Of a DNA stretch of 49,871 nt, positions 1 to 49,871 are shown one piece after another. Source of the stretch: an uncultured Eubacteriales bacterium (GTDB taxonomy: Bacteria; Bacillota; Clostridia; Acetivibrionales; CAYWGM01); the NCBI GenBank assembly GCA_964457875.1, contig CAYWGM010000007.1, positions 1-49,871 on the forward strand. The letters are read 5' to 3'. Each line of letters opens with the position of its first letter. The stretch's first letter is position 1. A program made the translations under genes and the position numbers. Under the pieces are notes generated by a model. The model worked only from the letters and a program-made list of their open reading frames with translations. It had not been told where the DNA came from and did not search any database.

Positions 1-381
1 TTTTTTAGCTGTCCTTATCATAATGACATGCGCAGTCACACCGATGGCAACCAATAATAAGACGGCCTTTAAAAGAGGACTTGAGACGATGAACAGAATG
101 GAGCATCCTATAGTAAGCCAAAGTATCATAATGGCCGATATTTTAGCGTGCATCGGCACGCCGTTGCCATTGAGGTAATCTTTTATATATCTGCCGATCA
201 ATCTGTTATTTAAAAGCCAGTCGTACAATTTCCTTGAACTTCTGGCAAAACACGCGACAGCGATGAGAAAAAACGGAACAGAAGGAAGCAGAGGCAGGAA
301 AATCCCCAATATGCCCAATAATACTGATAAAGCGCCGGCAACCTTCATGATCGCTTTAAGAAATCTGTTTTTTATCGGCAT
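1..381 (-). CDS. DUF454/YbaN-family small membrane protein (N-terminus present, C-terminus runs off the window edge)
   Basis: Absent from the ORF track because no stop is reached. The reverse complement from the ATG (comp. 381-379) reads MPIKNRFLKAIMKVAGALSVLLGILGIFLPLLPSVPFFLIAVACFARSSRKLYDWLLNNRLIGRYIKDYL... This is the YbaN/DUF454 signature (LPLLP-PFFL-A-CF-RSS). The frame stays open to position 1. Confidence 0.6.
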   Translation of the reverse strand, partial: MPIKNRFLKAIMKVAGALSVLLGILGIFLPLLPSVPFFLIAVACFARSSRKLYDWLLNNRLIGRYIKDYLNGNGVPMHAKISAIMILWLTIGCSILFIVSSPLLKAVLLLVAIGVTAHVIMIRTAKK

Positions 382-464
382 GATAATCCCCATCTCAAAC
401 TATATTATGCGATGAGGTTTTTTGTGTTATTGACATTTGTATGAAATGTGTTAGTATAACTATT

Positions 465-1229
465 ATGAATAACCCGAGACGAAATCAGATAATTCATTTG
501 CTGGATCATAAAGGGGATGTCCAGTTGTGCCATCTCAGGGAGATGTTTCCCGAAGTATCAGAGATGACTTTGAGAAGGGATTTGATATTCCTTGAGAAAA
601 AAGGCTTAATCGTGCGTACTTATGGGGGCGCTGTCAGCACCAAAAGGCTGGTGATGTCCGTAGACGGGGAAAACGTCTATTCCCGTACTGCCGCCGAAAA
701 TATGCCTGCTAAAATAAAGATCGCCCAAAAAGCGCTTCCTCTTGTTGAAAAAGGACGTTCTATCTATTTTGATTCAGGTACGACCATAATGTGTCTTGCA
801 GAGATCCTTCCCGACGATAACTACTCCATAATCACAAACGGAGCTGATATTGCGCTCGAGCTCATCAAAAAGGTTAAAATCTCTGTCACGGTACTCGGCG
901 GGCAAATGAACCGGAACACGCTGTCGATGTCAGGCCCCAGGATAACGGATTACCTTGATGGTATGAACATTGATCTTGCGTTCATGTCCGCGTCCGGTTT
1001 TTCGGTACGCAATGGTTTTACCGTAGCCGACATATATGAGTGCGAACTCAAACGCAAGCTTGTCGGACGCGCGGGTAAAGTCATCATGCTGTTGGATACC
1101 TGTAAGATCAATAAGAACCTGCCTTTTACATATGCGAGCCTTGATGATGCCGATATTTGGATCTGCGAAAAAGAACTGCCCGGATTGGTAGTGGAAGAAG
1201 CTGAAAAACATCATGTGTCGGTTATGTGA
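465..1229 (+). CDS. DeoR/GlpR-family transcriptional regulator
   Basis: ORF 441..1229. N-terminal HTH (RRNQIIHLLDHKGDVQLCHLREMFPEVSEMTLRRDLIFLEKKGLIVRTYGGA) plus a DeoR C-terminal sugar-phosphate sensor region (YFDSGTT...ITNG...DLAFMSASG). ATG 465 (MNNPRRNQ...) fits family N-termini better than ATG 441. A TTGACA (430-435) / TATAAC-like -10 lies just upstream. Confidence 0.85.
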   Translation: MNNPRRNQIIHLLDHKGDVQLCHLREMFPEVSEMTLRRDLIFLEKKGLIVRTYGGAVSTKRLVMSVDGENVYSRTAAENMPAKIKIAQKALPLVEKGRSIYFDSGTTIMCLAEILPDDNYSIITNGADIALELIKKVKISVTVLGGQMNRNTLSMSGPRITDYLDGMNIDLAFMSASGFSVRNGFTVADIYECELKRKLVGRAGKVIMLLDTCKINKNLPFTYASLDDADIWICEKELPGLVVEEAEKHHVSVM

Positions 1230-1237
1230 CTTAAGAC

Positions 1238-1588
1238 TTAATGCCCGTCCCTGGTCACTTTTAGCTTCAACAGACCAACCAGCCCCCATGCCGCCATCGC
1301 ATAGATCATCATCGCGATTATTGCTGCAGGTTCGAACACCGATTTTGCAACAAGCCCGTCAGCTATCGAAGAATAAAATATTCCGGAAAAAGGTGCTTTC
1401 AAAATCCCTGTGGTTATATATATAAAGTTTACAAACCCGCTGGCGGGGTTTGCGCCGAGGAGCCTGAATATAAAACCGATAACGAGCAGTATTTCAATTA
1501 CGCCAAGGGTATAATAAATGACATTTCTTGTCTTGATATACCATAATGGCGGTTTATGCGCCGAGTATTCCTGACCTGTATTATCCAT
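1238..1588 (-). CDS. YggT-family-like small membrane protein
   Basis: 116 aa with two or three hydrophobic helices. The segment RLLGANPASGFVNFIYITTGILKAPFSGIF resembles Gram-positive YggT-family proteins. Convergent with deoR across an 8-nt gap. Confidence 0.5.
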   Translation of the reverse strand: MDNTGQEYSAHKPPLWYIKTRNVIYYTLGVIEILLVIGFIFRLLGANPASGFVNFIYITTGILKAPFSGIFYSSIADGLVAKSVFEPAAIIAMMIYAMAAWGLVGLLKLKVTRDGH

Positions 1589-1691
1589 GTGCTTATTTAT
1601 ACCCGAATTTTATTATTTCTATTAGGCATTTTTATATTAAAATATTGTGCTATAATATTACCAATATTTTTGATGAAGGGGCAGATATTTT

Positions 1692-2870
1692 ATGGCAATG
1701 TCGTTACAGCAGGAATCTTTGAAGCTTCATGAACAATGGAAAGGCAAAATCGAGGTCATCAGCACCGTAAAGGTTGAGAACAGGCGCGATCTGTCGCTGG
1801 CATACACCCCGGGTGTTGCCGAACCTTGTCTTGAGATACAGAAAAACGTCGATCTTTCATATGCATATACCAAAAGGTGGAATCTTGTGGCAGTCGTCAC
1901 CGACGGGACGGCGGTGCTGGGCCTGGGCGACATCGGCCCTGAGGCCGGAATGCCGGTCATGGAGGGTAAATGCGTATTATTTAAGACATTCGGCGACGTC
2001 GACGCCTTTCCGCTATGTATAAGGTCAAAAGATGTCGACGAAATTGTCAATTGCGTAAAGCTCATTGCCGGAAGCTTCGGAGGTATCAATCTAGAAGATA
2101 TTTCCGCCCCGAGGTGTTTTGAAATTGAGCGGCGGCTGAAGGCCGAATGCGATATCCCCATATTCCATGACGATCAGCATGGGACTGCCGTCGTGGCCCT
2201 TGCAGGAATAATCAACTCGTTGAAGATCGTAGGTAAAAGCATACGAGATATTTCAGTTGTGGTAAATGGTTCAGGGGCTTCAGGCATAGCTGTGACACGC
2301 CTTCTTATGAAAATGGGGCTGAAGGATGTCGTATTATGCGATACGAAAGGCGCCATCTATGAAGGGCGTGATAATCTCAATCCTGAAAAGGCCGAAATGG
2401 CTCGGATTTCTAACCTTAAGCACAAGAAGGGCGGCCTGCGTGATGTGATCTGCGGAGCGGATGTATTCATCGGCCTTTCTGCACCAAAAATGGTTGACGG
2501 CGATATGGTGCGCAGTATGGCGCATGATCCGATAATCTTCGCCATGGCCAATCCTGTTCCGGAAATCATGCCCGAAGAGGCAAAGGCTGCAGGAGCGAGA
2601 GTGCTTGGAACAGGAAGGTCGGATTATGCAAACCAGATAAACAATGTGCTTGCGTTTCCCGGGATATTCAGGGGTGCGCTTGACGTCAGGGCGAGGGACA
2701 TAAATGATGAGATGAAGATAGCCGCGTCCAAGGCTATCGCGGAGATAATAACTCCGGATGAATTGAATCCTGATTACATCATCCCTGCGCCATTCGATCC
2801 GAGAGTCGGAAAGGCGGTTGCCGCGGCAGTTGCGGAAGCTGCGCACAAGACCGGGGTTGCGCGTATATAA
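1692..2870 (+). CDS. NAD(P)-dependent malic enzyme (short, single-domain type)
   Basis: 392 aa. Motifs LSLAYTPGVAEPC, VVTDGTAVLGLGDIGPEAGMPVMEGK, NLEDISAPRCFEIE and VVNGSGASG Rossmann. A TGcTATAAT-like -10 and GAAGGGG RBS lie upstream. Confidence 0.9.
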   Translation: MAMSLQQESLKLHEQWKGKIEVISTVKVENRRDLSLAYTPGVAEPCLEIQKNVDLSYAYTKRWNLVAVVTDGTAVLGLGDIGPEAGMPVMEGKCVLFKTFGDVDAFPLCIRSKDVDEIVNCVKLIAGSFGGINLEDISAPRCFEIERRLKAECDIPIFHDDQHGTAVVALAGIINSLKIVGKSIRDISVVVNGSGASGIAVTRLLMKMGLKDVVLCDTKGAIYEGRDNLNPEKAEMARISNLKHKKGGLRDVICGADVFIGLSAPKMVDGDMVRSMAHDPIIFAMANPVPEIMPEEAKAAGARVLGTGRSDYANQINNVLAFPGIFRGALDVRARDINDEMKIAASKAIAEIITPDELNPDYIIPAPFDPRVGKAVAAAVAEAAHKTGVARI

Positions 2871-2912
2871 GTATTTGATAATACCAACGATAGAATATGA
2901 GGGAGTACCGGT

Positions 2913-4322
2913 ATGGAAGGTGTCTTTGACCTCGCAGTAATAGGCGGAGGCCCGGGCGGTTATGTCGCAGCTATAAGGGCCTTGCAGCTCGGATTGAAAG
3001 TAGCTGTAATAGAAGAGCGGCAGATGGGCGGAACATGCCTCAACCGCGGATGTATCCCCACAAAAGCCCTGCTTCATGCTGCGGAGGTTTATGAAACTGT
3101 AAGAAATGCTTCCGTCTTCGGGGTGGATGTTGAAAAGGCCACATTTGATTATAACAGGATAACATCGAGGAAAGAAGCCATAGTGAATCAGTTGAGGGCC
3201 GGAGTGGAACAACTGGTCATGGGAAATGGCGGAATCATAATTAGCGGCAGGGGATATATCAAGGACACAAACACGGTCGAAGTAAGCGGCGCGGATCAAT
3301 ACACCGTAACCTGCGGAAAAATGATCATTGCAACAGGCTCAAAACCTTCCAAACTCAATATCCCCGGCGGTGACCTGCCGTTTGTCACCGATAGCGACGG
3401 AATACTCGAATTGAAAACAGTACCATCGAGAATGGTAATCATAGGCGGCGGCGTGATAGGGATGGAATTTGCGAGCTTATTCAGCGCTTTCGGATGCGAA
3501 GTCGCAATAATAGAAATGATGGATCAGATACTGCCAGGATTGGATCGTGAAGTTGCCGCCACAATCAGAAAGAAAATGGAGGCCAGAGGAATAAGGATAA
3601 GTACGGATTCGCGGCTCACGGGTATGACCCGGGGAACAGGCGTAAATGCGGCTTTATGCACCTATGAACAGGCAGGTGCTCCGAAGACGGCAGAGGGGGA
3701 TATTGTGCTGGTTGCAGTGGGGCGTCGCCCTTGCAGCGATGGGATCGGCACTGAAAGTACAGGAATCTCGGTCGAAAAAGGGTATATCAACGTCAATGAC
3801 CTGATGCAAACTAACATTGAGGGGATATATGCAATAGGCGATGTCACCGGAAAGACGCAGCTTGCGCACGTTGCTTCGGCTCAAGGCTTTGTGGCGGCGG
3901 CAAATGCCGCGGGACAAAACAAAAAGATGGATTATTCAGCCGTACCCTCATGCATATACACTTCTCCTGAGATAGCCAGCATAGGCCTGTCTGAAGAAGA
4001 GTGCCGCAGGAGGGGCCGGAATATCAAGGTCGGAAGGTTTCCGGTCAGCATGAACGGCAAATCAAAGATTATAGGGGAGCGAAGCGGATTTGCCAAGATC
4101 ATCGCCGATGAAGGAACCGGTGAAATAATCGGAGCCCATATCGTAAGTCCAAGGGCCACCGATATGATCACTGAAATTGCAGCAGCAATGAAGTTTGAAT
4201 TAACAATAAGCGATATTGCTGACACGATCCACCCGCATCCAACGGTAAGCGAGATCATCATGGAAGCGGCGCACGACGCGGATGCATTGAGCGTCCACAA
4301 GCCTGCGTCCAGGATTAAATGA
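2913..4322 (+). CDS. lpdA: Dihydrolipoyl dehydrogenase (E3 / glycine-cleavage L protein candidate)
   Basis: 469 aa. GGGPGGYVAAIRA FAD motif, redox disulfide GGTCLNRGCIPTKALL, second Rossmann IIGGGVIGMEFAS, and C-terminal HPHPTVSE interface motif. Confidence 0.9.
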   Translation: MEGVFDLAVIGGGPGGYVAAIRALQLGLKVAVIEERQMGGTCLNRGCIPTKALLHAAEVYETVRNASVFGVDVEKATFDYNRITSRKEAIVNQLRAGVEQLVMGNGGIIISGRGYIKDTNTVEVSGADQYTVTCGKMIIATGSKPSKLNIPGGDLPFVTDSDGILELKTVPSRMVIIGGGVIGMEFASLFSAFGCEVAIIEMMDQILPGLDREVAATIRKKMEARGIRISTDSRLTGMTRGTGVNAALCTYEQAGAPKTAEGDIVLVAVGRRPCSDGIGTESTGISVEKGYINVNDLMQTNIEGIYAIGDVTGKTQLAHVASAQGFVAAANAAGQNKKMDYSAVPSCIYTSPEIASIGLSEEECRRRGRNIKVGRFPVSMNGKSKIIGERSGFAKIIADEGTGEIIGAHIVSPRATDMITEIAAAMKFELTISDIADTIHPHPTVSEIIMEAAHDADALSVHKPASRIK

Positions 4323-4350
4323 GTAAATATTTATATTTAAAGGATTGTTT

Positions 4351-5211
4351 ATGTTCAGAATTGTTAAGAAGATAACACTTAATCAATCTGTCAAACTTAT
4401 GAAGGTATATGCGCCATATATAGCGAAGAAGGCCGAGCCCGGGCAGTTTATCATCTTGCGCGTATCCGAAGGCGGTGAGAGGATACCTCTGACCATCGCT
4501 GATTTCGACCGCTCGGAGGGTACGGTGACTATTATAGTCCAGGAGATTGGTAATACTACGAAGCAACTTGGAAGCCTCGAAGAAGGCCGTCAAATACTGG
4601 ATTTTATCGGGCCTCTCGGCAATCCGACGCAATTTAAGCCGGATGTAAAGAAGGCAGTGGTCATAGGCGGCGGCGTCGGCGCAGCTATAGCGTTTCCACA
4701 AGCCCAAAAACTCCATGGCGACGGAATCGACGTAGATGCGATAATAGGTTTCAGGAACAGCGGTCTTATAATCCTGGAAAAAGAGATGGGACAAGTTTCG
4801 ACGAGACTTTATGTCACCACCGACGACGGGTCTAACGGTAACAAGGGTTTTGTATCGGATGTCCTTAATAAGCTGCTGCTCGATGGCAGCCGGTATGATG
4901 TTGCGTTCGTTGTAGGTCCTCTTATCATGATGAAGATCGTAAGCGGTATAACCCAAAAGTATGCCATCAACACTATTGTGAGCATGAATCCTGTCATGAT
5001 AGATGGCACCGGGATGTGCGGAGGCTGCAGACTGACCGTTGGAGGGCAGACGAAATTCGCTTGTGTCGACGGGCCGGATTTCGATGGCCACCAGGTGGAT
5101 TTTGATGAGGCCATGAGAAGGCAGCTCATGTACAAAAATGAGGAGGAATTGACCAGAGATCATGCCTGCAGGATCGGAGGTGTCACCGGTGCCGAATATG
5201 TCTCCGAATAA
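4351..5211 (+). CDS. nfnA: NfnA-type FAD/NAD-binding [2Fe-2S] subunit (sulfide/dihydroorotate dehydrogenase-like)
   Basis: ORF 4345..5211 (TTG). ATG 4351 sits 6 nt after AAAGGA. PyrK-like fold: PGQFIILRV, RIPLTIAD, GPLG, VIGGGVG, and C-terminal CGGCRL...C cluster. Confidence 0.8.
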   Translation: MFRIVKKITLNQSVKLMKVYAPYIAKKAEPGQFIILRVSEGGERIPLTIADFDRSEGTVTIIVQEIGNTTKQLGSLEEGRQILDFIGPLGNPTQFKPDVKKAVVIGGGVGAAIAFPQAQKLHGDGIDVDAIIGFRNSGLIILEKEMGQVSTRLYVTTDDGSNGNKGFVSDVLNKLLLDGSRYDVAFVVGPLIMMKIVSGITQKYAINTIVSMNPVMIDGTGMCGGCRLTVGGQTKFACVDGPDFDGHQVDFDEAMRRQLMYKNEEELTRDHACRIGGVTGAEYVSE

Positions 5212-6595
5212 AGTTGCGATGCCTGAGCAGGATCCTGCAGTAAGGAATGCTAATTTTTATGAAGTGGCAACCGGATATACCGATGAAATGGCGAAAGAGG
5301 AAGCCAACAGGTGCCTCCAGTGCAAGAATAAGCCATGTGTCGAAGGGTGTCCCGTTTTCGTGGATATCCCGGCATTTATAAAATTTATAGCCGAAGGCAA
5401 GTACGAAGAGGCATACGAGAAGATCAAAGAGACCAATAACCTGCCCGCGATATGCGGAAGGGTGTGCCCGCAGGAAACGCAATGCGAGCGGCTATGCGTA
5501 AGATGTAAAAAGGGTGAATCTGTTGCAATAGGAAGGCTCGAGCGGTTTGCGGCAGACCGGTGCATGTCTGATGGTGAAAATGACGGTTTGGTTCTGCAAG
5601 ATAACTCAGGGAAGAAAACAGCGAAAATCGCTGTTGTCGGATCGGGACCGGCGGGTCTGACGTGCGCCGCCGACCTGGCCAAATTAGGCTATGATGTTAC
5701 TGTATTCGAGGCCTTGCATGTGCCGGGGGGCGTGCTGATGTACGGTATACCGGAGTTCAGGCTTCCTAAAGACCTTGTCCAGAGAGAGATCGGATTGTTG
5801 AAAAAACTGGGCGTAAAGATCATGACGAATATGGTGATAGGTAAGGTTCTGACACTGGATGACCTGATGGAGGAAGGGTATGAGGCCATCTTCATCGGAT
5901 CGGGCGCTGGATTGCCTTCTTTTCTTGGAATACCCGGAGAGAATCTCAATGGTGTGTATTCGGCAAATGAGTTCCTCACACGAGTAAATTTGATGAAAGC
6001 ATACAAATTCCCTGAGACATCGACGCCTGTCAAGGTGGGCAGGAATGTCGCGGTGGTCGGCGGCGGAAATGTCGCCATGGACGCGGCAAGATGTGCAAAG
6101 CGGCTCGGAACTGAAAATGTTTATATCGTCTATAGACGTTCCGAAGCGGAATTGCCCGCAAGAGCCGAAGAGGTTCACCACGCGCGCGAAGAAGGCATAA
6201 TATTTAAAATGCTTGCCAATCCGGTCAGGATCATCGGGAATGACGCCGGTTGGGTAAAGCAGATGGAATGCGTCAGGATGGAGCTTGGAGAACCGGATGC
6301 CTCAGGCAGAAGAAGGCCTGTTCCGGTGAAAGGGTCCGAATTTTTGATTGACATTGATACGGCGATCATTGCGGTAGGTACGAGTCCTAACCCTCTTATC
6401 GCTTCTACAACCGAAGGATTGGATACCCACAAATGGGGCGGGATAATAACCGATATGCAAACCGGGGCTACAAGCAAAAAGGGCGTCTATGCGGGCGGCG
6501 ATGCCGTAACGGGCGCCGCGACAGTGATACTCGCCATGGGTGCGGGTAAGAATGCGGCAAAAGCTATTGATGAGTATCTTTCGAAGAGAGGATGA
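5198..6595 (+). CDS. nfnB: NfnB / NADPH-dependent glutamate-synthase-small-chain-like oxidoreductase
   Basis: ORF 5162..6595. ATG 5198 overlaps the nfnA stop by 14 nt. N-terminal Fe-S motifs (CLQCKNKPCVEGCPV, CGRVCPQETQCE) and two dinucleotide folds (VVGSGPAGLTCA, VVGGGNVAMDAAR). Confidence 0.85.
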   Translation: MSPNKVAMPEQDPAVRNANFYEVATGYTDEMAKEEANRCLQCKNKPCVEGCPVFVDIPAFIKFIAEGKYEEAYEKIKETNNLPAICGRVCPQETQCERLCVRCKKGESVAIGRLERFAADRCMSDGENDGLVLQDNSGKKTAKIAVVGSGPAGLTCAADLAKLGYDVTVFEALHVPGGVLMYGIPEFRLPKDLVQREIGLLKKLGVKIMTNMVIGKVLTLDDLMEEGYEAIFIGSGAGLPSFLGIPGENLNGVYSANEFLTRVNLMKAYKFPETSTPVKVGRNVAVVGGGNVAMDAARCAKRLGTENVYIVYRRSEAELPARAEEVHHAREEGIIFKMLANPVRIIGNDAGWVKQMECVRMELGEPDASGRRRPVPVKGSEFLIDIDTAIIAVGTSPNPLIASTTEGLDTHKWGGIITDMQTGATSKKGVYAGGDAVTGAATVILAMGAGKNAAKAIDEYLSKRG

Positions 6596-6601
6596 ATAAC
6601 C

Positions 6602-7873
6602 CTGAAGATTGATATCCCTTACGGGAAAGGCAGTTTGCCTCTGGAAGCCGATGAAAAGGATATACTGGCCATACTCAGGCCTAACAAATACAAATCAGAT
6701 ATTTGCGCGTCTATCGGCCCTGAAGATGTCCGAAGGTCACTTGCCGGGCCCATAGGGACGAAAAGGCTCAAGGATATTGTAAAACATGGAGAAAAGGTTG
6801 CCATCATAACCAGCGATATTACAAGGCCTGTGCCTTCAAAAGCGATACTCCCGCCTCTGCTGGATGAACTCAGTGAAGCAGGCGCTGCGCCCGATGATAT
6901 AATGATCGTCTTTGCGCTGGGAAACCACAGAAAACATACCGATGAAGAGAAGAGATACCTTGTCGGTGATGATATTTTCAATAAGTACACGTGTCTAGAC
7001 AGCGATCAGACCGATACTGTCTCTCTCGGAAAGACATCCGCCGGCACGCCGGTCGATATATTCAGGACTGTTGCTTCGGCTGACAGGCGGATCTGCATCG
7101 GCAACATCGAATACCACTATTTCGCCGGCTACAGTGGCGGCCTGAAGGCCATAATGCCGGGCGTCTCCACAAGATCGGCGATACAATCCAATCATAGTAT
7201 GATGATAGATGATAACGCCTGCGCCGGCAGAATCTTGGATAATCCGGTGAGAGCCGATTTAGAAGAAGTTACGAAATTCCTTCCGGTCGATTTCATCGTT
7301 AACGTGGTGCTGGATGAAAAAAAACGCATCCTCAGGGCGTTTGCAGGGCATTGCATAGATGCGCACAGGCAGGGTTGCAAATTCCTCGATTCGATATATC
7401 AGGTCCCGCTTGATAGACCTGCTGATGTCGTTATTGTTTCTGCAGGGGGTTACCCTAAGGATATCAATATCTATCAGGCGCAAAAAGCCCTGGACAATGC
7501 GAAGACCGCGGTACGGGGCGGCGGGGTGATAATACTTGCGGCCGAATGCGCCGAAGGCTATGGCGAGAAGGTATTCGAAAGATGGTTTAACGATTTTACC
7601 GCGCCGGACGTGATCATTTCCGAGATAAAACGCAATTTTGAACTGGGTGGCCATAAGGCCGCCGCTATTGCCATGGTCGCTGAAAAATGCAGCATTTATC
7701 TCGTATCCGGAATGCCTTCTGATAAAGTGGAAAAGATGTTCATGAAGCCATTCGACAACTTACAGGATGCATACGATCATGCCTTAGAATCGGCCGGCTC
7801 GCAGAGCAGCACCGTTGTTATCCCATTCGGCGGATCAACGATGCCTGTTGTCGCAAGAAGTATTAAATGGTAG
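6602..7873 (+). CDS. larA: LarA-family nickel-pincer-dependent 2-hydroxyacid racemase/epimerase (DUF2088)
   Basis: The ORF track starts at TTG 6635. However, the family-conserved N-terminus KIDIPYGKG is encoded at 6605-6631, upstream of any ATG/GTG/TTG, so the start coordinate is uncertain (CTG 6602 / ATT 6608). LarA motifs: TSDITRPVPS, LGNHRKHT, YHYFAGYSGGLKAIMPG (tether Lys), GGYPKDINIYQAQKAL. Confidence 0.8.
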   Translation: MKIDIPYGKGSLPLEADEKDILAILRPNKYKSDICASIGPEDVRRSLAGPIGTKRLKDIVKHGEKVAIITSDITRPVPSKAILPPLLDELSEAGAAPDDIMIVFALGNHRKHTDEEKRYLVGDDIFNKYTCLDSDQTDTVSLGKTSAGTPVDIFRTVASADRRICIGNIEYHYFAGYSGGLKAIMPGVSTRSAIQSNHSMMIDDNACAGRILDNPVRADLEEVTKFLPVDFIVNVVLDEKKRILRAFAGHCIDAHRQGCKFLDSIYQVPLDRPADVVIVSAGGYPKDINIYQAQKALDNAKTAVRGGGVIILAAECAEGYGEKVFERWFNDFTAPDVIISEIKRNFELGGHKAAAIAMVAEKCSIYLVSGMPSDKVEKMFMKPFDNLQDAYDHALESAGSQSSTVVIPFGGSTMPVVARSIKW

Positions 7874-7904
7874 GATTGTCAAAGGATAGTAAAGGAGATT
7901 TATT

Positions 7905-8966
7905 ATGTCGGTTATGTGGAGCGAAATACAAGAACAGCCGGATTTACTCAAAAATACCATTACTGGAAACATATCTAAAATTAAATCTTTAGCTGATGAA
8001 ATTGATAAAAGGGGAATAAGGTTTATTACGATCGCCGCGCGCGGAACTTCGGATAACGCTGCGGTATATGCCAAATATGTCTTTGAACTGCTTGTCGGTA
8101 TTCCGGTAATGCTTGCCGCGCCTTCGATATTTACAATATATAATAATTTTTTAAATTTAAGAGACAGCATGGTCATCGGAATATCCCAATCGGGAATGGC
8201 CAAGGATGTGCTTGAAGTATTGAAAGCCGCAAAGGAACAAGGCGCTTTAACAGTCAGTATAACCAACTCACCGGAGTCTCCTTTGGCGATCGGTTCTGAT
8301 TGGCATTTGTACTGCAATTCAGGTATCGAAGCCGGTATTGCTGCAACTAAGACCTTTACGGCACAGGCGTATATTATTGTCAATCTTGCGTTGGAATTGG
8401 CCGGTAAAAATAGGGCCAGGGCAGTTAATAATAAAGGCTTGGCCGATGAGCTTTCATTAATGCCGGAGAGAATCAGGGAAGTAATAAAAGACGTTGATAT
8501 TATTGACGAAATTACAAAAATGTATCGTTCGATGAAAGACTGTATTGTTCTTGCAAGAGGCGTGAATTACGCCGTTGCGCTTGAGTGTGCGATAAAAATA
8601 ATGGAAACTTCTTATGTAAGGGCTAAAGCATATTCGATTTCGGATTTTTATCATGGCCCTCTGGCGTTGATCGAGGGCAATACGCCTGTTTTATTGTTTG
8701 CGCCGGATGGACCGACCATTGATGATACAAGAAGTATGGCCAAGAGGCTTACGCAAATCGGGGCGGATCTGCTCGTCATCTCCAGCGATTCGGAAATATT
8801 GAAGTCAGGTACGGTTTCGATATCGGTGCCATATTCGAAATATGATATTGTTTCATTTTTTTACAATACGGTAGTTGCGCAGATTTTCGCTTACCGGCTT
8901 ACGATTCAAAAGGGAATGGATCCGGACAGGCCGAGGAATATTAAAAAGATAACTATTACATATTAG
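7905..8966 (+). CDS. Double-SIS-domain protein (GlmS-isomerase-domain / AgaS / FrlB-like sugar-phosphate isomerase or deaminase/deglycase)
   Basis: 353 aa. N-terminus MWSEIQEQPDLL is typical of GlmS-C/AgaS-type proteins. Contains ARGTSDNAA and ISQSGMAKDV SIS motifs, and a second SIS half with LARGVNYAVALECAIKIMETSY. Confidence 0.8.
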   Translation: MSVMWSEIQEQPDLLKNTITGNISKIKSLADEIDKRGIRFITIAARGTSDNAAVYAKYVFELLVGIPVMLAAPSIFTIYNNFLNLRDSMVIGISQSGMAKDVLEVLKAAKEQGALTVSITNSPESPLAIGSDWHLYCNSGIEAGIAATKTFTAQAYIIVNLALELAGKNRARAVNNKGLADELSLMPERIREVIKDVDIIDEITKMYRSMKDCIVLARGVNYAVALECAIKIMETSYVRAKAYSISDFYHGPLALIEGNTPVLLFAPDGPTIDDTRSMAKRLTQIGADLLVISSDSEILKSGTVSISVPYSKYDIVSFFYNTVVAQIFAYRLTIQKGMDPDRPRNIKKITITY

Positions 8967-8988
8967 GACTGGGAGACGTAATAAATAT

Positions 8989-10473
8989 ATGAAAATATTA
9001 TTTATATACCCGCAATATCCGCAGACATATTGGAGCTTTCATTACGCCCTGAAATTCATTTCGAAAAAGGCGAACTACCCGCCTCTCGGCCTACTGACCG
9101 TAGCTGCGATGACCCCGCGGGATTGGGATAAAAGGCTTGTGGATATGAATGTGCAAAGATTGAATGACATTGATATTAAATGGGCTGACTATGTTTTCAT
9201 AAGCGCCATGGCAGTCCAAAAAGAATCTGTCAAAAGAGTTGTTGAAAGATGTAAAAAACTTGGTGCGAAGATAGTTGCCGGCGGTCCTCTTTTCACTGCA
9301 AATTATGAAGAATACGAAGGTATCGATCACCTGTTATTGAACGAAGGCGAGTTGACGCTTCCTCAATTCATATGCGATTTGCAGGAAGGAAATGCCCGGA
9401 AGATATATTCGTCGGACCGTTGGGCCGATATCACCACGACGCCGGTACCGCAATGGGATCTGATCGACATTAAAAAATATGCGTCGATGAACATACAATA
9501 TTCAAGAGGCTGCCCATATAATTGCGAATTTTGCAATATCACCGATCTGTTCGGCAGGATTCCGCGGACCAAGACAGCCGGCCAGATCCTTACGGAACTT
9601 GAAAGCTTGTATGCTGAAGGTTGGAGAGGCGGCGTCCTGTTTGTCGACGATAATTTCATCGGAAACAGCAAGAAATTAAAAGAAGAGATACTGCCTGCCA
9701 TTACTAAATGGATGGATATAAAAAAGCATCCTTTTGTCTTCTTTACAGAGGCGTCTATTAATCTGGCAGACGATGAAGAACTCATGAATATGATGGTCAG
9801 AGCCGGATTCGATGCGGTATTTGTGGGCATTGAATCACCTGATGAGGACAGCCTGAAGGAGTGCAATAAATATCAGAACAGAAACCGTGATCTTTTGTCA
9901 TCCATTAAAAAGATCCATGCGGCAGGAATGCAGGTTCAGGGCGGATTCATACTTGGCTTCGATAATGATAAACCGGGCACGTTCGAACGTCTGATAAAGT
10001 TCATCCAGGAAAGCAGCGTAGTGACTGCGATGGTAGGATTGCTCAATGCGCCGAAGGGCACGAAGCTGTATGACAGGATGAAGGAGGAAGGTCGCTTGTT
10101 AAAGACATTCTCAGGCGATAATACTGACTATTCGATGAATTTCATTCCCAAGATGAATCACGATATGCTGATTAAGGGATATAAAAAGGTCGTCAATACC
10201 ATCTACTCTCCCAAATACTATTGTGACAGGGTCATCAGTTTTCTCAAAGAATATGTGCCGATAAAACATGGCCTGGCGAAAATCAAGTTTAATGAACTCA
10301 GGGCATTTATCAAGTCGATATTTGTGCTGGGGATTGCCGGCAAAGGCAGGTTGTATTACTGGAAGCTGTTCATCTGGGCGCTTTTCAGAAAGCCGAGACT
10401 GTTTCCTATGGCTATTGTATTTTCGATTTACGGATTCCATTTCAGAAAGGTTTTCAGGAAGACCTATGAATGA
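8989..10473 (+). CDS. B12-binding-domain radical SAM protein with DUF4070-type C-terminus (class B rSAM)
   Basis: 494 aa. N-terminal cobalamin-binding-like Rossmann (ILFIYP...PPLGLLTVAAM...VFISAM), CxxxCxxC cluster (SRGCPYNCEFCN), and a basic/hydrophobic C-terminal extension. Confidence 0.85.
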   Translation: MKILFIYPQYPQTYWSFHYALKFISKKANYPPLGLLTVAAMTPRDWDKRLVDMNVQRLNDIDIKWADYVFISAMAVQKESVKRVVERCKKLGAKIVAGGPLFTANYEEYEGIDHLLLNEGELTLPQFICDLQEGNARKIYSSDRWADITTTPVPQWDLIDIKKYASMNIQYSRGCPYNCEFCNITDLFGRIPRTKTAGQILTELESLYAEGWRGGVLFVDDNFIGNSKKLKEEILPAITKWMDIKKHPFVFFTEASINLADDEELMNMMVRAGFDAVFVGIESPDEDSLKECNKYQNRNRDLLSSIKKIHAAGMQVQGGFILGFDNDKPGTFERLIKFIQESSVVTAMVGLLNAPKGTKLYDRMKEEGRLLKTFSGDNTDYSMNFIPKMNHDMLIKGYKKVVNTIYSPKYYCDRVISFLKEYVPIKHGLAKIKFNELRAFIKSIFVLGIAGKGRLYYWKLFIWALFRKPRLFPMAIVFSIYGFHFRKVFRKTYE

Positions 10474-11542
10474 GCCTTATTCAATTGAGGATCTGGAGAC
10501 CCCGGCCTTATTGATCGACATGGATGCCATGGAGTGGAACATCCGTACTATGGCTGGCTACTGGACAGGCCGGAAGGCCAAATTGCGGCCGCATTTCAAG
10601 ACGGCGAAATGTCCGCAGATAGCTCGTATGCAAATGGATGCGGGAGCTGTTGGGATCACATGCGCGAAGACGGGGGAAGCCGAGGTTCTGGCTGAAGCGG
10701 GGATCAGGGATATTCTGGTTGCCAATCAGGTTGTCGATCCCAATAAAATACGCAGGCTTGCAGGTATGGCTCGCACAGGGATCCGGATAACCGTTGCCGC
10801 GGACAATAAGGATAATGTGGCTGATTTGTCAGATGCCGCCGTTGAGGCGGGTACGACGTTGCACATATTGATCGAAGCAGATGTCGGTATGGGAAGATGC
10901 GGAGTGAATACACCCGCGGAAGTCCTTGACCTTGCGAGGAAGGTAATTGAATCTCCCGGTCTGGCATTTGAAGGAATACAGGCCTATGAAGGCCATATTG
11001 TGCTTAATCCTGAAAGGAAAGAGCGCGTTGAAGGCGTCCGCAGGATGATTGAAAAAATCGGGGAAATCAAAGACACTCTTGAAAGAAGCGGGATACCGGT
11101 CATAAGTATAAGCGGCGGCGGTACCGGAACATACGATATTACCGGCGATAATACTATTTGGACGGAGATTCAGTCCGGGTCGTACGTTTTTATGGATAAT
11201 ACATACAGCAAGCTTGGGCTCGGATTTAAAAGCTCATTGTCAGTCCTTGCGACAGTGATACATAAGCGTAGTGGCATTGCTGTCACTGACACCGGAAGGA
11301 AATCGTGCTCGACCGACATGGGGATGCCGGTGATGAAAGGCAATCCTGAGCTAAAAATCAGGTTGAACGAGGAACATGGCATAATAGAAGATGAAAATGA
11401 TATATTGCAATATAAGCAGAAAGTCGAGTACATACCGGGCCATTGTTGTACCACGGTCAATCTGCATGACAATTACTTCTGTACAAGGGCGGGATGTGTT
11501 GAGGCCGTATGGCCTATATCAGCGCGCGGTAAAAGCAGGTAG
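10466..11542 (+). CDS. D-TA/DSD1-family PLP enzyme (D-threonine aldolase / D-serine dehydratase-like; alanine-racemase-N fold)
   Basis: ORF 10268..11542. ATG 10466 (MNEPYSIEDLETPALLID...) overlaps the rSAM stop by 8 nt. PLP-Lys motif LRPHFKTAKCP and C-terminal metal/β-domain motif IPGHCCTTVNLHD. Confidence 0.75.
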   Translation: MNEPYSIEDLETPALLIDMDAMEWNIRTMAGYWTGRKAKLRPHFKTAKCPQIARMQMDAGAVGITCAKTGEAEVLAEAGIRDILVANQVVDPNKIRRLAGMARTGIRITVAADNKDNVADLSDAAVEAGTTLHILIEADVGMGRCGVNTPAEVLDLARKVIESPGLAFEGIQAYEGHIVLNPERKERVEGVRRMIEKIGEIKDTLERSGIPVISISGGGTGTYDITGDNTIWTEIQSGSYVFMDNTYSKLGLGFKSSLSVLATVIHKRSGIAVTDTGRKSCSTDMGMPVMKGNPELKIRLNEEHGIIEDENDILQYKQKVEYIPGHCCTTVNLHDNYFCTRAGCVEAVWPISARGKSR

Positions 11543-11573
11543 CGCATATTATTTATAAATCAAACAGGGGTGT

Positions 11574-12179
11574 GTGGTTTTGAGGATTAATGGCGGACAG
11601 TGTAATGATTGCGGCAGGTGTGAGGCCGAATGCCACAGGAATGCGGTGACAAAGGATAAGGACGGACGGTTTATTATTGATGCGTCATTATGCAACGACT
11701 GTGAAGGATTACTCGATTACCAGTGCGCATGGGTATGCCCATGCAACTGTATCGTCGACGAATCCGGGAATCCGATATCTATAACTGATCGCACCGCAAG
11801 GCTAAGACCTGACCATCTGCTTTATATGGTCGCGGTATTGGGGGCGGGGAATAGCGGACGCTATATAGCCGGCAGGGAATGGGCGCTCATGCGCAACATC
11901 ATTGCCGAGGCTTTCAGGGATCCTCGGCTTATGATACGGATAGTGCCCACATTCGATGACGGCTGTATCGGATGCAAATCGAAGAAGGACCCGAAGCACG
12001 TGGAAAAGTTGATATGGGAAGACAAAAAGACATTGGATGCGGCGGATTTAAAATATGGACAGGTGATCAATTTTTGGGACGCCGTCAGTGCAATCAGGAA
12101 GAATATAACCAAGCGGTATCTGAAAAAGATCGGAAAGTCAGAAATATTTATTGAGGATTTTTTTGGACTGAACAGATAA
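11574..12179 (+). CDS. 2[4Fe-4S] ferredoxin-domain protein with uncharacterised ~130-aa C-terminal domain
   Basis: 201 aa. Motifs CNDCGRCEAEC and CNDCEGLLDYQCAWVCP (CxxCx7CxxxCP). Start is GTG 11574 or TTG 11580 (9 nt after AGGGG). I do not recognise the C-terminal part. Confidence 0.6.
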   Translation: MVLRINGGQCNDCGRCEAECHRNAVTKDKDGRFIIDASLCNDCEGLLDYQCAWVCPCNCIVDESGNPISITDRTARLRPDHLLYMVAVLGAGNSGRYIAGREWALMRNIIAEAFRDPRLMIRIVPTFDDGCIGCKSKKDPKHVEKLIWEDKKTLDAADLKYGQVINFWDAVSAIRKNITKRYLKKIGKSEIFIEDFFGLNR

Positions 12180-12193
12180 TTGCTGCAATCATA

Positions 12194-12223
12194 TTGGCAA
12201 ATTCTGCAGCAGTGTAATATAAT
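12194..12223 (+). promoter_or_regulatory. Putative sigma-A promoter of the glycine riboswitch/gcv operon
   Basis: TTGGCA (12194-12199), 18-nt spacer, TATAAT (12218-12223). Located about 35-50 nt upstream of the first riboswitch aptamer. Confidence 0.4.
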
Positions 12224-12254
12224 GATTACAGGAAGTATCGCATGACAATAGAAT

Positions 12255-12456
12255 ACTGGATGGATGATGGCTGCGGGAGAGTCCCGGTTATATCACGGGC
12301 GCCGAAGAAGTAAGTATCCGGTTGGCTGGAAATGAAACTTTCAGGCAAAAGGGACCGTAGCCGGACAATACTCTGGAAAAGCCGGCAACGGCACCGAAGG
12401 AGCAATATCCGGCAAGATAGGATGTCAGGATAGAATCTCTCAGGGATACATACAGG
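12255..12456 (+). promoter_or_regulatory. Tandem glycine riboswitch (two aptamers)
   Basis: Aptamer 1: GGGAGAG (12275-81), GCCGAAG (12301-07), TCAGGCAAAAGGGAC (12341-55). Aptamer 2: CTCTGGAAAAG (12371-81), GCACCGAAGGAGCAA (12391-405), CTCTCAGGGATA (12437-48). This matches the conserved cores of the glycine riboswitch (Rfam RF00504), and sits in the classical position upstream of gcvT. Confidence 0.85.
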
Positions 12457-12497
12457 GGAAATAACATTGTTGAGTGTTATTTCCCCTTTTTATTTTT
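12455..12497 (+). terminator. Intrinsic terminator (expression platform of the glycine riboswitch)
   Basis: GGGGAAATAAC (12455-65), 10-nt loop, GTTATTTCCCC (12476-86), then TTTTTATTTTT. The 5' arm abuts or overlaps the 3' end of aptamer 2, as expected for a glycine-ON antiterminator switch. Confidence 0.75.
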
Positions 12498-12536
12498 GCG
12501 GTTTCGCAATATGAATGAATTAAGGGGGCGTTTGAT

Positions 12537-13634
12537 ATCAAAAGGACTCCGCTTTATGAAATGCACCTGCAGCATGGTGGGAAGATCATAGAATTTGGAG
12601 GCTGGGCCCTTCCGGTCCAGTACAAAAGCATTATCGAAGAGCACAACAAAGTCAGAAAAGCCGCCGGGATATTCGATGTCTCGCATATGGGGAGGATCAT
12701 CATCGAAGGCAGCGGAGCGGAAGATTTTATCCAGCAGTTGATAACCAATGACCTGAACGACGTTGAAGACGGCCGGGCCATATATTCTCCGGTGTGTTAT
12801 CCCCACGGCGGTACTGTGGATGATATTGTCGTGTATAAATTCAAGCCCGGCAAGTATATGCTGGTCGTCAACGCATCAAATGCGGCAAAGGATCTTGCAT
12901 GGCTGACGGAACATAAGGATAAAGCTGTGAATATTACGGACATTTCCGCCGATACGATTCAACTTGCGGTGCAGGGGCCTGATGCGGCCGCTCTCATGCA
13001 AAAGATCACCGGATATGATCTCGGTAAAATAAAGTATTATCGTTTTGCGGATAATATTGCAGTAGACGGTATGCTATCCATCGTTTCACGTACCGGATAC
13101 ACCGGAGAAGACGGCTTTGAAGTATATACCGGCAGCAGCGGAGCCGAACGGCTCTGGCGCGGCATCATGAAAGCCGGAGAAGAATACGGATTGGTCCCGG
13201 TCGGGCTGGGCGCGAGGGACACTCTGAGGATGGAGGCCGGGATGCCGCTGTACGGGCATGAATTATCCGAATCGATAACTCCTCTGCAGGCGAACCTTGA
13301 CAGATTCATTAAATTTGGCAAATCTGATTTTGTCGGGAAGCAGGCCTTAATGGCGCAAGTCACAGCCGGTGTATCAAGAAGGATATGTGGATTTGAGATG
13401 ACTGATCCGGGCGTGCCGAGGCCTGGTTATAAAGTGTATTGCGATTCAGGGGATCGGATGGTCGAGAACGGGATTGTTACAAGCGGCGGGTATTCTCCGA
13501 CTTTGAATAAAAATATCGGATTGATGCTTGTCGATTCGTATTGTTCGACTCCGGGCATGCGGATACATATTGGGGTCAGGGACAGGGACATCAGCGCCAA
13601 AACGGTAGAATATCCTTTTTATAGAAGAAAATAA
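12537..13634 (+). CDS. gcvT: Glycine cleavage system aminomethyltransferase (T protein)
   Basis: The ORF track starts at ATG 12561. The conserved KRTPLYE N-terminus is encoded in frame at 12540-12560. The likely start is ATC 12537, 8 nt after AAGGGGG. Motifs FGGWALPVQY, FDVSHMG, SRTGYTGEDGFE. Confidence 0.9.
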   Translation: MKRTPLYEMHLQHGGKIIEFGGWALPVQYKSIIEEHNKVRKAAGIFDVSHMGRIIIEGSGAEDFIQQLITNDLNDVEDGRAIYSPVCYPHGGTVDDIVVYKFKPGKYMLVVNASNAAKDLAWLTEHKDKAVNITDISADTIQLAVQGPDAAALMQKITGYDLGKIKYYRFADNIAVDGMLSIVSRTGYTGEDGFEVYTGSSGAERLWRGIMKAGEEYGLVPVGLGARDTLRMEAGMPLYGHELSESITPLQANLDRFIKFGKSDFVGKQALMAQVTAGVSRRICGFEMTDPGVPRPGYKVYCDSGDRMVENGIVTSGGYSPTLNKNIGLMLVDSYCSTPGMRIHIGVRDRDISAKTVEYPFYRRK

Positions 13635-13672
13635 GTTGCTCGATAACAAGATAAAAAGAAGGAGATGGAAAG

Positions 13673-14056
13673 ATGGATATCAAAGAAGGGCTGTATTATT
13701 CGAAGGACCATGAGTGGGTACGCGTCGAAGGGGATAAGGCCTATATCGGGATAACCGATTACGCCCAGCATGCGCTTGGCGATATTGTCTACCTTGAAAT
13801 GCCTCCCAAAGGAAAAGAGTTAAAAGCCGGCGATGTACTTGCTGTTGCAGAATCCGTAAAAACGGCTTCGGAGATATTTTCACCCATAGACGGTACAGTA
13901 TCGGAGACAAATACTGAAGTGGCCGCCGCCGCCGGTGTGTTGAACGCCGATCCCTACGGCAAATGGGTCGCTGCGCTGGAATCGATCGATAAGAAGGGTT
14001 TGTCCGGTTTGATGGATGAAAAAGAGTACGCGGCATATTGCCAGGAGGGTTCATAA
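13673..14056 (+). CDS. gcvH: Glycine cleavage system H protein (lipoyl carrier)
   Basis: 127 aa. YSKDHEWVRVEGDKAYIGITDYAQ and lipoyl-Lys motif ESVKTASE. Confidence 0.95.
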   Translation: MDIKEGLYYSKDHEWVRVEGDKAYIGITDYAQHALGDIVYLEMPPKGKELKAGDVLAVAESVKTASEIFSPIDGTVSETNTEVAAAAGVLNADPYGKWVAALESIDKKGLSGLMDEKEYAAYCQEGS

Positions 14057-15429
14057 TGTCTTCATATCTTTCTTCGACATATGAAGAGCGCAGGAAGATG
14101 CTTGAGGTCGCCGGATCCGGCAATTTTGAAGAATTGTTTGCAAGTATACCTGAAAGTATAAGGCTGCGCAGGGAACCGGATATCCCCGGCCCGTTGTCCG
14201 AGCCTGAACTGGCGGCGCATATGAACCGGGTCTCATCACGAAGCGCCGATACCGCAAGCAATATATGTTTTCTCGGGGCAGGCGCATACGATCATTATAT
14301 ACCGGCTGTTGTGGAGCATGTATTGTCCAGATCCGAATTCTATACCTCTTATACGCCATACCAGGCTGAAATCAACCAGGGCATGCTCCAGGCCATATTC
14401 GAATACCAGACCATGATATGCCGGCTGACCGGAATGGACGCATCCAATGCATCGCTGTACGACGGGGCCACAGCGCTTTCAGAGGCCATACTTATCACGT
14501 GCCTGACCACCGCGCACAATACGGTCATTGTCCCGGAGACACTTCATCCGCAATATCTTGATGTGGTCAGGACATACATATCGCCTAAAAATATTAAGAT
14601 CAAAACGGTAAGCAGTTATGAAGGGCAAATCGATCTTGATGAATTAAAGGCACTGCTTAACCATGATAACGATGGTAGCGATGTCGCCGCCGTGGTTATC
14701 CAAAATCCTAATTTCTACGGCATCGTTGAGGATATCGGTGAAGTTACGGCGCTTGCGCACAAATACGGTTCGCTTGCCATCATTGCTGCCAACCCCATAT
14801 CGCTCGGAATCCTCATATCTCCAGGAGAAGCCGGTGCAGATATTTGCGTCGGTGAAGGCCAGCCGATGGGAAACGAATTATCGTTTGGCGGCCCATATCT
14901 GGGCTTTATGGCTGTCAGGAACGAGCTTGTAAGGAAAATGCCGGGAAGGATCGTCGGCGAAACAGTGGATCGCGAAGGGAAACGTGGATTCATACTTACC
15001 CTGCAGGCGAGGGAACAGCATATAAGAAGGGAAAAGGCCGGCTCCAACATCTGTTCAAATGAAGCGCTCAACGCTCTGGCCGCCACAGTATATCTTGCCG
15101 CTGCCGGTAAACAGGGATTGCGGGATATCGCCGGATTATGCCGCGACAGGGCGCATTATGCATATAGGAAGCTGATCGATACCGGTTTTTTTGAGCCGGT
15201 ATTCAAGTCTCCTTTTTTTAACGAGTTTGTCGTCAGGAGCCCGATACCTGTAAAAACGTTGAATGATGCTCTGATGAAAAAGCGCATCATCGGCGGTCTG
15301 GATATCGGCAAATATAATAAAGAATTAAAAGACTGCTGGATGCTGGCTGTTACCGAGAAGCGTCCGGTCGCGGAAATCGATTCGCTGGTTGCGGCTGCAT
15401 CTGAAATTATAAGGAGTTGCGGTAAATGA
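14056..15429 (+). CDS. gcvPA: Glycine dehydrogenase (decarboxylating) subunit 1
   Basis: ORF 14038..15429. ATG 14056 overlaps the gcvH TAA (TAATG). The P-protein alpha-subunit pattern is present ([35 protein letters not shown]). Confidence 0.9.
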
Positions 15430-16883
15430 GCAAATTGATATTCGAGATCAGCGCAGAAGGCAAAAGCACGTTCCGGGCGCCTGCGGCAGACCCGGAGTGT
15501 GAGAACTGCAAAGGCAGCGGGGATGCTATCCCTGATAAATTCATGCGGAAATCGCCGGCCGACCTTCCTGAAGTTTCTGAGCCTGAACTCGTCAGGCATT
15601 ATACAAGACTTTCCGGTATGAATTTCGGCGTCGATTCCGGATTTTACCCTCTCGGTTCCTGCACGATGAAATACAATCCGAAGATAAATGAAAATATAGC
15701 CAAATATGAAGGTTTCTCCAAAGTCCATCCGATGCAGGATGAAGACACGGTGCAAGGATGTCTCGGGTTGATCCATGATCTCGGAGCGATGCTTTGTGAA
15801 ATCACCGGCATGGCCGGTTTTTCGATGCAGCCTGCGGCAGGTGCGCATGGCGAGTTCGCCGGATTGCTGATGATCAGGGCTTGGCATAAATCGAGAGGCG
15901 ACGAAAAGAGGACGAGGATAATCGTCCCCGATTCGGCCCATGGCACAAATCCGGCTTCTGCGACAATGGCGGGTTTCAACGTGACAGTCATAAAATCCGA
16001 TGAGATGGGCTGCGTGGATATCGGATCGCTGAAATCGGCCATCGGTGATGATGTCGCCGGTCTGATGCTTACAAACCCCAATACGTTAGGATTGTTCGAT
16101 GAGAATATTGTCATGATATCGGAAATCGTGCATGGTTGCGGCGGATTACTGTATTATGACGGGGCTAATGCAAATGCCATACTTGGCATAACCAGACCGG
16201 GGGATATGGGATTCGATGTAGTACATCTCAATCTGCACAAGACTTTCGGGACTCCTCACGGAGGCGGCGGACCGGGCGCCGGACCGATCGGAGTGACTGA
16301 AGAGCTCTTGCCGTTTTTACCTGTCCCTGTGATAATCAATAAAGATGGAAGGTATACCGAAGATTATGACAGGCCTCTATCGATAGGGCGTATGAAGGCT
16401 TTCAACGGTAATTTCGGCGTATTGGTAAAGGCCTATGCATATATCCTCTCGCATGGCGCGTCAGGCTTGCGGATGAATTCCGAAATGGCTGTGCTCAACG
16501 CCAATTATCTGATGAAGCTTCTCAAAGAGCGGTACCATCTTGCGTATGACAGGCCGTGCATGCATGAATTCGTCATCTCGGCAAAAAACCAGAATGCATA
16601 TGGCGTTACGGCGATGGACATCGCAAAAAGGCTCATTGATCTTGGCATACACCCTCCCACGGTCTACTTTCCTCTAATTGTCAGGGAGTCGATAATGGTG
16701 GAACCTACCGAGACGGAGAGCAAAAGCACCCTGGACGCCTTTGCAGCCGCGATGACGCAGATAGCCGACGAGGCGGCTTCGCAACCGGAGTTGCTGAAAC
16801 AAGCGCCTCACAATACTCCCGTCAGGCGGCTGGATGAAGTCAAAGCGGCTAGGGAACCTGTGCTGACTTATAAGAATAAATAG
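15426..16883 (+). CDS. gcvPB: Glycine dehydrogenase (decarboxylating) subunit 2
   Basis: ATGA overlap with gcvPA. PLP-Lys motif [18 protein letters not shown]. 485 aa. Confidence 0.9.
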
Positions 16884-16885
16884 TA

Positions 16886-17605
16886 TTAGGCGAATATTTC
16901 CGGCAGTCCGACGTCCAAGCCTTTAAATATAAAGGATTTGGCCGTATCGTCCCTGACGAATTGCTTCATATTTTCTATTTTGTTGTCCTTGAATTGATAT
17001 ACGGATAATTCTTTGTTTTTATAATTCACTATCCAATATTCCTGCACGCCTGAATTCAAATAAAGGTCCAATTTCCTCACAAGGTCGTGCCTTACCGAAG
17101 ATTCCGACATGACTTCGACAACAAGCGCGGGGACGCCCTCGTACTTATCCTTGTCGTTCATGTTTTCCGGGTCGCATATGACCAGCACGTCAGGCTGCAC
17201 CATATTCATATGCTTCCCGTTCTTAACGATCTTCACATCGAAAGGCGAGAGGTACGGGCGGCACTTTTTGCCCCCGAACCATGAACGAAATATAGTGTAG
17301 ATGTTTCCAATGATTTGCTGGTGTGTGGATTTGGGTGAAGCAAGCAGGTACACTTCGCCGTCGATATACTCATACCTTTCGTTGCTTTTCTCGTACATTT
17401 CAAGGAATTCGTCAAAACTCATTCTTTTGCCTTGGTAGTTGTATGCCACTCCGTGTTCGGCAACGATACTTTCGAAATCCCAGTCTTCAAGCTTTGTGAT
17501 TTTTGCTACCGGCTTTCCGCTCCTTGTAACGATGATATCTTCCTGCCAAAGCAGCTGCAGGTATTTGCCAAAATTATTCTTGATATCGGTTGCGCTTATG
17601 ATCAT
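16886..17605 (-). CDS. Fusion protein: Phd/YefM-type antitoxin domain (N) + Uma2/DUF820 PD-(D/E)xK putative endonuclease (C)
   Basis: 239 aa. Residues 1-45, MIISATDIKNNFGKYLQLLWQEDIIVTRSGKPVAKITKLEDWD, form a Phd/YefM N-domain pattern. Residues ~60-239 show Uma2 hallmarks: YEYIDGEVYLLASPKSTHQQI, QPDVLVICD, PALVVEVMSESSVRHDLVRKLDLYLNSGVQEYWIVN. It is a single uninterrupted ORF. Convergent with gcvPB (2-nt gap) and divergent from htpG. Confidence 0.75.
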   Translation of the reverse strand: MIISATDIKNNFGKYLQLLWQEDIIVTRSGKPVAKITKLEDWDFESIVAEHGVAYNYQGKRMSFDEFLEMYEKSNERYEYIDGEVYLLASPKSTHQQIIGNIYTIFRSWFGGKKCRPYLSPFDVKIVKNGKHMNMVQPDVLVICDPENMNDKDKYEGVPALVVEVMSESSVRHDLVRKLDLYLNSGVQEYWIVNYKNKELSVYQFKDNKIENMKQFVRDDTAKSFIFKGLDVGLPEIFA

Positions 17606-17623
17606 ATCACCACTCCTTAACTA

Positions 17624-17691
17624 ATATATTGACTATTATAATTATAGGGCAGCTTAAATAGTTAGTCAATATATCAGCTAATATATCAGCT
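17624..17691. repeat. 12-bp inverted repeat (27-bp spacer) plus 2 x 12-nt tandem direct repeat; putative operator set
   Basis: ATATATTGACTA (17624-17635) and its exact reverse complement TAGTCAATATAT (17663-17674). AATATATCAGCT is repeated head-to-tail at 17668-17679 and 17680-17691. The right arm covers the -35 box of the minus-strand promoter. Confidence 0.7.
17641..17669 (-). promoter_or_regulatory. Near-consensus sigma-A promoter for the Phd-Uma2 gene
   Basis: Minus strand reads TTGACT (comp. 17669-17664), 17-nt spacer, TATAAT (comp. 17646-17641). Located about 35 nt upstream of the ATG at 17605. Confidence 0.5.
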
Positions 17692-17726
17692 GAATATTTT
17701 GATGTAGATGACCTTGCCGTTACATC

Positions 17727-17755
17727 TTGACTCTGTCAGGCGCGATATGTATGAT
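17727..17755 (+). promoter_or_regulatory. Putative sigma-A promoter of htpG
   Basis: TTGACT (17727-32), 17-nt spacer, TATGAT (17750-55). GGAGG RBS at ~17788-92 before ATG 17804. Confidence 0.5.
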
Positions 17756-17803
17756 TTAAATTGAAAGGTGTCATCAACAAGAAAACAGGAGGTTTGAAGA
17801 TTC

Positions 17804-19735
17804 ATGGACCGCGAGACCGGCAGTTTATCAATCAATACTGAGAATATCATGCCGATAATTAAAAAATGGCTGTATTCCGATCAGGATATCTTTGTGCGCG
17901 AACTGGTTTCAAATGCAAGCGACGCTATCACAAAGTTCAGGAAGCTGGCTGATATGGGCGAAGCGGAGGCAACTAGTGAAGAAAAGTATCATGTTAAAGT
18001 GATAGTGAACGCCGACGACAAGACCATCAGCTTCATTGACAATGGTATCGGCATGACCGGCGACGAAGTGCGCAGGTATATAAACCAGATCGCGTTTTCA
18101 GGCGCGCAGGATTTTATCGATAAATACAAGGATAAGATCGATGAAAAGGGCCAGATCATCGGACATTTCGGGCTTGGATTCTATTCCGCGTTCATGGTGT
18201 CGGAAAAGATCACAATAGATACTTTGTCATATCTCCCCGGTGCGCAGGCCGTAAGATGGACAAGCAAGGGAGGCACCGAATATGAGATGGAGGAGTCGGA
18301 CAGGAAAGAAAGAGGGACTGCCATCACATTGCACGTATCGCAGGACAGCCTGGAATTTATTGAAGAATTCAAGATGAGGGGGATCCTGCTCAAATACTGT
18401 AACTTTCTTCCGTATGAGATTTACTTTGAGGACGCGACGCAGGAGGCGCGAAAGAAGAAGGAAGGAGAAAAGGACGAAGACGACGGCGCTGATAAGCCTA
18501 TAAACGATACGTATCCGCTGTGGCTGAAAAACCCCAAGGATTGCACCGAACAGGAGTATAAGGATTTTTACAGGAAGGTGTTTTTGGACTTCAACGACCC
18601 GTTGTTCTGGATACATTTGAACATGGACTATCCTTTCAACCTCAAGGGCATCCTGTATTTCCCGAAGCTGAGGCATGAGTTCGAGACGGTGGAAGGACAG
18701 ATAAAACTGTACTACAATCAGATTTTTGTCGCCGATAATATTAAAGAAGTCATCCCCGAGTTCCTGATGCTGCTCAAAGGGACGATCGATTGCCCCGACC
18801 TGCCGCTCAACGTATCGAGGAGCTTCCTGCAGAACGACGCCAATGTGGCGAAGCTGTCTGCGCATATCACGAAGAAGGTCGCCGATAAGCTGACGTCGTT
18901 GTATGAGAGCGAGAGGGACAATTACAACAAGTACTGGGATGATATAAACCCGTTCGTCAAGTACGGCTGCATGAAGGAATCCAAGTTCTTCGACAAGGTT
19001 AAGGACATCGTTATATATAAATTGCTTGACGGCAGCTACGTGACGCTCAGGGAATACCTCGACAGGATGAGGGACAAGCATAAGGACAACGATAAGGATA
19101 AGGTTTACTATGTGACCGACCAGAAGCAGCAGGCGCAATATATCAGAATATTCAGGGAGCATGGGATGGAGGCCATCATATTGCCTTCTCTGATCGATAC
19201 GCATTTCATTCAGTTCCTTGAATATAAGGAGAGCGGTATAAAGTTCAGCCGCATCGACTCAGATATCTCGGACAGCCTGAAAGAAAAGGATTCTGACGGC
19301 GGCGCCGGTGACTCCCAAAAGCATGGGGCAGACGCCGAATCGCTCGGAGGCATATTCAAGGAAGCCATCGGAGACGACAAGCTTGAGATAAAAGTGGAGA
19401 ATCTTAAGAGCGCGGCGGTTCCGGCAATCATCGTATTGTCGGAGCATTCGCGCAGGATGAAGGATATGAGCAGGTTCTTCGGGGATATGGAAGGCAATGC
19501 GCCGTTCCCCGAAGAGAAGACGCTGGTGCTCAACAGCGGCAATGAGTTGATAAAAAGACTGGTCAGGCTCAACGGCATACAGGACAGAAAAGATGAAGTT
19601 ATGCTCATATGCTCGCATGTGTATGACCTTGCGCTGATGGGCCAGCGCCAGCTCGAGCCTGACGCTATGATGAAGTTCATAGACAGGAGCAATACGATAT
19701 TGTCAAAGCTTGCAGAAGAGGCGGAGGTAAGCTGA
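17804..19735 (+). CDS. htpG: Molecular chaperone HtpG (Hsp90)
   Basis: 643 aa. GHKL ATPase N-domain: IFVRELVSNASDA, DNGIGMT, IGHFGLGFYSAFMV. Middle domain: LPLNVSRSFLQ. Confidence 0.95.
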   Translation: MDRETGSLSINTENIMPIIKKWLYSDQDIFVRELVSNASDAITKFRKLADMGEAEATSEEKYHVKVIVNADDKTISFIDNGIGMTGDEVRRYINQIAFSGAQDFIDKYKDKIDEKGQIIGHFGLGFYSAFMVSEKITIDTLSYLPGAQAVRWTSKGGTEYEMEESDRKERGTAITLHVSQDSLEFIEEFKMRGILLKYCNFLPYEIYFEDATQEARKKKEGEKDEDDGADKPINDTYPLWLKNPKDCTEQEYKDFYRKVFLDFNDPLFWIHLNMDYPFNLKGILYFPKLRHEFETVEGQIKLYYNQIFVADNIKEVIPEFLMLLKGTIDCPDLPLNVSRSFLQNDANVAKLSAHITKKVADKLTSLYESERDNYNKYWDDINPFVKYGCMKESKFFDKVKDIVIYKLLDGSYVTLREYLDRMRDKHKDNDKDKVYYVTDQKQQAQYIRIFREHGMEAIILPSLIDTHFIQFLEYKESGIKFSRIDSDISDSLKEKDSDGGAGDSQKHGADAESLGGIFKEAIGDDKLEIKVENLKSAAVPAIIVLSEHSRRMKDMSRFFGDMEGNAPFPEEKTLVLNSGNELIKRLVRLNGIQDRKDEVMLICSHVYDLALMGQRQLEPDAMMKFIDRSNTILSKLAEEAEVS

Positions 19736-22700
19736 TGCCGGTAAGAAGGATATTAGTCGAAAAGAAAAAAGGCTATGATATTGAACCGCAGGAGCTGTAC
19801 CGGGACCTGAAGGAATACCTCGGAATCAGCGGGCTCGAATCGGTGAGGGTCGTCAACAGGTATGACGTGGAAGGGCTGAATGACGAAGCCTACGAAAGGT
19901 CGTTGCATACCATATTCTCCGAGCCGCCCGTAGATAACGTGTATGAAGAAAAGATGGAAATCGGCGCAGACGAGGCTATGTTTGCGATCGAGTACCTTCC
20001 GGGACAATACGACCAGAGGGCTGATTCGGCTTCGCAATGCATCCAGATCCTCACATGCGGCGAGAGGCCTGATGTACGCGTAGCCAGGCTTATCATACTC
20101 AAAGGCAAAATCACCGATGACGAGTTGTCAAGCGTAAAAAATTATTGCATCAATCCGGTCGAAAGCAGGGAAGCCGGGTTTGAAAAGCCAGCCAGCCTGA
20201 AGATGGAGATAGTCAATCCTCCCGATGTGCAGGTCGTTTCCGGATTTGTGGGTATGGACGACGCCGGGCTGGAGGAATTGGCTTCGGATATGGGATTTGC
20301 CATGCCGATAGATGACCTGCGTTTCTGCAGAGACCACTTTGCTTCGATCGAGCGCAGAGACCCGACTGTTACCGAGCTCAGGGTTATAGATACCTACTGG
20401 TCCGATCATTGCAGACATACAACGTTTCTTTCGAAGATTGAAAATGTAGAATTTGATGAAGGACATTTCCGTCCGCTTTTTGACGAAGCGTACGGTAAAT
20501 ATATTTCATCAAGGCAAAAATTATATGTAAATCTGAACCAAAACAAAATAAGAGATATGTCGCTCATGGATCTGGCGACCATTGCAGCCAAGGTCCTCCG
20601 CAAGGAAGGCAAGCTCGAAGACCTGGATACTTCTGATGAGATCAATGCCTGCAGCATAAAAGTCGATGCCGGTATCAACGGCCGGAGAGAAGAATGGCTG
20701 GTCATGTTCAAGAACGAGACGCATAACCATCCGACTGAGATAGAGCCGTTCGGCGGGGCTGCGACATGCCTCGGCGGCGCGATAAGGGATCCGTTGTCCG
20801 GACGCGCATATGTCTATCAGGCCATGCGTGTGACGGGAAGCGGCGATCCGCGTCTCGGACTTGACCGCACGCTGCCAGGAAAACTGCCGCAGAGGAAGAT
20901 AACCACCGGCGCTGCCGCCGGGTACAGCTCTTACGGCAATCAGATCGGGCTTTCGACGGGCCAGGTGGCCGAGCTTTATGACGAGGGGTTTGTTGCCAAG
21001 AGGATGGAGATCGGAGCGGTCATCGCAGCTGCGCCGACAGGCAATGTGCTTAGAGAGAAGCCTTTGCCCGGTGATGTCGTTATATTACTCGGCGGAAGGA
21101 CGGGCCGCGACGGATGTGGCGGCGCGACAGGTTCTTCTAAAGAGCATGACGAGAATTCACTTGCCAACTGCGGCGCTGAAGTGCAGAAGGGGAATCCTCC
21201 CACAGAGCGCAAAATTCAGAGGCTTTTCAGGAAAAAGGAAGTTAGCGTTCTGATCAAGAAATGCAACGATTTCGGCGCTGGCGGTGTTTCGGTCGCCATA
21301 GGGGAGCTTGCCGACGGCCTGGATATAAACTTGGACGCGGTACCTAAAAAATATGAAGGACTGGATGGGACCGAACTGGCCATCTCCGAATCGCAGGAGA
21401 GGATGGCCGTCGTAGTTGCCGCTGAAGACGCCCCCAAATTCATATCTTTTGCGGCGGAAGAAAACCTCGAAGCCACCCCCGTTGCGGTAGTGAACGGCAA
21501 AGGCCGGCTCAGGATGAATTGGCGCGGCAAGACCATCGTCGACCTGAGCAGGGAGTTCCTCGATACCAACGGCGTCAAGCAGCATGTAACCATAAAAACA
21601 GCGCTTCCGGACGCAAATACCGGTATTTTCGCTCATACTGCCGCAGGCGGCAGAAATTCCGGCGGTAATGATATAAAAACTATGTGGTCCCAAAACCTTA
21701 GGCAGCTGAATGTGTGCAGCCAGAAGGGGCTGGTTGAGAGATTCGACAGTACCATAGGCGCAGGCACGGTCCTCATGCCTTTCGGGGGCAAATACCAGCT
21801 TACGCCGCAGGAAGGTATGGCGGCAATGCTGCCTGTAGTTGATAAATCAACGGAAACAGCCACCCTGATGACATACGGGTATAACCCTGAGATAGGCGCA
21901 TGGAGCCCCTTCCACGGGGCTGTATACTCTATAGTCGAATCAGTTGCAAAGATAGCAGCTATGGGCGGCGATTTTTCGAAGATAAGATTCACTTTTCAGG
22001 AGTATTTTGAGAAGCTTGGGATGGATCCATATAAATGGGGCAAGCCTTTTTCTGCGCTTTTAGGCGCGTTATTAACGCAATTGTCCCTTGATATCCCTTC
22101 CATCGGCGGAAAAGACAGCATGTCGGGCACCTTCAAGGACTTGAACGTGCCGCCTACGCTCGTCTCTTTTGCGGTTGCGCCTGTTATTGCCGCAAATGTG
22201 GTCTCGGCTGAGTTTAAAAATACAGACACTATCGCAGTGTTGCTGCCTGTGCGGATCGATAAGTATATGATGCCTGATTTTGGCCAGATGAAGGCCAATT
22301 ATTCACGCGTATTCGAACTTGTTGCAAGAGGCAGGATACTCGCCGCCCATTCGGTCAGGAACGGCGGTATATCAGAGGCCATTAGCAAGATGTGCTTCGG
22401 CAATATGATCGGATTCGAGTTCAGCGGATATATCAGGCAGGATGATTTGTTCAAACCCGGATATGGTTCGTTGATTCTTGAGGTCCGTTCGGGTGAAGAT
22501 GTCGGAAGATTGTTTGGTGGTGTTGAATATCAGGTACTTGGCAAGACGACCATGCTGCCGACCATCACCGTGAGAGGAGTCAGTCTTGATCTGGCTGATA
22601 TCCTGAGCGATTGGGAGCAGCCGCTCGAAAAAGTCTTCCCGACGATGCGGGCATCCGAAGTGGCAAACCGACCGATTAAAACTGATATGGCTGTTGGAGC

Positions 22701-23559
22701 AGATGATAGTGAAAAAACCAGCAAGGTTAATAAAACAGGCAGAGTCGCACTGCTGGACGCAAGGCCGCGGATATTCATTCCCGTATTCCCGGGGACCAAC
22801 TGCGAATATGATACCGCGCAGCTTTGCGAAAAAGCAGGCGGAACCGCCGACGTGTTCATAGTCAGGAACCTGACTCCGCGCGATATGGAAGACACGATCA
22901 GCGAGATGGCGCGTCGGATCGCCGATTCCCAGATGATAATCATCCCCGGAGGGTTCAGCGGGGGCGACGAGCCTGACGGCTCGGGCAAATTCATAGCAAC
23001 TGCATTCCGCAATCCATATGTCGCCGAAGCCATCACCGATCTTCTTAACAGGCGCGACGGGCTTATCCTTGGCATATGCAACGGGTTCCAGGCGCTGATA
23101 AAGCTCGGTCTGGTTCCGTACGGTGAAATACGGGATATGGATGAAAACAGCCCGACACTGACGTACAATGCCATAGGGCGGCATATGTCATGCATGGTGA
23201 GGACGAAGGTCGTATCAAAGCTGTCGCCGTGGCTGGCATACGCAGAACCCGGCGAGATCCACTGCGTTCCTGTGTCCCATGGGGAAGGCCGCTTCATTGC
23301 GACAGAGGACGATATTTCCAAGATGTTCGCCAGTCATCAAGTGGCAACCCAATATGTCGATTTTGACGGCAATCCTTCGGCTGATATCCGTTTCAATCCG
23401 AACGGTTCCATGATGGCCGTAGAAGGCATAACGAGCCCCGACGGCAGGGTGTTCGGTAAGATGGCCCATTCGGAACGGGTGAGGCAGGGCATCCTGAAGA
23501 ATGTGCCCGGGAATAAGGATCAGAAGCTGTTCCAGGCCGGAGTGGACTATTTCAGGTAA
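19735..23559 (+). CDS. purL: Phosphoribosylformylglycinamidine (FGAM) synthase, single-chain large form
   Basis: 1274 aa. Contains ETHNHPTEIEPFGGAATCLGGAIRD and a C-terminal glutaminase domain (GICNGFQAL...SHGEGRF). The ATG shares its A with the htpG TGA (TGATG), with GGAGG 7 nt upstream. Confidence 0.95.
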   Translation: MPVRRILVEKKKGYDIEPQELYRDLKEYLGISGLESVRVVNRYDVEGLNDEAYERSLHTIFSEPPVDNVYEEKMEIGADEAMFAIEYLPGQYDQRADSASQCIQILTCGERPDVRVARLIILKGKITDDELSSVKNYCINPVESREAGFEKPASLKMEIVNPPDVQVVSGFVGMDDAGLEELASDMGFAMPIDDLRFCRDHFASIERRDPTVTELRVIDTYWSDHCRHTTFLSKIENVEFDEGHFRPLFDEAYGKYISSRQKLYVNLNQNKIRDMSLMDLATIAAKVLRKEGKLEDLDTSDEINACSIKVDAGINGRREEWLVMFKNETHNHPTEIEPFGGAATCLGGAIRDPLSGRAYVYQAMRVTGSGDPRLGLDRTLPGKLPQRKITTGAAAGYSSYGNQIGLSTGQVAELYDEGFVAKRMEIGAVIAAAPTGNVLREKPLPGDVVILLGGRTGRDGCGGATGSSKEHDENSLANCGAEVQKGNPPTERKIQRLFRKKEVSVLIKKCNDFGAGGVSVAIGELADGLDINLDAVPKKYEGLDGTELAISESQERMAVVVAAEDAPKFISFAAEENLEATPVAVVNGKGRLRMNWRGKTIVDLSREFLDTNGVKQHVTIKTALPDANTGIFAHTAAGGRNSGGNDIKTMWSQNLRQLNVCSQKGLVERFDSTIGAGTVLMPFGGKYQLTPQEGMAAMLPVVDKSTETATLMTYGYNPEIGAWSPFHGAVYSIVESVAKIAAMGGDFSKIRFTFQEYFEKLGMDPYKWGKPFSALLGALLTQLSLDIPSIGGKDSMSGTFKDLNVPPTLVSFAVAPVIAANVVSAEFKNTDTIAVLLPVRIDKYMMPDFGQMKANYSRVFELVARGRILAAHSVRNGGISEAISKMCFGNMIGFEFSGYIRQDDLFKPGYGSLILEVRSGEDVGRLFGGVEYQVLGKTTMLPTITVRGVSLDLADILSDWEQPLEKVFPTMRASEVANRPIKTDMAVGADDSEKTSKVNKTGRVALLDARPRIFIPVFPGTNCEYDTAQLCEKAGGTADVFIVRNLTPRDMEDTISEMARRIADSQMIIIPGGFSGGDEPDGSGKFIATAFRNPYVAEAITDLLNRRDGLILGICNGFQALIKLGLVPYGEIRDMDENSPTLTYNAIGRHMSCMVRTKVVSKLSPWLAYAEPGEIHCVPVSHGEGRFIATEDDISKMFASHQVATQYVDFDGNPSADIRFNPNGSMMAVEGITSPDGRVFGKMAHSERVRQGILKNVPGNKDQKLFQAGVDYFR

Positions 23560-23589
23560 ATTGTCGGATGCAGAATAAGGAGCTGTATA

Positions 23590-24879
23590 ATGGAAATATT
23601 AGCCGCATATGATAACGTGCCGCTATCCGCAGAGGAAATAAAAGATGCGGCGCTGAAATCCATTGATGCAATAAAACCCTTCAAAGGCAAGGTATTGCTG
23701 TTGCCGCCCGATATCAGCAGGATAAATTCGGGCGCAGGTAAGATAACTTCGATATATTATAACGCCTTGAAAGATAGGTTCAGGATCGATGTCATGCCGG
23801 CCCTGGGTACGCATCTTCCGATGCGCAGCGATGAGATAATCGAGATGTTCGGCAATGATATCCCGACAGAGCGTTTTGTGGCGCATGATTGGCGCAATGA
23901 TACCGTCAGAGTGGGGACAGTACCGGGTGACTTCATCAACAGAGTTTCCGGCGGACTTCTTGATTATCCTATTGAAATCGCGATAAATAAGCGGTTGATA
24001 AACAACGAATACGACCTTGTCATATCGATAGGCCAGGTGGTTCCGCATGAAGTGGCCGGAATGGCGAATTATTCGAAGAATATCCTGGTGGGCTGCGGCG
24101 GATTTGACATTATAAACAAGACTCACTTCCTCGGCGCAGTCTGCGGGATAGAAAGCATACTCGGCAACGACAGGACGCCGGTGCGAAAGGTCTTTGATTA
24201 TGCCGAGGAGGAATTCCTGAAGGATATACCCATAATGTATGTCATGACGGTGATGTCATGCGTATCGGGGAAGCCGCAGTGCGACGGCCTTTTCATCGGC
24301 AGGGAGCGCAAGGTGTACGAGGCTGCCGCACATCTGAGCATGAAAAGGAATATTACATATGTGGACAAGCCATTAAAAAAAGTGGTGGCTTTTCTGTCGG
24401 AAAAAGAATTCAAGAGCACCTGGGTGGGCAACAAGGCCGTATACAGGACAAGGAAGGCTATTGCCGACGGCGAGGAGCTTGTAATCCTTGCGCCGGGGGT
24501 CGGATGCTTCGGCGAAGACCGCGTATTTGACCAATTGATAAGGAAATATGGTTATGTGGGCAGGGACAAAGTACTCAAGCTGTGCAGGGAGAACAGCGAT
24601 CTATCCTCCAACCTGTCGGCGGCAGCCCATCTTATACATGGCTCGAGCGACGGCAGGTTCACAGTTACATATGCGGTGCAGAATCTGACGAGGCAAGACA
24701 TGGAATCGGTAAACTATAAATTCATTTCATATGACGAAGCAACGCGCAAATACGATCCTTGCAAGCTAAAAGAAGGATTCAACAAGCTGGACGACGGCGA
24801 AGAGATATACTTTATAAACAATCCGGCGGCAGGCTTGTGGGCTGTGGGCGCGAAATCGAGTGCCTCGAGTATTAAATAG
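23590..24879 (+). CDS. LarA-family / DUF2088 (lactate racemase N-domain) protein, divergent paralogue
   Basis: 429 aa. Motifs LLLPPDISRINSGAG (cf. SDxTRP), PALGTHLPM (cf. GxHR), GQVVPHEVAGMANYSKNILVG (cf. HFFAGFSGGxK). Substrate unknown. Confidence 0.65.
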   Translation: MEILAAYDNVPLSAEEIKDAALKSIDAIKPFKGKVLLLPPDISRINSGAGKITSIYYNALKDRFRIDVMPALGTHLPMRSDEIIEMFGNDIPTERFVAHDWRNDTVRVGTVPGDFINRVSGGLLDYPIEIAINKRLINNEYDLVISIGQVVPHEVAGMANYSKNILVGCGGFDIINKTHFLGAVCGIESILGNDRTPVRKVFDYAEEEFLKDIPIMYVMTVMSCVSGKPQCDGLFIGRERKVYEAAAHLSMKRNITYVDKPLKKVVAFLSEKEFKSTWVGNKAVYRTRKAIADGEELVILAPGVGCFGEDRVFDQLIRKYGYVGRDKVLKLCRENSDLSSNLSAAAHLIHGSSDGRFTVTYAVQNLTRQDMESVNYKFISYDEATRKYDPCKLKEGFNKLDDGEEIYFINNPAAGLWAVGAKSSASSIK

Positions 24880-24901
24880 GTTAGAAATGGAGCAGCCACC
24901 T

Positions 24902-25390
24902 ATGTATAAAAAGAACCTGTGTGTTTATGAAATGCTTGAAAAACTGGGATTGATACTACCTCCGGCGCCGCAGGCAGTAGGGCTTTATTCGCCCGTAAAA
25001 CAATCGGGCAACCTGCTTTATGTATCCGGACAAGGCTTCATCAGAGACGGGAAGGCATTGATACAAGGCAAAGCCGGCTCGGACGTGTCTTTGGAGCAGG
25101 CGCAGGAAGCTGCCAGAGGAGCCGCGCTTAATATGCTGAGCGTGTTGGATAAATACACAAGTGATCTCAATAGGATTGGCAGCGTTGTCAAACTGCTTGG
25201 ATTCATAGCCAGCGCTCCGGGCTTCAATAATCAGCCTAAAGTCCTGAATGCTGCGTCACAGCTCTTTATCGACCTGTTCGGCGAGGCTGGCAGGGCGGCA
25301 CGATCGGCCGTCGGCGTAAATGAGCTTCCGCTCAATCTGACCGTCGAACTGGAAGGGATATTTGAGCTCTTAGGGGGTTGTAGGATTTGA
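24902..25390 (+). CDS. RidA/YjgF-family protein
   Basis: ORF 24860..25390. Likely start is ATG 24902 (GGAG 9 nt upstream) or ATG 24887. LPPAPQAVGLYSPVKQSGNLLYVSGQG...VGVNELPLNLTVELEGIFE is typical of RidA-family subgroups. Confidence 0.85.
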   Translation: MYKKNLCVYEMLEKLGLILPPAPQAVGLYSPVKQSGNLLYVSGQGFIRDGKALIQGKAGSDVSLEQAQEAARGAALNMLSVLDKYTSDLNRIGSVVKLLGFIASAPGFNNQPKVLNAASQLFIDLFGEAGRAARSAVGVNELPLNLTVELEGIFELLGGCRI

Positions 25391-25428
25391 AATCTGATTC
25401 TAGTAGTAAAGCTGAATATAAGAAGAGA

Positions 25429-26331
25429 ATGGTTCACCTGAAAGGCGGATTTTCCGAGAGAAAAGGTATTACTGATTTTAGTAAAAAGATTCAGATTAAT
25501 TCACTTGATACAAGAACAAGGAATTATATCGTTAATTTCCTTGGTGATTTTATACCAGAAATGCTGAGAGTAGATAAGACGGAAAGCTATAAGGGTGATA
25601 GGGTACAAGGGTATAAAGGTTTTATTAAATACTTGTATACAGACATATTTTCCAAAACGTTGGGCGACATTCCGATTAAATTTGGGGTCTATGATGAGCC
25701 TTGGATCGTATACCAGCAAGTTGAAAGAGATATTTATGTAGTGGTTGAGACAGGTAGCTATGATGAAGTGTTTGACTTATTGATTGCAATAAACCAATAC
25801 CTCTTAAGATTATATAATATATCAAACCCTTTTAAGATGAGAATCAATTCAATATTTGAACGTGAAGGAGTAATGTATAGATTTGTTGGCGAAACGATAA
25901 CTGACATTACAAATGAAAGCGAAATAAATGAAATTAACGAAGCCTTAAGTTATAACGATGATAGTTGCACACAACATTTATTAAAGGCAATTGGATACTT
26001 ATATAACCGAGAGAAGCCGGATTATGAAAATAGTGTAAAAGAATCAATTTCTGCTGTTGAAGCTTTATGTAATATTATTACTGGCAGCAAAGATTCGTTA
26101 GGCAAAGCATTATATAGATTAACAACGTTAGGTATTAAAATACATCCTTGTATGGAAAATGCTTTTGAAAAGCTTTATGGGTACACATCCGATGAAGCTG
26201 GAATTCGACACGCCAGTGGGCTTGATTTAAGGACCACATTTGCTGAAGCAAAATTTATGCTTGTATGTTGTTCAGCTTTTGTAAATTATTTAAGGGATAT
26301 ATCCGTTAAGTGTTCGGAAGGTAAGGCATAG
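25429..26331 (+). CDS. AbiJ-like abortive-infection-type protein (AbiJ_NTD4-like N-domain + Abi_C/HEPN-like C-domain)
   Basis: ORF 25387..26331. TTG 25387 overlaps the ridA TGA; the first ATG is 25429. The N-terminus FSERKGITDFSKKIQINSLDTRTRNYIVNFL resembles the FSxRxG...IQIDSMDxxLRN start of AbiJ_NTD4 proteins. The C-terminus has KLYGYTSDEAGIRHA. Hand counts of 60-nt lines give ~22-30 % GC, against ~65 % in the adjacent ridA 3' end. Confidence 0.55.
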   Translation: MVHLKGGFSERKGITDFSKKIQINSLDTRTRNYIVNFLGDFIPEMLRVDKTESYKGDRVQGYKGFIKYLYTDIFSKTLGDIPIKFGVYDEPWIVYQQVERDIYVVVETGSYDEVFDLLIAINQYLLRLYNISNPFKMRINSIFEREGVMYRFVGETITDITNESEINEINEALSYNDDSCTQHLLKAIGYLYNREKPDYENSVKESISAVEALCNIITGSKDSLGKALYRLTTLGIKIHPCMENAFEKLYGYTSDEAGIRHASGLDLRTTFAEAKFMLVCCSAFVNYLRDISVKCSEGKA

Positions 26332-26447
26332 TAATTTATTATCACAATGTGATGAAGCATTATTAGAGGTATACGTCAAATTCTATGAGTATGAACATAT
26401 CGTGAATCAACCTGCCAATAAGGGTAAAAAGTGCTCGCGATGCAAAT

Positions 26448-26513
26448 ACGTGAGTAATTAATTTATAATTTTACTCACGTTATATTGATGTGAGTAAAAT
26501 TGTCATATATAAT
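26448..26513 (+). promoter_or_regulatory. fic promoter with hairpin/operator-like GTGAGTAA boxes
   Basis: ACGTGAGTAA (26448-57) and TTACTCACGT (26471-80) form a 10-bp inverted repeat. A third GTGAGTAA lies at 26490-97. TTGATG (26485-90), 17-nt spacer, TATAAT (26508-13). The palindrome TCATAT-ATA-ATATGA overlaps the -10. Confidence 0.45.
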
Positions 26514-26541
26514 ATGACTTGAAAGCGAGGAAGATCATATT

Positions 26542-27618
26542 ATGGATTCAATATTGAGAAATTTGCCCCTGAAAGTAGATATTGAAACTAAAAGAATATT
26601 AAAGCAGCTTGCAAGGTCTCACAGGGCATTGGCAGAGCTCAAAGGGCATGCCGATACCATGCCCAATAAAAAAATACTTATCAATGCCGTAACCATAAAT
26701 GAAGCGAAGGATAGCTCTGAGATTGAGAACATCATCACTACACATGACGAACTTTTTAAAGCCATGGCCCAGTCCGGCTACAACAGTCCTGCAGCAAAGG
26801 AGGTTGTAAGCTATAGGGCTGCCTTATGGCGAGGGTATGAACTGGTGAAAGAAAACCGATTGCTCACTACTAATATGATTGTTGAAATCCAGGGGTATAT
26901 AGAACGAAACCGCGCCGGAATAAGGAAGTTGCCCGGTACTGTACTGAAAAACGAAACTACGGGTGAAACAGTTTATACGCCGCCGTCCGGCGAGCGGGAG
27001 ATACTGGGCTTGATGTCCAATCTTGAGAGGTACATAAATGAGGATTACGACAATGTCGATCCGCTTATAAAGCTGGCGGTGATCCACTACCAGTTTGAAT
27101 CGATACACCCGTTTTATGACGGCAATGGGAGGACAGGCAGGATAATAAACGTACTGTACCTTGTCTTAAAGGAATTGCTCGATAGCCCTATTTTGTACCT
27201 GAGCAAATATATAATCCGGAACAAGTCGGCATACTACAGGCTATTGCAGGAGATAAGGGTAAACGATAATTGGGAGGAATGGATTTTATATATACTGGAC
27301 GGGATCGAGCAAACCTCGGATGAGACATTGCTCCTTATTAAAAGAATTAATTCGGTAGTAGACAAGGTAGCGGAAGAAATTAAAACCGCATTGCCTAAGA
27401 TATACTCAAGAGATTTGCTGAACCTGCTGTTTTATGAATTCTATACTAAAATCGGTTATGTCGAGAAAGGCTTGGGCGTTTCAAGGAAAACCGCATCAGG
27501 CTATCTGGCATCACTTGAGGCCGGCGGATTCCTTAAATCCCATATGATCGGCAAAGAGAAGATATACTTGAACAAGGCTTTGTTTAAGGTTGTACAGGAA
27601 GTCGGTTCAGTAAAATAG
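26542..27618 (+). CDS. Fic-family protein (class II, N-terminal inhibitory motif; C-terminal winged helix)
   Basis: 358 aa. Catalytic motif HPFYDGNGRTGR (HxFx[D/E]GNGRxxR). Upstream SSEIEN matches the [S/T]xxxE[G/N] auto-inhibition motif. Fic_N-like start LPL..DIETKRILKQL. C-terminal wHTH-like RKTASGYLASLEAGGFL. Confidence 0.9.
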   Translation: MDSILRNLPLKVDIETKRILKQLARSHRALAELKGHADTMPNKKILINAVTINEAKDSSEIENIITTHDELFKAMAQSGYNSPAAKEVVSYRAALWRGYELVKENRLLTTNMIVEIQGYIERNRAGIRKLPGTVLKNETTGETVYTPPSGEREILGLMSNLERYINEDYDNVDPLIKLAVIHYQFESIHPFYDGNGRTGRIINVLYLVLKELLDSPILYLSKYIIRNKSAYYRLLQEIRVNDNWEEWILYILDGIEQTSDETLLLIKRINSVVDKVAEEIKTALPKIYSRDLLNLLFYEFYTKIGYVEKGLGVSRKTASGYLASLEAGGFLKSHMIGKEKIYLNKALFKVVQEVGSVK

Positions 27619-27933
27619 TATAAAATTATCAACAACCATGCTGCTACCTTACGGTCGTAGCACATATCAAAGAAATCATAGAGGCAGTCAAAAACGGGGC
27701 TGAGGGCAAGATCGTAGAAGTCGAAGATGAAAAAACCAATACCAGGGTAGAAGTCTTTGTAGAATGGCGGGTCAATTTCAGCTGAAACCAACTATAATTA
27801 GGATAGCTTATCTATAATCTGCAGCTTTATCCCTATTTATCTTTTGCCTTATACTAAAGGTGCAATTTATCTGCACTTGATAAATGCATAGCGTCCTTGC
27901 TATAAAAAGAATTTGCACTAAGGGTATAAGCTG

Positions 27934-28878
27934 ATGACTGATCCGATTACTACGATACCGGGGAAAAAGATTAAACTGACGCTCAATAATAAGACGATAT
28001 TATTGATGATGGCACTTCCATTCGTTGCAATGGTGCTGGTATTCAATTACATACCTATTTTGGGATGGATACTTGCCTTTTTTGATTATAGGCCGGGTGT
28101 TGCTCTGGATTTCAGCCAGTTTGTCGGCCTGAAATACTTTAAAATGGCTCTTGATTTCAAAAGCGGAAGCGAGCTTTTGACTGTGATGAGAAACACTTTA
28201 GTAATGAGTTTTTCTTCTGTCATCCTTCAGCCGCTTCCGGTTATCTTTGCTATCTTTCTTTCGGAAATGAACAGCAAGTATTTTAGAAAGACCATCCAGA
28301 CATTGACAACGCTACCTAACTTCATCAGTTGGGTTCTTGTTTACTCAATTTTCTTTGCAGCATTTTCCATGGATGATGGTTTTGTTAATATGGTACTATT
28401 AAACTTACATATTATAGACACTCCGCTCAACCTTTTGGCGAATGGAGATGCGGCCTGGTACTTCCAGATCTGCATCCAGATATGGAAGAACGTAGGGTTT
28501 GTTTCAATAATATATCTTGCATCGATTTCAGGTATAGACAGTGAGTTGTATGACGCGGTAAAAATAGACGGAGCAGGAAGGTTCCGGAAGATATTGCATG
28601 TTGTAGTTCCTGGTGTGGCGCCTACTTTTACGGTTCTGTTGCTTTTATCCATAAGTAATATTCTATCAAATGGTTTCGAACAGTATTATGTTTTCATGAA
28701 CGCCATGGTACAGGACAAGTTGCAGGTATTTGACTATTATACGTACCGGATAGGCATAACCATGAATGAGTATTCTTTTTCCACGGCTCTAGGCATCTTT
28801 AAAACTATTGTAAGCGTAGCCCTATTGTTTAGTGTGAATTTGATATCAAAAAAGATCAGAGGGTCATCAATTATTTAA
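27934..28878 (+). CDS. Carbohydrate ABC transporter permease (LplB/YteP-like)
   Basis: 314 aa, multi-TM. EAA-loop region ASISGIDSELYDAVKIDGAGRFRKILHVVVP. TTGATA-18-TATAAA promoter-like boxes at ~27887-27916. Confidence 0.85.
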   Translation: MTDPITTIPGKKIKLTLNNKTILLMMALPFVAMVLVFNYIPILGWILAFFDYRPGVALDFSQFVGLKYFKMALDFKSGSELLTVMRNTLVMSFSSVILQPLPVIFAIFLSEMNSKYFRKTIQTLTTLPNFISWVLVYSIFFAAFSMDDGFVNMVLLNLHIIDTPLNLLANGDAAWYFQICIQIWKNVGFVSIIYLASISGIDSELYDAVKIDGAGRFRKILHVVVPGVAPTFTVLLLLSISNILSNGFEQYYVFMNAMVQDKLQVFDYYTYRIGITMNEYSFSTALGIFKTIVSVALLFSVNLISKKIRGSSII

Positions 28879-28890
28879 GGAGCGGACCGC

Positions 28891-29793
28891 ATGAAAGCTG
28901 CAATGAAAAACAAACTGGGCAATTACATATTCAGTACGATCAACTATACAATATTTATAATATTTGCCTTTATATGCATATATCCATTTTATTACATATT
29001 TATTTTTTCACTCAGTAATCCTCAGGAATCTGTAAAAGGTGGCATCTATCTGTTACCGAAAGGGTTTACGTTTTTCAATTATCTCTCTGTCGGCAAATTG
29101 ACAGGTATACCTAGCGCCGCACTTGTTTCGGTAGCAAGGACGGTGATCGGCACTGCGGTCACAATATTCAGCTGTTCCATTTTTGGATATGCTTTATCGA
29201 AAAAGGAACTTATTTTTAGAAAACTATTCTACCGTATGGTTGTGATTACGCTATACCTTAATGCCGGATTGATCCCCTGGTATATTACCATGAGAACCAT
29301 CAAGCTTCAAAACAGTTTTTTTCTGTATATACTTCCATGGGCAGTGTCGGGATTCTATCTGATCCTCATCAAGACATATATGGAACAGCTGCCGCCTTCC
29401 ATGGAGGAATCGGCAATGATCGACGGAGCCAATAGCTTCATGATATTCATAAAAATCGTTTTTCCCTTATCCCTTCCGGTCATTGCTACAATTGCGGTTT
29501 TTAGCGCAGTAAACCAATGGAATGCCTGGACTGACAATTTCTTTCTTGTCAGAAATCCAAATCTTCAGACATTGCAACTGATATTGCTGACATATTTGAG
29601 GGAATCCGAGTCCATTGCAAGAAATATTAGTTCAATGGATCCGGAACTGCTTTCTAAACGGGTCGCAACACTGACGCCTATTGCGGTGAGGATGACGATC
29701 ACAATGATTGCAACGCTTCCGATCGTATTTGTTTATCCGTTTATGCAGAGATATTTTGTTAAAGGCATCATGCTTGGGGCCGTCAAGGGCTGA
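28891..29793 (+). CDS. Carbohydrate ABC transporter permease (LplC/YtcP-like)
   Basis: 300 aa, multi-TM. EAA-loop MEESAMIDGANSFMIFIKIVFPLSLP. Confidence 0.85.
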   Translation: MKAAMKNKLGNYIFSTINYTIFIIFAFICIYPFYYIFIFSLSNPQESVKGGIYLLPKGFTFFNYLSVGKLTGIPSAALVSVARTVIGTAVTIFSCSIFGYALSKKELIFRKLFYRMVVITLYLNAGLIPWYITMRTIKLQNSFFLYILPWAVSGFYLILIKTYMEQLPPSMEESAMIDGANSFMIFIKIVFPLSLPVIATIAVFSAVNQWNAWTDNFFLVRNPNLQTLQLILLTYLRESESIARNISSMDPELLSKRVATLTPIAVRMTITMIATLPIVFVYPFMQRYFVKGIMLGAVKG

Positions 29794-29889
29794 CAATGCT
29801 ATAACAATATGCTGAATTCAGATGTTACGGGGATTTAGCATTTTATATAAATGTAGTGAACTAAAATATTATCAAGGAGGTAGAACTTC

Positions 29890-31662
29890 ATGAAAAAGAA
29901 TCTGACCAAGGTTTTTGCTCTGCTGCTCACAGTTGTATTTGTTTTATCCTTTATCGCCTGCAGCAGTAACGACAAAGATGGAACAGAGACAACTGCGGCT
30001 TCATCGGCAGCAAGTACCGAAGAGACAAAAGAGCCGGTCACATTGACTTATTACGGTTTCCTTGCGGGCGGAAGTTATCCGTCCGGCGTACAGAGCGATC
30101 CGATTGCCAAGGAACTCGAAAAGCAAACAGGAGTGACAATTGACTGGGAATTCCATGGTACTCCGGACAAACTGGCCGCCATGCTGGCTAGCAATGATTT
30201 ACCGGATATTCTGGCTATTGACACTCAGGTTACGACAAACGTTTCTGCTCAACAGCTTATTGACGGAAACAAGATGATCGATATGAAGCCATTGCTTGCG
30301 ACAAATGGGAAGACAATTGCCGCGGAGACACCTGAAAAGCTGTCTTTTTCCCAAAAGATATATGGTGGCCCGGACGAAAAGCTGTATTTTATACCCGGTC
30401 CTGATCAGGGAATAACTCCTACCAAACCGAATTACTTTATAGGACCGCCGCAGGGTGTCGGTGTCTATGTAAGATGGGATTATTATAAGGAATTGGGTTA
30501 TCCTGAGCTTGCGACCGATATATTTGACATAATACCAATTCTCAAGCAGATGCAGGACAAACATCCCAAGAATGCGGATGGTAAAAAGATATACGGTGTT
30601 TCACCATGGTTGGCTGACTGGAATCTGTGGAGTTTTACTTCCTTAATGCAGGCTTGGGTCAATGCAGAAGCAGAGAAGGAAGGATTTATCGATATCAATT
30701 GCCTGACTAATGAGGTAACCTCGCAGATTACAGATATAAACAGCTCATTGTGGCTGGGCGTAAAGTTCTATTATGAATGCAATCAGGCCGGTATATTGGA
30801 TCCTGACAGTGTAACCCAGAAATTTGATAATTTCGTTGAAAAGATGACAGCCGGAAGAGTGTTGTTCTGCACAGTGGATTGGGGAACTAGTTCATTCAAT
30901 TCCGCAGCCGGACAGGCAGGACATCCGGAACAGGGCTTCATGCCTGTGAAGATTCCCGACTCCAAGACCGCATGGCTGACCAAGTGGCGTTATCCGGTCA
31001 GCGGCAGAGGACTGACAGGTATCACCGTCAATTGCGAGCACCCCGACAGAGCGATGGATTTCCTGAACTATCTCGGTTCAATTGAGGGTACGAGATTGAT
31101 GTATAACGGGATTCAAGGAAAAGATTGGGAAGTCGTCAACGGAGTGCCACTGGAAACAGCTGCGTTGAAGGAACTGAGAAATACCGATCCGCTCTGGACG
31201 GAAAAAACAGGTATATTAAAGTATTGGAACGCAATTTTGAGGGAGCCGATCGTATTGGATCCCAAATACAATACTGTTATCGGTTATTCGGCTAACGAGC
31301 CATATACGGATAAGGTCAAGGCATCGCCGGTTTATACGGATTTCAGCGAGCATTATAATGTCTCTTTCCCGGGAGAATTGTTCCAGAAACAGTTTACCGA
31401 TAATCTTAAAATGGGCGATGGGACATTCCTTGCGATGGTCGAGCCGTCCACTGCTGAAATCAAGCTGATCAACAGCAAGCTTCAAAGCTATCTGAACGTC
31501 AACATGGTGAAGCTTGTTCTTGCAAAGAATGACGCCGCTTTTGAGGCAGGACAGAAAAAGATCATTGAAGACTGCAAGAATATGGGTTGCGAGCAGGCCT
31601 TTGAATTTTACAAGAAGGCATATGCCGATGCCATAGCCAAATCAGAAGCTGCAAGGGAATAG
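29890..31662 (+). CDS. Extracellular solute-binding lipoprotein (large LplA-type, ~590 aa)
   Basis: Signal peptide with lipobox (VLSFIAC at Cys-24), followed by a Ser/Thr/Ala-rich linker. Its size and its position after two permeases are typical of LplABC-type oligosaccharide importers. No ATPase gene is present in the locus. Confidence 0.85.
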   Translation: MKKNLTKVFALLLTVVFVLSFIACSSNDKDGTETTAASSAASTEETKEPVTLTYYGFLAGGSYPSGVQSDPIAKELEKQTGVTIDWEFHGTPDKLAAMLASNDLPDILAIDTQVTTNVSAQQLIDGNKMIDMKPLLATNGKTIAAETPEKLSFSQKIYGGPDEKLYFIPGPDQGITPTKPNYFIGPPQGVGVYVRWDYYKELGYPELATDIFDIIPILKQMQDKHPKNADGKKIYGVSPWLADWNLWSFTSLMQAWVNAEAEKEGFIDINCLTNEVTSQITDINSSLWLGVKFYYECNQAGILDPDSVTQKFDNFVEKMTAGRVLFCTVDWGTSSFNSAAGQAGHPEQGFMPVKIPDSKTAWLTKWRYPVSGRGLTGITVNCEHPDRAMDFLNYLGSIEGTRLMYNGIQGKDWEVVNGVPLETAALKELRNTDPLWTEKTGILKYWNAILREPIVLDPKYNTVIGYSANEPYTDKVKASPVYTDFSEHYNVSFPGELFQKQFTDNLKMGDGTFLAMVEPSTAEIKLINSKLQSYLNVNMVKLVLAKNDAAFEAGQKKIIEDCKNMGCEQAFEFYKKAYADAIAKSEAARE

Positions 31663-31698
31663 ATAATAACGGTAAAACAATTCTTACTTGATATTACA

Positions 31699-31736
31699 GG
31701 GGCTGCCCTAATAGGATAATAGGGCAGCCCTCTTTG
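31699..31736 (+). terminator. Intrinsic terminator after the SBP gene
   Basis: GGGCTGCCCTA (31700-10), 9-nt loop, TAGGGCAGCCC (31720-30), then TCTTTGTG (short, imperfect U-tract). Confidence 0.6.
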
Positions 31737-31760
31737 TGTCTTTGTGGTCTGACGGCATGT

Positions 31761-31789
31761 TTGACATTTATAAGGCATAGTGTTATGAT
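31761..31789 (+). promoter_or_regulatory. Putative promoter of the LacI-family regulator gene
   Basis: TTGACA (31761-66), 17-nt spacer ending TGt (extended -10), TATGAT (31784-89). Confidence 0.5.
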
Positions 31790-31792
31790 CAG

Positions 31793-31812
31793 CAATGTAA
31801 GCGCTTACATTG
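31793..31812. promoter_or_regulatory. Perfect 20-bp palindrome, cre / LacI-family operator type
   Basis: CAATGTAAGCGCTTACATTG. The core TGTAAGCGCTTACA fits the CcpA cre consensus (TGWAANCGNTNWCA) and generic LacI-family operators. It lies at the predicted transcription start, 24 nt before the lacI-family ATG. Confidence 0.6.
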
Positions 31813-31835
31813 CAGGTGGAGATTTATACATATTC

Positions 31836-32819
31836 ATGAATATTTATGATATTGCTAAAAACGCAGGTGTCTCGATAGCAACGGTTTCCAGGGTCATCAA
31901 CGGCAGCGGTCCTGTCAGCGGAAAGACCAGGCAGGAAGTTGAACGCGTCATGGGCGAGCTTGGTTATCAGCCCAATGTTATGGCAAGGGGTTTGATGACC
32001 AAATCCATCAGGACCATAGGCGCGTTGACCATCGATGTCCGGGATCTGTTCTTTTCAAGTTCCATATTCAGTATAGAATCGGACCTCAAAGCTTACGGCT
32101 ATGATCTGATATTGTGCAATACAGGAGATGATATTGAGCAAAAGAAGAAATACTTCAAAATCCTCCTCGGTAAAAAAGTGGACGGGATAATACTCATCGG
32201 TTCGGTCTTCAGGGAAAAGAGGGATAATTCGCATATAATGGAGGCCGCGTGCAGGCTGCCGGTCGTTATGGTTAACGGTTACGTAAAGGGTGAAAACATA
32301 TACTGCATATTGAGCGATGATTCGAAGGCAATGGAGGATATCACGCTGCACCTTATTAGCAACTCAAGAAAAAACCTGGCTTATATATATGATGTCGATA
32401 CATACAGCAGTATGGAAAAGCTAAAAGGTTTCAAAAAAGCTGCGCAGTCGAATAAACGCATTTTGATATTGAAAGCGCCCAAAAAAGGCATGGACGGCGG
32501 TTTTCTGGCGGTTAGGAGTCTATTGGAATCAAAGGCGCCATTCGATGCCATTGTCTGCTCGGATGATATAGTCGCTTCAGGCGCACTAAAGGGTGTTTTG
32601 CAGGCGGGAGTCAGAGTACCGCAGGATTGTGCCGTGACAGGGTTTGATAATTCAATGGTTTCCAGATGCACGATCCCCGAGCTTACGACTGTCGACAGCA
32701 AAATCGAATATATGAGTTCTTTATCAGTTAAGTATATGCTGGATGCGCTTACTGGTAATAAAGTACCGCAAAAGACCGTTATCCAGCCCGAGATAATTTT
32801 CAGGGAGACGAGTATGTAG
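31836..32819 (+). CDS. LacI-family transcriptional regulator
   Basis: ORF 31734..32819. The true start is ATG 31836 (MNIYDIAKNAGVSIATVSRVING HTH). A periplasmic-binding-protein-like sugar sensor domain follows. Confidence 0.9.
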   Translation: MNIYDIAKNAGVSIATVSRVINGSGPVSGKTRQEVERVMGELGYQPNVMARGLMTKSIRTIGALTIDVRDLFFSSSIFSIESDLKAYGYDLILCNTGDDIEQKKKYFKILLGKKVDGIILIGSVFREKRDNSHIMEAACRLPVVMVNGYVKGENIYCILSDDSKAMEDITLHLISNSRKNLAYIYDVDTYSSMEKLKGFKKAAQSNKRILILKAPKKGMDGGFLAVRSLLESKAPFDAIVCSDDIVASGALKGVLQAGVRVPQDCAVTGFDNSMVSRCTIPELTTVDSKIEYMSSLSVKYMLDALTGNKVPQKTVIQPEIIFRETSM

Positions 32820-32839
32820 GATGGGAGGAGTATGGGGTA

Positions 32840-33664
32840 ATGGAAGGTTTATTTGATTTATCCGGAAAGACTGCCGTAATAACAGGCGGGGGAGGTATCC
32901 TCGGACGGCAAATGGCCGTCGGTCTTGCTCAGGCCGGTGCGAAGGTCGTTATAGGCGACCTGATTGTGGATAATGCCGTTTCTGTGGCAAAGGATATCTG
33001 CGACAGGGGCGGGGTGGCCGCAGGCTTCTATGTGAACGGTATGGAGAAGAGCAGCATGGAGGAGTTAAACAATGCGGCCATAAAAGAGTTCGGCCGCATC
33101 GATATAGCGTTGAATGCCATCGGCGGCAATATGAAGGATGCAACGACATCCGAAGAAAAGAGTTTTTTTGACCTGTCGGAGGATGGTTTGAGGAAAGTGA
33201 TAGACCTTAACCTCTTTGGAGGCGCGATCATACCTTGTCAGGTTTTTGCTAAGTCGATGATCAGCAACAAGGATGGCGGCGCGATAGTGAACATCTCTTC
33301 GATGAACAGTTTCAGACCGTTGACAAGGATACCCGGGTATTCCGCCGCAAAAGCCGCCGTAAGTAATTTTACGCAATGGATGGCTGTATATATGGCGCAG
33401 GAATTCAGCCCAAATATAAGGGTCAATGCTATTGCTCCGGGATTTTTTCTGACCGATCAAAACAGAAGTCTTCTGACCGGCCCCGATGACGGCGCTCTTA
33501 CCGACAGAGGTGTCAGTATCATACAACATACGCCGATGGGGAGGTTCGGGCAGCCCTGTGATCTTATCGGTACGCTCATCTGGCTGGTTTCAGACGCATC
33601 AAAGTTCGTGACAGGTACGGTAATTCCCGTTGATGGCGGTTTTTCCGCGTATTCGGGAGTCTGA
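32840..33664 (+). CDS. SDR-family oxidoreductase (UxuB/YjmF-like subgroup)
   Basis: 274 aa. TGGGGILG cofactor motif, NISS, catalytic YSAAKAAV, and PMGRFGQPCDL. Confidence 0.85.
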   Translation: MEGLFDLSGKTAVITGGGGILGRQMAVGLAQAGAKVVIGDLIVDNAVSVAKDICDRGGVAAGFYVNGMEKSSMEELNNAAIKEFGRIDIALNAIGGNMKDATTSEEKSFFDLSEDGLRKVIDLNLFGGAIIPCQVFAKSMISNKDGGAIVNISSMNSFRPLTRIPGYSAAKAAVSNFTQWMAVYMAQEFSPNIRVNAIAPGFFLTDQNRSLLTGPDDGALTDRGVSIIQHTPMGRFGQPCDLIGTLIWLVSDASKFVTGTVIPVDGGFSAYSGV

Positions 33665-33693
33665 ACAAACTTATATTATGGAGGAGGATAAAA

Positions 33694-34902
33694 ATGGCAG
33701 GTTTTAATGAAAAGCTGGATGTATTGGTTGTAGGCGGGGGTATGATCAGCAGAGAAGTCGTGCTTCCGACAGTATTCCAGGAGCAGAAATACGGCAGGGT
33801 AGGTAACGTTTCTATCAGCTCGCTGACAGGCGACATCATTGCAGGTTTGAGGCAGATGTTTCCGCAATTCAAGGGATATCCCGATCCTGATATCCATGGA
33901 TTGACGGAGAAGTTTCCCGAGCTGTACAAGCAAGCCATCAAAGACCTGCCTGAATCATCCGTGGTGCTTGTAGCCACGCCCGACCATCTGCATACGCCGG
34001 TTATAATGGCAGCCATAGAGGCAGGCAGGCATTGCGTTGTGCAGAAACCGTTATGCCTCAAAGTGGAAGAGGCACGTGAAATAATCAAGCTGGCGGATGA
34101 GAGAGGTATTTATATATTGACCGACTATCACAAAAGGCATGACAGGTCGATAAGGGCAGCGCGGTATAAGTTCCGCAAAGGTTATCTGGGAGAGATGCTC
34201 CATGGCCATGCATGGTTGGAGGAGCCCAAATTCATAGCGTTGGATGTATTCAAAGACTGGTGCGAAAAGAGCTCTCCATTTGAATATATAGGCGTGCATT
34301 ATGCCGATGCATATTACTTCATAACGGGACTCAAGCCAAAAAGACTTGCCGCGTTCGGTCAGAAAAAGTACCTTCCCACAAAAGGCAAGGATGCGTACGA
34401 TGCAGTACAGGCGGTGATAGAGTGGGAAGACGGGTCGGTACTGTTTGTGCAGACTTCGTGGGTGAATAATCCTAAGAACAGCGCCGTGGCAAACCAGGGC
34501 ATGCAGCTCCTCGGCACGTTAGGCGAGTATTGGGCGGATCACAAGGACAGGAACACGCATTTCGTCACTGACGAAAAAGGATTTGAGGAATTTAACCCCA
34601 ACTTCTTCAAGCAATATGACAGCTGGGATTTCCCGGGCGATGATGATAATGTTGGTTATGGTTACGATAGCATAGTCCAGGGGATAAACGACATACGGCG
34701 TATACTTGCGGCCACTGCCGGGATGAGTGAAAAAGAGGCTCTTGCCGTACGCAGAGGCATGATCAGGGAGATGGGCCAAACGAGAGGGCTTCCCGAGCAG
34801 GCGCTGATAGGCGTTGCCATCAATAACGCAGTGAGGTTGAGCGCTGATGCCGGCGGCAAGTTCATCAAATTCGATCCGGAAATGAACATAGCATTTGAAT
34901 GA
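33694..34902 (+). CDS. Gfo/Idh/MocA-family oxidoreductase
   Basis: 402 aa. N-terminal Rossmann VLVVGGGMISREV, VLVATPDHLHTPVIMAAIEAGRHCVVQKP (EKP-type motif), and a C-terminal α/β domain. Confidence 0.8.
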   Translation: MAGFNEKLDVLVVGGGMISREVVLPTVFQEQKYGRVGNVSISSLTGDIIAGLRQMFPQFKGYPDPDIHGLTEKFPELYKQAIKDLPESSVVLVATPDHLHTPVIMAAIEAGRHCVVQKPLCLKVEEAREIIKLADERGIYILTDYHKRHDRSIRAARYKFRKGYLGEMLHGHAWLEEPKFIALDVFKDWCEKSSPFEYIGVHYADAYYFITGLKPKRLAAFGQKKYLPTKGKDAYDAVQAVIEWEDGSVLFVQTSWVNNPKNSAVANQGMQLLGTLGEYWADHKDRNTHFVTDEKGFEEFNPNFFKQYDSWDFPGDDDNVGYGYDSIVQGINDIRRILAATAGMSEKEALAVRRGMIREMGQTRGLPEQALIGVAINNAVRLSADAGGKFIKFDPEMNIAFE

Positions 34903-34920
34903 TGCAGGAGGGGCACTAAT

Positions 34921-35241
34921 ATGCTGATCAGAAAGATATGGGGCAAATCCGGGGGGAATCCGCCGGGGGAGAAGATACTGCTCGACAGGGATGAGGCCGA
35001 GACCATCGCGGCGGGCTACGTCTGTGTGGATAAAGGCGCGAGCACACAGACGGGCTTTCATGATGATGAGGAGGAAGTTTACGTCATCATGAAAGGCAAG
35101 GCCGAATTGCTGCTTGGCGATGAAACTCGTGAAGTGGAAGCGGGCGATGTCGTTTATGTTCCGAGGAACACAAGGCACCGTATGACCTGCGTTTCACAAG
35201 ACAGGCTTGAGTACCTGTATTTTGCGAATTGGCCAAGGTAG
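34921..35241 (+). CDS. Cupin-domain protein
   Basis: 106 aa. GFHDDEEEVYVIMKGKAELLLGDETREVEAGDVVYVPRNTRHRM matches the two-motif cupin pattern G(x)5HxH/D...E / G(x)5PxG...H. Confidence 0.65.
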   Translation: MLIRKIWGKSGGNPPGEKILLDRDEAETIAAGYVCVDKGASTQTGFHDDEEEVYVIMKGKAELLLGDETREVEAGDVVYVPRNTRHRMTCVSQDRLEYLYFANWPR

Positions 35242-35266
35242 CGTCAACAGATGTTAATTTGATATC

Positions 35267-36697
35267 ATGGGGGTATTCGAAATGGCAATGAGTTATGATA
35301 TGGAACCGAGGAAAGTTGCGAGAATCAAAACAAAAAACAGAAAAATCGTTACGGAAATACCAGTAGAGAGGTCATTTGACACCATTTGCACGCTCAGAAA
35401 ATATGAGCCGCGGTCGATGAGCGGGCAGCCTCTGGTCGTATGGGACCGCGCCAAAGGTTACAACGTATATGACAGATACGGCAACAAGTGGATCGATTTC
35501 AGTTCAGGTGTGCTTGTGGCCAATTCCGGCCACTGCAACAGCGCGGTACAAAAAGCTGTAATCAAGCAGGCAAGGCATGGCTTGCTGCATAATTACTGTT
35601 TCCCGACCGGGATAAGGGCTGCGTTGGTTGAGAAATTATCGCAAATTGCACCTGAACCGCTAAAAAAGGTATTTCTTCTGACTACGGGATCCGAAGCCAT
35701 TGAATGCGCAATTAAGCTTGTGAGGACATACGGCAGGCAGACCGGCGATAAGAGTAAAATAAAAATAATCACGTTCACAGATGACTTCCATGGCAGGACG
35801 CTTGGTTCGCAGATGGCGGGCGGATCGCCTAAGGCCAAGGAATGGATCGTCAATCTGGATCCGGATATTCATCAGCTTCCTTTTCCGAATTCGTTCAAAT
35901 ATGAGTGGGCTGATGTAAACAGACCCGACTATTCCGATGAGAAATGCTTCAATACATGGTTATCTTGTCTAGATGAGCAAAACATCAAACCTGAGCAGAT
36001 TGCCGGAATAATCCCGGAGACCTTCCAGGGCGGCTGGGTGCAGCTTATGCCTGTCGGTTTCGCGAAAAGATTAAGAGATTTTTGTGACAGACACAATATC
36101 GCGCTTGTCTTTGACGAGGTGCAGGCCGGTTTCGGCAGGTCGGGAAAACTATTTGCCTTTGAGCACTATGGGATAAAAGCCGACATCGTCTGCTGCGGTA
36201 AAGGCGTCAGCAGTTCGCTCCCTTTATCGGCTGTCATCGGGAGGCCGGACATTATGGACCTTTACGGCCCCAATGAGATGACGTCGACCCACACCGGCAA
36301 TCCGGTGTGTGCGGCGGCCGCATTAGCGAATATTAATTATATCTTCGATAACGACCTCGTCGGTAATTCCGCCCGCCTTGGGGAAATATGCAAAGCGAGG
36401 CTCGAGGAAATCAGGTCAAAACATAAAGAAATAATAGGAAGCCTTCAGGGATGCGGTCTGGCTTGGGGATTGGTATTTGTAAAGAAGGGCACGAAGGAGA
36501 TCGATCCGGTTCTTGCCCACAATATTGTCAGGAATTGTATCGAGAAAGGGCTGCTTCTGTTTGCCCCTGTCGGAGCAGGCGCGACAATCAAGGTGTGTCC
36601 GCCGCTGGTCATAAACGAAGAAGCTCTCCTCGAAGGGATATCGGTTTTGTCCGAGGCTGTGGAGGTGGCCGTTAAGGAAGCTATTGCCGAAATGTGA
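35267..36697 (+). CDS. Class-III (ornithine/GABA-type) PLP aminotransferase
   Basis: 476 aa. Motifs TTGSEAIECAIKL, DEVQAGFGRSGKLFAFEH, CCGKGVSS (PLP Lys), TSTHTGNP. Confidence 0.85.
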   Translation: MGVFEMAMSYDMEPRKVARIKTKNRKIVTEIPVERSFDTICTLRKYEPRSMSGQPLVVWDRAKGYNVYDRYGNKWIDFSSGVLVANSGHCNSAVQKAVIKQARHGLLHNYCFPTGIRAALVEKLSQIAPEPLKKVFLLTTGSEAIECAIKLVRTYGRQTGDKSKIKIITFTDDFHGRTLGSQMAGGSPKAKEWIVNLDPDIHQLPFPNSFKYEWADVNRPDYSDEKCFNTWLSCLDEQNIKPEQIAGIIPETFQGGWVQLMPVGFAKRLRDFCDRHNIALVFDEVQAGFGRSGKLFAFEHYGIKADIVCCGKGVSSSLPLSAVIGRPDIMDLYGPNEMTSTHTGNPVCAAAALANINYIFDNDLVGNSARLGEICKARLEEIRSKHKEIIGSLQGCGLAWGLVFVKKGTKEIDPVLAHNIVRNCIEKGLLLFAPVGAGATIKVCPPLVINEEALLEGISVLSEAVEVAVKEAIAEM

Positions 36698-36819
36698 ATA
36701 TTTATTATATAATAACGAGGAAAAGCATAGTCTTCTAAAACATGGAGAAATGGAATAAACATTACAGTAGATGAAGCGTTTGATTTACACGTCCCAAAAC
36801 GGGGGGAGTGAGCGAACGG

Positions 36820-37512
36820 ATGATCGGAAGCATAATTGAAAACAATATTGTGACCGTGTCCGGTAAGATACTATCAGAAGTCCACTTTAGTCATGAGGTT
36901 TATGGAGAGGGCTTTTTCAGCTTTCTTCTGGAGGTGCCCAGACTTAGTGACAGTTACGATAAAATCCCTGTCATGATTTCCGAGAGGCTCATAAAGAAAC
37001 AGAAACTTGAAACCGGCAACTTCATTGAAGTCGAAGGCCAATTCCGGTCATATAACAGTTTCGGCAGCGAAGGCAACAGGCTGCTTCTTACGATTTTTGC
37101 GCGTGAATTCAATTTCCTTGAGGACGAAAAGAAGATAAAAAACCCTAACCAGATATATCTGAACGGTTTCATATGCAAGAAGCCAATATACAGGACGACT
37201 CCGTTCGGCAGGGAGATATCCGATATCCTGTTGGCGGTTAACAGGCCGTACAACAAGTCCGATTACATACCATGTATTGCCTGGGGCAGAAATGCCCGGT
37301 ACTCCGAGGGCCTGTTGGTCGGCGATAATATTAAAATATGGGGCAGGGTTCAGAGTAGGGAATACCAGAAAAAGTATGATACTGGCGAAGTGCATAATAA
37401 AGTTGCATATGAAGTATCGATATCAAAAATGGAGATAGTGACTGGCGACAGAGAGAATATATATTCTTCGAATGTTGCCAATGATCAGCTCTCATCGGTC
37501 ACCGACAGGTAA
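36820..37512 (+). CDS. SSB-like protein with two tandem OB folds and no acidic C-terminal tail
   Basis: ORF 36808..37512 (GTG). ATG 36820 lies 12 nt after GGGGGGAG. The two halves align without gaps (NIVTVSGKI..YGEGFFSFLLEVPRLSDSYDKIPV..TGNFIEVEGQFRS vs NQIYLNGFI..FGREISDILLAVNRPYNKSDYIPC..VGDNIKIWGRVQS). The second half resembles bacterial SSB (GRVQSREYQKKYDTGEVHNKVAYEV). Confidence 0.6.
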   Translation: MIGSIIENNIVTVSGKILSEVHFSHEVYGEGFFSFLLEVPRLSDSYDKIPVMISERLIKKQKLETGNFIEVEGQFRSYNSFGSEGNRLLLTIFAREFNFLEDEKKIKNPNQIYLNGFICKKPIYRTTPFGREISDILLAVNRPYNKSDYIPCIAWGRNARYSEGLLVGDNIKIWGRVQSREYQKKYDTGEVHNKVAYEVSISKMEIVTGDRENIYSSNVANDQLSSVTDR

Positions 37513-37520
37513 AAACCGAC

Positions 37521-39794
37521 ATGTCTTTGGTTGCTTCAGTTTGGATTTCGGATGCGACAAAAAGCTATGATAGAGAATACACTTATTTGATCCCTGAGGA
37601 ATTCGACGGGTCGGTTAAAGCTGGAATGAAGGTCATCGTGCCTTTCGGAAGGAAGGATACCGCGCGCGAAGGAATAATCGGCAGTATACAATACGCTGAC
37701 GGCCCAGATGATGCGACTCCTGCCATAAACAGTTCGAAAATCAAGACCATTTCAAAAGTACTGTTCAATGCCCCTTTTCTAAGTGAAAAAATGCTTGATC
37801 TGGTGTTTTGGATGAAGCAACGGTATGTCTGTACGTTCTACGATGCTGTCAGATGTATCCTGCCGGCATCCTCAAATATGCAAGAAAAGCGTCTCAAGGT
37901 CGCATGCCTGGCAATTAATGCACATGATGCGGTCGAATTGATAAACAGTGGGAAATTGGATCGGATCCAGCATATCAGAGTACTTGAGATGTTACTTGAA
38001 AGTGAATTCATACCTTTGCAGGACTTCGAAAGGCACGCAGGCGTCTCAAGAAGCGTCCTGAATACTTTAAAAAAGCGGGGCTTGGTGGATATTATCAATC
38101 AGGAAGTTGTACGCGACCCGTTCAGAGATATCGGATGCATAAAGACCGAACCTAATATCCCCACCAGCGACCAGTCCGCAGTGATACAATCTGTGAGGGC
38201 AAAAATGGATGCGGGCGTCTTTGACGAGTTCGTCCTGTACGGTATAACCGGCAGCGGTAAAACAGAGGTCTACCTGCACCTTATCAAATATGTGCTTGAC
38301 ATGGGGAAAAGCGCTATAATGCTTGTTCCGGAGATTTCTCTTACGCCTCAGACAGTTGAAAGATTCCGCGGAAGGTTCAGCGACGCTGTGGCTGTGATAC
38401 ACAGCAGGCTTTCACCAGGAGAGCGCTATGACCAGTGGAGGATGATATACAGCGGGATAAAAAAAGTCGTTATAGGCGCCAGGTCGGCGGTATTCGCACC
38501 GCTTGAGGATCCGGGGCTGATCATACTGGATGAGGAGCATGAGGGCGCATACAAATCTGAGATACCGCCTAAATATCATGCCGCTGAAGTTGCGAGGGAA
38601 CGTTGCCGCAGGAATAATGCCGTGCTTATCCTCGGATCGGCCACACCTTCGGTTGAAACATATTTTAAGGCTGCAGCCGGAGACAACAGGATCATAATAC
38701 TTTCTGAACGGCCGGGATCGGCCCGGCTTCCTTCGGTGGAGCTTGTCGATATGCGGGAGGAGCTTTCAAAAGGAAATAGAAGCATTTTCAGCAGAAAATT
38801 GTTCAATGAAATATCCGCGAACCTGATGAATGGCGAGCAGACCATTCTTCTTATGAACAGAAGAGGCTATTCTTCTTTTGTGCTATGCAGGAATTGTGGA
38901 TTTGTTGCCAGGTGCCCTGATTGCAATGTAACCCTGACCTGTCATGCCTCGCCCAAGGCAGCGGACAGGCTGGTCTGCCATTACTGCGGATTCACTTCGG
39001 TTAATCCTGCAAAATGTCCCGGCTGCGGAAGCGTCAACATAAAGCAATTCGGCGCCGGGACACAAAAGATCGAGCAGGAAGTGAAGGATAAATTCCCCGG
39101 CTCATCGGTTATCCGGATGGATGCCGACACGACTGCCTATAAAGACGCACATAATACGATCCTTCGCCGGTTCCGTGATGAAAACATAAATATCCTTGTC
39201 GGTACCCAGATGGTCGCGAAAGGCCATGATTTTCCCAATGTGACGCTGGTGGGCGTGCTTGCCGCCGATAGTATGCTGAATATTCCTGATTTCAGAGCAT
39301 CCGAGAGGACATTCCAGCTCCTGACTCAGGTAGCGGGAAGGGCCGGGAGGGGTGCTATCCCGGGAAGGGTGGTCATCCAGGCTTACAAAGTTGAGGATTA
39401 TAGCATCAACGCAGCATGCCGGCAGGATTATGAGCTCTTCTTCAATCAGGAGATAGAGGTAAGAAAAAAATTGGATTATCCGCCATTTACAAATATTGCC
39501 GCTATAACAGTAAGTTCGGTCGACGATAGTCGTGCCCGCAAATATGCGGATGCAATAATAAAAAGGATAGCGAACGAATCCGATAATTGCGGTTATGGAT
39601 TTGAGATCATGGGGCCCGGCCGCTCCCCGATATCCAGATTGAATGATAGATTCAGATGGCGTATCATAATAAAGTGCCCTGACATGGAAAAACTTATATG
39701 TATGATGACAATGGTTACAGGATATGTTTCAGGAACCGCAGCTAAATTTGATATTGGGGTAAGTGTAGACATAAACCCCTATGATATGCTTTAA
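37521..39794 (+). CDS. priA: Primosomal protein N' (replication restart helicase PriA)
   Basis: 757 aa. Walker A GITGSGKTEVY, DEEH box, and Cys-rich insertion CRNCGFVARCPDCNVTLTCH...CHYCGF...CPGCGS. Confidence 0.95.
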   Translation: MSLVASVWISDATKSYDREYTYLIPEEFDGSVKAGMKVIVPFGRKDTAREGIIGSIQYADGPDDATPAINSSKIKTISKVLFNAPFLSEKMLDLVFWMKQRYVCTFYDAVRCILPASSNMQEKRLKVACLAINAHDAVELINSGKLDRIQHIRVLEMLLESEFIPLQDFERHAGVSRSVLNTLKKRGLVDIINQEVVRDPFRDIGCIKTEPNIPTSDQSAVIQSVRAKMDAGVFDEFVLYGITGSGKTEVYLHLIKYVLDMGKSAIMLVPEISLTPQTVERFRGRFSDAVAVIHSRLSPGERYDQWRMIYSGIKKVVIGARSAVFAPLEDPGLIILDEEHEGAYKSEIPPKYHAAEVARERCRRNNAVLILGSATPSVETYFKAAAGDNRIIILSERPGSARLPSVELVDMREELSKGNRSIFSRKLFNEISANLMNGEQTILLMNRRGYSSFVLCRNCGFVARCPDCNVTLTCHASPKAADRLVCHYCGFTSVNPAKCPGCGSVNIKQFGAGTQKIEQEVKDKFPGSSVIRMDADTTAYKDAHNTILRRFRDENINILVGTQMVAKGHDFPNVTLVGVLAADSMLNIPDFRASERTFQLLTQVAGRAGRGAIPGRVVIQAYKVEDYSINAACRQDYELFFNQEIEVRKKLDYPPFTNIAAITVSSVDDSRARKYADAIIKRIANESDNCGYGFEIMGPGRSPISRLNDRFRWRIIIKCPDMEKLICMMTMVTGYVSGTAAKFDIGVSVDINPYDML

Positions 39795-39830
39795 TATGGT
39801 TAAATATTCAGGTATTTGGCGGTGGGTGAC

Positions 39831-40325
39831 ATGGCATTGAGGAGGATCCGGCTGGACGGGGATGAACTCCTGCGGATGAAGTCAAGAGAAGTAGATGTGG
39901 TTAACGAGAGGATCCTGACACTATTAAAGGATCTTTCTCATACGCTATACAGCGCCGAAGGCGTTGGTCTTGCCGCTCCGCAGATAGGCGTCCTGAAAAG
40001 GGTCGTCGTCGTGGATACGGGCGAAGGACTTATTGAACTGATAAATCCAGTGATACTCGAACAATCCGGGGAGATGACCGATATCGAAGGTTGTCTCAGC
40101 ATACCCGGAGTTTTCGGCGATGTACCCAGACCTGAAAGCATTACAGTCAGAGCACTTGATAGAAATGGTGAAATGGCGATCTCAGAATATGGCGGATTTA
40201 CGGCGAGAGTCATTTGCCATGAGATCGACCACCTCGATGGGGTGCTTTTCAAGGATAAGGTCGTAAGGTTTTTGGACAGGGACGAGCTTGAGAAGAGGAA
40301 CAGGCAGAAGAGGAATCGCGGATGA
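39831..40325 (+). CDS. def: Peptide deformylase
   Basis: ORF from TTG 39816. ATG 39831 gives MALRRIRLDGDELLR. Motifs GVGLAAPQIG, EGCLSIPG, HEIDHLDG. Confidence 0.95.
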   Translation: MALRRIRLDGDELLRMKSREVDVVNERILTLLKDLSHTLYSAEGVGLAAPQIGVLKRVVVVDTGEGLIELINPVILEQSGEMTDIEGCLSIPGVFGDVPRPESITVRALDRNGEMAISEYGGFTARVICHEIDHLDGVLFKDKVVRFLDRDELEKRNRQKRNRG

Positions 40326-41290
40326 ACAAGCTGCGTGCCGTGTTTATGGGGACGCCTGAATTTGCAGTCCCAAGCCTGAAAATGTTGATAGAAGAAGGGC
40401 ATCATGTGCCTCTTGTTGTGACTCAGCCCGATAAACCCAAAGGAAGAGGCAACAAGATGACGTTTTCGCCTGTAAAGCAATTTTGCATTGACAGAGGGAT
40501 AAACCTGGCACAGCCGCTGAAGATACGAGATGAAGCTTTTACTTCACAGGTTGCGGATGCCGGCCCGGATATCATTATAACGGCTGCATACGGGAGGATA
40601 TTGCCGGGAACAGTCTTGCGCATACCTCGGTGCGGATGCGTCAATGTGCACGGGTCGCTTCTGCCTAAATACAGAGGGGCTGCGCCAATCAACCGCGCTG
40701 TGATCAACGGGGATACGACAACAGGAATAACGACCATTTTTATGGATGAAGGAATGGATACCGGTGATATCCTTATAAAAGCGGAAATACCTGTCGGTCC
40801 CGATATGACGGCCGGTGAATTGGGAAGGGCGCTCGCGGCAGTCGGGGCAGATGTCCTGAAGCAGACCCTGATATCCATTGCCCGGGGGGATATCTCCCGA
40901 ATACCCCAAAAACATGAGGAAGCAACCTACGCTCCCATGCTTGCCAAGGAAGATGGCATTATCGACTGGAACGCCGATCCGAAGGCAGTCCATAACCTTG
41001 TGCGAGGTACCAATCCCTGGCCTATCGCTTTTACATTTCTAAACGGGCAGCGGATGCGCGTTTATAAAACGTCTATTCCGGACGAAGGCACCTGTGACAG
41101 GAGTGATATCACAGCCGGGCGTCCCGGAATGATTGTAAAGGCGTCAAAAGACGGGATATGTGTTATATGCGGGAAAGGATTACTGAAGATACAGGATATT
41201 CAGTTTGACTCAGGCAGGATGATGAATGCTGCAGAGTGCTGGCACAACTTTAACAAAGGAGAAACATTCACCGGTGAAAAAAGATATTGA
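40322..41290 (+). CDS. fmt: Methionyl-tRNA formyltransferase
   Basis: ATGA overlap with def. Motifs VFMGTPEFAVPSL and NVHGSLLPKYRGAAPI. Confidence 0.95.
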   Translation: MNKLRAVFMGTPEFAVPSLKMLIEEGHHVPLVVTQPDKPKGRGNKMTFSPVKQFCIDRGINLAQPLKIRDEAFTSQVADAGPDIIITAAYGRILPGTVLRIPRCGCVNVHGSLLPKYRGAAPINRAVINGDTTTGITTIFMDEGMDTGDILIKAEIPVGPDMTAGELGRALAAVGADVLKQTLISIARGDISRIPQKHEEATYAPMLAKEDGIIDWNADPKAVHNLVRGTNPWPIAFTFLNGQRMRVYKTSIPDEGTCDRSDITAGRPGMIVKASKDGICVICGKGLLKIQDIQFDSGRMMNAAECWHNFNKGETFTGEKRY

Positions 41291-42653
41291 TCCGGTTCGT
41301 GATACGGCATTAAGGCTGCTTCTCGGCATGGAAGACCGTAGAAGCCAATCAAAGTTCCAGCCGGGCAATTACCTTGACGATGCAGGATTTGGAAGCCTTG
41401 ACAGGGCATTCGCATCCGAGCTTGTTTTTGGTGTTGTGAAGTGGAAGCTGACGCTTGATTGGATTATCGCACAGTTTTCGAGACTGCCGGCCGGCAGGAT
41501 ATCTGTCCCCATCCTGAACATACTGCGCATAGGCGTGCTCCAGATGCTCTTCATGGACAGGGTGCCTCCTTCCGCTGCCTGTAATGAATGTGTCAGGCTT
41601 GCAAAGAAATATGGCAATCCGGGTTCAGTATCATATGTCAATGCAATCCTGAGGAAAATATCGGCAAATCGCCATTTGATAACATACCCGGATAAAGATA
41701 AAGATCTTTCAGGTTATCTTTCGTTACGTTATTCTCACCCGTTATGGCTTGTCAGGGAATGGCTGGAAGAATTCGGGCAGGACTTTACGGAACAATTTCT
41801 TGAATTCAATAATATTGGAGCATCTTTTACTGTAAGAATCAATATAAAATCGGCAAACAGGCAGAATCTGATCGATATGCTGAATTCGGAAGGCGCAGGT
41901 GCTTCTCCGGGGCGTTATGCGGATGAAGCCATTCTGATAGATAAACCTTCGGTATTCTATAAAACCAGCTTCTACGCCGAAGGAAGATATTATATCCAGG
42001 ACGAAGCCTCCATGCTTGTATCCAAGCTGCTCAGCCCTCTCCCCGGCAATCTGGCCATCGACGTCTGCAGCGCTCCGGGGGGCAAGACTACGCATATTGC
42101 CGAGTTGATGGGCAACAGGGGCCGGATAATCGCAAGGGATATTCACGAGGACAGGCTTGGGCTGGTGAAGCAGAATGCGGACAGGCTGTGCGTGGATATT
42201 ATAGAGTATGAGGTAAAAGATGCGACGCAATCGGATGAAAGGTACCGCAATAAAGCCGACAGGGTGTTGGTTGATGTCCCATGCACCGGTTATGGCGTTT
42301 TGCGGAAGAAACCTGAAATCAAATGGAACAGGCGTCCGGGCGATTCAAATGAGCTTGGTAAGCTTCAGCTCAGGATCCTCCACACTGCATCGGAACAGCT
42401 GAAACCTGGCGGTTTGCTTGTATATAGCACATGTACCGTCGGCGCTATTGAAAATGAAGACGTGGTGCGTTCTTTTTTAAACAATAACAAAGCTTTCAGG
42501 ATTTCAGGATTCGAGGATGAATTACCGGCCGCTCTCAGAGTCAAAAAAGCCTGCGATAGCGGAATGCTGCATTTATACCCGAATATCGACGGGACGGATG
42601 GGTTCTTTATTGCCAGATTTACAAAGGAAGATGTATATGAACAACCTGCTTGA
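41274..42653 (+). CDS. rsmB: 16S rRNA (cytosine967-C5)-methyltransferase
   Basis: ORF 41226..42653. Likely start is GTG 41274 (AAAGGAGAA upstream). NusB-like N-domain. Motifs DVCSAPGGKT, DVPCTGYGVLRKKPE, YSTCT. Confidence 0.9.
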   Translation: MKKDIDPVRDTALRLLLGMEDRRSQSKFQPGNYLDDAGFGSLDRAFASELVFGVVKWKLTLDWIIAQFSRLPAGRISVPILNILRIGVLQMLFMDRVPPSAACNECVRLAKKYGNPGSVSYVNAILRKISANRHLITYPDKDKDLSGYLSLRYSHPLWLVREWLEEFGQDFTEQFLEFNNIGASFTVRINIKSANRQNLIDMLNSEGAGASPGRYADEAILIDKPSVFYKTSFYAEGRYYIQDEASMLVSKLLSPLPGNLAIDVCSAPGGKTTHIAELMGNRGRIIARDIHEDRLGLVKQNADRLCVDIIEYEVKDATQSDERYRNKADRVLVDVPCTGYGVLRKKPEIKWNRRPGDSNELGKLQLRILHTASEQLKPGGLLVYSTCTVGAIENEDVVRSFLNNNKAFRISGFEDELPAALRVKKACDSGMLHLYPNIDGTDGFFIARFTKEDVYEQPA

Positions 42654-43671
42654 TATGGAATACAAAGAGCTGATGTCATTCCTCGAGGGGAACGGTATCG
42701 AAAGATACAGGGCCGGGCAGATATCGAGGTGGATAAGCCGCGGTATATATGCATTTGATCAGATGACGGATATTTCCGGGGAAATGAGGCAGTCTTTAAG
42801 AAGTATATGCAGTATTGATGCCCCCGAAATTGTAAAAAAGCTTGTTTCCCGCTTTGACGGCACGACAAAATATATTTTCAGGCTGGCTGACGGAAATATC
42901 ATCGAAAGCGTGCTTATGAAATATGAGCACGGACTTGCCGCATGTTTGTCAAGCCAGGCCGGTTGCCGCATGGGATGCCGGTTCTGCGCATCTTCATCAG
43001 TACCATTCGCAAGGAACCTTACCTCCGGGGAGATGTACGGGCAGGTGCTTGAAATCAACCGAGACACTGGGGATAAGGTCGGTAATGTGGTATTGATGGG
43101 AATAGGAGAACCGCTGGATAATTATACCAACGTTATTAAATTCATCAGACAGATTATGCATGAATCGGGACTCAATATAGGAGGCCGAAGGATAACAGTA
43201 TCGACATGCGGGATAGTACCGGGCATTTTAAAGCTTGCCGGGGAACATATACCGCTGACCCTGTCGGTCTCGCTGCATGCTCCGAACGACGCCATCCGCA
43301 ATATGTTAATGCCTGTTAATGGACTTTATTCTATTGACAAAATAATTGAAGCATGTAAGATATATACAAGGACAGGTAAAAGACGCGTAACGTTTGAATA
43401 TGCTATGATTTCGGGTATTAATGACTCGAAAGGCAATGCCATGGAATTAGCGGCATTGATTGAAGGGATGCTGTGTCATGTGAATATAATTCCTGTGAAT
43501 CCCGTCGAAGGGAAGGACTATATGAAAAGCAGCCGCAGTGCTGCCGAAATGTTCCAGCGTATTCTTGAAGGTAAAAATATCCGGACGACTATCAGACGTG
43601 AACTTGGCAGCGATATAGAAGCGGCTTGCGGGCAGCTCAGAAGACGGATCATTACAGGGGAGCCGGTATGA
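42637..43671 (+). CDS. rlmN: 23S rRNA/tRNA (adenine-C2)-methyltransferase, radical SAM
   Basis: ORF 42517..43671. ATG 42637 lies 6 nt after AAAGGAAG (MNNLLDMEYKELMSFL...YRAGQISRWI). Motifs CRMGCRFCAS and GIGEPL. Confidence 0.9.
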   Translation: MNNLLDMEYKELMSFLEGNGIERYRAGQISRWISRGIYAFDQMTDISGEMRQSLRSICSIDAPEIVKKLVSRFDGTTKYIFRLADGNIIESVLMKYEHGLAACLSSQAGCRMGCRFCASSSVPFARNLTSGEMYGQVLEINRDTGDKVGNVVLMGIGEPLDNYTNVIKFIRQIMHESGLNIGGRRITVSTCGIVPGILKLAGEHIPLTLSVSLHAPNDAIRNMLMPVNGLYSIDKIIEACKIYTRTGKRRVTFEYAMISGINDSKGNAMELAALIEGMLCHVNIIPVNPVEGKDYMKSSRSAAEMFQRILEGKNIRTTIRRELGSDIEAACGQLRRRIITGEPV

Positions 43672-44411
43672 TCGATTATGCTGCGGTCAGTCACAAGGGT
43701 CTGGTAAGGGATAAGAACGAAGACTGTTATTCTGTTTTACCCGACCTAAAAGGCGGATATAAGGCATTTGTTATTGCAGATGGAATGGGCGGGCATAATG
43801 CCGGCGAACTTGCAAGCAGGATGACGGTCGATTACATAAGCAAACGTCTTGCCGATACGGATATGGCTGGTCTGGAATCCATGCCCGCGTGGCTGGAGAA
43901 GACAATCAACGATACCAACGAACACATTTACAGGACTTCAAGCAAACCCGGCGATAATTTGGGCATGGGTACGACTTTGACATTGCTGGTAATGAACAGC
44001 GATACGATTTATATAGGTCATGTCGGGGACAGCAGGGTTTACCTGATCAGACGTGAAGAGATCAGGTCGCTGACGACCGACCATTCTTTTGCCGGTGAAC
44101 TTGAACGTCAGGGCGCCATCTCCAAAATCGAAGCTGCCGCGCATCCCGGACGCAATGTCATCACAAGGGCCATCGGCGTCATACCTGATGTCAAGGCCGA
44201 TACGTACACTTATAGTGTAGAAACCGGCGATATACTTCTTATGTGTACCGACGGGCTTACAAGCGTCATACCTGAAAATGAAATCAAAAAAGTTGTATCG
44301 CATGAGAATTCAGCAGAGTCGGCATGCAAAAAACTTATACAGATGGCAAATCAATGCGGCGGAGAAGACAATATAACCGTAGTGGAAGTCAAAATTAACC
44401 AAGGAGCCTGA
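43668..44411 (+). CDS. prpC: PP2C-family Ser/Thr phosphatase (Stp/PrpC)
   Basis: ATGA overlap with rlmN. Motifs RDKNEDC, VIADGMGGHNAGELAS, CTDGL, GGEDNITVV. Confidence 0.9.
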   Translation: MIDYAAVSHKGLVRDKNEDCYSVLPDLKGGYKAFVIADGMGGHNAGELASRMTVDYISKRLADTDMAGLESMPAWLEKTINDTNEHIYRTSSKPGDNLGMGTTLTLLVMNSDTIYIGHVGDSRVYLIRREEIRSLTTDHSFAGELERQGAISKIEAAAHPGRNVITRAIGVIPDVKADTYTYSVETGDILLMCTDGLTSVIPENEIKKVVSHENSAESACKKLIQMANQCGGEDNITVVEVKINQGA

Positions 44412-44416
44412 CAAGT

Positions 44417-46360
44417 ATGGGAACTGATTTGCTGGGCAATAGATACGAGATAATGGAAAAAATCGGCGGCGGGGGGATGGCCGTGGTGTATAAAGCCAAG
44501 TGTCTCCTGCTTAACCGCTATGTGGCCGTCAAGGTATTGAGGCCGGAATTCCTCAATGATGATGAAGTTGTAAAACGGTTCAGGGTGGAAGCCCAATCAG
44601 CCGCCAGCCTATCGCACCCTAACATCGTACCTATTTATGATGTCGGGAATGAGGACGACGTTCATTATATCGTCATGGAATACATCGATGGCATTACTCT
44701 AAAGGAATATATCAGGAGCAAAGGGACAATTGATTGGGAAGAAGCAGTAAAGATAGCGATTCAGGTTTGTTCGGCGATGGAGCACGCCCACAGGAACAAA
44801 ATCGTTCACCGGGATATCAAGCCGCAGAACATCCTGCTTGCCAATGACGGGATGGTCAAGGTCGTGGATTTTGGAATTGCACGGGCGGCAACGGCGTCAA
44901 CCATAACTATGGCGGGGAACACCATAGGTTCCGTCCACTATTTTTCACCTGAACAGGCCAGGGGAGGATACACGGACGAAAAATCCGACCTTTACTCTTT
45001 GGGGATTGTACTGTTTGAAATGGTAACAGGCACAGTCCCGTTCGAAGCCGATACTCCGGTGGCAGTCGCACTCATGCATCTCCAGTCTAATCCAAAGGTG
45101 CCTTCGGAAATCAACGGAGATATCCCGTTTGCGCTTAACGACCTGATAATGAAAGCCATTAGAAAAGATAAAGAGAGCAGATACCAGTCGGCAGGCGATA
45201 TGTTGAACGACCTTTACAGGATACTTGTAGAACCAGATGGCAGGTATGTGAGGGTAGCCCGGGAAGACGAGGATGTGCCGACGAGGAAAATGCAGGCCGT
45301 ACAAGCTGTGCAGGCTGTGCATAATGAAATGGCGCTGAGGGAGGAGGACATGGATCATCAGGAAAATGAAGATGAAAAGGAAAATCGCAGGAGCAGGCTT
45401 TCAGTATGGATTGCCGTAGCGACTTCGCTTATCATCATCGGTATTTTTGCGTTTCTGGGTTACAGGTTCGTTATTCCGTCGATTACGCAGAATGATAATG
45501 TATTCATTGTCGGACAATATGTAGGGAAAGATATCACGCTGGTTAAAGATGAATTATCTTCAGTAAAGATTAATGTAAAAGAGGAAAATGTATACGATGA
45601 TACGGTTGACAAAGGTATTATCATGACCCAAAGCGTTACGCCCGGCCAGGAACTGAAACTGGACGGGTTCAATACGATAGAGTTTACGGTCAGCAAAGGC
45701 CGGGAGCTGGTAAAAATACCTGATGAAAGGATGAGAGAAGCCCGTTTGGCTGAGATCGACCTGAAAGATAAAAACCTTGAGGTGGTGGTTGTCGGAGAAT
45801 ATAGCGACACCGTGCCAAAAGATCTTGTTATACGCACCGATCCCGCTGCGGAAGAGGAAGTGGAGCCGGGGTCATCAATTACAATATTCAAGAGCCTGGG
45901 ACTTGAAGTGAAACAGGTCACCGTACCGGATCTTAAGGGAAAGACGCTTAAGCAAGCCCAGACCATACTGCTCAATGCAAAATTGACAATGGGCAAGATA
46001 TATCCTTCGGATACATCCAGCGAGATAGCGACTATCAAAAGCCAGAGTCCGCTTCCTAATACTATGGCTGATGAGAATTCACCGGTGGATATGTATCTTG
46101 AGGATTTCGGCATAGGCGGGAATCTGATCGATCAGACAATCAGGCTTAAAGATGATAATACTTTCGGAGACACAATAAAGATATTCGTGGAAGCGATACC
46201 TTCGAATACCGGCAAACCCAAAGTAGTGCTGGATAGACCGAGCGAGCCCAAATCATCCTTTCCGTATACTTTCTGGGTGCCGGTGCCGGATGGAGGGTCT
46301 ACAAAAGTGAGGATATTTCTTGATAACAAGCTTTATTTGGAGTATTTTTTAGGAGGCTGA
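44417..46360 (+). CDS. prkC: Ser/Thr protein kinase with PASTA repeats (PrkC/Stk1)
   Basis: 647 aa. Motifs GGGGMAVVYKA, HRDIKPQNIL, DFGIA. One TM (VWIAVATSLIIIGIFAFLGY). Extracellular PASTA-like repeats follow. Confidence 0.95.
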   Translation: MGTDLLGNRYEIMEKIGGGGMAVVYKAKCLLLNRYVAVKVLRPEFLNDDEVVKRFRVEAQSAASLSHPNIVPIYDVGNEDDVHYIVMEYIDGITLKEYIRSKGTIDWEEAVKIAIQVCSAMEHAHRNKIVHRDIKPQNILLANDGMVKVVDFGIARAATASTITMAGNTIGSVHYFSPEQARGGYTDEKSDLYSLGIVLFEMVTGTVPFEADTPVAVALMHLQSNPKVPSEINGDIPFALNDLIMKAIRKDKESRYQSAGDMLNDLYRILVEPDGRYVRVAREDEDVPTRKMQAVQAVQAVHNEMALREEDMDHQENEDEKENRRSRLSVWIAVATSLIIIGIFAFLGYRFVIPSITQNDNVFIVGQYVGKDITLVKDELSSVKINVKEENVYDDTVDKGIIMTQSVTPGQELKLDGFNTIEFTVSKGRELVKIPDERMREARLAEIDLKDKNLEVVVVGEYSDTVPKDLVIRTDPAAEEEVEPGSSITIFKSLGLEVKQVTVPDLKGKTLKQAQTILLNAKLTMGKIYPSDTSSEIATIKSQSPLPNTMADENSPVDMYLEDFGIGGNLIDQTIRLKDDNTFGDTIKIFVEAIPSNTGKPKVVLDRPSEPKSSFPYTFWVPVPDGGSTKVRIFLDNKLYLEYFLGG

Positions 46361-46382
46361 TTTCCGGGGAGGTATCATTTTA

Positions 46383-47261
46383 TTGCCTTCGGGTTTGATA
46401 GTAAAAGGCGTCAAAGGTCTTTACAGTGTTAAAGATGGACACAATATCCATATATGTACAGTCAGGGGGATCTTCAGAAGAGAAGGTCTGACTCCGGTGC
46501 CGGGCGATCTGGTGGAATTTACGGTGACAGACAGTAAAAAGTCGACTGGTTTGATTACACGGATCGAACAACGCAAATCAATGCTTGTCAGACCTAATGT
46601 ATCCAATTTTAATCAGGTCATCGCCGTATTTTCAGCGAAATCTCCTGAACCTGATTTGCTGCTGCTGGATAAGCTTATTGTTTCGGCCTTGGTTGGCCGT
46701 CTTGATGTTGTCATCTGTATAAATAAGATAGACTTGGATGACACCGGCCTGTATGAATTAATTGATTCGGAATATGGCAAGTGCGGCTTCAATGTGATCT
46801 GTTCAAGTTCGATGACCGAATCCGGGCTGGACAAGTTGAGGGACTCTATGAAAGATAAGTTCAGCGTACTTGCCGGTCCGTCCGGGGCAGGTAAATCGAC
46901 CATTATCAACAATATTGCCGGAAGGGTCGTAATGAAAACCGGTGACGTGAGTTACAAGACACAAACGGGGAGGCATACCACCAAGCATGCGGAGGTGATG
47001 GAGCTGGATTTCGGAGGACTTGTCATAGACACGCCGGGATTCAGTTTGCTGGAATTAGATTGTATAAGATACAACGAGCTGCAGCATTTTTATCCGGAAT
47101 TCAGAGGTCTGTTGGATGGATGCAGGTTCAAGACGTGCCGGCACGTCGGGGAGCCCGGGTGCAAGGTGGCTGAGGCGGTTGAATGCGGCAGTATAGGTCG
47201 GGGGAGATATGCGAGGTATATTGAGCTATTCAAAGAACTGAAATCAATAAAAGATTATTAA
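46383..47261 (+). CDS. rsgA: Ribosome small-subunit-dependent GTPase A
   Basis: TTG start. OB domain, circularly permuted GTPase (NKIDL...GPSGAGKSTIIN), and Zn finger CRFKTCRHVGEPGC. Confidence 0.9.
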   Translation: MPSGLIVKGVKGLYSVKDGHNIHICTVRGIFRREGLTPVPGDLVEFTVTDSKKSTGLITRIEQRKSMLVRPNVSNFNQVIAVFSAKSPEPDLLLLDKLIVSALVGRLDVVICINKIDLDDTGLYELIDSEYGKCGFNVICSSSMTESGLDKLRDSMKDKFSVLAGPSGAGKSTIINNIAGRVVMKTGDVSYKTQTGRHTTKHAEVMELDFGGLVIDTPGFSLLELDCIRYNELQHFYPEFRGLLDGCRFKTCRHVGEPGCKVAEAVECGSIGRGRYARYIELFKELKSIKDY

Positions 47262-47292
47262 ATAAAAGCAATGAATAGGAGGATACAGACAA

Positions 47293-47955
47293 ATGATCAA
47301 GATTGCACCATCGATACTTGCAGCTGATTTTTCCAGACTTGCAGATGAGATCGAAAGGATGGATAAGGCCGGAGCCGACCTGTTACATATAGATGTCATG
47401 GACGGGCATTTTGTGCCCAATATCACGATCGGGCCTCCTGTAGTCAGGTCGATCAGGCATGTGACAGGAATGATATTCGACGTGCACCTGATGATAGAGA
47501 ATGCGGACAATTTCATTGATATTTTCATTGATTCGGGCGCCGATATGATTACTGTGCATGTCGAGGCATGTGAAGATTTACATAAGACGATCCGGATGAT
47601 AAAGGGCAGGGGCAAAAGGGCATCGATCGCACTTAACCCGGCTACGCCCAATTCAGCTGCGGAACCATATTTGAAAGATGTGGACAAAGTGCTGCTTATG
47701 ACTGTGAATCCGGGATTCGGGGGACAGGAGTATATTGAATCAATGACCGAAAAGATCCGTGATATAAAAAAGACGATAAGTCTGAACAGATTGAAAATAG
47801 ACATTGAAGTGGACGGCGGAATCGACCTGAATAATATATATACGGTGACAGAAGCGGGCGCTAATATAATAGTGGCAGGAACAACCATATTCAATGCCGT
47901 CAATGCGACGAGGATAATAAACGACTTGAGACGCCTGTCATATTCGGCATATTGA
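47293..47955 (+). CDS. rpe: Ribulose-phosphate 3-epimerase
   Basis: IAPSILAADFSRLADEI...HIDVMDGHFVPNITIGP...MTVNPGFGGQ...VDGGI. Confidence 0.95.
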   Translation: MIKIAPSILAADFSRLADEIERMDKAGADLLHIDVMDGHFVPNITIGPPVVRSIRHVTGMIFDVHLMIENADNFIDIFIDSGADMITVHVEACEDLHKTIRMIKGRGKRASIALNPATPNSAAEPYLKDVDKVLLMTVNPGFGGQEYIESMTEKIRDIKKTISLNRLKIDIEVDGGIDLNNIYTVTEAGANIIVAGTTIFNAVNATRIINDLRRLSYSAY

Positions 47956-47967
47956 GAGGGTTCTTAA

Positions 47968-48645
47968 TTGAAGAAAGCGATCATAGTGTGCGGCGGCAGG
48001 ATCGAAGATTATTCCCGCTACCGAAGGTATTTTCATAATGGAAGCGAAGGGTATCTGATAATATGCGCAGACAGCGGCGCCACCCACCTCAGAAAGCTTG
48101 GTGTTCTGCCGCATGTCCTCATAGGCGATTTTGATTCGATAGTATGTTCCGACATGGAATATTTCCGTAAACAGGATGTGGGGATCATCAGCCATCCTGT
48201 CTATAAAGACAAGACAGATTCTGAGCTTGCAGTCGAATACGCGATAGACAGCGGATGCGATGAAATCGTGATTATTGGTGGCTTCGGCTCAAGGGCGGAC
48301 CATTCTATGGCAAATATCATGCTTTTGAAGAAGATCAGCGATGCAGGCTGCAAAGGCATGCTGGCGGATGAGAATAACGAAGTGTACCTGTTGGAACCGA
48401 AAATACCCTTCGGGATTACTTGCGGCAAATGTAGCAGTAGCAAGGTTTCACTAATACCTTTGACCGATACTGTCGAGGGTGTGACAACGAAAGACTTGCG
48501 TTTTAGTCTTGATAATGCTGTTATAAAAATGGGGTCTACCCTGGGCGTCAGCAATGAATTCATTTTAGACGGCGATGGTATGATCAATGCCCAGATATCC
48601 ATAAAAAAAGGGCTTCTTTTAGTTATCGTTTCAAAAGATTCTTAA
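47968..48645 (+). CDS. thiN: Thiamine diphosphokinase
   Basis: TTG start. Motifs IICADSGATHL, LIGDFDS, KDKTDSELA, GGFGSRADH. Occupies the canonical position after rpe. Confidence 0.85.
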   Translation: MKKAIIVCGGRIEDYSRYRRYFHNGSEGYLIICADSGATHLRKLGVLPHVLIGDFDSIVCSDMEYFRKQDVGIISHPVYKDKTDSELAVEYAIDSGCDEIVIIGGFGSRADHSMANIMLLKKISDAGCKGMLADENNEVYLLEPKIPFGITCGKCSSSKVSLIPLTDTVEGVTTKDLRFSLDNAVIKMGSTLGVSNEFILDGDGMINAQISIKKGLLLVIVSKDS

Positions 48646-49829
48646 ACCCCGATACACTCTTTTGCAAGCAAACCGAAGGCTGGCAGTGATGCCTTTATGG
48701 TTTCGAGGCTGACACAATAGGCGATTCTGAAATAGCCAGGGCAGCCGAAGCCCCTTCCCGGCACAACGAGGATATTATAGTCCAATGCCTTTCTGGCGAA
48801 TTCTGTGTCATCTTCAATGGGACTTTTCGGAAACAGATAAAATGCGCCTTTTGGTTTGATGCATGAAAAACCGAGGCTTATCAGGTGATTGTAAAGCAGG
48901 TCTCTTTTTGCCCCATATACGGCGATATCTATTCCGGTACCTATGGTATCCGCCACTACTTTTTGGAGAGTGGACGGCGCGTTTACGAAACCGAGCGTCC
49001 TATTGCAGAATATAAGGCAGTTTATCAGCATGTCGACGTCTTTGATAGCGGGCGATACAGCCACATATCCGATCCTTTCACCCGGGAGCGAATGCGATTT
49101 GCTGAATGAATTTGCAAGTAAGCCGTTTTTAAAGATGCCAAGCACCGGAGGAACGACCGTGCCGTCATATACTATCCTGTCATAGGGTTGATCGGAAATA
49201 ACATATATGTTTGTGCCGTATTTATTTTCTGTCTTTTCTAAAACGGCGGCGATTTGCCTGAGGGTTTTTTCGCTGTATACGGCGCCGGTCGGATTGTTAG
49301 GTGTATTTATGATGATAGCCTTTGTTTTGGCAGTCATACTCTTTTCCAGTACCGCGGCATCGGGTTCAAACGTGGTCATGTCAGTGGGCACGATCACCGG
49401 GCGGCCATCAGAATTCTCTATGTAGAAAAGATATTCAACAAAATAGGGAGAGAAGACTATGACCTCTTCCCCCGGATTCAACAGCGACTTCAGTATCACA
49501 TTAAGCCCGCCTGCAGCTCCGCACGTCATCACCACATGCTTATCCTCCAGATCCACTCCTTGCTCGCGCGTAATGAATCCGGCAATCTTTGCCCTGACGT
49601 CTGCATAACCTGCATTACTCATATATCTGTGAAGTCCTTTGAATTGCCCCGATGCGTACCGCTTAAAGGCATCCATAACTGATTCAGGTGGATCGGCGTC
49701 GGGATTTCCGAGACTGAAGTCATAAACCTTTTCCGGACCATGGATCCGCCTGAGCTTCTCGCCCTCTTCGAACATAGCCCTTATGAAGGATGAACCCGAA
49801 AGATTTTTCACTGTTTTATCTGAAAACAT
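48642..49829 (-). CDS. Class I/II PLP-dependent aminotransferase (aspartate/alanine aminotransferase-like)
   Basis: 395 aa. Motifs DFSLGNPD, INTPNNPTG, and PLP-Lys motif SFSKSHSLPGERIGY. Its stop overlaps the thiN stop (convergent, TTAA). Confidence 0.85.
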   Translation of the reverse strand: MFSDKTVKNLSGSSFIRAMFEEGEKLRRIHGPEKVYDFSLGNPDADPPESVMDAFKRYASGQFKGLHRYMSNAGYADVRAKIAGFITREQGVDLEDKHVVMTCGAAGGLNVILKSLLNPGEEVIVFSPYFVEYLFYIENSDGRPVIVPTDMTTFEPDAAVLEKSMTAKTKAIIINTPNNPTGAVYSEKTLRQIAAVLEKTENKYGTNIYVISDQPYDRIVYDGTVVPPVLGIFKNGLLANSFSKSHSLPGERIGYVAVSPAIKDVDMLINCLIFCNRTLGFVNAPSTLQKVVADTIGTGIDIAVYGAKRDLLYNHLISLGFSCIKPKGAFYLFPKSPIEDDTEFARKALDYNILVVPGRGFGCPGYFRIAYCVSLETIKASLPAFGLLAKECIGV

Positions 49830-49871
49830 GTCTGCACCTCTGTCTGGGATTTTATCCTTATGTTACAACAA

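Follow-up and report, generated by a model that had tools for sequence, protein, structure and literature searches.

A Phd/YefM-type DNA-binding domain fused to a Uma2 nuclease domain in a Bacillota gene family with operator-like repeats on its own promoters

What could be the function of a gene that encodes an antitoxin-type domain and a predicted nuclease in one polypeptide? The question is raised by a 49,871-nt stretch of DNA from an uncultured Eubacteriales bacterium (hereafter the window), in which an earlier note, made from the letters alone, had described a single-gene fusion of a Phd/YefM domain to a Uma2 domain between gcvPB and htpG. The reading frame is complete, with an ATG start and 239 codons followed by a stop (Table 1), and the fusion was found to be real by the ORF, Pfam, TIGRFAM, AlphaFold2, and Foldseek analyses. 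Its setting was likewise borne out: the neighbours were identified by scores of 769 bits for GcvPB and 662 bits for HtpG, gcvPB is convergent with the fusion gene, their stop codons lying 2 nt apart, and htpG is divergent from it on the upstream side. An exact-protein look-up in public records yielded no entry for the fusion protein of the window. The only close relative is a copy on the conspecific contig L163, which is 99% identical and shows the same arrangement as the window. Because just two of the nine differences between these copies alter the protein, we infer that the fusion gene is under purifying selection.

Table 1. Features of the fusion gene and its promoter region (positions in the window)
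Feature	Position	Strand	Evidence or remark
Phd-N-domain/Uma2 fusion ORF	16886..17605	-	ORF call, RBS, Pfam, 99%-identical copy in conspecific contig L163
Phd/YefM-type N-terminal DNA-binding/dimerisation domain, residues 1 to ~42	17480..17605	-	Pfam, TIGRFAM, AlphaFold2, Foldseek
Linker, residues 43 to 58, variable length, predicted disordered	17432..17479	-	AlphaFold2 pLDDT 45 to 59; homologue alignment
Uma2/DUF820/COG4636 PD-(D/E)XK-fold domain, residues 59 to 239	16889..17431	-	Pfam, PADLOC, PDB, Foldseek, invariant residues
Ribosome-binding site (RBS) AAGGAG	17613..17618	-	7 nt 5' of ATG
Downstream operator-like repeats TAGTCAA-tatat-TAGTTAA	17617..17635	-	between -10 and RBS, over the expected transcription start
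Promoter: -35 TTGACT (17669-17664), 17-nt spacer, -10 TATAAT (17646-17641)	17641..17669	-	11/12 matches
Upstream operator-like repeats CAGCTGA-tatat-TAGCTGA-tatat-TGACTAA, 12-nt register	17662..17693	-	family equivalent: TAGCTA arrays

The N-terminal part of the protein was recognized by two profile families. Residues 2 to 44 match PhdYeFM_antitox (PF02604) with an E value of 1.4e-8 and 34.8 bits (cut-off, 29.8), and TIGR01552 (phd_fam) is matched with 27 bits (cut-off, 20.8). The AlphaFold2 model, whose mean pLDDT is 87.5, assigns a strand to residues 2 to 4, helices to residues 5 to 18, and two further strands to residues 24 to 28 and 31 to 36, and it predicts disorder at about residues 37 to 59, between this domain and the confidently predicted Uma2 domain. 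The boundaries proposed in the earlier note (about 1 to 45 for Phd and 60 to 239 for Uma2) are correct by Pfam and by this model. Foldseek superimposed the N-domain on 4zlx, 2odk, and 6jqy with a probability of 1.0 and an rmsd of 0.8 to 1.6 Å over 38 to 41 residues, and 4zlx is entitled "N-terminal DNA binding domain of the antitoxin Phd." When the 58-aa N-terminal part was used in a phmmer search of the PDB, nothing significant was obtained, and a 36-sequence profile of the same part gave weak matches (E, 0.01 to 0.1) to YefM-type antitoxins, including 3g5o and 9g12. Since these single-sequence and profile searches were null or weak, the support for the N-domain comes from Pfam, TIGRFAM, and Foldseek.

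Phd/YefM-type antitoxins repress their own operons. The fusion shares with Phd (phage P1) and YefM the N-terminal fold as well as palindromic repeats over its own promoter; unlike them, it has neither a C-terminal toxin-binding segment nor an adjacent toxin gene, and it is covalently joined to a nuclease. The PF02604 match spans profile positions 3 to 47 of 74 only and is followed by the disordered linker, such that the toxin-neutralizing C-terminal segment of a Phd/YefM antitoxin is absent. Hence, where the earlier note had spoken of the module that normally neutralizes a toxin, only the DNA-binding repressor half is present. In the alignment of homologues, the linker varies in length, with E50 and Y55 being invariant, and judged by this alignment and the model it appears to stand where Phd has its toxin-binding C terminus. 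The AlphaFold2 monomer exhibits no confident contact of the N-domain or the linker (pLDDT below 60) with the Uma2 domain.

The remainder of the protein belongs to the Uma2 family. Residues 64 to 223 match Uma2 (PF05685) with an E value of 2.3e-32 and 112 bits (cut-off, 27), and residues 58 to 238 match the PADLOC PDC-S03 HMM PDLC04832 (E = 1.4e-57), which spans the Uma2 part only; PADLOC counts Uma2/COG4636 among its defence candidates. The PDB entry 9y1l was matched with an E value of 4.7e-25, and Foldseek retrieved the Uma2 structures 6okh, 9y1l, 3ot2, and 1wdj with TM scores (target) of 0.77 to 0.88, which identifies a restriction-endonuclease-like fold as in TT1808. Both the Phd/YefM and the Uma2 assignments were thus supported by Pfam, AlphaFold2, and Foldseek. 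The motifs listed in the earlier note (YEYIDGE, QPD, EVxS..D..K, and EYW) were all found. The putative active site, a "PD-EXX-K" variant, consists of D123, P138-D139, E164, and K178, to which S167 and D174 can be added; all of these key residues (D123, PD139, E164, S167, D174, and K178) are invariant across 33 homologues that are 48 to 63% identical, and P138-D139, E164, and K178 align with the same residues in 9y1l and 6okh. A PD-EXX-K active site in which the lysine has migrated to the following helix was described for COG4636 (PMC551604), and the fusion has this site and the fold in common with TT1808 (1wdj), Ava_3926 (3ot2), 6okh, and 9y1l.

The predicted nucleases of Uma2/COG4636 form an extensive family, which accounts for more than 2% of the genes of Gloeobacter violaceus (PMC551604), and members of the family have been called "likely solo toxin ... 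cassettes of paralogous genes" (PMC2701414); a passage of the latter paper credits Anantharaman and Aravind (2003) with an earlier description of Uma2 in a toxin-antitoxin connection. Like the fusion gene, other Uma2 genes are solitary, with paralogues that are sometimes clustered, matching the description in PMC2701414. The classic Uma2 protein is a single domain of about 190 aa and is hugely expanded in Cyanobacteria, whereas Phd-Uma2 proteins, which come from Bacillota, have a Phd DNA-binding domain at the N terminus, and their genes a dedicated operator-like array. The literature searched contained no demonstrated activity or regulation for any Uma2/COG4636 member and no paper naming PDC-S03, and a search for the structure 9Y1L gave unrelated matches only.

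The gene is not an orphan, as the earlier note had it. The architecture is widespread and is present in public databases under generic names. A survey of domain architectures, suggested in that note, recovered the fusion in all of the best 80 genomic loci, where each match spans residues 1 to 238, i.e., the whole fusion, and in 114 of the best 120 protein clusters, where both Pfam domains are recorded; the other six clusters contain proteins of about 239 aa with 100% query coverage, for which Uma2 alone is recorded. The homologues are nearly all from Bacillota, and some genomes have up to five copies. In the literature searched, which does not include Anantharaman and Aravind (2003), no paper ascribes a function to the Phd-Uma2 architecture, in keeping with the earlier note, which knew of none. 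The family is widespread in Bacillota yet unstudied. Public records name its members either "type II toxin-antitoxin system Phd/YefM family antitoxin" (NCBI and JGI) or "Uma2 endonuclease." The former label is misleading for Phd-Uma2 genes, since their products have neither a neutralizing segment nor a toxin partner. Short matches to the N-domain in the representative library were considered as candidate stand-alone domains, and most of them were truncated or frameshifted fusions, one example being P0122, which is accompanied by a separate 149-aa Uma2 ORF. A few resemble real stand-alone antitoxins, e.g., P0123 and P0134.

We then consider whether a partner is encoded nearby. Across the Phd-Uma2 loci, the neighbours vary in strand, size, and spacing, and the sole recurrent neighbour in 81 loci is another Uma2 paralogue. 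The 127 immediate neighbours match 159 Pfam families, none of which occurs in more than four proteins, and Doc, YoeB, RelE, and ParE are not among the 25 most frequent of these families. No toxin-family gene adjoins the fusion in the window, and the statement that there is no separate toxin ORF holds there and in the 81 related loci. Most of the immediate neighbours are housekeeping genes, with only scattered matches to defence models, and the neighbourhoods do not look like defence islands. These results bear on the reading under which the protein is an ordinary type II antitoxin that neutralizes a toxin encoded elsewhere in the genome. It would agree with the database names of the homologues, with an N-domain scoring above both the Pfam and the TIGRFAM cut-offs, and with the inclusion of the apparently true antitoxins P0123 and P0134 among the nearest relatives. 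We nevertheless regard it as scarcely credible, for the toxin-binding part of the profile is missing, no toxin family adjoins the gene in the window or appears among the most frequent neighbour families, and a conserved nuclease domain takes up three quarters of its length.

The promoter region provides a different kind of evidence. The window promoter is of the sigma-70 type, and the last of its upstream repeats (TGACTAA) overlaps the -35 box. The 12-nt-spaced pattern occurs at this promoter only in the 49.9-kb window, and its three matches were reached in 0 of 100 shuffles. Throughout the family, two to five short palindromic repeats form an array on the promoter of the gene itself, which reaches from the -35 box to shortly past the -10 box. 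Most members have the core TAGCTA/TTAGCTAA with a 9-nt period, the dominant core spacing (50 of 83 intervals), and the clade of the window has TAGCTGA/TAGTCAA/TAGTTAA with a 12-nt period, so that, compared with the family core, the repeats of the window are degenerate and spaced by 12 nt instead of 9 nt. TAGCTA is 129-fold enriched, with 132 copies in 81 upstream segments of 100 nt and 159 in 1.26 Mb of flanking DNA, and TTAGCTAA is 500-fold enriched upstream of the Phd-Uma2 genes (81 loci). Two or more cores are present at 59 of the 81 loci versus 6 of 777 control genes; elsewhere, paired cores were found four times in 1.26 Mb, twice upstream of another Phd-Uma2 paralogue. The cores peak at +5 to +25 nt past the -10 box, and one is present there in 71 of the 76 loci with a recognizable promoter; the downstream repeats of the window have this family-typical placement. 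The arrays on Phd-Uma2 promoters are new here.

These data suggest that the arrays are operator repeats, as would be expected for antitoxin-type autoregulation, and they fit the proposal in the earlier note that a Phd-fold DNA-binding domain is joined to a nuclease. That note had also offered an auto-repressed selfish element, of which the first part agrees with the operator-like arrays. Inspection by eye for covariation of N-domain residues with operator variants revealed no clear pattern beyond the clade structure. The arrays lie partly inside the transcribed leader, and they may act at the RNA level or bind another host factor; against a role in RNA, the leader of the window has no structure and no Rfam family. 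An RNA element in this leader had been considered and was dropped, since folding gave nothing stable (z = -0.02) and Rfam matches did not rise above noise.

Taken together, our best reading, which we hold to be probable, is a self-repressed single-chain module of a DNA-binding domain and a Uma2 nuclease, acting as a "solo toxin" or a candidate defence gene. In this module, a predicted flexible linker tethers the Phd/YefM repressor domain to the Uma2 (PD-EXX-K) nuclease domain within one polypeptide. Dimers of the N-domain would occupy the promoter repeats and silence the gene that encodes them, so that the amount of a potentially harmful nuclease stays low and self-limited, and the gene would be a "solo toxin" that carries its own repressor in place of a separate antitoxin. 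Uma2 would be the effector, a DNA nuclease that possibly acts on branched DNA. Fold recognition had connected the family with the Hjc/Hje resolvases. Loss or titration of a labile N-domain, be it by proteolysis, phage-induced shut-off, or competing DNA, would both lift the repression and set the nuclease free. A role of the toxin-antitoxin kind, in stress or against phages, would fit this logic, which is consistent with the PADLOC PDC-S03 match. Autorepression alone accounts neither for how the nuclease is tolerated nor for the activating cue. A more ambitious version, which we consider unlikely, is that Phd-Uma2 genes encode a toxin-antitoxin or abortive-infection device that consists of one gene and is spread widely among Bacillota. 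Its N-domain would both repress the gene and park the nuclease on its own array until active Uma2 is released by a phage cue or by proteolysis of the labile N-domain or of the linker. If true, this clade would open a first functional and mechanistic way into Uma2/COG4636, a large family that has been an orphan for 20 years.

In CapRel-SJ46 and EzeT, a fused antitoxin part neutralizes the toxin domain in cis. The fusion resembles them in that a single stand-alone gene specifies one chain containing both an effector of the toxin type and a domain derived from an antitoxin. It differs in that the DNA-binding domain, not the neutralizing one, has been kept, and control is therefore predicted to be at transcription. 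To fuse the repressor half of an antitoxin to the effector and to drop the neutralizing half would be an unusual way of controlling a toxic enzyme. The Phd-Uma2 clade, in which a single gene comes with a single promoter and a defined set of repeats, is a compact, testable system.

The same arrays could also be read as those of a dedicated transcription factor, whose Phd-like domain binds them and whose Uma2 domain is catalytically silent and serves for oligomerization or for sensing a ligand or a DNA structure, with no toxicity or nuclease activity. We think this quite unlikely. The strongest evidence at hand does concern DNA binding and autoregulation only, as deduced from the repeats, the PD-(D/E)XK fold is known to occur in non-catalytic proteins (PMC551604), and the gene is tolerated without an immunity partner. 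However, D123, PD139, E164, and K178 are invariant in 33 diverged homologues and common to the stand-alone Uma2 structures, and the near confinement of the arrays to their own promoter leaves no visible regulon.

The mobility of the gene is the remaining point. Both the GC content and the GC3 of the fusion gene are host-like, and recent horizontal transfer is not supported by either measure. In the plasmid and phage collections, the fusion is absent and Uma2-only proteins are present; the former result gives no support for an addiction role. A recent insertion or a selfish element, as the earlier note may be read, is thus not supported by composition or by these collections. A related reading is that of a sequence-targeted nuclease or homing-like selfish gene, in which Phd would guide Uma2 to TAGCTA-type sites in gene-less alleles or in foreign DNA, for spread or restriction. 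It would explain a free-standing nuclease gene that has its own DNA-binding domain and is scattered singly among unrelated housekeeping genes, the multiple copies in some genomes, the tight wedging 2 nt from gcvPB, and the existence of truncated and frameshifted copies. Yet cutting at the arrays, which lie within the promoter of the gene itself, would be self-destructive; neither the 3' end nor the junctions carry a second array; the flanks show no depletion of TTAGCTAA, whose 19 copies in 1.26 Mb are roughly at chance level; and the composition and the absence from phages and plasmids speak against it as well. We consider this reading very unlikely. Transposon-like terminal repeats were discarded, as the arrays are confined to the 5' side of the gene. 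In metagenomes, identity to the closest relatives of gcvPB does not exceed 65%, and none of the 80 has htpG or the fusion downstream.

A sister architecture provides a natural domain-swap control for the self-repressed module that we prefer. HTH_17-Uma2 fusions (e.g., L029:11189-11941) resemble Phd-Uma2 in design: in about 250 aa, a linker joins a small DNA-binding domain at the N terminus to Uma2, and the gene stands alone, preceded by a repeat array of its own. They differ in the HTH_17 fold, in their Uma2 domains, which are about 26 to 31% identical to that of the window protein, and in the repeat itself, (A)GTTGATT, which is present three times with no TAGCTA. The repeat therefore goes with the N-terminal DNA-binding domain and not with Uma2. 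In Syntrophomonas, an HTH_17-Uma2 gene is often located no more than 1 to 2 kb from a Phd-Uma2 gene.

The reading of this gene as a Phd/YefM-Uma2 fusion, made earlier from the sequence alone, was borne out by profiles and by structure. In Pfam searches, Uma2 (PF05685) matched residues 64-223 with an E value of 2.3e-32 (112 bits; cut-off, 27), and PhdYeFM_antitox (PF02604) matched residues 2-44 with an E value of 1.4e-8 (34.8 bits; cut-off, 29.8), the latter spanning profile positions 3-47 of 74 only. The NCBIfam model TIGR01552 (phd_fam) also scored above its cut-off. With an alignment of 33 sequences as input, AlphaFold2 gave a model that had a mean pLDDT of 87.5 and showed a small strand-helix-strand-strand unit (residues 2-36), a low-confidence segment (residues ~37-59), and a confident alpha/beta domain (residues 60-239). 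When the two domains were compared with the PDB by Foldseek, the N-domain matched 4zlx ("N-terminal DNA binding domain of the antitoxin Phd"), 2odk (putative Phd), and 6jqy (VapB46 N-domain), with an rmsd of 0.8-1.6 Å across 38-41 residues, and the C-domain matched four Uma2/DUF820 structures (6okh, 9y1l, 3ot2, and 1wdj) with TM scores of 0.77-0.88. The N-domain is clearly a Phd/YefM-fold DNA-binding domain.

In Phd/YefM antitoxins, toxin binding and neutralisation are the task of the C-terminal segment. Profile coverage of PF02604, variation of the linker, the AlphaFold2 model, and the Foldseek matches together indicated that the Phd part retained here is the DNA-binding/dimerisation half and that a linker, which varies in length, stands in for the toxin-neutralising C terminus. 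Thus, the earlier note, in which a toxin-neutralising and repressing module was joined to a nuclease, was supported in part: a DNA-binding domain is indeed joined to a nuclease domain, but the neutralising part is absent. Within this otherwise variable and predicted-disordered linker, E50 and Y55 (nt 17441-17458) were invariant in the alignment of the protein with its homologues; they may make up a short docking motif, perhaps for cis-inhibition, or mark where the Uma2 domain really begins.

In the Uma2 domain, D123, P138-D139, E164, S167, D174, and K178 were invariant in 33 homologues (48-63% identical) and aligned to equivalent residues of 9y1l and 6okh. A "PD-EXX-K" active-site variant with a migrated lysine has been described for COG4636 (Feder and Bujnicki, PMC551604), and, judged from its sequence, the fusion carries this putative active site. 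The C-domain clearly belongs to Uma2/COG4636 on three counts: profile, fold, and active-site variant.

Although the gene had been called an orphan, the architecture proved to be common. At E<=1e-5, 1271 protein clusters matched; both Pfam domains were recorded in 114 of the 120 best, and the other 6 (~239 aa, 100% query coverage) had Uma2 alone recorded. Most of these 120 clusters were ~237-250 aa long. Species-representative genomes contained at least 583 confirmed relatives, the 80 best of which all spanned residues 1-238 and came almost entirely from Bacillota (Bacillaceae, Paenibacillus, Ruminiclostridium, Syntrophomonas, Tepidanaerobacteraceae, Halanaerobiales, and Desulfocucumis). The fusion was not found in plasmid and phage collections, where Uma2-only proteins occurred in 30 of 72,556 plasmids and 1 phage. 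Two copies are present in R. cellobioparum. One Clostridiaceae MAG has at least five Phd-Uma2 loci (L047, L079, L003, L005, and L031), with L047 and L079 ~13 kb apart on one contig (JBDKVA010000102.1), a paralogue expansion reminiscent of that of Uma2 in cyanobacteria. In two metagenome contigs (L164:908-1616 and L166:442-1150), the gene is broken into two ORFs, an N-part of 75 aa (P0122) and a Uma2 part of 149 aa. At least two of the three samples show this arrangement (the third contig, L165, stops within the second ORF), which is either a pseudogene with a frameshift or a true two-gene form. Many further short "Phd" matches were truncated fusions.

In the window, the single Phd-Uma2 copy lies between GcvPB and HtpG genes, whose products both meet equivalog thresholds. 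The position reported earlier was confirmed: the gcvPB and fusion stops converge 2 nt apart (16881-16888), and htpG diverges across a 198-nt spacer. A conspecific contig (L163) has the identical gene arrangement at 99% nucleotide identity, with 9 differences within the gene, 2 of them protein-changing. The nearest available gcvPB relatives were just 65% identical, and none had htpG or the fusion downstream. Across 81 loci, the neighbours on either side varied in strand, length, and spacing, and the upstream gap was mostly 100-300 nt, indicating a monocistronic gene with its own promoter. When four genes per side were clustered, the only recurrent family was further Uma2 paralogues (11 loci). 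The 127 immediate neighbours held 159 different Pfam families, with a maximum of four proteins per family, and the 25 most frequent were ordinary (HtrA-type protease, LigT, dehydrogenases, hydrolases, and transporters). Matches to defence models were few and scattered, and these neighbourhoods, whose immediate genes are mostly housekeeping ones, do not look like the defence islands for which the earlier note had proposed a survey.

Those relatives that have a name in the databases go under "Uma2 family endonuclease," "prevent-host-death family protein," or "type II toxin-antitoxin system Phd/YefM family antitoxin." That the fusion is, as the last of these names says, an ordinary antitoxin acting in trans is nevertheless highly improbable, since the protein is without the neutralising segment and without a toxin partner: as had been claimed, no separate toxin was seen, with no Doc, YoeB, RelE, or ParE family among those 25 commonest neighbour families. 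Lacking these two defining features, the neutralising C terminus and an adjacent toxin, the fusion should not be filed as a Phd/YefM antitoxin.

The upstream 130 nt of homologues contained tandem copies of a palindromic core, TAGCTA (often TTAGCTAA), directly 3' of the -10 box. TAGCTA occurred 132 times in 81 × 100 nt of upstream sequence versus 159 times in the rest of these loci, which amounts to 1.26 Mb (129-fold enriched), and TTAGCTAA occurred 61 versus 19 times (500-fold enriched). Matches peaked 20-50 nt before the start codon, with a dominant spacing of 9 nt (50/83 intervals); in 71 of 76 loci, most cores began +5 to +25 nt past the -10 hexamer of the best promoter match, over the transcription start. 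At least two strict cores were present in the upstream 130 nt of 59 of 81 loci versus 6 of 777 control genes, and most of the other loci showed degenerate forms, e.g., TAGCCA, TGGCTA, and TAGATA. The window repeats follow a 12-nt register common to the nearest relatives (loci L001 and L004); this paired pattern occurs nowhere else in the 49.9 kb, and three matches were reached by 0 of 100 shuffles. The leader showed no RNA structure (z = -0.02) and no Rfam family match. HTH_17-Uma2 genes, which several of the loci encode as well and which in Syntrophomonas and related genomes often have a Phd-Uma2 gene within 1-2 kb, serve as a natural control: TAGCTA is missing upstream of them, and another repeat, (A)GTTGATT, is present there in three copies. 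This indicates that the type of repeat goes with the N-terminal DNA-binding domain rather than with Uma2.

Features of the fusion gene and of related HTH_17-Uma2 genes
Feature	Location	Strand	Remarks
Phd-Uma2 fusion ORF	16886..17605	-	239 aa, ATG start
AAGGAG (ribosome-binding site)	7 nt upstream of fusion ATG	-	sequence reading
Near-consensus promoter TTGACT-17-TATAAT	17669-17641	-	sequence reading
CAGCTGA-tatat-TAGCTGA-tatat-TGACTAA	17693-17662	-	operator-like repeats, overlapping -35 box
TAGTCAA-tatat-TAGTTAA	17635-17617	-	operator-like repeats between -10 box and ribosome-binding site
HTH_17-Uma2 fusions (HTH_17, excisionase-type helix-turn-helix)	L029:11189-11941, L024:1239-1994, L034:11482-12234, L046:11701-12453, L068:8581-9324		~250 aa

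Paired cores away from a gene's own promoter numbered only four in 1.26 Mb, two of which precede another Phd-Uma2 paralogue. A protein that acts purely as a transcription factor, its nuclease-fold domain being silent, is unlikely, given the invariant putative catalytic residues and no visible regulon. The arrays might instead be targets of a sequence-targeted or homing-like nuclease, but this is quite improbable: the sites fall within the promoter of the gene itself, its 3' end has no array, flanking DNA shows no avoidance of the site, and the gene resembles its host in composition (GC, 0.439; GC3, 0.579; window genes, 0.469 ± 0.039 and 0.521 ± 0.058).

What computation shows directly is the architecture, an intact set of putative active-site residues, a gene that stands alone, and palindromic arrays, specific to the family, that cover the promoter of this gene; a self-repressed module of a DNA-binding domain plus a nuclease is the reading we moderately favour. 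N-domain dimers would bind the arrays and repress their own gene, by which a potentially harmful Uma2 nuclease would be kept at a low, self-limited level, the antitoxin's repressor half, fused to the effector, replacing a separate antitoxin. Were the N-domain removed or titrated away, repression would be lifted and the nuclease set free. In working principle, such a module would resemble CapRel-SJ46 and EzeT, which are fused single-chain toxin-antitoxin proteins; these act by cis-neutralisation, whereas the control predicted here is transcriptional. It may serve as a stress toxin, an anti-phage effector, or a DNA-processing enzyme. PADLOC PDC-S03 matched strongly (E=1.4e-57), which is only a lead toward defence; no paper on PDC-S03 was found in the literature searched.

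Uma2 has been described as a predicted endonuclease and "likely solo toxin," rarely antitoxin-linked and forming paralogue cassettes (PMC2701414, PMC3424549, PMC551604), and PMC2701414 cites a 2003 paper for an earlier description in connection with TA systems. The Uma2 literature found, which does not extend to that 2003 paper, mentions neither a Phd fusion nor an operator, and within the same coverage Phd-Uma2 is functionally undescribed. The architecture itself is common, is already in databases under generic names, and is not categorically new. The conserved promoter arrays are a new finding and, as read from sequence, would give it a concrete, testable mechanism.

The 2-nt convergent gap leaves no space for a terminator, so transcription of the gcv operon should continue antisense through the fusion gene, with which it possibly interferes. 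The sole terminator-like hairpin further along the + strand (17674-17693) is the operator palindrome itself plus a T-run. Nearly all long ORFs of the window are on the + strand, the - strand having only the fusion gene and 48642-49829; this fits the strong leading-strand gene bias of a Bacillota chromosome, from which the fusion gene departs. The ORFs at 8989-10473 and 10268-11542 (+) overlap by ~206 nt as listed, and the true start of the latter is probably further downstream. A 314-aa ORF at 25387-26331 (+), which had no NCBIfam match, may be a recently acquired gene, its GC (0.334) and GC3 (0.279) being far below those of other window genes.
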